Shown here: positions 1 through 39,924 of the stretch, piece by piece
Numbering within the stretch: position 1 is the stretch's first letter
How the letters are laid out: the number at the start of each line of letters is the position of its first letter
IMG/VR virus record: IMGVR_UViG_2778261064_000020
Coordinates: 1-39,924 of that record
Direction: 5' to 3' (one strand)
Length of the DNA: 39,924 bases
Origin: a virus
Lineage: Duplodnaviria; Heunggongvirae; Uroviricota; Caudoviricetes
Program-made: the position numbers and the translations under genes
Notes under the pieces: model-generated
What the model was told of the DNA's origin: nothing
The model's input: the letters and a program-made list of their open reading frames with translations, nothing else
Databases searched by the model: none

Positions 1-1248
1 ATGGCACTGAATATACCATTCAGAAATGTGTACTATCGTTTTGCATCCAGTTACTCATTTCTCTTTTTTATTTCCTGGTCGCTGTGGTGGTCGTTATACG
101 CTATTTGGCTGAAAGGACATCTAGGGTTGACTGGGACGGAATTAGGTACACTTTATTCGGTCAACCAGTTTACCAGTATTCTATTTATGATGGTCTACGG
201 CATCGTCCAGGATAAACTCGGTCTGAAGAAACCGCTTATCTGGTGTATGAGTTTCATCCTGGTCTTGACCGGACCGTTTATGATTTACGTTTATGAACCG
301 TTACTGCAAAGCAATTTTTCTGTAGGTCTAATTTTGGGGGCGCTCTTTTTTGGCTTGGGGTATCTGGCGGGCTGCGGTCTGCTTGATAGCTTCACCGAAA
401 AAATGGCACGAAATTTTCATTTCGAATATGGAACAGCGCGCGCCTGGGGATCTTTTGGCTATGCGATTGGCGCGTTCTTTGCTGGCATATTTTTCAGTAT
501 CAGTCCCCATATCAACTTCTGGTTGGTTTCGCTATTTGGCGCTGTATTTATGATGATCAACATGCGTTTTAAATATCAGGATCAGCAGTGCGTAGCGGCA
601 GATGCGGGAGGGGTAAAAAAAGAGGATTTTATTGCAGTTTTCAAGGATCGAAACTTCTGGATTTTCGTCATATTTATTGTGGGGACGTGGTCTTTCTATA
701 ACATTTTTGATCAACAGCTCTTTCCTGTTTTTTATGCAGGTTTATTCGAATCACACGATGTAGGAACGCGCCTGTATGGTTATCTCAACTCATTCCAGGT
801 TGTACTCGAAGCGCTGTGCATGGCCATTATTCCTTTCTTTGTTAATCGGGTAGGGCCAAAAAATGCATTACTTATCGGTGTTGTGATTATGGCGTTGCGT
901 ATTCTTTCCTGCGCACTGTTCGTTAATCCCTGGATTATTTCATTAGTGAAGCTGTTACATGCCATTGAGGTTCCACTGTGTGTCATTTCCGTCTTCAAAT
1001 ACAGCGTGGCAAACTTTGATAAGCGCCTGTCGTCGACGATCTTTCTGATTGGTTTTCAAATTGCCAGTTCGTTGGGGATTGTGTTGCTTTCAACGCCGAC
1101 TGGAATACTTTTTGACCATGCAGGTTACCAGACGGTTTTCTTCGTAATTTCGGGTATTGTCTGCCTGATGTTGTTATTTGGCATTTTCTTCCTGAGTAAA
1201 AAACGTGAGCAAATGGTGATGGAAACGCCTGTACCTTCTGCAATATAG
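1..1248 (+). CDS. cscB: Sucrose:H+ symporter, LacY/oligosaccharide-H+ symporter family MFS permease
   Basis: 415-aa ORF; N-terminus MALNIPFRN.YYRFASSYSFLFF and overall LacY-like 12-TM layout match CscB as I recall it; csc locus is known to lie next to argW in sucrose-positive E. coli. Confidence 0.8.
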   Translation: MALNIPFRNVYYRFASSYSFLFFISWSLWWSLYAIWLKGHLGLTGTELGTLYSVNQFTSILFMMVYGIVQDKLGLKKPLIWCMSFILVLTGPFMIYVYEPLLQSNFSVGLILGALFFGLGYLAGCGLLDSFTEKMARNFHFEYGTARAWGSFGYAIGAFFAGIFFSISPHINFWLVSLFGAVFMMINMRFKYQDQQCVAADAGGVKKEDFIAVFKDRNFWIFVIFIVGTWSFYNIFDQQLFPVFYAGLFESHDVGTRLYGYLNSFQVVLEALCMAIIPFFVNRVGPKNALLIGVVIMALRILSCALFVNPWIISLVKLLHAIEVPLCVISVFKYSVANFDKRLSSTIFLIGFQIASSLGIVLLSTPTGILFDHAGYQTVFFVISGIVCLMLLFGIFFLSKKREQMVMETPVPSAI

Positions 1249-1677
1249 ACGTAAACTCTTTCCGGTTGTTGTCGATAGCTCTATATCCCTCAACCGGAAA
1301 ATAATAATACCCAAATGCTTAGCGCGGCTAATAATCGCCTAATCCAAACGCCTCATTCATGTTCTGGAACAGTCGCTCAAATGTACTCATGATACGCGGT
1401 TCGCTGATTTCCAGGAAATTGTCGTAATTCAGCGACCTGTCCCGTGTATCACGGGCCTGCTAATCCATCAAGGAATGCATTGCGGAGTGAAGTATCGAGT
1501 CAAGCCAGATTTCGCGATCAGGATTCTGTGTGATGATTACATTGCCAGGCCCGGGGCTGTTTAGTCATCGCCGCACAGTGCTGAGATTTCAACCTGTTGC
1601 AGGGAAAATGAGTAGATTTAGGGCAAGTGTGCTGCCAAACCCAACTTTTACGCGGGGAAGGTAGATTTCGTTGGAAG

Positions 1678-1698
1678 GATAAATGGTGTCCCCTGCAG
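1678..1698. repeat. Prophage att core copy (partial duplicate of argW 3' end), GATAAATGGTGTCCCCTGCAG
   Basis: Exact 21-bp direct repeat of 38836-38856, which overlaps the 3' end of tRNA-Arg; read directly from the sequence. Confidence 0.85.
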
Positions 1699-1771
1699 AC
1701 ATCTACTTGACGCGACAGGGGATTGATTAGAATGGTGTTTTTTAGATGTGAGAAATATTTTACCCGCTATT

Positions 1772-1972
1772 TTACCCATTGGCGCGGCTTAAGAGCTTAT
1801 TTTTGAATTCACAATGGTCACGATATAACCATCTTGCTCGCCCGTGGATAACTTTGGCTTTTGGCAGGTCGCCGGACTTAATCCGGTCATAGATGAAGGT
1901 TTTACCGAAGCCAGTATCGGCCATGATGAATTTCAAATCAACCAGTGAATCAGGCTGTAGTTCGTGTTGCAT
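1772..1972 (-). CDS. torI: Excisionase / recombination directionality factor, AlpA-Xis family (TorI-like)
   Basis: 66-aa ORF at the prophage end opposite the integrase; winged-helix Xis/AlpA-like sequence; matches my recollection of KplE1 TorI. Confidence 0.75.
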   Translation of the reverse strand: MQHELQPDSLVDLKFIMADTGFGKTFIYDRIKSGDLPKAKVIHGRARWLYRDHCEFKNKLLSRANG

Positions 1973-2017
1973 GAGTGCTATCTCCGAATAGGGAATCGAA
2001 CCTGCAAATCAGGCAAT

Positions 2018-2040
2018 AAAAAACCGCCATCAGGCGGTTT
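2018..2040 (-). terminator. Rho-independent terminator of the leftward early transcript
   Basis: Minus-strand hairpin AAACCGCC-TGAT-GGCGGTTT followed by TTTTTTATTG; overlaps the stop of the upstream small ORF. Confidence 0.6.
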
Positions 2041-2197
2041 GGTGTTCTTTCAGTTCTTCAATTCGAATATTTGTTACGTCTGCATGCGCTATCTGCGCCC
2101 ATATCATCCAGTGGTTATAGCAGTCGTTGATGTCCTCTGCTTCGATAACCCTGTTGAATGGTTCTCCATTCCATTCACCTGTGACTCGGAAGTGCAT
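2030..2197 (-). CDS. Small hypothetical phage protein (55 aa, MHFRVTGEWNGEPF...)
   Basis: ORF below the 60-aa track cut-off, found by manual translation; sits in the early-left operon directly upstream of the terminator. Coordinates approximate to within 1-2 nt. Confidence 0.35.
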   Translation of the reverse strand: MHFRVTGEWNGEPFNRVIEAEDINDCYNHWMIWAQIAHADVTNIRIEELKEHQTA

Positions 2198-2355
2198 TTA
2201 TCATCTCCATAAAACAAAACTCGCCGTAGCGAGTTCAGATAAAAGAAATCCCCGCGAGTGCGAGGATTGTTATTGTCTTTTCTTCGTGCATTTGTCGTAC
2301 TTTCGGCACCATCCAGATAGGCACATCCGTCCGCAATTAACACATATAGGCCACA

Positions 2356-2637
2356 TCATTTTTCCTCTTTTGGTTTATGAATCTGAATGGTTATGCCGCT
2401 TTGAGTGGTGACAACAATGACAGAACCAGGCTGAAGGCTGTTAAGATTGAATGCTTCGTAAAACGAATCCAAGGCCAGCGCTTTTTTATTCTTTCGGTTC
2501 CACCAACGCCATCCCTTGCTACAGGCTACACTGACAATCCACTGCCCACTCCTGTAAGCCATATAAAACCAGATGAGCAAAACCTGAAGGAATGCTATCC
2601 AGTCAATAATCGTATATTTCGCGAAGGAGTCCATCAC
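2356..2637 (-). CDS. Hypothetical small membrane protein (one predicted N-terminal TM helix, then WRWWNRKNKK)
   Basis: 93-aa ORF in the same orientation as the early-left operon; hydrophobic stretch IIDWIAFLQVLLIWFYMAY. Confidence 0.55.
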   Translation of the reverse strand: MMDSFAKYTIIDWIAFLQVLLIWFYMAYRSGQWIVSVACSKGWRWWNRKNKKALALDSFYEAFNLNSLQPGSVIVVTTQSGITIQIHKPKEEK

Positions 2638-3134
2638 TTCACCTCCTGCTGCGGTGCTGCTGGCATTTCACACCAGTGCGTAACTGAGTGCGGATCCGGA
2701 TATTCGGTGCCATCATCCCAGCGATTGCCATTCCACATTGCAGACCACATCTCACCGTCTTCATACATGACCATTACCGGAATTAACTTATCCGGCATTC
2801 GCTCACTACAGCTTATCCAACCATCCGGAGTTACCGGCACTGGCTTGGCGGTATAAAGCGGTGTTATATCTGCCAGAAAATTACATGCTTTATGCAGCCG
2901 CACCCACCGTTCGACTTCTGCTTTGTCAGAATACATACCAGTGAACGTGTTATATTCACGGTCAATTTGCGTGAAAGTTACCTTCCACGCCACCGGTTCT
3001 GCTTCCAGCGATGCCAGAGCAATCCGTGCCAGTTCTTCCGCTTCTTCTGCTGGCAGTACAACGTTGCTACCAGGTCCGTATGTTTCGCGCCACTGCCTGA
3101 TTGTCAGCAGTCGCTCTTTGGTAATAGTGGTCAT
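2634..3134 (-). CDS. DUF551-domain phage protein
   Basis: C-terminal W...SCSERMP...VTHWCEMP motif typical of DUF551; start chosen at MTTITKERL with an AGGAGA ribosome-binding site, overlapping the upstream stop (a longer alternative extends to 3257). Confidence 0.6.
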   Translation of the reverse strand: MTTITKERLLTIRQWRETYGPGSNVVLPAEEAEELARIALASLEAEPVAWKVTFTQIDREYNTFTGMYSDKAEVERWVRLHKACNFLADITPLYTAKPVPVTPDGWISCSERMPDKLIPVMVMYEDGEMWSAMWNGNRWDDGTEYPDPHSVTHWCEMPAAPQQEVK

Positions 3135-3135
3135 A

Positions 3136-3690
3136 TCACTCTCCTTTGATGCGAATGCCAGCGGCGCGGATAGATTTCCATTGTCCCCACATTCGGTTGA
3201 AGTCTGTGCCTGATAAGGTCGCGTTACGGTATCCAGTTTCAGTGCGCAATCCTTCAAGCGTCGATTTGGAGATACAAATTGAATGCATTACCCATGATTC
3301 AAACAAATCACGCTCCCGGGCTTCGCAACTTTGCTTACTCATCTCTTCGATACGTTCAGCCATCGCAGCACACTCTTCAAAGTTACTTAATGCTTTTCGC
3401 TCCCATTCGGAGCATTGTTTTCCAAGCTCGGCAATCAGTTTGTCTTTGCCTTCCAGCTCGTCCAGCAACGCCTGCACTACTTCTGGGTTGAAAGCTGCGA
3501 TATAACGAGCGTTGTTCTCTGCGTTTTTCTGTCCATCAAAGCCGGTCCATTTGATAACGTCTTCACATCGTTTATCACCGGGCGTATGCACCGCATACGT
3601 CCCAGTACCCGGCGAAATAAATGCGACCCATTCGCTTTGTGTTGCCTGTTTTGCTATCTCACGCAGTGCCTGATAGTCAATCTTGTTCAT
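3136..3690 (-). CDS. ead/Ea22-like family phage protein
   Basis: 184 aa; N-terminal QALRE...ATQSEW and NPEVVQALLDELE pattern typical of Ea22-like early proteins. Confidence 0.6.
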   Translation of the reverse strand: MNKIDYQALREIAKQATQSEWVAFISPGTGTYAVHTPGDKRCEDVIKWTGFDGQKNAENNARYIAAFNPEVVQALLDELEGKDKLIAELGKQCSEWERKALSNFEECAAMAERIEEMSKQSCEARERDLFESWVMHSICISKSTLEGLRTETGYRNATLSGTDFNRMWGQWKSIRAAGIRIKGE

Positions 3691-3691
3691 G

Positions 3692-3991
3692 TCACATCAC
3701 CCTGAATCCGTTGCATTTACGTAAAAAATCGCAGATATAGCCCTTCATTTTTTCGTGCCAATCTCGATCATTCCCATTGCACCAACCATCAGGTGGAGTC
3801 CAGTTTTCTATCAGAGCAGCCATTTTCTTTGCTTTTGCAGGAGTAGCTGTTGCGGTATCGCAGTAATGACGAGTGTCGATCAACGTATCCATACCATCGA
3901 TATCAAGTACGCAAAACCATGTGTGATTCGGCATTTCAACAGATGGTATTTGTTGCCCACGTCGACGTTTATCAATAAGACATACAGTCAC
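3692..3991 (-). CDS. Hypothetical phage early protein
   Basis: 99-aa ORF, tightly packed in the early-left operon; no recognisable motif. Confidence 0.5.
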   Translation of the reverse strand: MTVCLIDKRRRGQQIPSVEMPNHTWFCVLDIDGMDTLIDTRHYCDTATATPAKAKKMAALIENWTPPDGWCNGNDRDWHEKMKGYICDFLRKCNGFRVM

Positions 3992-4464
3992 TTGTTGCCT
4001 CCTTCACGTAGCTCGGCGGCAAAAGCTACTGCGTGATCATGATGTTCAAGTGTGTATGCACACTCCGCAAACATCTCCACCCCCTGCGCACGTACTTCAG
4101 CCAGGAATGCGTCGGTGGCCGGGGTTTTGATTTCGTTAAGTGCATCACTGAATCCACCTCTCTCCATACCTAGCTCTGCTTCGTAATCGGCATCGAATGC
4201 AGCGTCTTTGCAGAACTTCTTCAGCCCCGCATTCTCCACCGCCAGCGCTGAAAACTTCTCGTGTGCCAACTTAACAGCCGAATAAGCCTGCTTAATTGAC
4301 TCAATCGCTCTCTGCTGGTCTTCGGACAGAGCCGAAATCTTGGCCTCCGCTTCAGCAAATTTACGCACCAGATATTCAGCGTTTGTTTCGTTGACCTTTA
4401 AATCTCGTGGGATGCATTTGCCTTTCAGAAAACCATCCATCTCAATTAGTGTCATTTGTTTCAT
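3988..4464 (-). CDS. Hypothetical phage early protein (possibly Ea22-related)
   Basis: 158-aa ORF with coiled-coil-like N-terminus; overlaps neighbouring genes by ATGA-type junctions. Confidence 0.55.
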
Positions 4465-4625
4465 TTCTTCCCACTCCGCAACATCGCATTCAGATATTTG
4501 TTGTCATTAACAGAACCGAAACTCTTTCGCTTAAGTAATTCCTCTCTCGATGGCATTGGCTTTACGCGTTGGCGAATAATCATTTCTGCCGGAAGAATGC
4601 CGGGATTGTATGCAAGTCCTCTCAT
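4461..4625 (-). CDS. Small hypothetical protein (54 aa), translationally coupled
   Basis: Manual translation [20 protein letters not shown]...; its start overlaps the upstream stop (ATGA) and its stop overlaps the downstream start. Confidence 0.3.
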
Positions 4626-4903
4626 GATTTACTCTCCACGAACTGGTCAATAGCCATGCTAAGTGACACACCTAAAGTCTCGATATGCTGCTGAATATCC
4701 TGTAGCGTCTGCGCCTGAGATAACAGGATTTCACGGTTGCATAACTCTTTAACCAGATGCTCAAACTTGCTGTAATAACCGATACGACTGAGCGTTTCTT
4801 TCCCTGCATTCTCGCCTTCTTTGATAATTCCTCTTTCGCTAAGAATCAGGTCGTGTTTGGTTCCGGTAATAACGTATTTTCCGAGGTCGATGTTTAGCTT
4901 CAT
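4622..4903 (-). CDS. Hypothetical phage early protein
   Basis: 93-aa ORF in operon context. Confidence 0.5.
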
Positions 4904-4919
4904 TGTTAATTACTCCATG

Positions 4920-5234
4920 TTAATTTATTCGTATGCCTGCTCTTTCTTCATCGAGTTTTTTTAGCTTGTATCGCATAGCTCTTACTGAATAAATTGAGCG
5001 GCAGGTTGCAATTGCTATTTCTTCTGCGGAGAACTTACCGAAAAGTGATACTTCGGCTCTTGTCCATCGTCTTCCACGAAGTCGGCTAACAATGTCAGCG
5101 CCAATCCTTGTTGCTTTCGCCATTACTGCTTTTTCAGTCCTTTCCAGTTTTTCAGCGATAACTTCAACTGGCATTGTCGCCGCCACTTCGCGCAAGAAAT
5201 CGACTTCCCATTTCTCCCATGGAGTCTTTTTCAT
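4920..5234 (-). CDS. Hypothetical phage protein with two helix-turn-helix-like repeats
   Basis: 104-aa ORF; internal repeat W..E..FL.E....MP.EVIAEKL / WTRAEVSLFGKFSAEEIA. Confidence 0.5.
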   Translation of the reverse strand: MKKTPWEKWEVDFLREVAATMPVEVIAEKLERTEKAVMAKATRIGADIVSRLRGRRWTRAEVSLFGKFSAEEIAIATCRSIYSVRAMRYKLKKLDEERAGIRIN

Positions 5235-5245
5235 AGGCGATACCG

Positions 5246-5734
5246 TTATTTGATAAGAAGTGAAGGTTTCCCAACTTTGAGTTGAGCGCCGGGGATATTT
5301 ATTCCTGCTTTTAGTTGGTGTTTGATTGCCAGTTTGTCGGCTTTAATTGTCGTTTCAAACTCAACGTATTCAGGAGGAAGGGCGCTTGAGTCGATGATTT
5401 CTACAGTTTCTGACGGTTTGCGGATTGTTACCTGGTGAATACCTGCTCTAATCTTTTTCTTGCCAACCATTTCAAGCGATGACGCTATATACGCCATAAT
5501 GCTGCCAATCTTATTTTGAATTACTGCGGCTCGCTCATTCAGTGACTTTGCCTCTTCCTTGAGGCGTTCAGCATAACCAGATTCATTTTTAATAATGGCA
5601 AGAAGTTGCTCTATTTTATCGGTAAATTCTCCTTCCATGCCTTCTATTGTGTCAGCAATCATCTCTGGTTCTAAATCTGAATCCATCAATTTTGCGTATT
5701 CATTGGCAATTTCATACAGTTTGCTCACTGGCAA
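5246..5734 (-). CDS. Hypothetical protein next to the recombinase (possibly Gp157-like)
   Basis: 162-aa acidic coiled-coil protein immediately downstream of RecT; family assignment from memory only. Confidence 0.45.
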   Translation of the reverse strand: MPVSKLYEIANEYAKLMDSDLEPEMIADTIEGMEGEFTDKIEQLLAIIKNESGYAERLKEEAKSLNERAAVIQNKIGSIMAYIASSLEMVGKKKIRAGIHQVTIRKPSETVEIIDSSALPPEYVEFETTIKADKLAIKHQLKAGINIPGAQLKVGKPSLLIK

Positions 5735-6623
5735 CCTCCAGTTTCGCTTTGCATTCTATGTAAATGGCTTGTACGTTCTGCTGCAATTTCATTCCAGATG
5801 TCAGGCGATATGCTTCTGCAAAATATCGCTTCAAATCATCCATGTTTTCTGCCTGAGCCATTTCATCGCAAAGAAGTTGTGCTTTATCCATTATTTCCTG
5901 CTGGCGTTTCCGTTCATCTTCGCGGATATCTTCCTCTGATTTGTGCGGCATAACTGGTTCGGTCCACACGCCTTCTTCTTCGTTTAGTACGTGAATAGCA
6001 CTATCAAGGCGTGATGCCTTAGGCCAATACTTGCTTGCACGCTTTACGACCGTCTTTCGCGCCATCTCATTCCAGTGATTTACCCATGGTCCTTTATCGC
6101 TGAATGCTGCCTTGCTTGTTTTCCTTACAGCCTCAATTTCAGCCAGACTCATCTCTTCCGTTAGATAATCACCTGCTGGCGTCTTAACTGTGCAGTAAAC
6201 GCCAACGATATCACCACGGTCACCGAAGGCGTTGTATTTATGGGTTGGTGCTTTATCAAGCCCGTTTGACTCATAGGTATCGTTAGCATGAACAAGTTTT
6301 GCCTGACCCCATGAGATAACACCAGACTCCATTGCAATATGGAGCAATCCCATATAGCTGATATCAAGGCACACCATGCCGTCGCGAGGAACCAGATAAG
6401 CCAGTTTGCTGGCCGGGTTTAAGGTGATGCCGATCGCCGCAACATTGATGATGGCGTTCTGTGCGCTGGTTGGATTTGCCAGTGCTGTTTTAGCCAGGTA
6501 ATCGTTTTTCTGGAAATACTGAATTGCAAACTGGCTTTCCTTAGCCCATGTCACCGTCTGTTCAGTCAATGCTCCGCAGAATAACTGCTCCTGCTGTTTA
6601 ACGAATTCAACGATATTGCTCAT
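5712..6623 (-). CDS. recT: RecT-family single-strand annealing recombinase
   Basis: 303 aa; motif GPWVNHWNEMARKTVVKRASKYWP closely parallels Rac RecT GPWVTHWEEMAKKTAIRRLFKYLP. Confidence 0.8.
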   Translation of the reverse strand: MSNIVEFVKQQEQLFCGALTEQTVTWAKESQFAIQYFQKNDYLAKTALANPTSAQNAIINVAAIGITLNPASKLAYLVPRDGMVCLDISYMGLLHIAMESGVISWGQAKLVHANDTYESNGLDKAPTHKYNAFGDRGDIVGVYCTVKTPAGDYLTEEMSLAEIEAVRKTSKAAFSDKGPWVNHWNEMARKTVVKRASKYWPKASRLDSAIHVLNEEEGVWTEPVMPHKSEEDIREDERKRQQEIMDKAQLLCDEMAQAENMDDLKRYFAEAYRLTSGMKLQQNVQAIYIECKAKLEVASEQTV

Positions 6624-6931
6624 GCAGCTTCTCCAAAAATGTGTCTGCGTTTGAATATTGCGAAGGCATATTCAGCCTTAACTCTTTCGGTTATTGCATC
6701 CCAGAACCATTCAGCGGCTTTTTTCTGATAGTTACAGTCATCATCTTCCAGCCAGTCGATAGCGTCCTTAGTGTGTTCATCTGGTTTATATGAGCGAAGC
6801 ATTTCGCTTATTGGGTCGCAACGTTTGCAGAGGCGATCAACTTCACTGTTGATTCGTTCGTAATCTTCATCAGTAAAACTTGCGATTATTTGCGATATTT
6901 CACGCTTATCATTCAGAGTCAGAATCATCAT
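6620..6931 (-). CDS. Hypothetical phage early protein
   Basis: 103-aa ORF with overlapping stop/start junctions to its neighbours. Confidence 0.5.
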   Translation of the reverse strand: MMILTLNDKREISQIIASFTDEDYERINSEVDRLCKRCDPISEMLRSYKPDEHTKDAIDWLEDDDCNYQKKAAEWFWDAITERVKAEYAFAIFKRRHIFGEAA

Positions 6932-7016
6932 CTTTCTCCTGTTCTTTGTGCTGATTGAGCATTTCTTTCATCTGACGAATGAATTCTTCGTCTGACCAGT
7001 TATCTGTAAAACTCAT
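6909..7016 (-). CDS. Small hypothetical protein (35 aa), translationally coupled
   Basis: Manual translation MSFTDNWSDEEFIRQMKEMLNQHKEQEKDDDSDSE; ATGA overlap with the kil-like ORF. Confidence 0.25.
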   Translation of the reverse strand: MSFTDNWSDEEFIRQMKEMLNQHKEQEKDDDSDSE

Positions 7017-7165
7017 TTCCTGCGATACCACGGAAGGTTGATAGCTGATTTCATCGCTTTATTTGCTTCAAGCCACATTTTTGAATCACCAATAAACCTG
7101 GCTATTACTGCTTTGTTTTGTGCTGCACGAAGCATCTGGTGATTGATGGCTATTTCATTGCGCAT
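7013..7165 (-). CDS. kil: Kil-like small protein (host cell-division inhibitor family)
   Basis: 50-aa ORF; ARFIGDSKMWLEA resembles lambda Kil ATFIGDEKMFREA as I recall it; located next to a cIII-like ORF as in lambda. Confidence 0.45.
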   Translation of the reverse strand: MRNEIAINHQMLRAAQNKAVIARFIGDSKMWLEANKAMKSAINLPWYRRK

Positions 7166-7284
7166 AACGCCTCCAGTTGTTTCTTTGCTGCTCTGATTAA
7201 TTGTTTAACTCGGCGTGATAATTCAGATTCGTGCGGGTAGAAAGCGGACATGACGCCGCTACCCGCGAGCTGAAAGTGCATCAT
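7150..7284 (-). CDS. cIII: CIII-like protein (FtsH/HflB inhibitor family)
   Basis: MMHFQLAGSGVMSAFYPHESELSRRVKQL resembles lambda CIII (MQYAIAGWPVAGCPSESLLERITRKL); AAGGAG ribosome-binding site 6-9 nt upstream; the longer ORF in the track (to 7389) is probably not used. Confidence 0.55.
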   Translation of the reverse strand: MMHFQLAGSGVMSAFYPHESELSRRVKQLIRAAKKQLEALCAMK

Positions 7285-7508
7285 GGGTAACTCCTTATAT
7301 TTGATTGCATAACGAAAACGCCTCGAATGAAGCGTTATTGGTATGCATATAAAAAGGCCCTCACACTGGAGGGCAAAGAAGATTTCCAATAATCAGAACA
7401 AGTCGGCTCCTGTTTGGTTACGAGCGACATTGCTCCGTGTATTCACTCGTTGGAATGAATACACAGTGCAGTGTTTATTCTGTTGTTTATGTCAAAAATA
7501 AAGGCCGA

Positions 7509-8132
7509 CTATGCGGCCTCGGAAGGAAGTCCAATCATCTTATTCAAATCTTCTACCCGTAAAGCAGGAAGTGCTGTACTTGCTTTATCTGCTTCTTTTG
7601 GTAGCAATTCTTTGCTTTCAGGCCAAACCTCAATAAGTCGCTTAACTGTTGTGACTGAGTTCAAAGCAGCCCATACATTTGATTCGATATCCTTTTTCTT
7701 GGCTTCAAGTTTTTGTTGCAATGCGCAGATTTCATCAAACCTTTTTGTTATTTCGTGTTCTGCGCTAAACATGCATTTATCTTTGTTCGGAGTAGGGAGC
7801 AATATATCTTCGCCGTTGCCGTCTTTCCCATATGAAAGCCATCCAACCCTTCTGCCAGATACAGTCAGATAAATTGAAGTAGAACGAACATCGTATGAGT
7901 AAAATGAACATCCAATCTTTCCAAGTTCTTCACTTATAGCTACCAACTTGGATGATAACTGATTCACTTCCTCAGTTTTCTTTTTACCGCCAAACGCAAT
8001 AACTCTGGCGTCAAGTGCAAGCTGGTTCTTTAACTTTGTTACTTCTTCAAGTTCAGTGAAAACCCCAGACTTAATTAAAGCGTTACGAGCGATTTCCTCT
8101 TTCATTCTCGTAGTTAAGCGGATTGATGACAT
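7509..8132 (-). CDS. Hypothetical protein in the N-cIII intergenic slot (lambda ral/sieB/ea10 position)
   Basis: 207 aa starting MSSIRLTTRMKEE with a GAGG ribosome-binding site; soluble, no recognisable motif. Confidence 0.55.
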   Translation of the reverse strand: MSSIRLTTRMKEEIARNALIKSGVFTELEEVTKLKNQLALDARVIAFGGKKKTEEVNQLSSKLVAISEELGKIGCSFYSYDVRSTSIYLTVSGRRVGWLSYGKDGNGEDILLPTPNKDKCMFSAEHEITKRFDEICALQQKLEAKKKDIESNVWAALNSVTTVKRLIEVWPESKELLPKEADKASTALPALRVEDLNKMIGLPSEAA

Positions 8133-8143
8133 ATTAATTCCTC

Positions 8144-8470
8144 TCAAATAAGTGGTTTGCTGCCTAATTTCATTTTCTGGCGACCAACACAAGTCACACC
8201 CATTTCACTGCGTGGCTTGCTGTACCATGTGCGCTGATTCTTGCGCTCAATACGTTGCAGGTTGCTTTCAATCTGTTCGTGGTATTCAGCCAGTACCGTA
8301 AGGTCTATCGGATTCAGTGCGCTTTCTACTCGTGATTTCGGTTTGCGATTCAGCGAGAGAATAGGGCGGTTAACTGGTTTTGCGCTTACCCCAACCAACA
8401 GGGGATTTGCTGCTTTCCATTGAGCCTGTTTCTCTGCGCGACGTTCGCGGCGGCGTGCTTGTGCATCCAT
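8144..8470 (-). CDS. N: Antitermination protein N
   Basis: MDAQARRRERRAEKQAQWKAANPLLVGVSAKPVNRPILSLNRKPKSRVESALNPIDLTVLAEYH... is near-identical to lambda N as recalled (arginine-rich motif). Confidence 0.85.
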   Translation of the reverse strand: MDAQARRRERRAEKQAQWKAANPLLVGVSAKPVNRPILSLNRKPKSRVESALNPIDLTVLAEYHEQIESNLQRIERKNQRTWYSKPRSEMGVTCVGRQKMKLGSKPLI

Positions 8471-8580
8471 CTGAATTCTCCTGTCAGTTAGCTTTGAGTA
8501 ACGCGCCGTGATGCTTATCTCCACGGTTGCTGTCTTGCAGCTGCATTTCGCGCTACTCAAAGCTTTCTGCTTTGAATGCT

Positions 8581-28921: not shown

Positions 28922-29614
28922 ATGTTATATGCATTTAAGCTGGGCAGAAAACTGCGCGGCGAGGAACCTTATTGCCCTGAAAAAGGCGGGAAAGGTGGCA
29001 GTTCTGATAAAAGCGCAAAGTATGCCGCAGAAGCTCAGAAGTATGCCGCAGACCTGCAAAATCAGCAGTGGCAGACGATCATGAAAAACCTTGCTCCGTT
29101 CACGCCGCTTGCGGAGCAGTATGTTAACCAGCTTCAGAATCTTTCCAGTTTAGAAGGTCAGGGGCAGGCACTTAATCAGTATTACAACTCTCAGCAGTAT
29201 AAAGACCTTGCAGGTCAGGCTCGTTACCAGAGTCTTGCTGCTGCGGAGGCGACGGGTGGACTTGGTTCGACAGCCACAAGCAATCAACTGGCTACGATCG
29301 CGCCGACTCTCGGTCAGTCTTGGTTATCAAACCAGATGAGCAATTACAACAATCTGGCAAACGTTGGGCTTGGTGCGCTGCAAGGTCAGGCAAACGCCGG
29401 GCAGACGTACGCCAACAACATGAGCAGCATTGCACAGCAAAGCGCAGCTCTTGCCGCTGCTAATGCCAATAAACCATCAGGCCTTCAGACAGCAATTAGC
29501 GGCGGAACGTCAGGTGCGATTGCCGGTGCAGGTCTTGCCAGCCTTTTGGGAACATCAACACCTTGGGGCGCTGGCATTGGTGCTGGTATCGGATTGCTTG
29601 GCTCGTTGTTTTAA
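28922..29614 (+). CDS. Ejection protein (P22 gp7-like)
   Basis: 230 aa; MLYAFKLGRKLRGEEPYCPEKGGKGGSSDKSAKYAAEAQKYA resembles the P22 gp7 N-terminus. Confidence 0.75.
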   Translation: MLYAFKLGRKLRGEEPYCPEKGGKGGSSDKSAKYAAEAQKYAADLQNQQWQTIMKNLAPFTPLAEQYVNQLQNLSSLEGQGQALNQYYNSQQYKDLAGQARYQSLAAAEATGGLGSTATSNQLATIAPTLGQSWLSNQMSNYNNLANVGLGALQGQANAGQTYANNMSSIAQQSAALAAANANKPSGLQTAISGGTSGAIAGAGLASLLGTSTPWGAGIGAGIGLLGSLF

Positions 29615-29623
29615 GGGGTAATC

Positions 29624-31030
29624 ATGTCTACTTGGCAAGGAACAAACGGCGGATTGTTGGCTGGTATCGGCGGCGTCAACTCAAACGCTCCGAGCGTAAA
29701 CGACATCGGCAATACGCTTCAGCTTATCAGGCAGAACAATGATATTGAGCGTTCAGGCGCTAACAATGTTGGGCTGACTGCTTTGCAAGGCCTTTCAGGT
29801 ATTGCGGGGGTGTTTCAGCAGGAAAAGCAGGCTCAGCGGCAGAAAGAATTTCAGCAGGCATACGCTAATGCTTATGCGTCTGGTGATCGCGGTGCTTTGC
29901 GTCAGTTGGCTACTCAATATCCAGACCAGATTGAATCCGTTCGTAAAGGCATGGGATTCATTGATGAAGAGCAGCGTAATTCTATCGGCACCTTAGCGGC
30001 TGGCGCACGCCTTGCGTCATCGTCTCCAGAAGCAATGCAATCATGGCTGCAAAACAACGCCAAGGAACTGACTCGCGTCGGTGTTGACCCTAACAGCGTT
30101 GCTCAGATGTATCAGCAGAATCCTTCAGGATTTGGTGAGTTTGTTGATCACCTTGGGATGGCTGCTCTCGGTCCGATTGACTACTTCAATGTTCAGGACA
30201 AGATGGCTGGTCGTGAGATTGACCGAGGCAGGCTGGCAGAGACAATCCGCAGCAATCAGGCTGGAGAGGCGCTTCAGGCGAGAGGGCAAAATCTTTCCTA
30301 TCAGTCAGCAATGACTGGTCACAATATCGCAGCGCAACGCTTGGCTCTGGATCAGCAAGAGTTCGGGTTTAAGATGCAGCAAGCGCAGGAAAAGGCTCAG
30401 CAGTTGATTAGCGAAGCACCTAAGCTGTCAGTAAACATGGAAAAAGGCATCGAGACGGCTGTAAACAATGCCACAGCATCATCAAACTCAGCCAATTCCA
30501 TGAGTGCGCTTGCTCAACAGTTCAGAGCAGAAAAACCAACGACAGGTTTGTTCGGTAACGCACAGAACATGTTCGCAAAACTTACCGGAAGCGATACGAC
30601 ATTGCGTGATTTGCGCATTCGCCAAAATGCCCTTGTTAACAGTCAGGTTCTTAAATTCCTACCTCCCGGCCCCGCAACGGATAAAGACGTTGAGATCGTT
30701 CGTCAGGGTGCACCAACTGACATGGATAACCCTGAGACGGTCGCAAGATGGCTTGATGCTATGGCAAACCTTGAGCGACGAAACGCGCAGTTTAATGAGT
30801 TTAAAGCCGAGTGGATGAGCGCGAATGGCAACCCTGGACAATCGCGTAATGGCGGTCAGATATTGGGGTTGGATGTTAAAAAAGGTGAATCATTGGGGAG
30901 TGCCGTTAAGCGGTATATGTCGATGAATACTGACGCAGCGCCAGCACAAGATTCGACACCTTCAGGAGAACCACGGAATCAGGTTGGATCATATACCTCA
31001 AAATCAGGCATTCAATTTACGGTGGAATGA
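29624..31030 (+). CDS. Ejection protein (P22 gp20-like)
   Basis: 468 aa; position and size. Confidence 0.7.
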
Positions 31031-32874
31031 TGAAAGTAACTGCAAACGGTAAGACATTTACCTTTCCTGATGGTACGAGCACCGAAGATATTGGCACCGC
31101 CATTGATGAGTATTTTGCTGGTCAGGCTGTTCAGCAACAAACAGTTAATCAGGCCAATAATGCACCAACACGGGAAGAACCATCATTGATGCAACAAGCT
31201 GGCGATTGGCTCACTGGTGGTCAAAGTGCAGGGCAAATTGCAGAACAGGCTGGTCGTGGTCTGGTAAACATACCATTTGACGTATTGCAGGGTGGCGCAA
31301 GTCTGATTAATGCAATCAGTCAGGGGCTTGGTGGACCCAAGGTTTTGGATGATGTTTATCGTCCAGTAGACAGACCGACAGACCCCTACGCGCAAGCCGG
31401 TGAAACAATTGGTGGGTATTTAGTTCCAGGAGTTGGAACGGCAGGAAGCATGGCTATTGGCTCACTGGCAGAGGCCACAAATCAGAAAGGCGATTTCGCA
31501 CAAAATGCAGCTAAAAATGCCGGAGTTAACCTTGCCACTCAGGGTGTTCTTTCCGCAGCAGCAAAGGGAATAGGGCGTGGAATAACGGCTATAAAAGGTG
31601 ATATTGCGCCAGAAGTGGCGAAGAAAATTGCCACATCAGAATCGATGGGCGTGACACCAATGACATCTGATGTTATCCCGCCGAAAAATGCTTTCACTCG
31701 CGGCCTAACTCAGGATGCCGAGGGGGCTTTGCTCGGGACAGGCTCAAAGCGAGCGGAGCAATATGCAACGCGTAGTAAGTTGGTAAGTAATTATTTTGAC
31801 CGTTTTGGTGAGTACAACCCGGATGATGTGGTGAAATCTCTGACCACCACGTTAAGGGGACGGAAGGATGCCGCTGGCGCTGTTATCAATGACGTTACCA
31901 ATAAAATGGGTAATGCCGCAGTTGATACCACAAATACCATGAATGCTCTGAATACAGCGATCGCAAGACAGGAACGGCTTGGGACGTCTGCCAATCAAAG
32001 CCTGCTTACATCCTTGCGTAACCTACGTGAAGAATTAGCAAACCCTGCAACTGATTTGGATGTTACGTTTGATCTCTTGCGTCAGCACAGAACAGCATTT
32101 AGATCTAATGTTCAGGGAGATGCTATGGTCTTCCCCAACCAGGCAAAAGCAGCTACCAATATGGTAGAGAATGCAATGTCAAAAGATCTTCGTAACGCAG
32201 TTGCAAAAAACCTCGGTGCATCAGACGCAGCAAAATACCTTAAAGCAAATTCCGATTATGCAAACGTTTATAATAAGGTGCTTAATAAAAACATTGCTAA
32301 CAAGCTCAACAAGGCAAGCAGTGAAGCCAGTCCTGAACTTATAAATACCGTTGTATTAAGCAGAAAACCATCTGACGTGAAACGAATCTGGAGCGCACTG
32401 GATGATAAAGGGAAAGATGCTATGCGTGCAGCTTACGTCAGCAAAATAGCGGAAAAGGCCGGTGACTCTCCAGCCAAGTTCATCACTGAAGTTAATAAGC
32501 TGAAATCTCAGTCAGGCGGTGAAATTTACAACACTATTTTTTCAGGAAAGCACATGAAAGAGCTTGATGCTCTTCATGAAGTTCTACAGCAAACAGCAAG
32601 GTCAGACACCGCAAATGTAGTAACTCAGACGGGGCAATCGCAAGCCAACAGGATAAGGACGATTGGCGCAACTGCGACTCTTGGCGTATCAATGGGGCTT
32701 GAGGCTGGTTTCGGTGCAATGATGCGCTTGTATGAGTCCAAAGCAGCAAGGAATGCTCTCTTACGTCTGGCAAACACCAAAGCAGGAACACCAGCCTATG
32801 AAAGAGCGCTAAATAATGCTGCAAATGCGATACGCCCTATACTTTCAAGCCAAATTACAGCAGAACAGCAATAA
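31027..32874 (+). CDS. Ejection protein (P22 gp16-like)
   Basis: 615 aa; position and size. Confidence 0.7.
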
Positions 32875-32888
32875 AAGATAAGATATAA

Positions 32889-33374
32889 CTACCTGATATT
32901 ACTGCTACTGTTGCATGTTACCGTGTTTCCAAATCCTGAATTGCAGTTTGTATATGTGTCAACGCGTGTTGGGTAAGGTTGAGTTATAACAGGCTGGCGC
33001 GCTTTTTGCTCGATCGCTTGCATTGTGTTTACAGCCTGATAATTCAATAAAGCCTGCTGGAATGCTTGGCTTTGTGCTATTTGTTGTGCTTGTTCTTGGC
33101 TTTGTAATTGAACATAAAGATTCTGAAGTTCAAGTCTTGCCTGTGTGTCACTTATCTTGCCTTCATCGACACCTTGCCCGAGCATCTTCGCAGCAAGGAC
33201 ATACAGCTTAGGTGTTGGTGCTGATGCCATGCGAGAGTCGTTCTTCAAGCTGGCATCAAGGCAATTAGCCATATCGCTAAGCTTTGGATAGCGTTGCTCG
33301 CAACTTGCCTGATAGTCGCTTACTTTTGCGCACCCAGCCAGCAGAAGCGGGATAATTAACAGTGATTTTTTCAT
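32889..33374 (-). CDS. Lipoprotein of unknown function (moron in the sieA slot)
   Basis: Start at MKKSLLIIPLLLAGC with AAGGAGAG ribosome-binding site; signal peptide plus lipobox LLAGC; Gln-rich helical middle; Cys-containing C-terminus. Confidence 0.6.
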   Translation of the reverse strand: MKKSLLIIPLLLAGCAKVSDYQASCEQRYPKLSDMANCLDASLKNDSRMASAPTPKLYVLAAKMLGQGVDEGKISDTQARLELQNLYVQLQSQEQAQQIAQSQAFQQALLNYQAVNTMQAIEQKARQPVITQPYPTRVDTYTNCNSGFGNTVTCNSSSNIR

Positions 33375-33408
33375 ATAATTAACTCTCCTTAGTTTTGCGC
33401 AGGATACC

Positions 33409-33774
33409 ATGAAAAAAGTTAACATTGGAAACGTACCAAAGATGCTCGTACCGCTCTTTGAGAGCGGTACAATTGTGTTTTGTAGAGACTTTCCAGAATG
33501 GCAACGCCTGCATCAAAAACTTGGCGTTGACGTGCATGACTCGGACGCCAACGGAGCGTCTCATACAATGAGTAGCGAGAATGGTGTTTTGCATGTGATA
33601 GGCGTGTTCAATGGCAAACTATCTACTATTGCCCATGAGTGCGCTCACATGGCATTCGATATCTGCTCAAGGGTAGGTGTTGATGTTGAACCAGGAAGAG
33701 CCAACGAGACTTACTGCTACTTAATGAGCAGGCTTGTTGAGTTCTGCGAGCGACATATCAAAAAGCCGGAGTGA
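33409..33774 (+). CDS. Small HExxH-motif protein, putative Zn-metallopeptidase-like
   Basis: 121 aa; IAHECAHMAFD contains HExxH with a Glu 19 residues downstream (gluzincin-like spacing); AGGA ribosome-binding site; divergent from the lipoprotein gene with only 34 nt between start codons. Confidence 0.5.
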   Translation: MKKVNIGNVPKMLVPLFESGTIVFCRDFPEWQRLHQKLGVDVHDSDANGASHTMSSENGVLHVIGVFNGKLSTIAHECAHMAFDICSRVGVDVEPGRANETYCYLMSRLVEFCERHIKKPE

Positions 33775-33787
33775 CCCGGCTTGATTA

Positions 33788-33967
33788 TTACTTTTTGCTG
33801 TCTGGAGTTCGCTTATCCAATACCCAGCCATGACCTGGCTTTGTTGTTGGTGGAAGCCTTTCGTTGTCCTTGACGGTGGCAAAATTGTCTTTCTTACCGC
33901 CGCGTGGGCCAACTTCTTGGTATATTCCGCCGTTTTTCCCTGTGTTTTCACCTGGTTTTTTCGCCAT
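33788..33967 (-). CDS. Small hypothetical protein (59 aa), possibly YjzC-like
   Basis: MAKKPGENTGKNGGIYQEVGPRGGKKDNFATVKDNERLPPTTKPGHGW...; GAGGT ribosome-binding site; convergent with the HExxH gene. Family assignment is tentative. Confidence 0.45.
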   Translation of the reverse strand: MAKKPGENTGKNGGIYQEVGPRGGKKDNFATVKDNERLPPTTKPGHGWVLDKRTPDSKK

Positions 33968-34066
33968 GATATACCTCAACATACACCCGCTATTGGGCGA
34001 TTAAATATTGATCTCATTTTATAAGTAGTCAATATGGCCCAGGTAAATGCAAAAATTAACTCACCG

Positions 34067-34318
34067 TCAGGTGGTTTTTTTGTACAAATCCTTCAGCGTA
34101 TCAAACACCATCTTCTTAACAAGATCTGACTGCTCATCAGCGAGTCGTTCTGCATCGTCACGATATCCAGTCACAGGCGATGGTTTTGATAGAGCATCTT
34201 GGACGATTTGTAACAACTCGGAGTTCATTGATCTCCCATTCGCCTCCGCCCTGAATTTTAATTTCTCCCTTACTTCCATAGGCATACGGAAGTTAAAGTG
34301 CGGATCATCTCTAGCCAT
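34067..34318 (-). CDS. mnt: Mnt repressor (ribbon-helix-helix, immI)
   Basis: 83 aa MARDDPHFNFRMPMEVREKLKFRAEANGRSMNSELLQIVQDALSKPSPVTGYR..., P22 Mnt. Confidence 0.9.
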   Translation of the reverse strand: MARDDPHFNFRMPMEVREKLKFRAEANGRSMNSELLQIVQDALSKPSPVTGYRDDAERLADEQSDLVKKMVFDTLKDLYKKTT

Positions 34319-34408
34319 GCCATCACTCCAAGTTAGTGTGTTGACATGATAGAAGCACTCTACTATATTCTCAATAGGTCCACGGTGGACCTATATTGTG
34401 AGGTGAAT

Positions 34409-34570
34409 ATGAAAGGAATGAGCAAGATGCCGCAGTTCAATTTGCGGTGGCCTAAAGAAGTATTGGATTTGGTACGCAAGGTGGCGGAAGAGAATGGTCG
34501 GTCTGTTAACTCTGAGATTTATCAGAGAGTAATGGAAAGCTTTAAGAAGGAAGGGCGCATTGGCGCGTAA
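34409..34570 (+). CDS. arc: Arc repressor (ribbon-helix-helix, immI)
   Basis: [54 protein letters not shown]22 Arc; the track ORF has a spurious N-terminal extension. Confidence 0.9.
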
Positions 34571-34638
34571 AGTTGAAGCCCCAACTGCTGGAACAGTCAG
34601 GGCTTCGGTTGTCAGTAAATCCGTGGAGAAAAACCAAC

Positions 34639-35574
34639 ATGAATAGTATAGCAATTTTAGAAGCAGTGAACACCTCTTACGTACCATTCAACGGTCAGCA
34701 AATTATCACCGCCATGGCTGCCGGAGTTGCATATGTTGCGATGAAGCCAATCGTTGAAAACCTTGGAATGAGCTGGTCAACGCAGCAAACAAAACTCATG
34801 AAGCAGATTAGCAAATTCAACTGTGTTCATATGAACATGGTTGCCGCTGATGGGAAGCTTCGTAAGCTACTCTGCCTTCCTTTGAAGAAGTTAAATGGAT
34901 GGCTGTTCAGCATCAACCCTGAGAAAGTTCGTGCTGACATCCGTGATAAACTGATTCAGTACCAGGAGGAATGCTTTAGCGTGCTGCATGACTACTGGAC
35001 TAAAGGCCATGTAGTTAACCCACGCAAAGCTAAAAAGGCGTTGCCGGGTAAAATCACCACTGAACAGCAGGAAGCCATTAAACAACTCGTCATGAGTCGC
35101 GGTCAGTCTCTGCCAAAAGAAAAACAGGCTAAGGCGATGATCACCATGTGGTCGTCACTGAAATCCCATTTTGGATGTTCGTACAAAGAAATCAGTGAGG
35201 AGCAGTTTACAGAAGCACTGTCACTTGCAGCTCGAGTTCCACTTGAAGGCGAGTTTATCGGCAAACAAGAGAAGAAAGCAAACGAGCTTTCTGCAAAAGA
35301 AGCAAACAGCCTTGTATGGTTATGGGATTATGCTAACCGTTCACAGGCATTATTCCGCGAACTGTATCCGGCGCTAAAACAAATTCAATCGAACTATTCC
35401 GGCAGATGCTACGACTACGGTCATGAATTCTCGTATGTTATCGGAATGGCGAGAGACGTTTTAATAAACCACACACGAGATATTGATATTAATGAGCCAG
35501 ACGGACCAACGAATCTTTCCGCATGGATGAGACTTAAGAATAAAGAATTACCTCCTTCAGTACATAACTACTGA
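34639..35574 (+). CDS. ant: Antirepressor Ant
   Basis: [53 protein letters not shown]... matches the P22 Ant N-terminus. Confidence 0.85.
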
Positions 35575-35593
35575 CAGATAACCAACGCAACGA

Positions 35594-35617
35594 CCCAGCT
35601 TCGGCTGGGTTTTTTTA
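35594..35617 (+). terminator. Rho-independent terminator after ant
   Basis: CCCAGC-TTCG-GCTGGG followed by TTTTTTTT. Confidence 0.75.
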
Positions 35618-35674
35618 TGCCCAAAATTCACCGTAGCCATGCTGCGGCGATTCATTGTATCTGGAGCAAATTAA

Positions 35675-37435
35675 ATGACAGACATTACAGCCAATGTTGT
35701 AATTGGGATGCCTTCGCAACTCTTCACTATGGCTCGTTCTTTTAAAGCCGTAGCCAATGGCAAAATTTATATCGGTAAAATTGACACTGACCCGGTAAAT
35801 CCAGAAAACCAGATTCAGGTTTATGTAGAGAATGAAGACGGCTCTCACGTTCCTGTATCGCAACCAATCATCATTAACGCTGCTGGTTACCCGGTATATA
35901 ACGGACAGATTGCCAAGTTCGTAACTGTGCAAGGCCATTCTATGGCTGTTTATGATGCGTATGGTGCACAGCAGTTCTATTTTCCCAGCGTTCTAAAATA
36001 TGACCCAGACCAGTTCAAATATCAGCTATCAGGTGCTGGGGGCGCATCGATGATTGGAACGGAAAGACAGGGTAATCTGCAAGAAGTTGCGAATGCAATA
36101 AATACAAGTAAAAACATAGGTGAATTTAATTCAAATATAAATAATTTACTTGCTCATGTTACCGATTCAATTATTTCAGACGATTCATTTATTATACCAT
36201 CATTTGCCACTTTAAGTGGCGCTCCTGGATTTCTTACAGGGTTCATTGGAACTACGTATTCAAAGAATAAAACAATACGTAAATCCAGCAACACATCTGC
36301 AACCCTTACCAACCAGGACCCTAATGCAGGAAGCCAAACTGTTGATGCCGTTGTTTATCAAGATCCTGCATGGCCTAATGGATCTGTTTTTCCGCAGAAA
36401 ACAACTATAAAAAATATTACACTGGAGGGTAATTCAGCCTCAAGCAAGAACGATGCGGGAATATTTGTTCTTCAAGGTGGTGTTTTAGATATCGAGAACG
36501 TTGATGTAATCAATTGCCGAAATGCGTTTTGGGGAAAGGATATCTGGCAAAGCAGTATAGCGAGAGTGTTTTCTAATGATGGAAAAATCAGGATTGATGG
36601 CGGCACGTCTGTAACTCTGAGAGGTTGCGGATTAGCGTCAAGTGACACCACCAGGCCTGGGGCATTTGATTTAAATAATCTAAAGTATTCCTCACTGATA
36701 AACTGCACATCAGATAACACAACAAATACGGCATTCTCATTCAATGGTTGTCATGGGATTGTAGTAGATGCATGTGGTTGTGAGGGTGCAGGAACAACAA
36801 CCGCAGATACTGCTACAGCACTAAACTTTATCGATAACAACCATGGCATCATTGTTAATAGTTTTGTTTGCGTACCAGTTGTAGGCCAAGGGCCAGCAAT
36901 TATAGCGTTTGGTTCTAATAACGATGTGATCATTAACAATCCAGAACTTGCATTTGGCATTACCTATAATGTTGATATTTATATTCACGGACCGGGTAAT
37001 AGAATAACTATAAATGGTGGAAGATTTGGAGCAAATGGAGATGCTCTTCCGATTATTGTTGCGTCAGACAGTGCTGTAGGATCAATAGTCATATACAATT
37101 CAAATAATGGCATTAGACATTTATACTCAGTGAAAGCAGCAGGAATTGTGACTCAAATACAGGAATTCAGGCCTATAGTTTCAGCTGTAATTGATGGGAC
37201 AACCGGAAACGTAACAAAGGGATATGGAGTTGACTCAGTTCAAAAAACAGGCGATGGGGCCTATACAGTACATTTCACAAGTCAAGTGGCAACTGGATAT
37301 TCAATCCAGCAATTAAGTTCGGTTGGATTTGTTCAGGTTGCATCATTTACTGATAACGCAATAGCATTTACGCTGCTGAATCCTAGCCTGACAGCTACTG
37401 ATTCGTCATTCTCAATAAATATAAATGGCTGGTAG
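35675..37435 (+). CDS. Tailspike protein: P22 gp9-type N-terminal head-binding domain fused to a distinct beta-helix receptor-binding domain
   Basis: N-terminal ~110 aa ([11 protein letters not shown]...[35 protein letters not shown]...[12 protein letters not shown]) match P22 gp9; the remaining ~470 aa are unrelated and rich in N/G/I/V repeats, typical of a beta-helix. Confidence 0.85.
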
Positions 37436-37522
37436 AAATGACATAATGAGACAAAACTCTGGTACACAAAGCTTTGCACTGGATTGCAAGTCTTTGTTCT
37501 ATTCGATAGGGGTTAAGGTGGA

Positions 37523-38680
37523 TCACTCCACCTTTTCATCAAGCCAATCTGCCCACCACTGCATCATTTCTCTGCGCTTGTCGAGATACTGAGCGTGGTT
37601 GTAAATCCCGCGCACAGATCCGCCGTTGGCATGTGCCAGTTGCACTTCAATAGCATCAGCAGGCCATTCGTGCTCGTTCATAATCGTGCTGAATTCATGC
37701 CTGAATCCGTGACCGCTTTCCAGCCCTTCATAGCCAATTTGTTTGATCACAAGCAATACCGCGTTCTCGCAGATTGGCTTCTTCTTATCGTTGCGCCCGG
37801 CAAAAACAAACTCTGAGACTGGTTTGGTGATTGAGCTTAGCGTAGTGAGAAGTTCAACCACCTGGTCTGACATCGGGACCACATGAATTTTGCGTCCCTT
37901 CATCACACTGGCGTCGATGGTGATAATCCTGTTTTCAAAATCGACGTTCTTCCATAGCATGGAACGAAGCTCTTTTGTTCTTAGGGCTGTGTAGCGTAAA
38001 ACTTTGGTCGCAATGAGCGATACGATACTTCCTGAAAATGTTGCCAGTGCTTTGTTGAATGCCGGGATCTGGTCTGCAGGAAGAAACGGGAAGTTCTTCT
38101 TGCGGTATCCCTTCATGGCGTCAGCAAGGTCAGGTGCTGGGTTATATTTAGCCCTTCCGGTGACAATAGCGTAACGGAAAACCTCGCCGCATCTTCTGCG
38201 GGCTTTATTTGCTCGCTCCATTGCACCGCGATCTTCAAATCTGCGGATTACTTCCAGCAGTTGCATCGGCTCAATATCCTGAATCTCAAGACCGCCGATG
38301 ATGGGTAAAATGTCGTCATCAAACATTTTTGCAAGTTCAGTCGCATACCCTACTGACCAGACTTGCTTCTTGTGTTCGTACCATTCCTTGTAAATTGCAC
38401 TAAAGGAATTGTTGTTAGACGAAGCCTTTTTCGCCTTTACCGGATCGATGCCAACCGAGATGTCTTTCCTCGCAGTCCATGCCTTATCCCTTGCTTCCTG
38501 CAAAGTCATAAGCGGATATTTTCCTACGGTCAGGATTTTCTCCTTACCGTCAATCTTGTAGCGAAGCTGCCATACCTTTTTCCCTGATACAGGGACATAA
38601 AGGTACAGGCCATTACCATCGAGAAGGCGGTATGGTTTTTCTTTCGGCTTTGCTGCTTCAATCTGCTTAACGGTGAGCAT
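37523..38680 (-). CDS. intS: Tyrosine integrase, P4/IntS type (argW-specific)
   Basis: Matches E. coli IntS as recalled (MLTVKQIEAAKPKEKPYRLLDGNGLYLYVPVSGKKVWQLRYKIDGKEK...); C-terminal R...HGFRH...Y catalytic residues; an in-frame upstream Met at 38716 is also possible. Confidence 0.85.
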   Translation of the reverse strand: MLTVKQIEAAKPKEKPYRLLDGNGLYLYVPVSGKKVWQLRYKIDGKEKILTVGKYPLMTLQEARDKAWTARKDISVGIDPVKAKKASSNNNSFSAIYKEWYEHKKQVWSVGYATELAKMFDDDILPIIGGLEIQDIEPMQLLEVIRRFEDRGAMERANKARRRCGEVFRYAIVTGRAKYNPAPDLADAMKGYRKKNFPFLPADQIPAFNKALATFSGSIVSLIATKVLRYTALRTKELRSMLWKNVDFENRIITIDASVMKGRKIHVVPMSDQVVELLTTLSSITKPVSEFVFAGRNDKKKPICENAVLLVIKQIGYEGLESGHGFRHEFSTIMNEHEWPADAIEVQLAHANGGSVRGIYNHAQYLDKRREMMQWWADWLDEKVE

Positions 38681-38835
38681 GGGTAAAAATCCGGTGGGTA
38701 AAATTATTTTATCCACTTTTTACCCGTCATGGAGTGCGGCTGTCAACGATCTGACGCGAACCATGACGAACTGTGAATCTACGGAAGGCTTGATATTCAG
38801 GGGATTTTGCGGACTGGTACGGATGGAGGCGAACT

Positions 38836-38856
38836 GATAAATGGTGTCCCCTGCAG
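38836..38856. repeat. Prophage att core copy overlapping the argW 3' end
   Basis: Exact 21-bp direct repeat of 1678-1698. Confidence 0.85.
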
Positions 38857-38916
38857 GAATCGAACCTGCAATTAGCCCTTAGGAGGGGCTCGTTATATCC
38901 ATTTAACTAAGAGGAC
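38842..38916 (-). tRNA. argW: tRNA-Arg (anticodon CCU)
   Basis: Reverse complement reads GTCCTCTTAGTTAAATGGATATAACGAGCCCCTCCTAAGGGCTAATTGCAGGTTCGATTCCTGCAGGGGACACCA; canonical cloverleaf with CCT anticodon. Confidence 0.9.
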
Positions 38917-38991
38917 AATGCGGCATGAGTATACCCGCTAATGCTCAGCGGGGTAAGTACACTGCCGCTCGATTGCTTAAACCCTCGCCAT

Positions 38992-39924
38992 TTATGCCGG
39001 GTTTTTATCATTTTTCTTAATGTTTTCCGCACGTTCTGCTTTTTGTCGTGCTTCTGCTTTGCGCTTGTTGCTCATGTCGTTACGGATCTGTGCATGACTC
39101 ATTAACGCGAAGATAAAGGTGCCGCCGCAGATGTTTCCTGCCAGAGTAGGTAACGCGAAGGGCCAGATGAAATCGCTCCAGTGCAGCGTGCCGTTAAATA
39201 CCAGATAGAGGATTTCTACAGAACCGACAACGATGTGGGTGGTGTCTCCGAGGGCGATAAGCCAGGTCATTAATATAATCACTACAATCTTTGCCGCACC
39301 CGCTGCAGGAAACATCCATACCATAGTGGCGATCAGCCAGCCGGAAATGATCGCGTTGGCAAACATCTCACTGGGGGTGTTCTTCATCACATCCATGCCG
39401 ATTTTTACAAATGCATCGCGAGTTTCTTCATTAAAGATAGGCATATATTCAAATGCCCACGCCGCAATACCTGTCCCGAGAATATTCCCCAGCAGCACGA
39501 CGCCCCATAACCGCATAAGTAAGCCGACGTTACTCATTGTCGGTTTTTGCATGACGGGTAGTACCGCAGTCACGGTGTTTTCGGTAAATAATTGTTGGCG
39601 GGCCATAATGACGATAATAAAGCCAAAGGTATAACCGAGATTCTCCAGCAAGAAACTGCCCGGCACGCCTTCCAGTTCGACATGAAATATCCCTTTTGCC
39701 AGTAGTGAAGCGCCCATCGACAGACCCGCCGCAATGGCTGACCACAGTAGCGCCATTGCGTCGCGTTCCAGCTCTTTTTCACCATCCTGGCGGATATGTT
39801 CATGAATTGCCATCGCCCGGGAGGGGAGTCGGTCTTCATCTATTTCTATTTTTTTGCCGCGTTCTTTTTCTTCGCTCTCAACTTCAATTTCGTCGCTGTG
39901 TTGATCAATTTTGTCGTTGTCCAT
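38992..39924 (-). CDS. yfdC: Inner-membrane protein YfdC (formate/nitrite transporter family)
   Basis: 310-aa ORF with multiple TM helices; start codon is at the window edge; matches the argW-adjacent yfdC of E. coli as recalled. Confidence 0.75.
   Translation of the reverse strand: MDNDKIDQHSDEIEVESEEKERGKKIEIDEDRLPSRAMAIHEHIRQDGEKELERDAMALLWSAIAAGLSMGASLLAKGIFHVELEGVPGSFLLENLGYTFGFIIVIMARQQLFTENTVTAVLPVMQKPTMSNVGLLMRLWGVVLLGNILGTGIAAWAFEYMPIFNEETRDAFVKIGMDVMKNTPSEMFANAIISGWLIATMVWMFPAAGAAKIVVIILMTWLIALGDTTHIVVGSVEILYLVFNGTLHWSDFIWPFALPTLAGNICGGTFIFALMSHAQIRNDMSNKRKAEARQKAERAENIKKNDKNPA

Follow-up and report, generated by a model that had tools for sequence, protein, structure and literature searches.

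The minus-strand open reading frame at 2356..2637 of the window, that is, the whole 39,924-nucleotide stretch of viral DNA analysed here, encodes a member of the DUF4752 family predicted to be a small single-pass inner-membrane protein, and the best explanation of its features as a whole, to which we give about an even chance, is that it serves at the inner membrane as an early accessory factor for host takeover or counter-defence. In the proposed mechanism, the hydrophobic helix would insert with the N-terminus periplasmic and the C-terminus cytoplasmic, following the positive-inside rule and probably without a cleaved signal peptide. The protein would be translated from the N-antiterminated PL transcript, and only once infection or induction has set in, and its tethered basic linker, its small C-terminal part and the sequence-constrained helix would together engage a host target at the cytoplasmic face. 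It would act as a dispensable early host-takeover or counter-defence factor and not as a prophage-expressed exclusion protein. The context is taken to constrain when and where such a factor works, namely made with the early lytic genes, anchored in the membrane and with its conserved part predicted to be cytoplasmic. The locus comprises the following elements:

2356..2634, minus strand: DUF4752 coding sequence, 92 aa, with the ATG at 2634 (2632..2634) and the stop codon at 2356..2358
2642..2647, minus strand: Shine-Dalgarno sequence AGGAGG, lying within the final codons (..QQEVK*) of the gene upstream
2634..3134, minus strand: upstream gene with a C-terminal DUF551 domain, probably starting at Met42 of the listed ORF 2634..3257
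2554..2613, minus strand: predicted transmembrane helix TIIDWIAFLQVLLIWFYMAY, codons for residues 8-27 (92-aa numbering)
2482..2511, minus strand: WRWWNRKNKK, Trp/Arg/Lys-rich stretch, residues 42-51, on the predicted cytoplasmic side
2359..2481, minus strand: most conserved part of the family, residues 52-92, with a helix, a PG turn and a beta-hairpin according to family alignments
2270..2356, minus strand: Cys-rich mini-ORF of 28 codons, MWPICVNCGRMCLSGWCRKYDKCTKKRQ, putatively coding, whose ATG overlaps the DUF4752 stop codon (TGATG)
2217..2268, minus strand: two tandem intrinsic-terminator-like hairpins (2268-2247 and 2236-2217; terminator scan), directly after the mini-ORF

The six-frame ORF list gives the minus-strand ORF 2356..2637 as 93 codons with a GTG start, the GTG at 2637 standing one codon upstream of an ATG within the start region, which reads GCAGGAGGTGAAGTGATGGAC on the minus strand. 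The ATG at 2634, which yields 92 aa, is the likelier start because (i) the AGGAGG lies 7 nt from the ATG versus 4 nt from the GTG; (ii) the TGA of the upstream ORF at 2634..2636 shares its A with this ATG, forming a TGATG overlap; and (iii) the RefSeq homologues are annotated with 92-94 aa and begin with MDSFAKY. The 93-aa ORF of the initial annotation is real on the minus strand, but its start is better placed at ATG 2634 than at GTG 2637. Two plus-strand ORFs, 2127..2411 and 2377..2856, overlap the locus and were treated as antisense artefacts, since all homology and selection signals fall on the minus strand.

The sequence, at first not recognised, is a textbook member of Pfam DUF4752 and PHROG 667, annotated in RefSeq phages and in hundreds of E. 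coli genomes. The match to Pfam DUF4752 (PF15944) reaches 122.9 bits, the cut-off being 27 (E=5.7e-36), and spans profile positions 2-84 of 84, and the match to phrog_667, of the category 'unknown function', aligns residues 2-93 with profile positions 1-91 of 94 (E=6.8e-38). With 92 aa, the protein has the size of the DUF4752 family, which comprises stand-alone proteins of ~85-95 aa from enterobacterial phages and prophages; the full-length members among 48 homologues, a set including many truncated fragments or longer, probably mis-started, calls, have 89-94 aa. The ORF is thus already catalogued as DUF4752, and the occurrence of the gene here adds nothing new.

In tblastn searches, 51 phage records matched the protein with 89-99% identity and 70 more with <60% identity (121 at the looser threshold); phage records with a DUF4752 match include HK106, IME10, Kapi1, mEp043/mEp213, ST104, CUS-3 and many Stx phages. 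A profile search of 1.84 billion protein cluster representatives retrieved only 42 relatives at E<1e-3. Of 5426 complete E. coli genomes, 549 (~10%) carry DUF4752 DNA, in three copies or fewer per genome, where it is annotated as 'DUF4752 family protein'. The homologues from HK106 (gp31, 98.9% identity), ST104 (ORF7), Kapi1 (Kapi1_004, 95.7% identity, the first 33 residues being identical) and mEp043/mEp213 are 94.6-98.9% identical to the window protein over the full length, and share with the window copy the length, the DUF551-ending upstream gene, the TGATG junction and the position near xis. The C-terminus reads ..KPKEEK in the window and is followed by the mini-ORF and the terminators, as in HK106 and Kapi1, whereas in ST104 it reads ..EEGRG and is followed by an ASCH gene. 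As far as these alignments indicate, nothing of substance distinguishes the window copy from the HK106/ST104/Kapi1-type homologues.

The DUF4752 ORF is a real gene under purifying selection. The dN/dS ratio of the whole gene (Nei-Gojobori) lies between 0.06 and 0.26 in every informative pair, these including some pairs with dS >1, formed with the prophage copies L008-L010 (P0014 cluster, named for Enterobacter); calculated separately, where dS was estimable, the helix part gives ~0.2-0.3 and the C-terminal part 0.07-0.23. In several Stx-converting phages, namely Stx2 phage 86, phi419, phi315, phi296 and phiSTEC801 (records H52-H56, H75), the gene is split in two, apparently by frameshifting, and DUF4752 is absent from E. 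coli K-12, including its prophage CPS-53. Given the frameshifted copies in several Stx phages and the absence from K-12 CPS-53, the gene is dispensable in prophages.

The best 19-residue segment, TIIDWIAFLQVLLIWFYMA (residues 8-26, 92-aa numbering), has a Kyte-Doolittle mean of 1.78, with a Wimley-White octanol sum for the helix window of about -12 to -13 kcal/mol, whereas its crude position-independent Hessa sum is slightly positive, owing to one Asp and one Gln in the window; near-invariant Asp and Gln residues are carried by the helix segment across homologues. The initial annotation had described one strongly hydrophobic helix: the helix is indeed single, but with a mean of this size and with Asp and Gln inside it is moderately hydrophobic. 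The GenBank record of Kapi1_004, whose helix stretch is identical to that of the window protein, carries the depositor's note 'DeepTMHMM: TMhelix residues 9-27'. In addition, AlphaFold2 (AF2) modelled the helix region with pLDDT 87-90, in two runs with 14 and 28 aligned sequences that are confident for the membrane helix only.

The hydrophobic N-terminal segment is kept in 27 of the 28 aligned family representatives, and in 27 of the 28 the short, neutral to acidic N-terminal tail contains 0-1 Lys/Arg before the helix (3 in the outlier P0064), against 5-10 in the 25 residues that follow it; the window protein has 1 and 7, respectively. This asymmetry is conserved even among members only 20-30% identical. 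According to the positive-inside rule, the charge bias would place the N-terminus outside and the C-terminus in the cytoplasm, and the protein is accordingly predicted to be a bitopic N-out/C-in inner-membrane protein, an assignment that denotes a topology class, not a homology family. The original proposal of a small single-pass membrane protein is in line with the hydrophobicity, the conserved charge bias, the AF2 helix and the DeepTMHMM note of Kapi1_004. Residues D12, W13 and Q18-A27 (93-aa numbering) vary little or not at all within the close subfamily, down to 62% overall identity, so the helix is constrained by more than simple hydrophobicity.

The string WRWWNRKNKK, referred to earlier as juxtamembrane, does follow the helix, but begins ~15 residues past the helix end; a more polar tail comes after it. 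WRWW occurs in the close subfamily only, the distant members displaying QWDKRRKxxRRQK instead; across the wider DUF4752 family only the basic character of the post-helix stretch is general. The best-kept motif of the family, A-[LVI]-[DN]-x-F-Y-[ED]-A-F-x-L, precedes the PG turn and the beta-hairpin of the C-terminal part, for which AF2 proposes a helix at residues 50-61 and strands at 72-76 and 82-86, with a pLDDT of only 56-68.

Searches for a function gave (i) no match for the ORF in NCBIfam; (ii) no family among the PADLOC-DB 2.0 defence HMMs at E<=1; (iii) nothing beyond chance matches when all PDB sequences were searched with a profile at E<=10; and (iv) generic long-helix matches only in fold searches against PDB folds and viral folds. 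Clear homology to a characterised protein was found in none of Pfam, PHROG, PADLOC, NCBIfam and the PDB sequences, and no published work on a DUF4752 protein was found in the literature searched, which covered DUF4752, exo-xis membrane proteins, accessory-gene screens, DUF551 and Kapi1. A suspected similarity between AFNLNSLQPGSVIVVTTQSGITIQI and the second half of MazE/AbrB was rejected, hhalign returning probabilities of 0.8% for MazE and 0.3% for AbrB. In support of a SpoVT/AbrB (MazE-like) swapped-hairpin domain, profile searches with the C-terminal half gave nothing in Pfam at E<=10 nor in the PDB sequences, and AF2 models residues 40-52 as a helix, not as the hairpin expected for SpoVT/AbrB.

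The early-left region runs, from N leftwards, through Nmad5, a Kil-like ORF, RecT, Gp157, several small genes, DUF7739, Ead/Ea22 and the DUF551 gene to DUF4752, and the genes leftward of N are all minus-strand and tightly packed. The upstream gene matches Pfam DUF551 with E=8.8e-17, and its homologues start with MSTISKERL or MTTITKERL. A scan with a simple consensus, which weak or non-sigma-70 promoters may escape, found no sigma-70-like promoter on the minus strand within 1250..4000, and through its junction with the upstream gene DUF4752 is coupled translationally to the PL operon. No other sizeable ORF follows it before the terminators of this N-antiterminated operon. The placement at the distal end of the early-left operon in the initial annotation holds insofar as DUF4752 is the last sizeable gene before two hairpins, although the mini-ORF, the orf55-like gene and xis follow on the same strand; downstream of the tandem hairpins, the order is a lambda orf55-like gene (phrog_676), a terminator-like hairpin at 2040-2021 and xis.

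The mini-ORF is conserved in Kapi1, Dewey and HK106, where it is annotated as gp30, and is missing in ST104, which carries an ASCH gene instead; two nucleotide differences were seen, both non-synonymous, and no PHROG matches. A role as an obligate partner of DUF4752 was rejected, the mini-ORF being absent from ST104-type copies. At the other end of the region, immediately downstream of N, the Nmad5 protein at 7509..8192 (minus strand) matches the Pfam nucleotide modification associated domain 5 with E=2e-71.

The PL-side position near xis is common to HK106, ST104, Kapi1 and Dewey, and the junction described above is identical in Kapi1, ST104 and Dewey and near-identical in HK106. In these four phages the upstream gene ends in DUF551 whatever its N-terminal domain: HK106 and ST104 have Ead/Ea22 there, Kapi1 a dATP/dGTP pyrophosphohydrolase. 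A DUF551-ending upstream gene was found in all close relatives examined. A ..QQEVK/QQEVR tail is kept on otherwise divergent or unrelated upstream proteins and coincides with the DUF4752 Shine-Dalgarno sequence, so the linkage with DUF551 may in part reflect a constraint on translation initiation. The idea that DUF551 is an obligate partner is unsupported, the distant members from D6, SPN1S, Klebsiella, the Mu-like element and L012 having no DUF551-ending upstream gene.

Besides the PL side, relatives occupy several other positions. Three prophage loci (L008-L010, 68% identity) carry the DUF551-DUF4752 pair in a rightward early operon, between a DnaB-like replication gene and NinB. In the PR/nin-side copies the replication gene is DnaB-like or, in L012, IstB/DnaC-like, and another prophage (62% identity) has DUF4752 downstream of the gene for a Lar-like protein, with NinB once more following. 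In a Mu-like element, whose copy is 64% identical, DUF4752 directly follows the transposase (MuA-like) and MuB-like genes, and distant members are located in early accessory clusters of the P1-like D6, the epsilon15-like SPN1S and a Klebsiella phage, next to Ead/Ea22-like, Eaf (DUF5448) and other uncharacterised genes. Neighbours with known or annotated host-directed early functions comprise Abc2, the dATP/dGTP pyrophosphohydrolase, the Lar-like domain and a queuine tRNA-ribosyltransferase. Every relative examined lies inside an early lytic transcription unit (PL, PR/nin, Mu-early, P1-like or epsilon15-like), and none of the contexts examined is a separately transcribed prophage cassette.

K-12 CPS-53 (KplE1), with its gene order yfdS-yfdT-torI, shares with the window the argW site, an identical recombination directionality factor (RDF), the DUF551 gene (yfdS) and the order of the genes, but after yfdS comes yfdT, which encodes a soluble protein unrelated to DUF4752. 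CPS-53 has lost DUF4752, with yfdT in its place. K-12 YfdT (L095 11874..12179) also ends in ..QQEVK although DUF4752 is gone, as does the upstream gene of the window at 2634..2660; a hidden DUF4752 homology of YfdT was rejected, and YfdT keeps only this tail.

Against this background, the options of the initial annotation, superinfection exclusion and host takeover, to which counter-defence is added here, are not equally likely. Host takeover or counter-defence plausibly fits the context as analysed. The relatives lie always in early lytic units and never in a separate prophage cassette, which favours an early lytic role over classical exclusion, and the presence of the family in phages of five virion types favours a host target rather than a phage-specific one. 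An exclusion protein would block the entry of incoming phage DNA, through leaky expression in the lysogen or during the lytic cycle, and T4 Imm acts as an exclusion protein in infected cells. We consider this unlikely for DUF4752, even though it is a predicted small inner-membrane protein encoded by a temperate phage and known exclusion proteins, for example SieA of P22-like phages, are inner-membrane proteins (PMC10883804). SieA comprises 162-164 aa with 3-4 predicted helices, and its gene has a dedicated promoter, is active in the prophage and resides in a fixed slot between genes 16 and 9 (PMC10883804), whereas the DUF4752 ORF displays one hydrophobic segment, no promoter-like site, a location in PL and no homology to SieA; the motif FxRYPxEAxxFNK of SieA types A-C (PMC10883804) is absent from its sequence, and the 16-9 slot of the window holds the lipoprotein ORF 32889..33425. 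Classical exclusion requires expression from the repressed prophage and is disfavoured by the lack of a minus-strand promoter in the scan and by the coupling inside PL. In keeping with this, the gene was never seen in a separately transcribed prophage cassette among the contexts examined, and the PADLOC, Pfam and PHROG searches linked it to no Sie family. Moreover, the family spans podo-, sipho- and myovirus-type temperate phages, which makes a target in one particular injection machine unlikely. On the other side, RNA-seq of Kapi1 lysogens does not list the homologue among the undetected genes, the signal from lytic genes being ascribed by the authors to spontaneous induction (PMC12922286); this points to some transcript of the homologue in lysogen cultures, which speaks for exclusion and counts against expression from PL only.

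A rather unlikely alternative is that the protein modulates the host cell cycle or the choice between lysis and lysogeny, in the manner of Ea22, Ea8.5 and orf60a/61/63 of the lambda exo-xis region, acting for example through a membrane protease or the division machinery. Mu carries kil right after B, and in the Mu-like element DUF4752 follows the B gene, the position of Mu kil, although a Kil-like gene is annotated elsewhere in the homologous early-left region of Kapi1. Likewise, DUF4752 occupies the slot of lambda ea8.5, between the orf55-like and the Ead/Ea22-like genes, and lambda Ea8.5 has 93 aa. The positional analogue is a small non-essential early gene located between orf55 and ea22 in the exo-xis region, but its product is soluble, of solved structure and without a membrane helix (PMC8614690), and shares no sequence similarity with DUF4752. 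Genes of the exo-xis region were reported to shift lysogenisation and induction (PMC3824215, PMC7093339), yet the Pfam scan gave no homology of DUF4752 to exo-xis proteins, and the family also occurs in PR/nin and other early clusters, for which no such role is documented. Quite improbable is a membrane tether for nucleic acid or for a replication or recombination complex, in which the linker and the C-terminal part would bind DNA or RNA in the manner of phi29 p16.7. What speaks for it is the build of the protein, a helix followed by a basic stretch and a small conserved part, together with the recombination or replication genes in the neighbourhood, but there is no recognisable nucleic-acid-binding fold, given the hhalign values for MazE/AbrB and no Pfam or PDB profile match, and the basic stretch could equally bind acidic lipids. 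In Bacillus phages, phi29 p16.7 is a membrane anchor for replication and SPO1 gp56 a division inhibitor, and both resemble DUF4752 in being early, non-structural proteins of <130 aa with one N-terminal membrane helix; the hosts differ, and the functional domain of SPO1 gp56 is extracytoplasmic whereas the conserved part of DUF4752 is predicted to be cytoplasmic. Very improbable, finally, is that the product is no functional membrane protein, either as a spurious or decaying ORF or as a soluble protein with the helix buried in an oligomer. The Asp and Gln of the helix, the positive Hessa sum and the frameshifted copies would suit it, but the strong family match, the purifying selection, the charge asymmetry in members of 20-30% identity and the DeepTMHMM annotation of the near-identical Kapi1_004 do not, and a spurious ORF is refuted by the Pfam match together with dN/dS.

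Returning to the preferred reading of an early host-takeover or counter-defence role, a broader version of it, which we put forward tentatively and with clearly less than even confidence, regards DUF4752 as a class of early membrane-tethered effectors shared by P22-, lambda/HK97-, Mu-, P1- and epsilon15-like temperate phages that would disable a specific host inner-membrane function through the constrained helix and the cytoplasmic part of 40 residues. Candidate targets could be a defence system associated with the membrane, the machinery of cell division or, in the lytic cycle, the entry of DNA, and the effector might act jointly with the translationally coupled DUF551-tailed proteins. The wider value lies in DUF4752 being an abundant accessory protein, carried by ~10% of complete E. 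coli genomes as well as by many phages of the Stx, P22-like and lambdoid kinds; a phenotype, if found, would annotate hundreds of prophage genes at once and extend the poorly understood 'ea'/exo-xis accessory set by a membrane-anchored protein.

The window represents an intact and complete prophage of the P22-like kind, which is integrated at argW and has a lambda-type immunity region. It is flanked by what we take to be cscB at 1..1248, and is bounded on the other side by tRNA-Arg(CCU) at 38842..38916. The ORF 37523..38716 is probably the integrase, as its position beside argW and the layout of Kapi1 and CPS-53 suggest. The excisionase at 1772..1972 (minus strand) is identical at 66 of 66 residues to K-12 TorI (L095 12311..12511), the RDF of CPS-53/KplE1 at argW (PMC4776307). 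Owing to this identity, the window looks like an intact relative of the K-12 cryptic argW prophage, here flanked by cscB. The immunity region contains a cI-like repressor (HTH_3 and Peptidase_S24), ORFs resembling Cro and CII, and an N protein with a match to Pfam N36:

8144..8560, 10216..10929, 11030..11230 and 11289..11642: immunity genes N, cI, cro and cII, respectively

This region is presumably close to that of phage lambda itself, and the virion genes are P22-like, so that the prophage looks like a mosaic of lambda immunity on a Lederbergvirus backbone.

Several further genes of the prophage were recorded. Lambda's rexAB occupies the interval between cI and N, and in the window an ORF of 173 aa (9193..9714, minus strand) lies between the lambda-type cI and N; it belongs to phrog_2602 (unknown function), has no Pfam or PADLOC match and is a candidate prophage-expressed accessory gene. 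The ORF 32889..33425 (minus strand) in the P22 sieA slot is encoded on the strand opposite to the late operon, begins with a lipoprotein signal (MKKSLLIIPLLLAGC...) and belongs to phrog_6067 (unknown function). In addition, two phage-borne tRNA genes, tRNA-Asn(GTT) and tRNA-Thr(TGT), are located at 16713..16868 (plus strand), upstream of the ORFs 17110..18357, which are taken to be the lysis cassette from their position only.

Follow-up and report, generated by a model that had tools for sequence, protein, structure and literature searches.

An Nmad5-family gene lies right behind N in the pL operon of a P22-like Escherichia coli prophage with lambda-type immunity

The open reading frame at positions 7509-8132 of the window (the whole stretch of 39,924 nt that was analysed, IMG/VR record IMGVR_UViG_2778261064_000020) encodes a full-length member of the Nmad5 protein family, more than chance would give, and it is an early phage gene, transcribed from pL right behind the antiterminator gene N. 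The 207-aa product matched Pfam PF18757 (Nmad5) with E=1.6e-71 and 241.1 bits against a cutoff of 27, residues 4-203 being aligned on profile positions 1-206 of 206, and it also matched PHROG 1965 (function unknown). The sequence-only reading had described the protein as unrecognised and without any known motif, a description that does not hold for a full-length Pfam Nmad5 member to which PGAP gives the same name. As an entity the gene is already known, catalogued and near-identical to many deposited sequences: its product shared 97.6% identity with hypothetical proteins of HK542 and HK244 and 96.1-96.6% with those of mEp235 and Stx1 phages, and copies with up to 99.7% nucleotide identity were present among the complete E. 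coli genomes (211 of 5426), where the PGAP/RefSeq label is 'Nmad5 family putative nucleotide modification protein'. The name Nmad5 (PF18757) stands for 'nucleotide modification associated domain 5', and the Nmad context was defined in a 2013 paper by Iyer. Searches with the 207-aa protein gave no match among the NCBIfam profiles, no family at E<=0.1 among the PADLOC defence profiles and no relative among the PDB sequences (best E=0.43), and nothing relevant was found in the literature on mEp235, PhiR12 and PF18757.

An exhaustive HMMER search (E<=1e-3) recovered 2278 clusters when grouped at 50% identity, almost all of them stand-alone, single-domain proteins of about 200 aa; 143 of the 150 top representatives had 182-229 aa and the remaining seven were shorter. 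Conservation was measured on 196 sequences and on two further alignments. Residues R5, I14, A18, K21, R43, G48-G49 and G93 in the N-terminal two-thirds were conserved family-wide, together with a C-terminal block comprising T162, L166, W170-P171-E172, E175-L176, P178, L188-P189, L196-N197 and I200-G201-L202-P203, in which L188, P189, L196, N197, I200, G201, L202 and P203 were each common to at least 83% of the 196 sequences. All the family-wide conserved residues that were tested were found in the window protein. Among 62 lambdoid alleles dN/dS was about 0.33, with both ends of the protein being the most constrained (0.17-0.21), and nowhere was there a sign of positive selection; diversifying selection on an exposed helix was considered and rejected, the highest regional pN/pS being 0.56.

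The features identified in the window are shown in Table 1. In the list of open reading frames the gene was part of a longer frame (7509..8192, minus strand), in which the ATG at 8132-8130 gives the 207-aa product. The Shine-Dalgarno-like sequence preceding this codon overlaps the stop codon of N (TGA, 8146-8144), the gap between both genes being 11 nt. The nutL region lies beside pL, window positions 8600-8558 corresponding to lambda 35538-35496. A consensus scan detected no promoter-like site of its own upstream of the Nmad5 gene, and a simple terminator scan detected no terminator-like site between N and the Nmad5 gene. Since no such site separates both genes, the nucleotide sequence suggests that expression of Nmad5 may begin together with that of N. 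At the other end, the last codons of the gene form the first arm of a terminator-like hairpin. The product, with a pI of 8.3, had no hydrophobic span (maximum Kyte-Doolittle value 0.68 in a 19-residue window) and no transmembrane segment. The start codon, the ribosome binding site and the lack of a hydrophobic span thus agree with the soluble 207-aa protein predicted previously, and the prediction that this was the sole gene in the N-cIII slot was also confirmed, as no other gene was found between N and cIII.

Table 1. Position of the features identified in the window
Feature	Position	Strand	Remarks
RecT	5712-6623	-	recombination module
Gp157 / Mu Gam-like protein	5246-5734	-	recombination module
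phrog_3486 protein, 103 aa	6620-6931	-	recombination module
kil	7013..7165	-	phrog_2055, E=1.2e-35
cIII-like gene, 44 aa from MMHFQ	7150..7284	-	phrog_550, E=1.3e-12
Terminator-like hairpin GAGGCCG-catagt-CGGCCTT then TATTTTT	7491..7520	-	hairpin scan
Nmad5-family gene, 207 aa, MSSIRL...SEAA	7509..8132	-	stop codon 7509-7511, ATG 8132-8130
Shine-Dalgarno-like GAGAGGA	8139..8145	-	direct sequence reading; 6 nt 5' of the ATG
Antiterminator N, 108 aa from MDAQARRRERR	8144..8470	-	ORF translation; 93% nt identity to lambda 35386-35062
pL-like promoter TTGACA-17-GATACT	8651..8679	-	consensus scan, 10/12 matches
cI	10216-10929		immunity region, lambda-type
cro	11030-11230		immunity region, lambda-type
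Integrase	37523-38716	-	prophage end
Host tRNA-Arg(cct)	38842-38916	-	adjoins integrase, marks attachment site

The window holds an entire P22/HK620/CUS-3/Kapi1-like prophage of about 37.5 kb with lambda-type immunity, which encodes portal, coat and tailspike; that the prophage is whole was deduced from the tRNA-Arg(cct) gene beside the integrase, which marks the attachment site. A recombination module (5246-6931, minus strand) is located in place of the lambda exo-bet-gam genes. In the slot of lambda rexA/rexB, downstream of cI and upstream of pL, we observed an ORF of 173 aa (9193-9714, minus strand) that matched PHROG 2602 (unknown), with no significant Pfam match and no PADLOC match. This ORF was 100% identical in lambda-immunity Stx2 phages (Nil2, YYZ-2008 and 2851), is followed by a terminator-like hairpin (8891-8870), and starts after about 500 nt from the cI stop that appear to be non-coding; it is a candidate for a cargo gene expressed in the lysogen. 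Phage tRNA genes Asn(gtt) and Thr(tgt) were found at 16713-16868 (plus strand), directly after the Q antiterminator gene (16076-16621).

A sample of 80 closely related prophage loci from IMG/VR was examined. The Nmad5 gene was 94-99% conserved in these loci, which differed from each other in immunity type, in the N-terminal part of N and in their downstream modules; the C-terminal end of N is conserved and moves together with the gene. Homology broke within the C-terminus of N and again 26-41 nt past the Nmad5 stop, just beyond the hairpin and its T-run, and the hairpin at 7491..7520 was kept in almost all of the 80 loci. These breakpoints at both sides indicate that the mobile unit consists of the 3' end of N, Nmad5 and the terminator-like hairpin. 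The kil gene was located from 335 to 2200 nt beyond Nmad5, the inserts downstream of Nmad5 being ea10, phrog_1376, phrog_1273 and other genes, with ral/orf28 sometimes present upstream. Such variable insertions on both sides support the earlier suggestion that this region is a hotspot for accessory cargo.

Positions 7512-7347 of the window matched the lambda ral-ea10 spacer (34087-33923) at 96% identity, and positions 7346-7308 matched the lambda sequence just past ea10 at 95%, showing that the Nmad5 gene occupies the place of the sieB-orf28-ral block and that ea10 is precisely absent. No homologue of lambda Ral was found in the window by tblastn or by Pfam, and no SieB homologue was found in the window or in the 80 loci. 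A role of the gene as a functional stand-in for ral, sieB or ea10 is not supported, given the presence of ral directly upstream of Nmad5 in 10 of the 80 loci (in the order N-orf28-ral-Nmad5, with 8 of those Nmad5 copies intact) and of ea10 downstream in 15. Nmad5 also co-occurred with abc2 (37 loci), Gp157 (15 loci) and lambda gam (8 loci). A substitute for the RecBCD inhibitors or for ral/ea10 was consequently rejected, since Nmad5 co-occurs with each of them, and its coexistence with gam, abc2 and Gp157 makes RecBCD unlikely as its target. The sequence at 7335-7430 (minus strand) was considered as a possible remnant of a 354-aa gene and this was also rejected, because it is a short leader ORF (MSLVTKQEPTCSDYWKSSLPSSVRA...) that lambda has too, conserved with its ral-ea10 spacer; in some relatives this ORF continues in frame into the phrog_1376 gene. 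Two more terminator-like hairpins were located at 7374-7357 and 7336-7317.

The Nmad5 gene is dispensable. In Stx2a-converting phages an IS3-family element (about 1.3 kb) interrupts it near codon 35, internal stops were present in 3 of 79 prophage copies, and lambda and P22 have no Nmad5 gene. The split gene was observed in locus L090 (LC616032.1 8500-13500) and in 48 Stx2a-converting phage records, and the orfA/orfB genes of the element resemble those of IS629. Genetic data exist for a homologue from a Dhillonvirus (SM_S22 CDS6), which carries the same Pfam domain (E=1.2e-55) but differs from the lambdoid protein in its length of 334 aa, which includes an insert and 80 extra residues at the N-terminus, and in its location, within the head module of a lytic siphovirus and on the opposite strand. 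The K296E substitution in this protein led to escape from the Tmn defence, the deletion mutant was viable and did not escape, and cloning of the wild-type gene failed, apparently owing to toxicity (PMC11846954, Yamashita et al. 2025). Since deletion gave no escape, K296E is a gain-of-function change, as expected for a binding surface; K296 aligns with R165 of the protein described here, inside the conserved T162-E172 segment. The homologue that supplied these Tmn data has 334 aa and shares only 31% identity with the lambdoid protein over the C-terminal 100 residues. The protein that triggers Tmn in T2 is RIIB (PMC13001434). A relationship between Nmad5 and T4 RIIB was rejected, the hhalign probability being 0.6% and BLASTP giving nothing significant.

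In distant phages, three genes on either side of Nmad5 were inspected in 24 dereplicated loci, and the neighbourhoods were heterogeneous and the samples small. The neighbours included DUF2800/PD-(D/E)XK nucleases (4 loci), DNA_pol_A (4), Enc34 SSB (3), AAA_24/Sak4 (2), primase (2) and cI-like or N regulators (2-4), and none of the 24 loci contained HMUDK, aGPT-Pplase or thymidylate synthase. N4-like phages had the arrangement ThyX, Nmad5, PD-(D/E)XK exonuclease, primase and Sak4; elsewhere Nmad5 adjoined a Rv2179c-like exonuclease, a dNMP kinase or DNA polymerase A, preceded AAA_24, or followed a primase-helicase gene. In several phage groups Nmad5 was a moron-like insert in head or tail modules. 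Two metagenomic contigs (L092 and L093) and Dhillonvirus SM_S22 (L004) had it between portal/Mu-F head-morphogenesis and scaffold/capsid genes, as the first gene of the capsid operon in both contigs and on the opposite strand in the Dhillonvirus.

Two AlphaFold2 models, built from 22 and 68 aligned sequences, showed the same layout with pLDDT values of 84.5 and 86.9. Three N-terminal helices (8-22, 24-47 and 50-72) are followed by a beta-hairpin (86-100), a long helix (127-158) and short helices (163-176), whereas the tail (183-207) was unmodelled (pLDDT about 45-55), though it is among the best-conserved sequence of the family. Foldseek gave nothing under E=0.18 against the PDB, and the viral structure library gave matches only to other uncharacterised Nmad5 proteins. 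The check by AlphaFold and Foldseek that had been proposed earlier thus gave a confident helical-bundle model with a beta-hairpin, but no solved structural relative. From the models we infer that the conserved tail, which does not pack on the monomer, is a motif for partner binding or oligomerisation. No catalytic fold was seen in the AlphaFold model; with no known enzyme fold matched, the protein might still have one of a new kind, and the invariant polar residues R5, K21, R43, T162, E172 and N197 would be just as compatible with a catalytic site or a site for ligand binding. A role as DNA mimic was rejected on account of the pI of the protein and the range of 4.95 to 9.75 in the family.

On the whole we tentatively favour, with less than even confidence, the view that Nmad5 is a non-enzymatic early binding factor, whose partner would be tied to phage DNA metabolism or to host interference. 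It would be a helical protein that engages its partner through an invariant surface, with no catalysis, this surface being formed by R5/K21/R43 near the N-terminus, by T162-L166-W170-P171-E172 and by the C-terminal tail, LPA..V.DLN..IGLP, which is conserved though unstructured. Phage DNA undergoing replication or recombination would be the link to this partner, which might be a host factor sensing or attacking that DNA or might belong to the phage's own machinery, and the outcome would be that early DNA metabolism is supported or host interference is blunted. Both the type of partner and the binding through the C-terminal module are what we infer from the conservation and the models. The earlier guess of a defence or anti-defence function is only indirectly supported, by the fact that the gene is dispensable, roams between genome contexts and, in a Dhillonvirus, escapes Tmn by a missense change (PMC11846954); Nmad5 may have a role of anti-defence type.

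It is unlikely that Nmad5 is a dedicated counter-defence protein unrelated to DNA metabolism, which would inhibit host immune proteins, e.g. a membrane NTPase such as Tmn, or a restriction or abortive-infection system. The gene does have the first slot after N, where lambda and P22 carry ral, a patchy distribution and a dispensable nature, it is found as a moron on the opposite strand within the head module of the Dhillonvirus and is present in structural modules of other phages too, and one substitution in the homologue, unlike its deletion, escapes Tmn (PMC11846954). However, the wild-type Dhillonvirus protein gives no protection against Tmn, there is no similarity to solved anti-defence proteins, exonuclease, SSB or polymerase genes often adjoin Nmad5, and the strong conservation across phages of very different hosts (dN/dS 0.17-0.21 in the most constrained parts and no region above 0.56) is unlike that of fast-evolving inhibitors. 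We also regard as rather improbable that Nmad5 is an intrinsic component of replication or recombination, not directed to the host, such as a protein that mediates or scaffolds the action of annealase, exonuclease or SSB, or one that binds DNA ends or forks. This would fit the PD-(D/E)XK/DUF2800 nucleases, Sak4/AAA_24, SSBs, DNA polymerase A and primases among the distant neighbours, as well as the location of Nmad5 at the head of a lambdoid operon ending in RecT/Erf/Bet modules; yet Nmad5 combines freely with the unrelated modules RecT+Gp157, Erf+Abc2 and lambda Red+Gam, most lambdoid phages with these same modules lack it, no DNA-binding motif was found in a protein whose pI is near neutral and varies from 4.95 to 9.75 in the family, and the gene is also placed in head and tail modules.

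The activity implied by the Pfam/PGAP name, that of a nucleotide- or DNA-modification enzyme or its accessory, seems highly improbable. Only Yuavirus/Vojvodinavirus place Nmad5 in a thymidine-hypermodification cluster, between the HMUDK_hel protein and the dUMP hydroxymethylase, and the gene is listed in the M6/SN1 modification cassette (PMC9476957); the adjoining ThyX of the N4-like phages and the invariant polar residues also point in this direction. In contrast, such neighbours were present in 0 of the 24 distant census lineages, gp54, gp51, gp53 and gp52 alone, without Nmad5, sufficed for the in vitro reconstitution of the M6 5-NedU pathway (PMC8989533), and the protein had neither an enzyme-like fold nor homology to the neighbouring HMUDK_hel domain (hhalign probability 0.3%). 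The genes sampled in the early-left and nin regions of the prophage yielded no kinase, aGPT-Pplase, hydroxymethylase or methyltransferase; without partner enzymes a hypermodification role here is not expected, and it is very unlikely that Nmad5 takes part in nucleotide modification in this prophage. The family name rests on the gene neighbourhood in a minority of lytic phages and overstates what is known. Protection of the lysogen by a sieB-like defence or superinfection-exclusion protein is hardly credible. Only its position favours such a function, lambda sieB being within the block replaced by Nmad5, but a gene on the pL strand, 11 nt behind N and lacking a promoter-like site of its own, is expected to be shut off by cI repression, the protein had no PADLOC match and no transmembrane segment, and the family is abundant in strictly lytic phages. 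SieB, by contrast, is a membrane protein with its own promoter.

Ral of lambda and P22, the restriction-alleviation protein whose gene comes first among the accessory genes behind N, shares with Nmad5 the operon and the position relative to the ral-ea10 spacer, both genes being early and dispensable, but Ral has 66 aa and no sequence or family similarity to Nmad5. Lambda Gam, P22 Abc2 and the Gp157/Mu Gam-like proteins are likewise small, early, helical, dispensable and encoded beside recombination genes; Nmad5 has a similar placement by exonucleases and annealases in lytic phages, with no homology to these host-nuclease inhibitors. The DefensePredictor 'NMAD' defence system was considered as a possible Nmad5 system and rejected, as it contains Nmad2 (PF18753), which is part of a validated E. 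coli defence system, 'NTTI' (PMC13092281). Nmad2 and Nmad5 have in common the 'Nmad' label and an association with HMUDK_hel, but they belong to different Pfam families, one in a bacterial defence operon and the other as a phage early gene.

For the window itself the finding is ordinary, and the remaining interest lies in a family that has no assigned function. Nmad5 is among the larger phage protein families without a known function, being present in lambdoid, Stx-converting, N4-like, Yuavirus and Dhillonvirus phages, and the chemistry implied by its database name is not supported here for most of its members. Its sole genetic phenotype, the escape from Tmn, is relevant to the engineering of phages for therapy. 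A broader proposal, which we consider doubtful, is that Nmad5 is misnamed and represents a very widespread, structurally new class of early effectors that act by binding and not by catalysis. Their invariant C-terminal WPE...LN..IGLP module would bind a factor, conserved in proteobacteria, by which replicating phage DNA is sensed or attacked, and nearby substitutions could retarget the module, e.g. to Tmn. If this were true, the lambdoid copy, sharing its transcript with N, would provide the whole family with an easily tractable model. A P22-like E. coli prophage with lambda immunity, having Nmad5 as its sole N-cIII cargo, offers a convenient system for finding the function of the family.

Follow-up and report, generated by a model that had tools for sequence, protein, structure and literature searches.

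The described systems closest to the protein considered here are small phage-encoded proteins of the bacterial envelope. Cor of phages phi80, N15, HK022 and T1 (phrog_1119) is a lipoprotein that inactivates FhuA, and the cor gene adjoins tail or host-recognition (tail-fibre) genes in its carrier phages. Llp of T5 is an outer-membrane lipoprotein with an important disulfide that blocks FhuA, reportedly from the periplasmic side, and Bor/Iss of lambda (PF06291) is a prophage-expressed outer-membrane lipoprotein encoded among the late genes. Spackle (Sp) of T4, a periplasmic and largely helical protein, excludes phages that have already adsorbed, through inhibition of the gp5 tail lysozyme. The sieA gene of P22-like phages is likewise an exclusion gene expressed from the prophage (PMC10883804). 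It was present in only 22 of the 66 P22-like phages surveyed by Leavitt et al., where replacement genes are not discussed (PMC10883804). Exclusion by SieA is broadly specific, with escape mutations that map to the C-termini of gp16 and gp20 (PMC10883804).

The window, that is, the whole stretch of 39,924 nucleotides that was analysed, holds a complete P22-like prophage of E. coli lying between a lacY-like gene and the integrase, with a formate/nitrite-transporter gene after the integrase. The gene order at the locus is gp7, gp20, gp16 (+), lipoprotein gene (-), hkcC homologue (+), orf59a (-), mnt (-), arc (+), ant (+) and tailspike (+), with names following PMC2629481, and the equivalent order in P22 (BK000583) is 16, sieA (-, 164 aa), the sieA promoter, the hkcC region, orf59a, mnt, arc, ant and 9. 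An earlier note on this DNA had placed the lipoprotein gene in the position of sieA, and alignment to BK000583 shows this placement to be exact (coordinates in Table 1). On one side of the cassette, gene 16 is only 69% identical to its P22 counterpart and the homology stops at 32838 (BLASTN). On the other side lies a 92.8%-identical block that covers hkcC, orf59a, mnt, arc and the 5' part of ant, and its homology to P22 breaks 11 nt upstream of the lipoprotein ATG (33374), right after the Shine-Dalgarno sequence. The leaders of P22 and of the prophage are identical through '...ttccaatgttaacttttttcatggtatcctgc(a/g)caaaactaaggag' and diverge directly past the Shine-Dalgarno sequence, which, as the last sequence shared with P22, therefore marks the recombination junction. 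Because the identity with P22, sieA promoter included, runs up to this point and then ends, the lipoprotein ORF is, as judged from the alignment, a precise ORF-for-ORF replacement of sieA that keeps the same promoter and ribosome-binding site.

The stop codons of the gp16 and lipoprotein genes are 14 bp apart, and the terminator scan made no call between them. On the far side, the mnt/orf59a transcript has a terminator-like hairpin, which implies that the lipoprotein gene needs a promoter of its own. The promoter region contains TGGTATCCT (33401-33409), an extended -10-like element. Of 80 related loci, 50 have the motif TGnTATCCT at 25-35 nt upstream of the ATG, even where the sequence farther upstream differs, and 70 keep AAGGAG. 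A consensus promoter scan did not call the sieA-type promoter, its counts being no better than those from shuffled sequences, and the promoter assignment is based on the P22 annotation, conservation and RNA-seq.

Table 1. Positions of the lipoprotein gene, its parts and its neighbours in the window
Feature	Position	Strand	Remarks
Lipoprotein CDS	32889..33374	-	161-aa precursor, 147-aa mature protein, ~16.2 kDa, pI 7.8; phrog_6067 member
Signal peptide and lipobox (MKKSLLIIPLLLAGC)	33330..33374	-	Cys15 is the lipidated residue (predicted)
N-terminal helical head	33087..33323	-	Residues 18-96, pLDDT 87-94 (AlphaFold2)
Gln-rich helix continuation ('stalk')	33000..33086	-	Residues 97-125
Pro-rich linker (126-137) and C-terminal beta-hairpin (138-160)	32892..32999	-	pLDDT 54-73 (hairpin ~73)
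Shine-Dalgarno AAGGAG	33385..33390	-	10 nt before the ATG at 33374; last sequence common to the P22 sieA leader
Promoter region	33401..33439	-	33409-33439 corresponds to the annotated P22 sieA promoter (BK000583 13861-13891), 31/31 identical
gp16-type DNA-transfer (ejection) protein	31027..32874	+	Convergent with the lipoprotein gene
hkcC homologue (121 aa, phrog_1365, HExxH motif)	33409..33774	+	Divergent neighbour; 5' end overlaps the lipoprotein promoter
Terminator-like hairpin, bidirectional, after orf59a/mnt	33763..33782		P22 mnt terminator annotated at the same place
'ant moron'/immI block framing the cassette	33385..35006		BLASTN 92.8% identity to P22 13837-15458
Tailspike	35675-37435	+	Prophage gene after ant

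The lipoprotein shares with SieA the locus between gene 16 and hkcC/mnt, the antisense orientation to the late operon, and the promoter and Shine-Dalgarno sequence, and the two products are of similar size (164 aa for SieA vs 161 aa). The proteins themselves differ, since SieA is polytopic in the inner membrane with at least three hydrophobic segments (Kyte-Doolittle 19-residue maximum of 2.6), whereas the lipoprotein has a cleavable signal and a hydrophilic mature part. BLASTP gave no alignment of the two at E up to 100, and the SieA motif FxRYPxEAxxFNK and SieA homologues are absent from the window and from ~90 lipoprotein-bearing loci. Membership of the SieA family was rejected for lack of homology, motif and polytopic topology; the position between genes 16 and 9 and, for the orthologue, expression from the prophage agree with that family. 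In the loci examined, sieA and the lipoprotein gene behave as alternative, mutually exclusive occupants of one slot.

The minus-strand gene stands in the ORF list as an ORF of 161 aa, of which a longer version extends to 33425, and RefSeq/PGAP carries the identical 161-aa product as WP_016231948.1, labelled 'hypothetical protein'. The ORF is not a chance one, because it matches phrog_6067 over its full length, has 90 homologue clusters and shows a dN/dS of 0.044. The lipoprotein signal attributed to it in the earlier note was confirmed together with the ORF. Lipoproteins were recognised by a positive n-region, an uncharged h-region and a lipobox [LVI][ASTVI][GAS]C with the Cys at 15-35, all of which are found in MKKSLLIIPLLLAGC. 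This peptide passes a PROSITE PS51257-type rule, with a Lys within the first 7 residues, 6 pre-lipobox residues without D, E, R or K, and a lipobox LLAGC whose Cys is at position 15 and is followed by Ala at +2. Screening every ORF of 40 aa or longer, on either strand of the window, by the same type of rule left two, namely this gene and the embedded Rz1 (18110-18316). All 27 family members compared (51-97% identity) have Cys15 and Ala16, and the lipobox is present in 213 of 237 relatives, in none of which (0/213) is Asp found at +2. Under the Lol rule of E. coli, lipoproteins with no Asp at +2 after the lipidated Cys are sorted to the outer membrane. Given the invariant Ala at +2 and the lack of Asp at this position among relatives, the rule predicts that the lipoprotein is anchored in the inner leaflet of the outer membrane. 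The mature protein has no hydrophobic segment (Kyte-Doolittle 19-residue maximum of 0.47). The gene very probably encodes a real, prophage-expressed envelope lipoprotein.

An AlphaFold2 model built on a 110-sequence alignment (mean pLDDT 78) divides the mature protein into the head, stalk, linker and hairpin listed in Table 1. The head is the best-conserved part of the superfamily (KLY.L.A..L...V..G.IS...AR.ELQ.LYV) and contains the invariant Cys25 and Cys38, which form a putative disulfide. One unbroken helix of ~50 residues (76-125) runs through the model, and within it the Gln-rich segment noticed earlier is indeed present, with 14 Gln in 42 residues (positions 84-125). The Cys-containing C-terminal region described in the same place corresponds to Cys143 and Cys154, a conserved pair that belongs to the T.C...G....C motif of the hairpin. 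Family alignments show all four cysteines of the mature protein (C25, C38, C143 and C154) to be conserved, and two disulfides are probably formed. In the model, the stalk and hairpin would project into the periplasm from the anchored head.

The only family matched by the lipoprotein is phrog_6067, which has no functional annotation in PHROGs v4 (E = 2.9e-109, positions 1-161 of 161). Scans against Pfam, NCBIfam and PADLOC (PADLOC-DB 2.0) gave no match (Pfam and PADLOC at E up to 1), PDB sequences searched with a profile yielded chance matches only (E at least 0.3), and Foldseek comparison of the model with BFVD and PDB returned nothing at E < 0.2. Literature searches found no paper on the lipoprotein or on accession WP_016231948.1 and no published phenotype. 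As a type, the protein seems to resemble the small phage outer-membrane lipoproteins Cor, Llp and Bor, although every homology test to them fails. Cor is similarly a small phage-encoded lipoprotein, but the protein considered here is twice as long, has another architecture and is carried by O-antigen-specific podoviruses; identity with Cor was rejected, the match to phrog_1119 (E = 0.092) being confined to residues 1-29, which are signal peptide only, and weak matches to phrog_1119 were found in only 3 of 62 relatives. The blocking mode of Llp is one that is proposed below for the lipoprotein, but neither PHROG nor PDB searches, by sequence or by fold, link Llp to it, and Llp is the product of an early gene of a virulent phage. 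Bor offers the parallel of a prophage-expressed outer-membrane lipoprotein gene among late genes; both Bor/Iss (PF06291) and TraT (PF05818) were rejected in view of the lack of any Pfam match at E up to 1.

The gene is found in 182 of 5426 complete E. coli genomes (~3%), always on the chromosome, and carriers include clinical E. coli such as O26:H11 (O26 EHEC), ST131 and AIEC LF82. It also occurs in 124 IMG/VR contigs, and in E. coli strain 41 it survives intact in what is left of a deleted prophage. Among 50,697 phage records, only five contain the gene (Gally, vB_EcoP-720R6, VSe13, MS2 LVA and Proteus phage Brookers); the classical model phages in these records all lack it, which explains why the family was overlooked. 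The 90 homologue clusters (51-97% identity) belong to Enterobacterales, and divergence among homologues roughly tracks the host family. In Morganella, Yersinia ruckeri and phage Gally, the gene lies between gp16 and the tailspike/immI region and is convergent with gp16.

Searching 1.8 billion representative proteins with a profile extended the family to 238 relatives, most of which are lipoproteins of 125-140 aa that have the common head and the C-terminal T.C...G....C loop and are without the Gln-rich stalk (here called short-type relatives). The relatives gave no match to Pfam, and 62 of 62 diverse relatives tested match phrog_6067. Most relatives of 27-37% identity with examined contigs occupy the same gp16-adjacent slot of P22-like prophages, and the slot is kept down to this level of identity in Morganella, Yersinia, Atlantibacter and metagenomic P22-like prophages. 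At some of these 27-37% loci, a conserved hydrophobic peptide of 35-42 aa is encoded after the gene, which there lies downstream of mnt; the window contains no counterpart of the small membrane peptide encoded after short-type relatives. A 36%-identical relative in a lambda-like prophage is encoded on the opposite strand between gpJ plus two annotated morons and the side tail fibre, a position that is the lom slot of lambda, and this relative is without the lipobox Cys (non-lipidated). A member from Burkholderiales adjoins a small terminase subunit, a polyvalent protein and an MmeI-type enzyme, and two further members have surroundings without evident phage genes. The family is also present in environmental Beta- and Gammaproteobacteria. 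A locus search with a tighter alignment returned three genome loci and no viral loci.

Comparison of the lipoprotein with the Gally allele gives a dN/dS of 0.044 at a dS of 0.24. The gene is under strong purifying selection, with no sign of diversifying selection or of an arms race. Lipoproteins of at least 97% identity co-occur with gp16 alleles whose C-terminal identity is 100%, ~34% or undetectable and with gp20 alleles of 36-100% identity, and a test for co-variation of the lipoprotein with gp16 or gp20 alleles revealed none.

Expression can be followed in the Gally prophage of AIEC LF82, whose orthologue (LF82_138/GALLYPH_13) is 97.5% identical and whose RNA-seq values are given in tables S1 and S4 of PMC9928086. 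In LB overnight culture, normalised counts for LF82_138 were 78.2 and 62.2 (mean 70.2), compared with a prophage median of 15.6 and the authors' moron cut-off of 78.1 (PMC9928086). The gene thus stands at 4.5 times the prophage median and just below the cut-off (70.2 vs 78.1), a threshold by which the single transcriptome study covering it missed it; its authors concluded that Gally has no moron (PMC9928086). Expressed as log2(fpkm+5), LF82_138 reached 6.29 and 5.96 in LB, 7.87 and 8.15 in condition B1, 8.02 and 8.22 in condition B6, 10.29 and 10.30 after 1 h in macrophages, and 8.70 and 8.54 after 6 h, with the adjacent gp16 gene at 3.6-4.2 in all conditions (PMC9928086). This corresponds to an excess of ~20- to 80-fold over that gp16 gene in conditions other than LB and to an ~18-fold rise 1 h after macrophage uptake relative to LB (log2 10.3 vs 6.1); for 6 h against LB, the reported log2FC is 2.55 (q = 4.7e-27; PMC9928086). 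The orthologue is transcribed in lysogens while the late genes are silent. Because the upstream region of Gally differs from the sieA-type promoter of the window, these RNA-seq data are parallel, indirect evidence for the window copy, and the moron test for the latter combines them with the fully retained P22 sieA promoter interval. The macrophage induction is not specific to LF82_138, since the whole right end of Gally, tailspike gene included, rises jointly. Deletion of Gally left the survival of LF82 in macrophages unchanged (PMC9928086). Gally gave no plaques, even on the Gally-deleted host (PMC9928086), and for this reason the LF82 study gives no information on exclusion.

The reading that we prefer, with a probability of roughly 40%, is that the lipoprotein brings about superinfection exclusion at the level of the envelope through a conserved host component, and phage exclusion of some kind, by whichever route, has somewhat better than even odds. 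The lipoprotein would then take the functional place of SieA without being homologous to it, expressed from the sieA promoter within the exclusion slot. It would bind a conserved component of the host envelope at or below the outer membrane, candidate targets being an outer-membrane protein used in penetration or a periplasmic element needed for the DNA conduit, and its working parts might be the disulfide-stabilised helical head and/or the stalked C-terminal hairpin. An incoming phage would still adsorb to the O-antigen, but DNA delivery would not be completed, a logic that would be the one seen in Llp or Cor and unlike that of SieA. We infer both exclusion as the function and the host, rather than the phage, as the target. 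A conserved host target is favoured over allele-specific recognition of ejection proteins because the lipoprotein is near-invariant while gp16 and gp20 vary, and also because one relative adjoins the receptor-binding genes of a siphovirus without P22-type ejection proteins. P22-like phages are not known to depend on a protein receptor as a rule, which counts against this reading. Speaking for exclusion are the exact swap with the sieA ORF, exclusivity with sieA, the conserved slot, expression in lysogens, the envelope signal and retention in a prophage remnant; speaking against it are the lack of sequence or fold similarity to known exclusion proteins, the relative without the lipobox Cys and the distant relatives outside recognisable prophages. 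A place in the moron slot is no proof of exclusion, since genes of unknown function are found between genes 16 and 9 as well (PMC2629481).

Exclusion could also come about by direct action on the ejection-protein conduit (gp7/gp20/gp16) in the periplasm, where the step inhibited by SieA would be blocked from the outer-membrane side, with the stalk and hairpin intercepting the assembling tunnel. The gene's exact location in the sieA slot and its convergence with the gp16 gene throughout P22-like prophages, relatives of 27-37% identity included, agree with this, as do the ~50-residue helix and distal hairpin that project from the anchored head in the model and the mapping of SieA escape mutations to the gp16 and gp20 C-termini; the broad specificity of SieA itself also keeps such a mechanism in play (PMC10883804). 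It is nevertheless unlikely in light of a lipoprotein that is near-invariant (dN/dS 0.044) beside gp16 and gp20 at 34-100% identity, of relatives in a lambda-like siphovirus and a Burkholderiales element without such ejection proteins, and of short-type relatives without a stalk. Rather improbable, too, is a Bor/Iss-like lysogenic-conversion factor that serves the bacterium in an animal host, through altered resistance to serum, lysozyme or antimicrobial peptides or through adhesion, and has no effect on phages. Such a role would suit a predicted outer-membrane lipoprotein that is expressed from the prophage antisense to the late genes, like lambda bor, that is common in clinical E. coli and retained in a decayed prophage, and whose orthologue rises ~18-fold in macrophages at 1 h; yet this rise is common to the whole right end of Gally, deletion of the entire prophage did not change survival in macrophages (PMC9928086), neither Lambda_Bor nor any other Pfam family was matched, and environmental Beta- and Gammaproteobacteria carry the family as well.

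An inhibitor or immunity protein acting in the periplasm against cell-wall hydrolases is a more distant prospect; its target would be the virion murein hydrolase of an incoming phage, by the logic of T4 Spackle, or else host lysozyme or periplasm-acting toxins. Spackle differs from the lipoprotein in that it gave no fold match in PDB searches, has no lipid anchor and comes from a virulent phage. A component of lysis or virion assembly, such as an outer-membrane spanin, can be given hardly any weight. The protein is a lipoprotein with a Pro-rich segment and has a weak PHROG match to an Rz-like spanin (E = 0.07, residues 5-36 only), but the prophage possesses its own Rz (17890-18357) with the embedded Rz1 lipoprotein (18110-18316), the gene runs antisense to the late operon behind the sieA promoter, and the orthologue is transcribed when the late genes are silent. 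An Rz1-type spanin was rejected, as the gene is 15 kb away from Rz/Rz1 on the other strand and the spanin match falls in the signal-peptide region only.

A wider proposal about the family is tentative and rather doubtful. In it, temperate phages of Proteobacteria would have a second class of superinfection-exclusion proteins that act at the envelope, structurally new and made up of phrog_6067 and the superfamily of 238 members. These proteins would be lipid-anchored in the periplasm with a 'head, stalk and hairpin' build and would block post-adsorption DNA delivery at the outer-membrane/periplasm stage; in P22-like phages they would be interchangeable with SieA behind a shared promoter, and lambda-like siphoviruses would use them too. 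Exclusion by a prophage lipoprotein is an idea already known; what is new here is the fold and possibly the target, and the clean sieA swap and the breadth of the family are noteworthy. The family would join the short list of exclusion lipoproteins (Cor, Llp and Ltp). To our knowledge, the building of the DNA conduit of P22-like podoviruses across the periplasm is poorly understood. SieA and the requirement for YajC are two of the few genetic handles on the conduit, according to the P22 SieA study (PMC10883804). As a non-homologous and probably outer-membrane-anchored occupant of the same exclusion slot, the lipoprotein would provide a second, independent probe of conduit building, and if the proposal is true, its target would reveal a not-yet-known host or conduit component that is needed for podovirus DNA delivery.

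In several E. coli genomes (matches H17-H23), homology with the window begins exactly at the stop codon of the lipoprotein gene (region 32838-32902), a pattern from which we infer that the cassette recombines at both ends of the open reading frame (ORF), whichever gp16 allele lies beside it. The AAGGAG common to the sieA and lipoprotein leaders may provide the microhomology for such a swap. Upstream, the divergent neighbour is an hkcC homologue that, because it contains an HExxH motif (TIAHECAHMAFD), may be a small metallopeptidase. An intact, near-identical ORF is also present in P22 (BK000583), where it lacks annotation.

Features of the lipoprotein neighbourhood, the early region and the compared loci
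Feature	Location	Strand	Remarks
hkcC homologue	window 33409-33774	+	121 aa; phrog_1365
Hairpin	window 33448-33470		perfect 10-bp stem; inside the 5' end of the hkcC homologue, just upstream of the sieA-type promoter
hkcC-like ORF of P22	L090 3862-4227
Nmad5 (nucleotide modification associated domain 5) protein gene	window 7509-8192	-	early region
N antiterminator homologue	window 8144-8560
35-42-aa ORF	L094 5412-5519	same as lipoprotein
35-42-aa ORF	L095 1843-1968	same as lipoprotein
35-42-aa ORF	L099 6939-7067	same as lipoprotein
35-42-aa ORF	L100 4704-4832	same as lipoprotein
Lipoprotein-family member	L097 5389-5808	opposite	metagenomic lambda-like prophage

The short-type relatives at L094, L095, L099 and L100, lipoproteins with the same head domain and no Gln-rich stalk, each have downstream a conserved small ORF encoding a single hydrophobic helix (..NIILWIIFAALVTISIQLSNITKLLR..), and its product may be a small inner-membrane partner; the window lacks this ORF. 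One family member (36% identity), carried by a lambda-like prophage, retains a signal peptide and lacks the lipobox Cys. It is flanked by gpJ and two morons (phrog_557 and phrog_425) on one side and by the side tail fibre on the other, a slot that we take to be the lom position in lambda. Entries P0089 and P0023 comprise a 167-aa E. coli "recombinase" with an ERF domain, whose N-terminus corresponds to the first ~50 residues (~52) of the lipoprotein and whose gene is therefore likely to be a chimera or a mis-call, and a Cronobacter family member wrongly labelled "general secretion pathway protein GspK". In the early region, the Nmad5 gene adjoins the N antiterminator homologue.

Gally, the prophage of E. 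coli LF82 that carries the orthologue GALLYPH_13, has been reported to be without a moron (PMC9928086). In LB, GALLYPH_13 reached 4.5x the prophage median, the moron cut-off being 5x, and the divergent, unrelated GALLYPH_14 showed log2 values of 9.8-11 in other conditions, with late genes at 3-4 (PMC9928086, tables S1 and S4).

The lipoprotein gene also persists in a deleted prophage remnant adjoining ybhC and ybhB in E. coli strain 41 (L002, NZ_CP076285.1 811407-828507). All that is left there is int/xis, a handful of early genes, gp20 in truncated form, gp16, the lipoprotein gene, immI, the tailspike and an acyltransferase. The lipoprotein segment is 100% identical over 1.1 kb, and its survival in so decayed a prophage would fit a function beneficial to the host.

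Follow-up and report, generated by a model that had tools for sequence, protein, structure and literature searches.

HkcC, a predicted minimal zincin of P22-like phages, is encoded by a gene that travels with orf59a rather than with the Mnt and Arc repressors

Among zinc peptidases with an HExxH motif, the SprT, Spartan and Wss1 proteins take their third zinc ligand from a His located shortly after the motif. The thermolysin-type gluzincins follow a pattern of HExxH-x19-E spacing and an 'NE' pair, with NExxSD as the third-ligand motif in thermolysin and NEGFA in the M1 family. In the minigluzincins the core consists of a small sheet, a backing helix, a helix carrying HExxH and a next helix with the Glu ligand. 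As they are given in the account of Lopez-Pelegrin et al. (2013) cited in PMC4559962, the minigluzincins are proabylysin, projannalysin and selecase, and the part of the literature description that compares them assigns one structural organisation to WLM, SprT and minigluzincins.

In the phage P22 system, hkcC and 59a are the two ant-moron genes given as of unknown function in a published comparison of P22-like phage genomes, and hkcC is thereby a gap mid-way in the textbook immI region of a paradigm phage. The relevant literature names hkcC merely as such a gene, and our searches found no description of the zincin nature of HkcC, the size of its family, its pairing with orf59a or the layout of promoter and swappable cargo. 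The product is hypothetical in PGAP and of unknown function in PHROGs, and searches of Pfam, NCBIfam and PADLOC gave no match to any family. The gene hkcC itself was already known, without a function, and what is new here is the predicted zincin character of its product. According to the literature, transcripts from PLate extend from gene 16 across the ant moron and reach gene 9. The entire ant moron is missing from Sf6 and other P22-like phages, and hkcC is therefore dispensable for virion production.

The window analysed here, the whole stretch of 39,924 nucleotides in IMG/VR record IMGVR_UViG_2778261064_000020, is a complete P22-like (Lederbergvirus-type) E. coli prophage (Table 1). Its immI region is complete, since sar is present alongside mnt, arc and ant. 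The open reading frame at 33409..33774 is the gene annotated as hkcC in HK620 (AAK28904), which most P22 records leave unannotated. The segment from 33381 to 34066 shares 97-98% DNA identity with P22, HK620 and ~50 other phages, and it is borne by 132 of the 5,426 complete E. coli genomes in RefSeq (about 2%), where hkcC and orf59a are both listed as hypothetical. Across 38 distinct hkcC nucleotide variants, codon differences relative to the window were synonymous in 187 cases and non-synonymous in 25. This synonymous excess, together with a conserved residue tetrad (see below), indicates that hkcC is a real gene under purifying selection. HkcC is a cytoplasmic protein with a single domain, and a search of the window for a second gene of its family found none. 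The P22 pid ORFan locus was considered as the identity of hkcC and rejected, as pid is flanked by orf25 and orf80 in another part of the late region. The BTP1 transcript STnc6030 has no bearing on hkcC either; it is antisense to the adjacent injection-protein and tailspike genes. We also noted a 10-bp palindrome within hkcC that is strong in the E. coli and Salmonella copies only, and left it out of the mechanism considered below.

Table 1 Features of the hkcC neighbourhood in the window, ordered by position.
Feature	Position	Strand	Remarks
Divergent cargo gene (161-aa lipoprotein)	32889..33374	-	Lipobox LLAGC (residues 11-15); PHROG 6067; slot holds sieA in P22 and hkcB in HK620
Leftward control region	33375..33465	-	Cargo-gene RBS and P22 PsieA position (first ~31-55 nt of hkcC)
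hkcC CDS	33409..33774	+	121 aa plus stop; 13.6 kDa; pI 6.4; no signal peptide; PHROG 1365
Codons H76-E77-C78-A79-H80 (HExxH)	33634..33648	+	On predicted helix 71-88
Codons E100 through Y104	33706..33720	+	Start of predicted helix 100-116; local motif A-N-E-T-Y-C-Y
Hairpin common to convergent hkcC and orf59a	33763..33782	.	Loop holds the hkcC stop TGA (33772-33774)
orf59a	33788..33967	-	59 aa; pI 9.9; likely YjzC-family small beta protein; conserved convergent partner of hkcC
mnt	34067..34318	-	Arc-like RHH domain and Repressor_Mnt domain; orf59a downstream on the same strand, then terminator
sar antisense RNA	34571..34638	-	Rfam RF00262, 92 bits

The initial annotation of this locus described a 121-aa protein with HExxH and a Glu 19 residues downstream, and saw in it a minimal gluzincin architecture. 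Both descriptions were borne out, the latter by a confident AlphaFold model and an invariant tetrad. The motif HECAH occupies residues 76-80, and exactly 19 residues lie between H80 and E100 (codon at 33706-33708). By itself HExxH is weak evidence, because the motif occurs twice in the window's open frames of at least 100 aa; conservation is what decides. In an alignment of 116 homologues with 24-44% identity to the window protein, H76, E77, H80 and E100 are the only invariant columns, and G49 and Y104 are conserved in at least 90% of the sequences. Downstream of H80 this alignment contains no conserved His, and E100 is the sole further invariant residue. The 19 close homologues (43-78% identity) keep H76, E77, H80 and the triplet N99-E100-T101. 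Our alignments thus suggest that the active site of HkcC is intact, with selection apparently acting precisely on the tetrad of a zinc hydrolase.

An AlphaFold2 model of HkcC, built from a 19-sequence alignment, reached a pLDDT of 89.3 and a pTM of 0.83. It contains strands at residues 11-13 and 21-25, a helix at 28-37, a hairpin at 49-56/59-66, a helix at 71-88 that holds HExxH, and a helix at 100-116 that starts with E100. The features that define zincins and gluzincins are recognisable in it: HECAH lies within the predicted alpha helix 71-88; the putative third ligand is a Glu at least 18 residues further on, the first residue of the next predicted helix; and N-terminal to the active-site helix there are a backing helix and a beta sheet that has an edge strand. 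As modelled, the layout would be that of a minimal zincin, which combines a sheet and its backing helix with one helix for the active site and another for the glutamate. We consider it very probable that HkcC has a zincin fold with a competent active site.

To which family this putative zincin belongs is clearest from PHROG 1365, which HkcC matches over its full length (E 1.7e-39; residues 1-121 against profile positions 3-120 of 127) and which all 116 of the aligned relatives match as well. An exhaustive profile search returned 514 distant cluster representatives at E ≤ 0.001 in addition to 32 close ones, giving PHROG 1365 a family size of more than 500 clusters at 50% identity. Searches of genome contigs were less productive, with only 3 loci found in one scan and none in a scan with P0022. 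Membership of the ImmA/IrrE or SprT-like families, as the initial annotation had suggested, did not hold up: not one member reached a Pfam threshold, and the weak matches cover ~35-40 residues at the HExxH helix. For Peptidase_M78 (PF06114), neither the window protein nor any of the 116 relatives gave a match at E ≤ 0.01, and a separate scan of ten relatives produced one match, that of P0072 (E 0.099 over ~30 residues), which scored 12.9 bits where the cut-off is 22. SprT-like (PF10263), for which the window protein has no match and no member reaches the Pfam threshold, is the commonest weak Pfam family, with sub-threshold matches in 30 of the 116 relatives at E < 5 and a best E of 1e-4; a typical match scores 15.7 bits against a cut-off of 25.6 and covers profile positions 63-96 only. 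Profile searches against PDB sequences found nothing when built from 19 sequences and marginal matches only when built from 116, all of them to zinc proteases. In BFVD the matches to HkcC are phage proteins, a few of which are named SprT-like, metalloprotease or IrrE. Comparison with proabylysin, projannalysin and selecase found no minigluzincin relationship in either structure or sequence. Judged by its profile matches, HkcC would be a zincin of the uncharacterised phage family PHROG 1365, distinct from M78 and SprT-like. Its size and architecture are those of a minigluzincin, while membership of the minigluzincins, WLM or SprT is not demonstrable.

The 5' end of hkcC doubles as a control region for the gene that diverges from it. 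Homology with P22 and HK620 starts at 33381, which leaves 28 nt up to the hkcC ATG. The window, P22 and HK620 have the RBS of the leftward gene in common (plus-strand CTCCTT), and the three sequences part precisely at that gene's start codon. By P22 annotation, PsieA sits in the first 31 nt of the hkcC reading frame. Leavitt et al. (2024) found that sieA with 85 bp of upstream sequence, in single copy on the chromosome, conferred full exclusion, and these 85 bp reach ~55 nt into hkcC. In 80 near-identical IMG/VR loci the slot is filled by sieA (13), hkcB (8), the lipoprotein gene of the window (17) or other genes (42). It is therefore supported that a leftward promoter and RBS at the 5' end of hkcC serve a cargo gene that is swappable and whose product is exported or membrane-bound. 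The distance of 34 nt that had been given between the two divergent starts is correct if the lipoprotein gene begins at ATG 33374, a start backed by an AAGGAG Shine-Dalgarno sequence, the lipobox and the start of a Morganella homologue. The accompanying claim that each promoter lies inside the other gene stands for one direction only. The leftward promoter falls in the 5' end of hkcC, as PsieA and the 85-bp experiment indicate. It is unlikely that the upstream gene houses a promoter dedicated to hkcC, because that gene differs between phages, and there is no conserved place for hkcC's own promoter since homology begins only 28 nt upstream of its ATG.

At its other end hkcC converges on orf59a. 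The two genes share a hairpin, which the HK620 annotation gives as a bidirectional terminator (tORF59A) and the P22 annotation as t mnt. The separation of about 300 bp from mnt reported earlier proved accurate, at 292 nt from the hkcC stop (33774) to the mnt stop (34067), but that description omitted orf59a, which lies inside the gap. Orf59a matches the YjzC Pfam family (PF14168) over nearly the full length at 19.1 bits, with a cut-off of 25. Its homologues (E 1e-6 to 5e-4) carry PF14168, and the close ones are named 'YjzC family protein' in UniRef and RefSeq. On this sequence evidence Orf59a likely belongs to the YjzC family. Its model is confident and has three strands, and no structural neighbour was found. 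Intact orf59a is present in 68 of the 80 near-identical loci, the other 12 having hkcC without it. Of 15 diverged loci, in which hkcC identity goes as low as 43%, 14 again have orf59a convergent with hkcC and 12-20 nt away from it. The pairing occurs in three contexts: the ant morons of podoviruses, morons among siphovirus tail genes, and a third. The association is one-sided, as homologues of orf59a are frequent without any HkcC relative. Such lone homologues are found in accessory islands of prophages, where GmrSD/HEPN or toxin-antitoxin genes are their neighbours. Others occur in environmental genomic islands and, in a Clostridium phage, anti-oriented within the head genes. In the environmental islands a 117-aa gene convergent with an orf59a homologue was considered as an analogue of HkcC and rejected, as it has no HExxH. 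Literature searches on YjzC, on phage SprT-like anti-defence proteins and on HExxH anti-defence proteases yielded nothing useful.

In all 80 of the IMG/VR loci, hkcC is co-oriented with gp16 and gp9 (tailspike). Homologues of ~60% identity are likewise co-oriented among tail genes, in siphovirus prophages of Klebsiella, Rosenbergiella, Xenorhabdus and Proteus. A paralogue of ~38% identity (ST64T orf-129, epsilon34 gene 70, phage L orf129) is flanked by the lysis genes on one side and the small terminase gene on the other, and more distant relatives in mEp044 and a metagenomic phage are also located between lysis and terminase genes. More distant family members are found in virulent phages as well, one of them N4-like and two belonging to the Autographiviridae (T7-like). 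The N4-like phage relative is the first gene of a block divergent from the late genes. One of the Autographiviridae relatives is at the right genome end after terminase and lysis genes, and the other is between the ligase and RNA polymerase genes. From the orientation we infer that hkcC mRNA probably arises by read-through of the late operon. The 3' hairpin could equally end a transcript from an unrecognised promoter of hkcC's own.

Our combined findings lead us to favour, at about even confidence, the reading that hkcC is an accessory ('moron') gene for a zinc endopeptidase that acts in the lytic cycle on a target outside immI. In such an enzyme, H76 and H80 of the active-site helix would bind zinc together with E100, the residue that opens the following helix, and E77 would be the general base that activates water. 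Y104, one helical turn past E100, may help to stabilise the reaction intermediate, and the substrate would add a further strand to the edge of the small beta sheet. HkcC would be made in lytic growth, as a passenger of the late operon, and not in the lysogen. Its gene would be bracketed and overlapped by two leftward units of prophage type, namely the promoter and RBS at its 5' end that drive the exclusion-type cargo gene and the mnt-orf59a unit that ends in the shared hairpin. The protease would then cleave a host protein, or at least a non-immI protein, in the service of host takeover or counter-defence. A target in the host is a tentative choice that we consider less likely than not; it was made because the family is older than its association with orf59a and also has members in virulent phages, which have no repressors. 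It leaves the tight pairing with orf59a in the diverged loci unexplained.

An immI target was the main idea of the initial annotation, in the form of a switch acting on Mnt or Arc, next to the mention of a host factor and of an anti-defence role. By analogy with ImmA/IrrE, HkcC would cleave one of these repressors and so control Ant expression and lysogeny. What makes this appealing is that hkcC is physically near mnt, arc and ant, and that mnt-like genes adjoin orf59a in ~7 of the 15 diverged loci; genes of antirepressor type (Ant, Rha, KilA-N, Bro-N) also recur within a few kb of the hkcC clade. We read these recurrent neighbours as accessory genes that cluster in moron islands and, in Proteus, as an ant moron transplanted whole, although hkcC may have a functional link to antirepressor modules. 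An argument against the proposed switch is that hkcC persists after the decay or loss of mnt, arc and ant. In HK620, hkcC and orf59a are intact but mnt and ant are reduced to remnants, 13 of the 80 near-identical prophage loci lack mnt, arc and this ant, several siphovirus loci contain the cassette with no mnt nearby, and Morganella prophages have mnt-orf59a-hkcC without arc or ant. The virulent phages with HkcC relatives have neither the repressors nor orf59a. Moreover, Mnt and Arc are ribbon-helix-helix proteins encoded on transcription units separate from hkcC, rather than an adjacent and co-transcribed HTH repressor of the kind to which ImmA/IrrE proteases are typically coupled; the orientation of hkcC implies expression after the lysis-lysogeny decision; and the M78 profile finds none of the 116 relatives at E ≤ 0.01, its one hit being that to P0072 (E 0.099) in the scan of ten. 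Thus, hkcC travels with orf59a rather than with the Mnt and Arc repressors, a bond to immI is not supported, and cleavage of Mnt or Arc by HkcC is highly improbable.

The companionship with orf59a is the point of departure for the main rival explanation, in which HkcC and Orf59a form a dedicated pair: HkcC made only in lytic growth would cleave Orf59a made with Mnt in the lysogen, and so shut down a prophage function while the phage itself develops, or Orf59a would restrain leaky HkcC in the manner of an antitoxin. This is the sole hypothesis that explains the cassette, with its convergent orf59a 12-20 nt away in most loci, whether near-identical (68 of 80) or diverged (14 of 15), its recurrence in podovirus, siphovirus and third contexts, its one hairpin common to both genes, and the position of orf59a on the prophage-type leftward strand, downstream of mnt and followed by a terminator. 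We nonetheless regard it as rather unlikely, for orf59a homologues are common without HkcC relatives, relatives of HkcC in the ST64T-type paralogue group and in virulent phages lack orf59a, hkcC occurs without intact orf59a in 12 of 80 loci, and the linkage might simply reflect a shared terminator and the common descent of a small module. Taken further, the two genes might be a mobile switch, consisting of a YjzC-like effector of the prophage and a late mini-protease that removes it or is restrained by it, in a cassette that would move between the late operons of podoviruses and siphoviruses with its convergent layout and shared terminator preserved; this more specific version is speculative and, in our view, unlikely. 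Packaging provides the background for another proposal, a DNA-associated protease similar to SprT and Wss1 that would strip phage DNA of proteins cross-linked or tightly bound to it, ahead of replication or packaging. Many relatives are encoded directly upstream of packaging genes or among DNA-metabolism genes, longer relatives have Lys/Arg-rich C-terminal tails, SprT-like is the commonest weak Pfam family (30/116 at E < 5, best 1e-4), and WLM, SprT and minigluzincins are described with one structural organisation. The matches are sub-threshold and confined to the HExxH helix, HkcC itself (pI 6.4) has no basic tail or zinc ribbon, and a Glu is conserved instead of the third His, all of which makes this proposal quite improbable for HkcC. 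A zincin fold could also serve a non-proteolytic role, for instance if HkcC bound or inhibited a partner in a metal-dependent way, or hydrolysed a bond other than a peptide bond. Consistent with this are the very small size of HkcC, the lack in the model of a C-terminal subdomain that would shape a specificity pocket, and the fact that no close solved homologue was found. The invariance of the four catalytic and metal-binding residues in 116 sequences, including the general-base Glu, is the signature of an active hydrolase, and we judge such a role very unlikely.

These results remove the tempting idea of an ImmA-like protease for Mnt or Arc and give hkcC a cheap experimental handle, namely a predicted minimal zinc protease with four key residues. 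At 121 residues HkcC would be among the smallest zincins. The reach of the finding extends to at least 514 sequence clusters, to temperate and virulent phages and to ~2% of complete E. coli genomes. If the target of the favoured lytic-cycle endopeptidase is a host defence or a prophage effector, a proteolytic mechanism would be added to phage-host conflict. If instead the switch with Orf59a is true, it would provide the first function both for the YjzC family and for the minimal phage zincin family of more than 500 clusters. The HkcC family would be a new one within a well-known kind of enzyme, with no sign yet of an unusual mechanism.

Compared with known systems, the locus resembles the ant moron and immI region of P22 most directly. 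The same module of sieA, hkcC, orf59a, mnt, arc, sar and ant is present in the window, except that the sieA slot is taken by the lipoprotein gene. The window's hkcC and orf59a have DNA identity of about 98% with their P22 and HK620 counterparts. Relative to ImmA/IrrE proteins (M78, including CapP of CBASS and PprI), HkcC has no Pfam match and is approximately half the size of M78, and its gene has no adjacent co-transcribed HTH repressor and is independent of mnt and arc in many genomes. The likeness to SprT-like, WLM and Spartan proteins lies in the commonest weak Pfam match and in a small zincin core that is described as minigluzincin-like, whereas HkcC differs from them in having Glu, not His, as its third conserved residue and in carrying no DNA-binding module. 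With the thermolysin-type gluzincins (M4, M1) HkcC shares the HExxH-x19-E spacing, and its putative third ligand is likewise part of an Asn-Glu pair, but these enzymes are 3-10 times larger and have a full C-terminal subdomain, and homology beyond the motif was not detected. The minigluzincins are, like HkcC, soluble single-domain proteins of ~100-120 residues that consist of the zincin core only, as far as our model of HkcC allows the comparison.

The leftward control region within and beside hkcC, the gene for the predicted minimal zincin, is identical in the window, P22 and HK620. The identity runs through the leftward ribosome-binding site and breaks off precisely where the leftward gene, the divergent cargo gene upstream of hkcC, has its start codon. 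In effect, a fixed promoter and ribosome-binding site serve exchangeable cargo genes. Among the 80 IMG/VR loci with near-identical hkcC, the cargo was sieA in 13, hkcB in 8, the lipoprotein gene in 17 and another gene in 42.

The lipoprotein gene of the window occupies the slot that holds sieA in P22 and hkcB in HK620, and a homologue lies in the equivalent slot of a Morganella P22-like prophage. No Pfam match was found for this 161-aa protein, whose position makes it a candidate for a lipoprotein of superinfection exclusion. A perfect inverted repeat lies inside hkcC itself, immediately upstream of where the leftward promoter is presumed to be. In P22 and HK620, 9 of its 10 pairs are kept; the hkcC copies of Morganella, Proteus and Xenorhabdus encode the same peptide with the repeat mostly lost. 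The repeat may serve as an operator or attenuator, or may have arisen by chance.

Features of the hkcC region and of related loci (L-numbers denote phage or prophage loci, with coordinates within each locus)
Feature	Location	Strand	Description
Lipoprotein gene	window 32889-33374	-	161 aa, lipobox LLAGC, PHROG 6067
Lipoprotein homologue	L098 3662-4141		Morganella P22-like prophage
Leftward control region	window 33375-33465; P22 locus L002 2498-2583		identity among window, P22 and HK620
Perfect 10-bp inverted repeat	window 33448-33470		GTACCGCTCT ttg AGAGCGGTAC, -17 kcal/mol; inside hkcC codons 14-21
ant	window 34639-35574	+	311 aa
HkcC-family paralogue	ST64T locus L094 3501-3890; L126 5980-6366		~38% identity; also epsilon34 gene 70, phage L orf129
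Longer HkcC-family member	mEp044 locus L095 3501-4085		
ant-moron-like block	L087 / L120, ~6000-8000		hkcC, orf59a, 149-aa Mnt-like RHH protein, small plus-strand ORF, 201-aa antirepressor-like protein
orf59a/YjzC homologue	L096 2986-3153		Clostridium phage phiCT9441A
hkcC-orf59a cassette and P-loop gene	L121 6839-8428		529-aa P-loop protein

Within immI, ant is the part most often exchanged: the window's ant allele was found in only 18 of the 80 loci, mnt in 54 and arc in 57. In a Proteus-type siphovirus prophage, a whole ant-moron-like block is inserted among the tail genes, which shows that the module passes from one phage morphotype to another. Homologues of orf59a, the YjzC-family gene convergent with hkcC, occur in accessory islands of Salmonella prophages (L107-L111) beside GmrSD-/HEPN-type or HigB/HTH genes, and anti-oriented within the head-gene cluster of phiCT9441A. 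At one further locus (L121) the hkcC-orf59a cassette is followed by a P-loop protein that is Abi-like in appearance. Members of the YjzC family may act in conversion or defence, expressed from the prophage.

Many P22-like phages carry a second HkcC-family gene, with the lysis genes on one side and the small terminase gene on the other. Phi75, UAB_Phi20, SE1 and ST160 each have two HkcC-matching places per genome, presumably this paralogue and hkcC; in the window, hkcC is the sole HkcC-family gene and the second copy is absent. Longer family members (that of mEp044 and proteins P0065, P0072, P0136 and P0156) are extended by a coiled, acidic linker and a C-terminal tail rich in Lys and Arg. In three of them the last residues of the tail form a conserved peptide (VPRVMSFKRG, VPRIARYKRG or VPRVMSFKRW). 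These extensions suggest that the proteins are tethered to DNA or a partner. Four cysteines, C25, C78 (within HECAH), C86 and C103, are conserved in the hkcC clade (alignment A1) but not across the wider family. They may point to a second metal site particular to this clade, or to redox control by a cysteine switch of the kind described for Wss1.

Follow-up and report, generated by a model that had tools for sequence, protein, structure and literature searches.

orf59a of a P22-like Escherichia coli prophage: a conserved small gene on the margin of the YjzC-like family, with a convergent HExxH gene beside it

Does the short open reading frame (ORF) between gene 16 and mnt of a P22-like prophage encode a protein, and what might such a protein do? 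These questions were addressed in a window of 39,924 nucleotides (IMG/VR record IMGVR_UViG_2778261064_000020), by which we mean the whole stretch of DNA that was analysed. The window represents a P22-like prophage of E. coli; its segment 32600-34400 was found to be 100% identical to a prophage of E. coli strain 41, and its segment 33381-34400 is 97.7% identical at the nucleotide level to phage P22. The genes around the ORF follow the P22-type layout, with the ejection-protein genes 20 and 16, Mnt, Arc, sar, Ant and the tailspike gene. Mnt of the window contains the Arc and Repressor_Mnt domains of Pfam, and the sar antisense RNA was recognised as Rfam RF00262 with 92 bits. The Rfam scan gave no family match at the region of the ORF itself.

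Reading frame and identity of the 59-codon gene

The ORF is located on the minus strand at 33788-33967, starts with an ATG at 33967 and has 59 codons, with the translation MAKKPGENTGKNGGIYQEVGPRGGKKDNFATVKDNERLPPTTKPGHGWVLDKRTPDSKK. Of the 59 residues of its 6.4-kDa product, 10 are Lys and 9 are Gly; the product has a pI of 9.9 and a GRAVY of -1.43, making it strongly hydrophilic, and no signal-peptide-like hydrophobic N-terminus was seen in its sequence. The AF2 model (pLDDT 85.9) consists of a three-stranded beta-sheet, and based on the alignment and the model the conserved motifs GPRGG and LPPTT are found in exposed loops. The protein is predicted to be cytoplasmic and basic, with the three-stranded beta-sheet as its fold. 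A Shine-Dalgarno sequence, GAGGT, was read from the sequence at 33973-33977 on the minus strand, 5 nt before the ATG, and GGAG/GAGG-type sites were found at the equivalent place in homologous loci. An upstream ATG at 33982, giving a 64-aa version of the protein, was rejected because the N-termini of the homologues align on M-x-K-K-P-G. Exactly the 59-aa CDS is annotated by PGAP and in the curated P22 record.

The length of such an ORF is by itself uninformative, since ORFs of 30 aa or longer are common here, 72 of them overlapping 7 kb of the window. The protein search, in turn, gave 110 homologue clusters, nearly all of them 59-61 aa long; they span Enterobacterales, alpha- and beta-proteobacteria and other groups. 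In total 80 related loci with 45-80% identity were detected in a scan of one genome per species, and the protein matched PHROG 3202 with E = 7.3e-31. In pairwise comparisons of 52 loci with at least 60% identity, the nucleotide divergence at codon positions 1, 2 and 3 was 0.256, 0.233 and 0.639, respectively, a pattern that indicates purifying selection in this frame.

The first-pass annotation had described a 59-aa Gly/Lys-rich ORF with a good GAGGT ribosome-binding site and had pointed to an alternative frame overlapping it, naming conservation of that frame across homologous loci as the outcome that would speak against the 59-aa gene. The overlap was confirmed: an ORF of 76 aa is located at 33721-33951 on the minus strand, in the +1 frame relative to the 59-codon gene, and it is open in the window. 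It would be the conserved product if the 59-codon frame were not, or the region could be non-coding altogether, but we regard both possibilities as refuted. The alternative frame contains at least one stop in 63 out of 81 homologous loci, the ORF runs through a terminator into the neighbouring gene, neither Pfam nor Rfam gave a match for it or the region, and the excess of third-position divergence sits in the frame of the 59 codons. Homologues, selection and existing annotation agree that the ORF described earlier is a real gene, and we consider its identity and genuine coding status to be nearly certain.

The gene is in fact already known, being annotated as orf59a in P22 and as HkcD in HK620, without a function. 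The copy in the window is 98% identical to both at the amino acid level and 97.7% identical at the nucleotide level; it differs from the P22 protein in one residue (H46 in the window, N in P22). It lies between gene 16 and mnt with flanks as in P22, as expected of a member of this orthologue group, and shares with P22 orf59a and HK620 HkcD (PHROG 3202) the position between an hkcC-type ORF and mnt or an mnt remnant. In the curated P22 records orf59a is found between mnt and the annotated mnt terminator, with the product given as 'unknown'. In the HK620 record HkcD is a misc_feature and the adjacent HExxH ORF is called 'hkcC'. HK620 has lost mnt, arc and ant by deletion and has kept the orf59a homologue. 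We refer to the gene as orf59a. As an old annotated ORF of a model phage it is an ordinary finding, and what is new concerns its context.

A literature search on orf59a gave a passing mention only, in a study of P22 SieA (bioRxiv 10.1101/2023.08.15.553423). In that study sieA, orf59a and mnt on a high-copy plasmid gave P22 resistance and were tolerated in Salmonella, and SieA alone was sufficient for the SieA exclusion of P22 (bioRxiv 10.1101/2023.08.15.553423). Because SieA alone suffices, orf59a is dispensable for this exclusion. The plasmid fragment with sieA, orf59a and mnt presumably carried hkcC too.

Cassette layout and the convergent HExxH gene

Next to the coding sequence several elements were predicted that together would make orf59a an independent transcription unit. 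With a consensus scan a sigma-70-like promoter, TTGACT-17 nt-AATATT, was found at 34004-34032 on the minus strand, in the gap that separates the end of mnt from the start codon of orf59a, with 9 of 12 consensus matches. RNA folding gave a small hairpin, CGCCC-AATAGC-GGGTG, at 33984-33999 on the same strand, where the orf59a mRNA is predicted to begin. We compared these elements with the upstream regions of orf59a-type genes in 12 loci on unrelated prophage or genomic backbones. A similar TTGAnn-16/19 nt-(T)AATATT-like site was picked in 8 of them, its -10 element standing a near-constant 36-40 nt before the ATG, and in 9 of the 12 a 5' hairpin of about 4-8 bp starts no more than about 7 nt away from the -10 element. 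The stems vary among the loci (CGCCC/GGGTG, GCTC/GAGC, CTGC/GCAG), with the position and an AAT-containing loop being kept. As some of these stems resemble CTG-N8-CAG, a LexA box was considered by eye for the hairpin and rejected, the spacing being wrong and the pattern being absent in the window copy.

At the other end of the gene a GC-rich hairpin at 33763-33782, scoring on both strands, is a predicted bidirectional intrinsic terminator common to orf59a and the HExxH gene. It is annotated as 't mnt' in P22 and as 'bidirectional terminator tORF59A' in HK620, so that the three phages share this element beside orf59a.

Morons are promoter-gene-terminator inserts that are expressed from prophages, such as bor and lom of lambda. 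The orf59a gene resembles them in its promoter-like site and terminator, in its antisense orientation to lytic transcription, in its patchy presence among close relatives and in its varied insertion sites. Among 80 P22-like loci from IMG/VR, orf59a was replaced in 11 by an ORF encoding a 74-aa hydrophobic protein, with the breakpoint just beyond the terminator, and in Klebsiella-type siphovirus prophages it lies in antisense orientation with the tail genes on one side and the tape-measure gene on the other. Variable presence, a separate insertion site and the orientation against lytic operons were thus directly seen in the loci, whereas the promoter and the terminator were both seen by consensus scans only, recurring with the gene in other backbones. 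Unlike typical morons, orf59a has a recurrent convergent partner gene. We describe it as a self-contained moron cassette, largely predicted, composed of a promoter, a 5' hairpin, a strong ribosome-binding site, the ORF and a bidirectional terminator. In P22, sieA and mnt are expressed in the lysogen. Since these genes lie on the same strand as orf59a, and based on the cassette layout, orf59a is probably expressed from the prophage as well.

The convergent partner is located at 33409-33774 on the plus strand and encodes a protein of 121 aa with the pattern HExxH-19-E. It corresponds to hkcC of HK620, is annotated as a CDS by PGAP and belongs to PHROG 1365. A first search with hkcC gave only 32 close clusters, and with a profile search 578 representative relatives were found at E <1e-3, most of which stand alone and are 110-140 aa long. 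When 40 family members with 22-42% identity were aligned, H76, E77, H80 and E100 were the sole invariant columns. HExxH with a Glu 19 residues further on, all of them invariant, is a gluzincin-type zinc-site pattern, which suggests a metallopeptidase-like protein. No Pfam family matched hkcC. Weak matches were obtained to SprT-like proteins (7 of the 40 members, best E = 0.018) and, in PDB, to the metalloprotease myroilysin (E = 0.019), hhalign against CapP-like M78 proteins aligned the motif region only, and the fold searches were uninformative. A literature search on hkcC returned unrelated matches only.

The stop codons of hkcC (33774) and orf59a (33788) are 13 bp apart, and the convergence of the two genes, which had been proposed from the ORF list, is confirmed by these coordinates and by the terminator between them. 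In all 85 loci that have both genes they were found to be convergent, with the aligned segments 19-43 bp apart. These loci include 11 divergent ones from at least six distinct prophage contexts; such contexts were found in Proteus, Xenorhabdus, Pasteurellaceae and Klebsiella and on several metagenomic contigs. The identities of the two genes to the window pair drop together, from 63%/80% to 43%/55%. The viral-contig scan for hkcC in IMG/VR returned only P22-like copies that were 98-100% identical; it adds no diversity and serves for the slot statistics. In every context examined hkcC runs in the same direction as the flanking lytic genes, late or early, and orf59a opposes them.

The linkage has clear limits. 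The 11 P22-like loci in which orf59a was replaced retain hkcC at 98-100% identity, more distant hkcC relatives (36-44% identity) have no orf59a-type neighbour, and in at least 77 of the 80 species loci the orf59a relative is found without hkcC. The partner relation with the HExxH gene suggested in the first-pass annotation stands therefore in part only: the constant convergence and the joint fall of identities support it, but the relation is not obligate in either direction. Nor do the two genes form a toxin-antitoxin or effector-immunity pair of the co-transcribed and strictly co-occurring kind, as they are convergent with a terminator between them and each of them occurs alone.

YjzC-like relatives and possible functions

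A resemblance of the 59-aa protein to YjzC-like small proteins had also been noticed from the sequence, and at the family level it was upheld. YjzC (PF14168) was the sole Pfam match of orf59a (E = 1.3e-3, 19.4 bits, which does not reach the gathering cut-off of 25 bits), with residues 4-49 aligned to positions 8-54 of the 55 in the HMM. The family was matched at E <=0.01 by 19 of 29 aligned homologues, with 4e-10 as the best value, and the cut-off was passed by P0082 (68% identical, 25.9 bits) and P0098 (59% identical, 29.2 bits). For comparison, the protein of Clostridium phage phiCT9441A that is annotated by NCBI as YjzC family scored 48.7 bits. Columns common to orf59a and the PF14168-positive homologues P0098-P0109 are P5, G6, G14, Y16, E18, G20, P21, R22, G23, G24, T31 and P39-T41. 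Like the family, including gp43 of phiCT9441A, orf59a is a single small domain in the range of 55-65 aa that covers nearly the whole model and has the pattern G-x-Y-x-E-x-G ... PPT ... W. The YjzC gene of phiCT9441A is similarly placed, antisense within the head-gene cluster of a temperate phage. In contrast to the rest of the family, orf59a belongs to a distinct and highly conserved branch, with 63-80% identity across alpha-, beta- and gamma-proteobacteria. As orf59a is itself below the cut-off and close homologues pass it, we place it in a conserved branch of proteobacterial proteins that borders the YjzC-like family, without counting it as a member that reaches the threshold, as judged by profile and motif comparison. 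A PDB sequence search with the family profile gave no match and thus no solved YjzC structure, NCBIfam and PADLOC contained no model matching orf59a, and a literature search on YjzC gave only a mention of Rv1954A and list entries.

The neighbours of orf59a relatives were clustered in the 80 species genomes. XRE-HTH and Peptidase_M78 genes, split or fused, were found within 3 kb in 32 of the 80 loci, and in 24 of them they are divergent from the small gene within 700 bp. By PADLOC these neighbours were called capP (1e-18 to 1e-59), capH (2.7e-23) or RmrA-like fusions, and the intergenic regions between the regulators and the small genes contain inverted repeats of the kind bound by HTH repressors. 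A DUF3892 gene lies between regulator and small gene in 6/80 loci. Lau et al. have shown that CapP is a metallopeptidase which is activated by DNA damage and has the repressor CapH as its cleavage substrate; the CapH/CapP genes lie upstream of a diverse set of cargo operons, DUF3892 operons among them, in the opposite orientation (bioRxiv 10.1101/2022.04.27.489752). Neither 'YjzC' nor 'PF14168' was matched in the text of that preprint (bioRxiv 10.1101/2022.04.27.489752). The relatives of orf59a thus resemble CapH/CapP cargo (and that of the related ImmR/ImmA and DdrO/IrrE) in being divergent from capH/capP-like genes, sometimes right after DUF3892. The window is different: capH and capP are absent, the upstream regulator is the RHH repressor gene mnt, and orf59a has its own promoter-like site.

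The ATPase IetA and the subtilase IetS of the IetAS defence system (7.9e-127 and E = 0, respectively) were found directly upstream on the same strand in 8/80 loci, with the small gene 14-235 bp behind the called IetS ORF; this arrangement, too, is absent from the window. Type I restriction-modification and E1-like (ThiF) genes recur near the relatives as well, and 40/80 chromosomal loci have no recurrent neighbour among the classes scored. In Mycobacterium tuberculosis the YjzC-like gene Rv1954A is the head of a HigB-HigA-SecB-like chaperone operon (PMC3912914). In gene arrangement Rv1954A is like the proteobacterial genes, being a small YjzC-like gene that is joined to a conflict module, here under the XRE-type repressor HigA (PMC3912914), but it shares an operon with a toxin-antitoxin-chaperone set and shows no HExxH convergence. 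Based on these neighbourhoods a role of orf59a in defence or stress is plausible. At several chromosomal loci no divergently transcribed cargo other than the small gene is apparent, which would make the small gene an output of the switch rather than a mere regulator of it. The contextual novelty lies here and in the conserved convergent partner, which has a metallopeptidase signature outside Pfam families: relatives of a P22 gene are recurrently found beside CapH/CapP DNA-damage switches and IetAS operons.

Taken as a whole, the locus is best explained by a real YjzC-like moron gene for a conflict or stress factor made by the prophage, with hkcC as its counterpart, to which we give a probability of roughly 0.5. 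Its coding part is firm, as described above, and the functional part is a tentative model that we hold to be doubtful. According to this model orf59a would be made from the prophage, like sieA and mnt on the same strand in P22, and its product would be an accessory conflict or stress factor. The product probably acts by binding a partner, because it has no enzymatic features. The chromosomal relatives would be cargo controlled by repressor/protease switches of the CapH/CapP type, which respond to DNA damage, or would close IetAS defence operons as their last gene. HkcC would be a minimal HExxH...E metallopeptidase-like protein, a lytic-phase counterpart that processes or neutralises the orf59a protein. 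In a wider and unlikely version, the YjzC-like branch would be a widespread, unrecognised output of conflict systems, its small proteins being either switched on via CapH/CapP when DNA is damaged or added to IetAS; the pair carried by temperate phages would then be a two-part module in which the small protein is produced in the lysogen and lytic HkcC removes it, so that phage growth is unblocked.

The same neighbourhoods could be read with the peptidases in the leading part. Each of the three neighbour classes that recur contributes a peptidase or a protein resembling one (M78 CapP, S8 IetS and HExxH...E HkcC), and a tiny, non-enzymatic protein with conserved exposed loops could be a regulator, inhibitor or decoy substrate of the adjacent HkcC, IetS or CapP and no effector itself. 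We consider this improbable, as half of the chromosomal loci are without a protease neighbour, adjacency to CapP is generic given the many unrelated cargo operons that CapH/CapP regulates, and a sole-cargo locus makes little sense for a pure CapP inhibitor. It is also quite improbable that the orf59a protein is a toxin with HkcC as its dedicated neutraliser in an addiction or abortive-infection module. The tight convergent linkage, the co-divergence across prophage backbones and the relative in a TA-type operon of M. tuberculosis (PMC3912914) would fit such a pair, but the genes are separate convergent transcription units rather than an operon, hkcC persists where orf59a has been replaced, the many species loci without hkcC give no sign of another fixed partner, and Salmonella tolerated sieA, orf59a and mnt at high copy number on a plasmid, though with hkcC presumably on the fragment.

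That orf59a is the distal gene of the mnt transcript, tuning the Mnt/Arc/Ant circuit, is very unlikely in our judgement. In loci of Proteus and Pasteurellaceae an Mnt-like RHH gene immediately precedes the small gene on its strand, and as the mnt terminator annotated in P22 follows orf59a, transcripts from Pmnt would include the gene. However, HK620 retains the gene without mnt, arc and ant, the Klebsiella-type prophages have no RHH gene near it, relatives are widespread in non-phage chromosomal loci, and a conserved promoter-like site of its own is predicted for orf59a. The remaining alternative, an anti-defence role, would make the phage copy a hijacked host regulator that blunts IetAS or CapH/CapP-controlled immunity. 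Phages are known to capture host immune regulators, and homologues of orf59a are embedded in defence loci; with the antisense orientation and the moron architecture pointing to expression from the prophage and not in early infection, this too is a remote prospect.

If the contexts hold up, the 59-residue protein of P22 would be an easy entry to small cargo proteins in immunity and stress. P22 is among the best-developed phage genetic systems.

The neighbouring sieA slot

The gene on the far side of hkcC, at 32889-33374 on the minus strand (ORF and PGAP CDS), encodes a lipoprotein with the lipobox LLAGC and lies in the slot taken by sieA in P22 and by hkcB in HK620; in this respect the window prophage differs from P22. 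The first-pass annotation had joined it with the HExxH gene and the 59-aa gene into a three-gene accessory island, which does not hold: the region is a mosaic of cassettes, and the lipoprotein gene is, by the locus comparison, an independently exchanged one outside the orf59a unit. Homology to P22 starts at 33381 of the window, 7 bp upstream of the lipoprotein start codon, and because it begins there the stretch that in P22 is annotated as the sieA promoter has been retained while the gene was exchanged. The lipoprotein gene was found in only four phage records. In the 80 IMG/VR loci the slot contained the lipoprotein gene in 17, SieA in 13 and HkcB in 8, with none of these in 42.

Chromosomal and phage relatives of the orf59a product

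Orf59a (33788-33967, minus strand) encodes a 59-aa YjzC-like small protein, some of whose chromosomal relatives were found in defence loci. In loci of the IetAS system, which consists of the ATPase IetA and the subtilase IetS, a YjzC-like small gene closely follows IetS in the same orientation, at about 4001-4180 of the compared loci (L024, L033, L058, L059, L069, L070, L071 and L077). These loci come from very different phyla, with representatives in Nitrosospira, Thiodiazotropha, Planctomycetota and Acidimicrobiales, and some IetAS systems may thus include the small gene as a third component that has gone unrecognised. In two loci linked to the DNA-damage switch CapH/CapP, a gene for a DUF6791 + ThiF (E1-like) protein was detected downstream of the small gene on the same strand, with one ORF in between (L027, 3322-4503; L052, about 560 bp past the small gene).

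In Brochothrix phage NF5, tblastn also gave a YjzC-like match (E = 5e-4; L086, 2711-2848, plus strand). The match lies on the strand opposite to the annotated gp50; either gp50 may have been annotated on the wrong strand, or the match may be due to chance.

The HExxH protein family

The hkcC-type gene (33409-33774, plus strand), convergent with orf59a, belongs to a large family that has no Pfam match and comprises 578 representatives, for the most part 110-140 aa in length, in which the only invariant residues are the H, E, H and E of an HExxH-19-E pattern. The family, most of whose members occur in phage contexts, appears to be a minimal metallopeptidase-like one that has not been described before. 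No zincin was among the fold-search results for the AF2 model of the hkcC-type protein. On one metagenomic contig (L167) a gene carrying a PhageMetallopep domain (Pfam PF18894; 1330-1968, plus strand) comes after the hkcC/YjzC pair, which thus adjoins a second metallopeptidase-type gene.

Gene replacement at orf59a and in the sieA slot

An ORF for a strongly hydrophobic 74-aa product substitutes for orf59a in 11 of the 80 P22-like viral contigs (L091, 4380-4604, minus strand; also L089, L128, L132, L134, L136, L145, L150, L151, L157 and L166). The replacement begins just past the terminator shared with the hkcC-type gene, and beyond the 74-aa ORF come more small genes and an Mnt-like gene of a different kind.

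The place of sieA is taken by a gene for a 161-aa lipoprotein (32889-33374, minus strand; lipobox LLAGC), which was assigned to PHROG 6067 (labelled as unknown function), had no Pfam match and was present in only four phage records. Since P22 homology picks up again 7 bp ahead of the start codon of this gene, the sequence annotated in P22 as the sieA promoter (upstream sequence 33381-33440) seems to have been retained and the cargo exchanged. This arrangement suggests that the lipoprotein may be expressed in the lysogen and possibly be of the exclusion type.

RNA elements and terminators

A short hairpin was located where the orf59a mRNA is predicted to begin (33984-33999, minus strand) and at equivalent positions in seven further loci (L004, L006, L035, L041, L169, L171 and L174). 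Its stem sequence varies and its position and AAT-containing loop are constant; possible roles are those of an RNA-stability element and of an operator. An intact copy of sar, the antisense RNA of the P22 immI region, is present (34571-34638, minus strand; Rfam RF00262, 92.3 bits, full length). Another hairpin overlaps the mnt stop codon (34061-34074) and is followed by T7 on the plus strand, which makes it a good terminator for rightward transcription that arrives from the side of orf59a. The HK620 feature 'tMNT' seems to be the counterpart of this hairpin; the name 'mnt terminator' denotes different hairpins in the P22 and HK620 records.

Follow-up and report, generated by a model that had tools for sequence, protein, structure and literature searches.

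A P22-like prophage tailspike with a swapped beta-helix receptor cassette and its possible O1 non-A O-antigen target

The tailspike of a P22-like Escherichia prophage, carried by the 39,924-nt stretch of DNA analysed here (IMG/VR record IMGVR_UViG_2778261064_000020, hereafter the window), is almost certainly a tailspike with a swapped beta-helix cassette, and the best overall explanation, which we regard as fairly likely, is that the substrate of this swapped cassette is most likely the O-antigen of the O1 non-A variant. Sequence comparison identifies the protein as a two-part chimera: near residue 113 a conserved head-binding anchor gives way to a module without sequence relationship to the receptor domains of P22, Sf6 or HK620, or to any protein of solved structure. 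The range of strains that a phage infects is set by the receptor module of its tailspike, and such modules find use in serotype prediction, in the retargeting of phages and tailocins and as glycan-cutting reagents. A conserved anchor combined with a swappable receptor domain is the rule for P22-like (Lederbergvirus) tailspikes (PMC10408124), so the architecture is the norm here, and the novelty lies in the cassette, which is rare, uncharacterised and provided with a testable target.

The prophage, about 37 kb long, is P22-like (Lederbergvirus-type) and apparently complete, its lysis and terminase genes being placed by ORF size and position only. It is bracketed by an exact 21-bp direct repeat, GATAAATGGTGTCCCCTGCAG, at 1678–1698 and 38836–38856, and flanked by the gene of a LacY-family permease on the left (1–1248) and by yfdC on the right (other features are collected in Table 1). 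Over all common sequence the window is 100% identical to contig PTRP01000001.1 of GCA_002965585.1 and to two SRA assemblies, and on this identical locus the Pfam families P22_Tail-4, Phage_stabilise, P22_gp7, Inj_translocase, Phage_P22_gp16, Arc/Mnt and P22 antirepressor are found upstream of the tailspike gene, which closes the P22-type cluster of virion genes, the ejection proteins and the immI region preceding it. The integrase that follows is annotated elsewhere as a protein of 385 aa (37523..38680).

The stops of the tailspike and integrase genes lie 87 bp apart, with no ORF and no gtr or oac gene between them, which bears out the preliminary description, where the tailspike was said to abut the integrase without intervening O-antigen conversion (gtr) genes. 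Beside the integrase, gtr is likewise absent in genomes ISHS7 and E400634 and in a Salmonella lysogen (see below), and neither gtr nor oac is found among the prophage ORFs covered by the Pfam scan or by precomputed Pfam families, a set that does not take in several ORFs of at least 100 aa at 11.3–21.3 kb, whose assignments (to lysis, terminase, replication and other functions) come from size and position only. In Sf6 and P22, by contrast, oac or gtr genes sit between the tailspike and att. On the evidence of the scanned ORFs, conversion of the host O-antigen by this phage is not expected.

Table 1. Features of the prophage and of its tailspike gene (positions in the window)
Feature	Position	Strand	Basis
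Left att core copy	1678..1698	+	Exact 21-bp direct repeat of 38836-38856
immI-like region: mnt/arc 34067-34318 (-), arc 34409-34570 (+), antirepressor 34639-35574 (+)	34067..35574		Pfam families on identical locus
Terminator-like hairpin just downstream of immI-like region	35592-35611		Terminator scan
Tailspike gene, 586 aa plus stop codon	35675..37435	+	ORF list; last late gene, after mnt/arc/ant
Head-binding (anchor) domain, aa 1-113	35675..36013	+	PF09008; Sf6 gp14 94%, P22 gp9 74%
Recently exchanged cassette	35975..37435	+	Bounds set by DNA identity to ISHS7 prophage
Linker/neck, aa 114-158	36014..36148	+	Homology to non-P22-like relatives starts at aa 114
Predicted right-handed parallel beta-helix, aa ~159-490; probably binds the glycan and holds the catalytic site	36149..37144	+	
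C-terminal beta-sandwich domain, aa ~494-586	37154..37432	+	Eight predicted strands, pLDDT 80-93
Spacer, 87 bp, between converging tailspike and integrase genes	37436..37522	.	Sequence and ORF list
IntS-type tyrosine integrase	37523..38716	-	PF00589, PF22022, PF13356; intS in related genomes
tRNA-Arg(CCT), argW; right attachment site	38842..38916	-	ARAGORN; 3' end overlapped by right att core

The tailspike gene begins with an ATG preceded by a GGAG 9 nt upstream, and an identical protein is deposited as WP_241957486.1 ([quoted passage not shown]). Residues 1–113 cover the whole profile of Pfam PF09008 (Head_binding, E = 1.2e-65), and are identical to Sf6 gp14 at 106 of 113 positions and to P22 gp9 at 83 of 112. 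The earlier statement that the first 110 residues or so track P22 gp9 closely is therefore correct as far as the domain goes, but Sf6 gp14 is the closer relative and the anchor, judged by its identities, is of the Sf6 type rather than strictly of the P22 type. The N-terminus of Sf6 gp14 has been solved in situ on the tail (PDB 7sg7), and by homology with Sf6 and P22 the first 113 residues of the window protein plug the spike into the tail hub.

Beyond the anchor the similarity ends. No PDB chain matches the residues past about 118–128 at E ≤ 1 (phmmer against all PDB chains, the full-length P22 and Sf6 tailspikes included), and the HK620 tailspike is not found at all at this threshold; for residues 115–586 Pfam, PHROGs and NCBIfam return no family, or noise only. 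At E ≤ 1, PF09008 is the sole Pfam match of the whole protein, with no model of the Beta_helix or Pectate_lyase_3 type, no Peptidase_S74 and no SGNH/esterase domain. These results agree with the preliminary view that the remaining 470 residues or so do not track P22. It was also suggested that they carry the N/G/I/V-rich repeats of a beta-helix. The composition of residues 141–586 (N 9.9, G 10.3, I 10.1, V 7.8, S 9.9 and T 9.2%) and the predicted beta-helix are in keeping with this, but self-BLASTP gives the self match only, with no internal repeats at the sequence level, and the "repeats" of the beta-helix are structural rungs only.

An AlphaFold2 model of the monomer, built on 35 homologues, has a pLDDT of about 90 from residue 140 to the end and displays short neck helices (predicted at 111–119, 135–141 and 148–156), short strands in a long stack and, at the end, a beta-sandwich; modelling of the N-terminus is poor only because few of the aligned sequences carry it. 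A motif of the linker/neck, L....GA..IGT, is conserved across the 35 homologues. In the model the receptor module has a predicted beta-helix fold, which matches at the fold level the enzymes of the Pectin lyase-like superfamily (IPR011050). In structural comparison the module is closest to capsule depolymerases from phages of Acinetobacter and Klebsiella, with CBA120 TSP2, HK620 and 9NA also among the matches. With the Acinetobacter phage depolymerases Belisarius gp86 (PDB 24qi) and AS12 gp42 (PDB 6eu4), and with CBA120 TSP2 (5w6p), sequence identity is 12–14% only, hosts and substrates differ, and the likeness is at the superfamily level.

The characterised tailspikes of the P22-like phages, such as P22, Sf6 and HK620, are endoglycosidases. 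Sf6 gp14 (PDB 7sg7, 7ukj, 2vbk) and P22 gp9 are like the window protein in their plan, in which an anchor is followed by a beta-helix and a C-terminal domain, and in the position of the gene after the immI region, whereas their receptor parts are unlike in sequence and have only the fold in common, at about 10–12% identity (Foldseek). By analogy, the window tailspike would likely work as they do, as a trimeric O-antigen endoglycosidase, but on a different substrate from those of Sf6, which cuts the S. flexneri Y O-antigen, and of P22, which cuts the Salmonella O:4/O:9 O-antigens.

In beta-helix glycosidase sites, carboxylates are typically spaced one rung apart. In the window protein and its homologues, down to 34% identity, seven carboxylates are invariant (D215, D224, D277, D308, D347, E370 and D434), and the members of the pairs D308/D332 and D347/E370 are each separated by about one rung. 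Being invariant or nearly so, and having this one-rung spacing, D347/E370 and D308/D332 are the best catalytic candidates. One could suppose instead that the cassette binds its glycan without cutting the backbone, either as a non-enzymatic adhesin or as a side-group esterase/deacetylase like gp63.1 of phage G7C, a reading to which the lack of matches to glycosidase or lyase sequence families lends some weight, as does the use of non-enzymatic fibres by many O16-dependent phages (PMC11990801). We consider it quite improbable, given the invariance of the seven carboxylates and the one-rung spacing of several of them, the absence of an SGNH/esterase domain from the tailspike and the endoglycosidase nature of the P22, Sf6 and HK620 spikes.

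The tailspike is the receptor-binding, and probably receptor-destroying, protein of the prophage at argW. Residues 114–586 would form a separate cassette of neck, right-handed beta-helix and C-terminal beta-sandwich, as modelled, which, by analogy with P22, Sf6 and HK620, may trimerise and bind the host surface polysaccharide along the helix; the polysaccharide could be cleaved by the candidate carboxylates D347/E370 and D308/D332, and its cleavage might let the virion work down to the outer membrane. The most likely substrate, as the lysogen serotypes suggest (see below), would be the O-antigen of the O1 non-A variant cluster (CB11070/KY115223 type; L-Rha, GlcNAc, ManNAc). A lyase would need a uronic acid. 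Among the sugars listed for the O1 variant (L-Rha, GlcNAc and ManNAc) there is no uronic acid (PMC5293828), and therefore, if the O1-variant O-antigen is the substrate, a glycoside hydrolase is to be expected rather than a lyase.

The distribution of the gene in complete genomes separates its two parts. The first 340–360 nt or so are common to 1136 of 5426 complete E. coli genomes at 90–96% identity, with divergence afterwards, and the receptor cassette is found, sensitive blastn included, in a single one of the 5426, ISHS7. When the window is compared with ISHS7 in blocks of 150 nt, identity is 92% from 35675 and 85% from 35825, and then 98.6–100% from 35975 on, the rest of the two prophages being about 96% identical or unrelated. 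As the anchors are only 85–92% identical while the cassettes are nearly the same, the cassette must have been joined recently to two different anchor alleles, and the pair formed by the window and ISHS7 is a clean example of cassette exchange. The GC content is 39.5% for the cassette vs. 47.3% for the rest of the prophage.

It could be argued that the window gene has lost its function and is decaying within a cryptic prophage: the ISHS7 copy is broken by an IS3 element, and CPS-53, the K-12 element at the same site, is cryptic. This is very improbable, as the ORF of the window is intact over 586 aa and recurs unchanged in several independent assemblies, the prophage keeps its two att cores and the Pfam-identified P22 head, tail and ejection genes, 17 cluster members share at least 90% identity, and an alignment of ten copies has a mean column identity of 96% and no frameshifts.

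The exchangeable cassette belongs to a small family of receptor modules, with 46 clusters in a large protein database. Among the 35 homologues, the N-terminal adaptor is PF18668 (TSP1/gp66-type) in 12, PF09008 in eight and PF03906 (T7 tail-fibre N-terminus) in two, and 13 have none that is recognised; the occurrence of four kinds of N-terminus, i.e., at least three adaptor types besides the P22-like anchor, shows the cassette to be horizontally mobile. Homology to relatives outside the P22-like phages (PaulScherrer and IMG/VR homologues) begins at aa 114, and alignments to relatives of 44% identity stop at aa 499, so that the C-terminal sandwich is itself exchangeable. A scan of IMG/VR gives three loci only, at 44–51% identity, and a family-alignment scan of the GTDB species-representative genomes gives 88 pattern matches, none of them confirmed. 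Closer copies occur at argW in a lysogen of Salmonella enterica subsp. diarizonae (97% identical), in a Citrobacter-like host (93%; its CusS is 86% identical to that of Citrobacter vs. 75% to that of E. coli) and, in another non-E. coli host, beside a hut operon (86%), an operon not known from E. coli. In all, phages of four morphotype groups reuse the cassette, in bacteria of at least three genera.

Relatives of the C-terminal part were also searched among 50,697 phage records, where the nearest are bas60_0027 of phage PaulScherrer (65%) and proteins of Tunavirinae (51%), all others being at or below 36%. They come from phages of different types, namely the phi92-like myovirus PaulScherrer, a clonal set of Tunavirinae siphoviruses and the N4-like podoviruses F22 and E20 (36%), with more distant relatives in Pseudoalteromonas and Hafnia phages, and no assigned receptor was found for any of the nearest among these records. 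The closest named relative of the cassette, bas60_0027 (QXV83762.1) of Escherichia phage PaulScherrer (Bas60, Justusliebigvirus), is annotated as "lateral tail fiber with hydrolase domains" and is 61% identical over aa 114–586 and 65% over the core. The ≥30% identity criterion of Pas et al. (PMC10408124) places it in the subtype of the cassette; by contrast, it has a PF18668 adaptor and is part of a 150-kb phi92-like myovirus with several receptor-binding proteins. The hosts of these closest relatives were considered as a clue to the receptor and rejected, because DSM 12242, on which the related Tunavirinae were isolated, is an indicator strain (these phages infected laboratory strains only), and because PaulScherrer has several receptor-binding proteins.

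The tailspike subtypes of E. coli Lederbergviruses, which resemble the window protein in combining an anchor that is conserved with a receptor domain that is exchangeable and follows the O-serogroup of the lysogen, have been assigned to 14 serogroups (O2, O8, O16, O18, 4s/O22, O26, O45, O77, O78, O103, O104, O111, O145 and O157), from which O1 is absent (Pas et al., 2023; PMC10408124). PaulScherrer, F22 and E20 are not mentioned in the text-form supplementary files of that study (PMC10408124). The suggestion that the receptor specificity may be new stands, since the best match is at 65% and near-identity to a tailspike of known specificity is not observed. That the specificity is simply unknown is true insofar as no characterised tailspike is close, but the question is not entirely open, because the serotypes of the hosts point to O1 non-A.

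This lead builds on the published rule that the tailspike of a Lederbergvirus prophage with a single receptor-binding protein matches the O-serogroup of its lysogen (PMC10408124). The O-antigen cluster of ISHS7 reads rmlBDAC-wzx-mnaA-hyp-wzy-GT2-GT4, and its O1-variant wzy is present in 13 of the 5426 complete E. coli genomes. In L1PEag1, one of these 13, the gene is 99% identical to KY115223, the O1-variant allele, and the strain was typed as O1 on that ground (PMC11298459); a non-A variant of the O1 cluster, in which Rha, GlcNAc and ManNAc synthesis is kept, was described by Delannoy et al. (PMC5293828), the epitope of the variant having ManNAc branched on L-Rha (PMC5293828). A classical O1A type was rejected for ISHS7, as a wzy found in only 13 genomes is the O1 variant allele.

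As regards the host of the window, nine complete genomes match its 8.6-kb chromosomal flank at 100.0% identity, vs. 90–95% for most E. coli; the 13 wzy-positive genomes include eight of these nine, the one without the O1-variant wzy being 24A16CRGN010. Those of the flank-identical genomes that are described in PMC13064198 are cryptic clade I, ST485 and, by an old SerotypeFinder version, "OND:H45", and the host of the prophage is an Escherichia cryptic clade I/ST485-type strain. In E400634, a sister genome of this lineage, the O-cluster lies about 395 kb from argW and has the same layout as in ISHS7, and its Wzx falls into one cluster with AQU71720.1 [E. coli O1:H12]; a look-up of the exact Wzx of the lineage returned four representative samples, GCA_002965585.1 not being among them. 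From its lineage, i.e., from eight of the nine nearest genomes, we infer that the window host is of the O1-variant type. ISHS7 belongs to a different lineage, with a flank identity of about 96.5–96.9%, and a 98% identical copy of the cassette, P0050, belongs to yet another prophage backbone, the third, whose integrase is lambda-type; the isolate is named "Escherichia coli O1" at NCBI. Three prophage backbones with the cassette are thus found in three host assemblies, each with O1 evidence (direct for ISHS7, by lineage for the window and by label for the third), and all three typable E. coli-group hosts point to O1.

The relation of prophage module to O-type is not strictly one to one. At argW, E400634 carries a P22-like prophage whose tailspike is like that of the window over residues 1 to about 125 only, its receptor module being unrelated in sequence, in the same lineage and with the same O-cluster, and this other module occurs also in a genome without the O1-variant wzy. 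The cross-genus copies, the E400634 module and the one of nine genomes without wzy make a capsule (K-antigen), or another exopolysaccharide common to the hosts, a live rival as the target, in which case the cassette would be a capsule depolymerase, as is the endosialidase tailspike of CUS-3. The top structural matches are themselves capsule depolymerases, of Acinetobacter and Klebsiella phages, but the beta-helix fold does not separate O-antigen from capsule enzymes, CBA120 TSP2, HK620 and 9NA being matched as well. The occurrence of copies of 86–97% identity in three genera is easier to understand if the hosts have a capsule or exopolysaccharide in common than if they share an O-antigen. The reviews searched mention no connection between the E. 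coli O1 antigen and one from Salmonella. Two unrelated modules within one O-type lineage are in line with the same reading, as are the receptor-binding subtypes spanning several O-serogroups, for which K-antigens are suggested by Pas et al. (PMC10408124). On the other hand, all three typable E. coli-group hosts are O1-type, and two of them share an O-cluster present in just 13 of the 5426 genomes.

As to CUS-3 itself, the endosialidase tailspikes are beta-propeller enzymes of family GH58 with a C-terminal chaperone that is cleaved off. Those of CUS-3 and K1F, with GH58 beta-propeller and Peptidase_S74 chaperone, are in this unlike the window protein, which is modelled as a beta-helix plus beta-sandwich and has none of those Pfam domains. 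CUS-3, which is K1-specific, P22-like and found at argW, does resemble the window prophage in kind, in integration site and in the principle of the anchor (cited in PMC11990801). On balance, a capsule or other exopolysaccharide target is unlikely, the O-antigen is probably the receptor class of the cassette, and O1 non-A has about an even chance of being its specificity.

These findings leave the understanding of how tailspikes work unchanged; what they provide is a concrete and testable target, O1 non-A, for the cassette. With a likelihood that we place slightly short of even, this would be the first tailspike module identified for O1 non-A (O1B/O1C-like, CB11070-type), and its 86–97% identical copies would mark the same epitope in Salmonella diarizonae and Citrobacter-like hosts. 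If the O1 non-A specificity is true, the cassette would be a ready reagent for typing and engineering, for a serogroup to which no phage receptor-binding protein has been assigned.

The core of the argW attachment site is found on the left side of the prophage as two pieces lying about 300 bp apart, each matching an adjoining part of the right-hand sequence, and this split arrangement suggests that the left junction is composite or rearranged, or that it carries the scar of an earlier element. The window begins inside a gene for a LacY-family sugar/H+ symporter, which directly adjoins the left side of the prophage and which we take to resemble the cscB sucrose permease that adjoins argW in some E. 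coli. Within the early left operon, the N-like antiterminator gene (8144-8560) is directly followed by an ORF matching nucleotide modification associated domain 5 (Nmad5), and this ORF may be a moron for DNA or nucleotide modification. Two tRNA genes of the prophage are placed past the ninG-like gene and upstream of ORFs whose provisional reading as lysis genes is based only on their size and position. A Pfam family was found for neither of the two ORFs between the ejection gene gp16 and the immI block (mnt/arc/ant), one of which carries a lipoprotein-like signal (MKKSLLIIPLLLAGC); in P22-like phages this slot often holds superinfection-exclusion or other accessory genes.

Features of the window and tailspike genes in other hosts (L007, L001 and L016 are the loci of E400634, ISHS7 and ERR9669727)
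Feature	Position	Strand	Detail
LacY-family sugar/H+ symporter	1-1248	+	415 aa; E = 2e-191
Left att piece	1678-1698		21 bp; matches 38836-38856
Left att piece	1992-2007		16 bp; matches 38856-38871
Nmad5 ORF	7509-8192	-	227 aa; Pfam E = 2e-71
tRNA-Asn(GTT) and tRNA-Thr(TGT)	16713-16868	+	
ORF, gp16 to immI interval	32889-33425	-	
ORF, gp16 to immI interval	33409-33774	+	
E400634 tailspike	L007:7030-8958		642 aa; NZ_CM128600.1
E. coli ISHS7 tailspike	L001:6001-9097		IS3-split; NZ_CP092252.1
Salmonella tailspike P0048	L016:10001-11761		ERR9669727

The ST485 strains of Escherichia cryptic clade I, the lineage of the window host, were published as "OND" (O not determined) using SerotypeFinder v1.1 (PMC13064198 Table 1). 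Since these strains carry, at both wzy and wzx, the O1-variant alleles of Delannoy et al., they would probably be typed as O1 with a current database. E. coli E400634, a sister strain of the window host whose ST485 flank and O1-variant O-cluster are those of this lineage, has a different P22-like prophage at argW.

The E400634 tailspike differs from that of the window in all but residues 1 to ~125, and among complete genomes its module occurs in only two, of which one lacks the O1-variant wzy. The window-type tailspike is present in a single complete genome, that of ISHS7, where an IS3-family element interrupts the gene near window position 37164, at aa ~497, where the C-terminal sandwich begins, with a 7-nt overlap between the flanks. 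Seven cysteines (281, 318, 344, 359, 367, 369 and 399; window 36515-36871) lie in the beta-helix, and six of them, including those of a CGCE motif at 367-370, are invariant among 35 homologues; they may form a cysteine stack inside the helix or play a part in folding. The Salmonella copy, 97% identical to the window tailspike, comes from an isolate of Salmonella enterica subsp. diarizonae in which the P22-like prophage that carries it occupies the argW / yfdC-like site; a near-identical receptor module is common to different genera.
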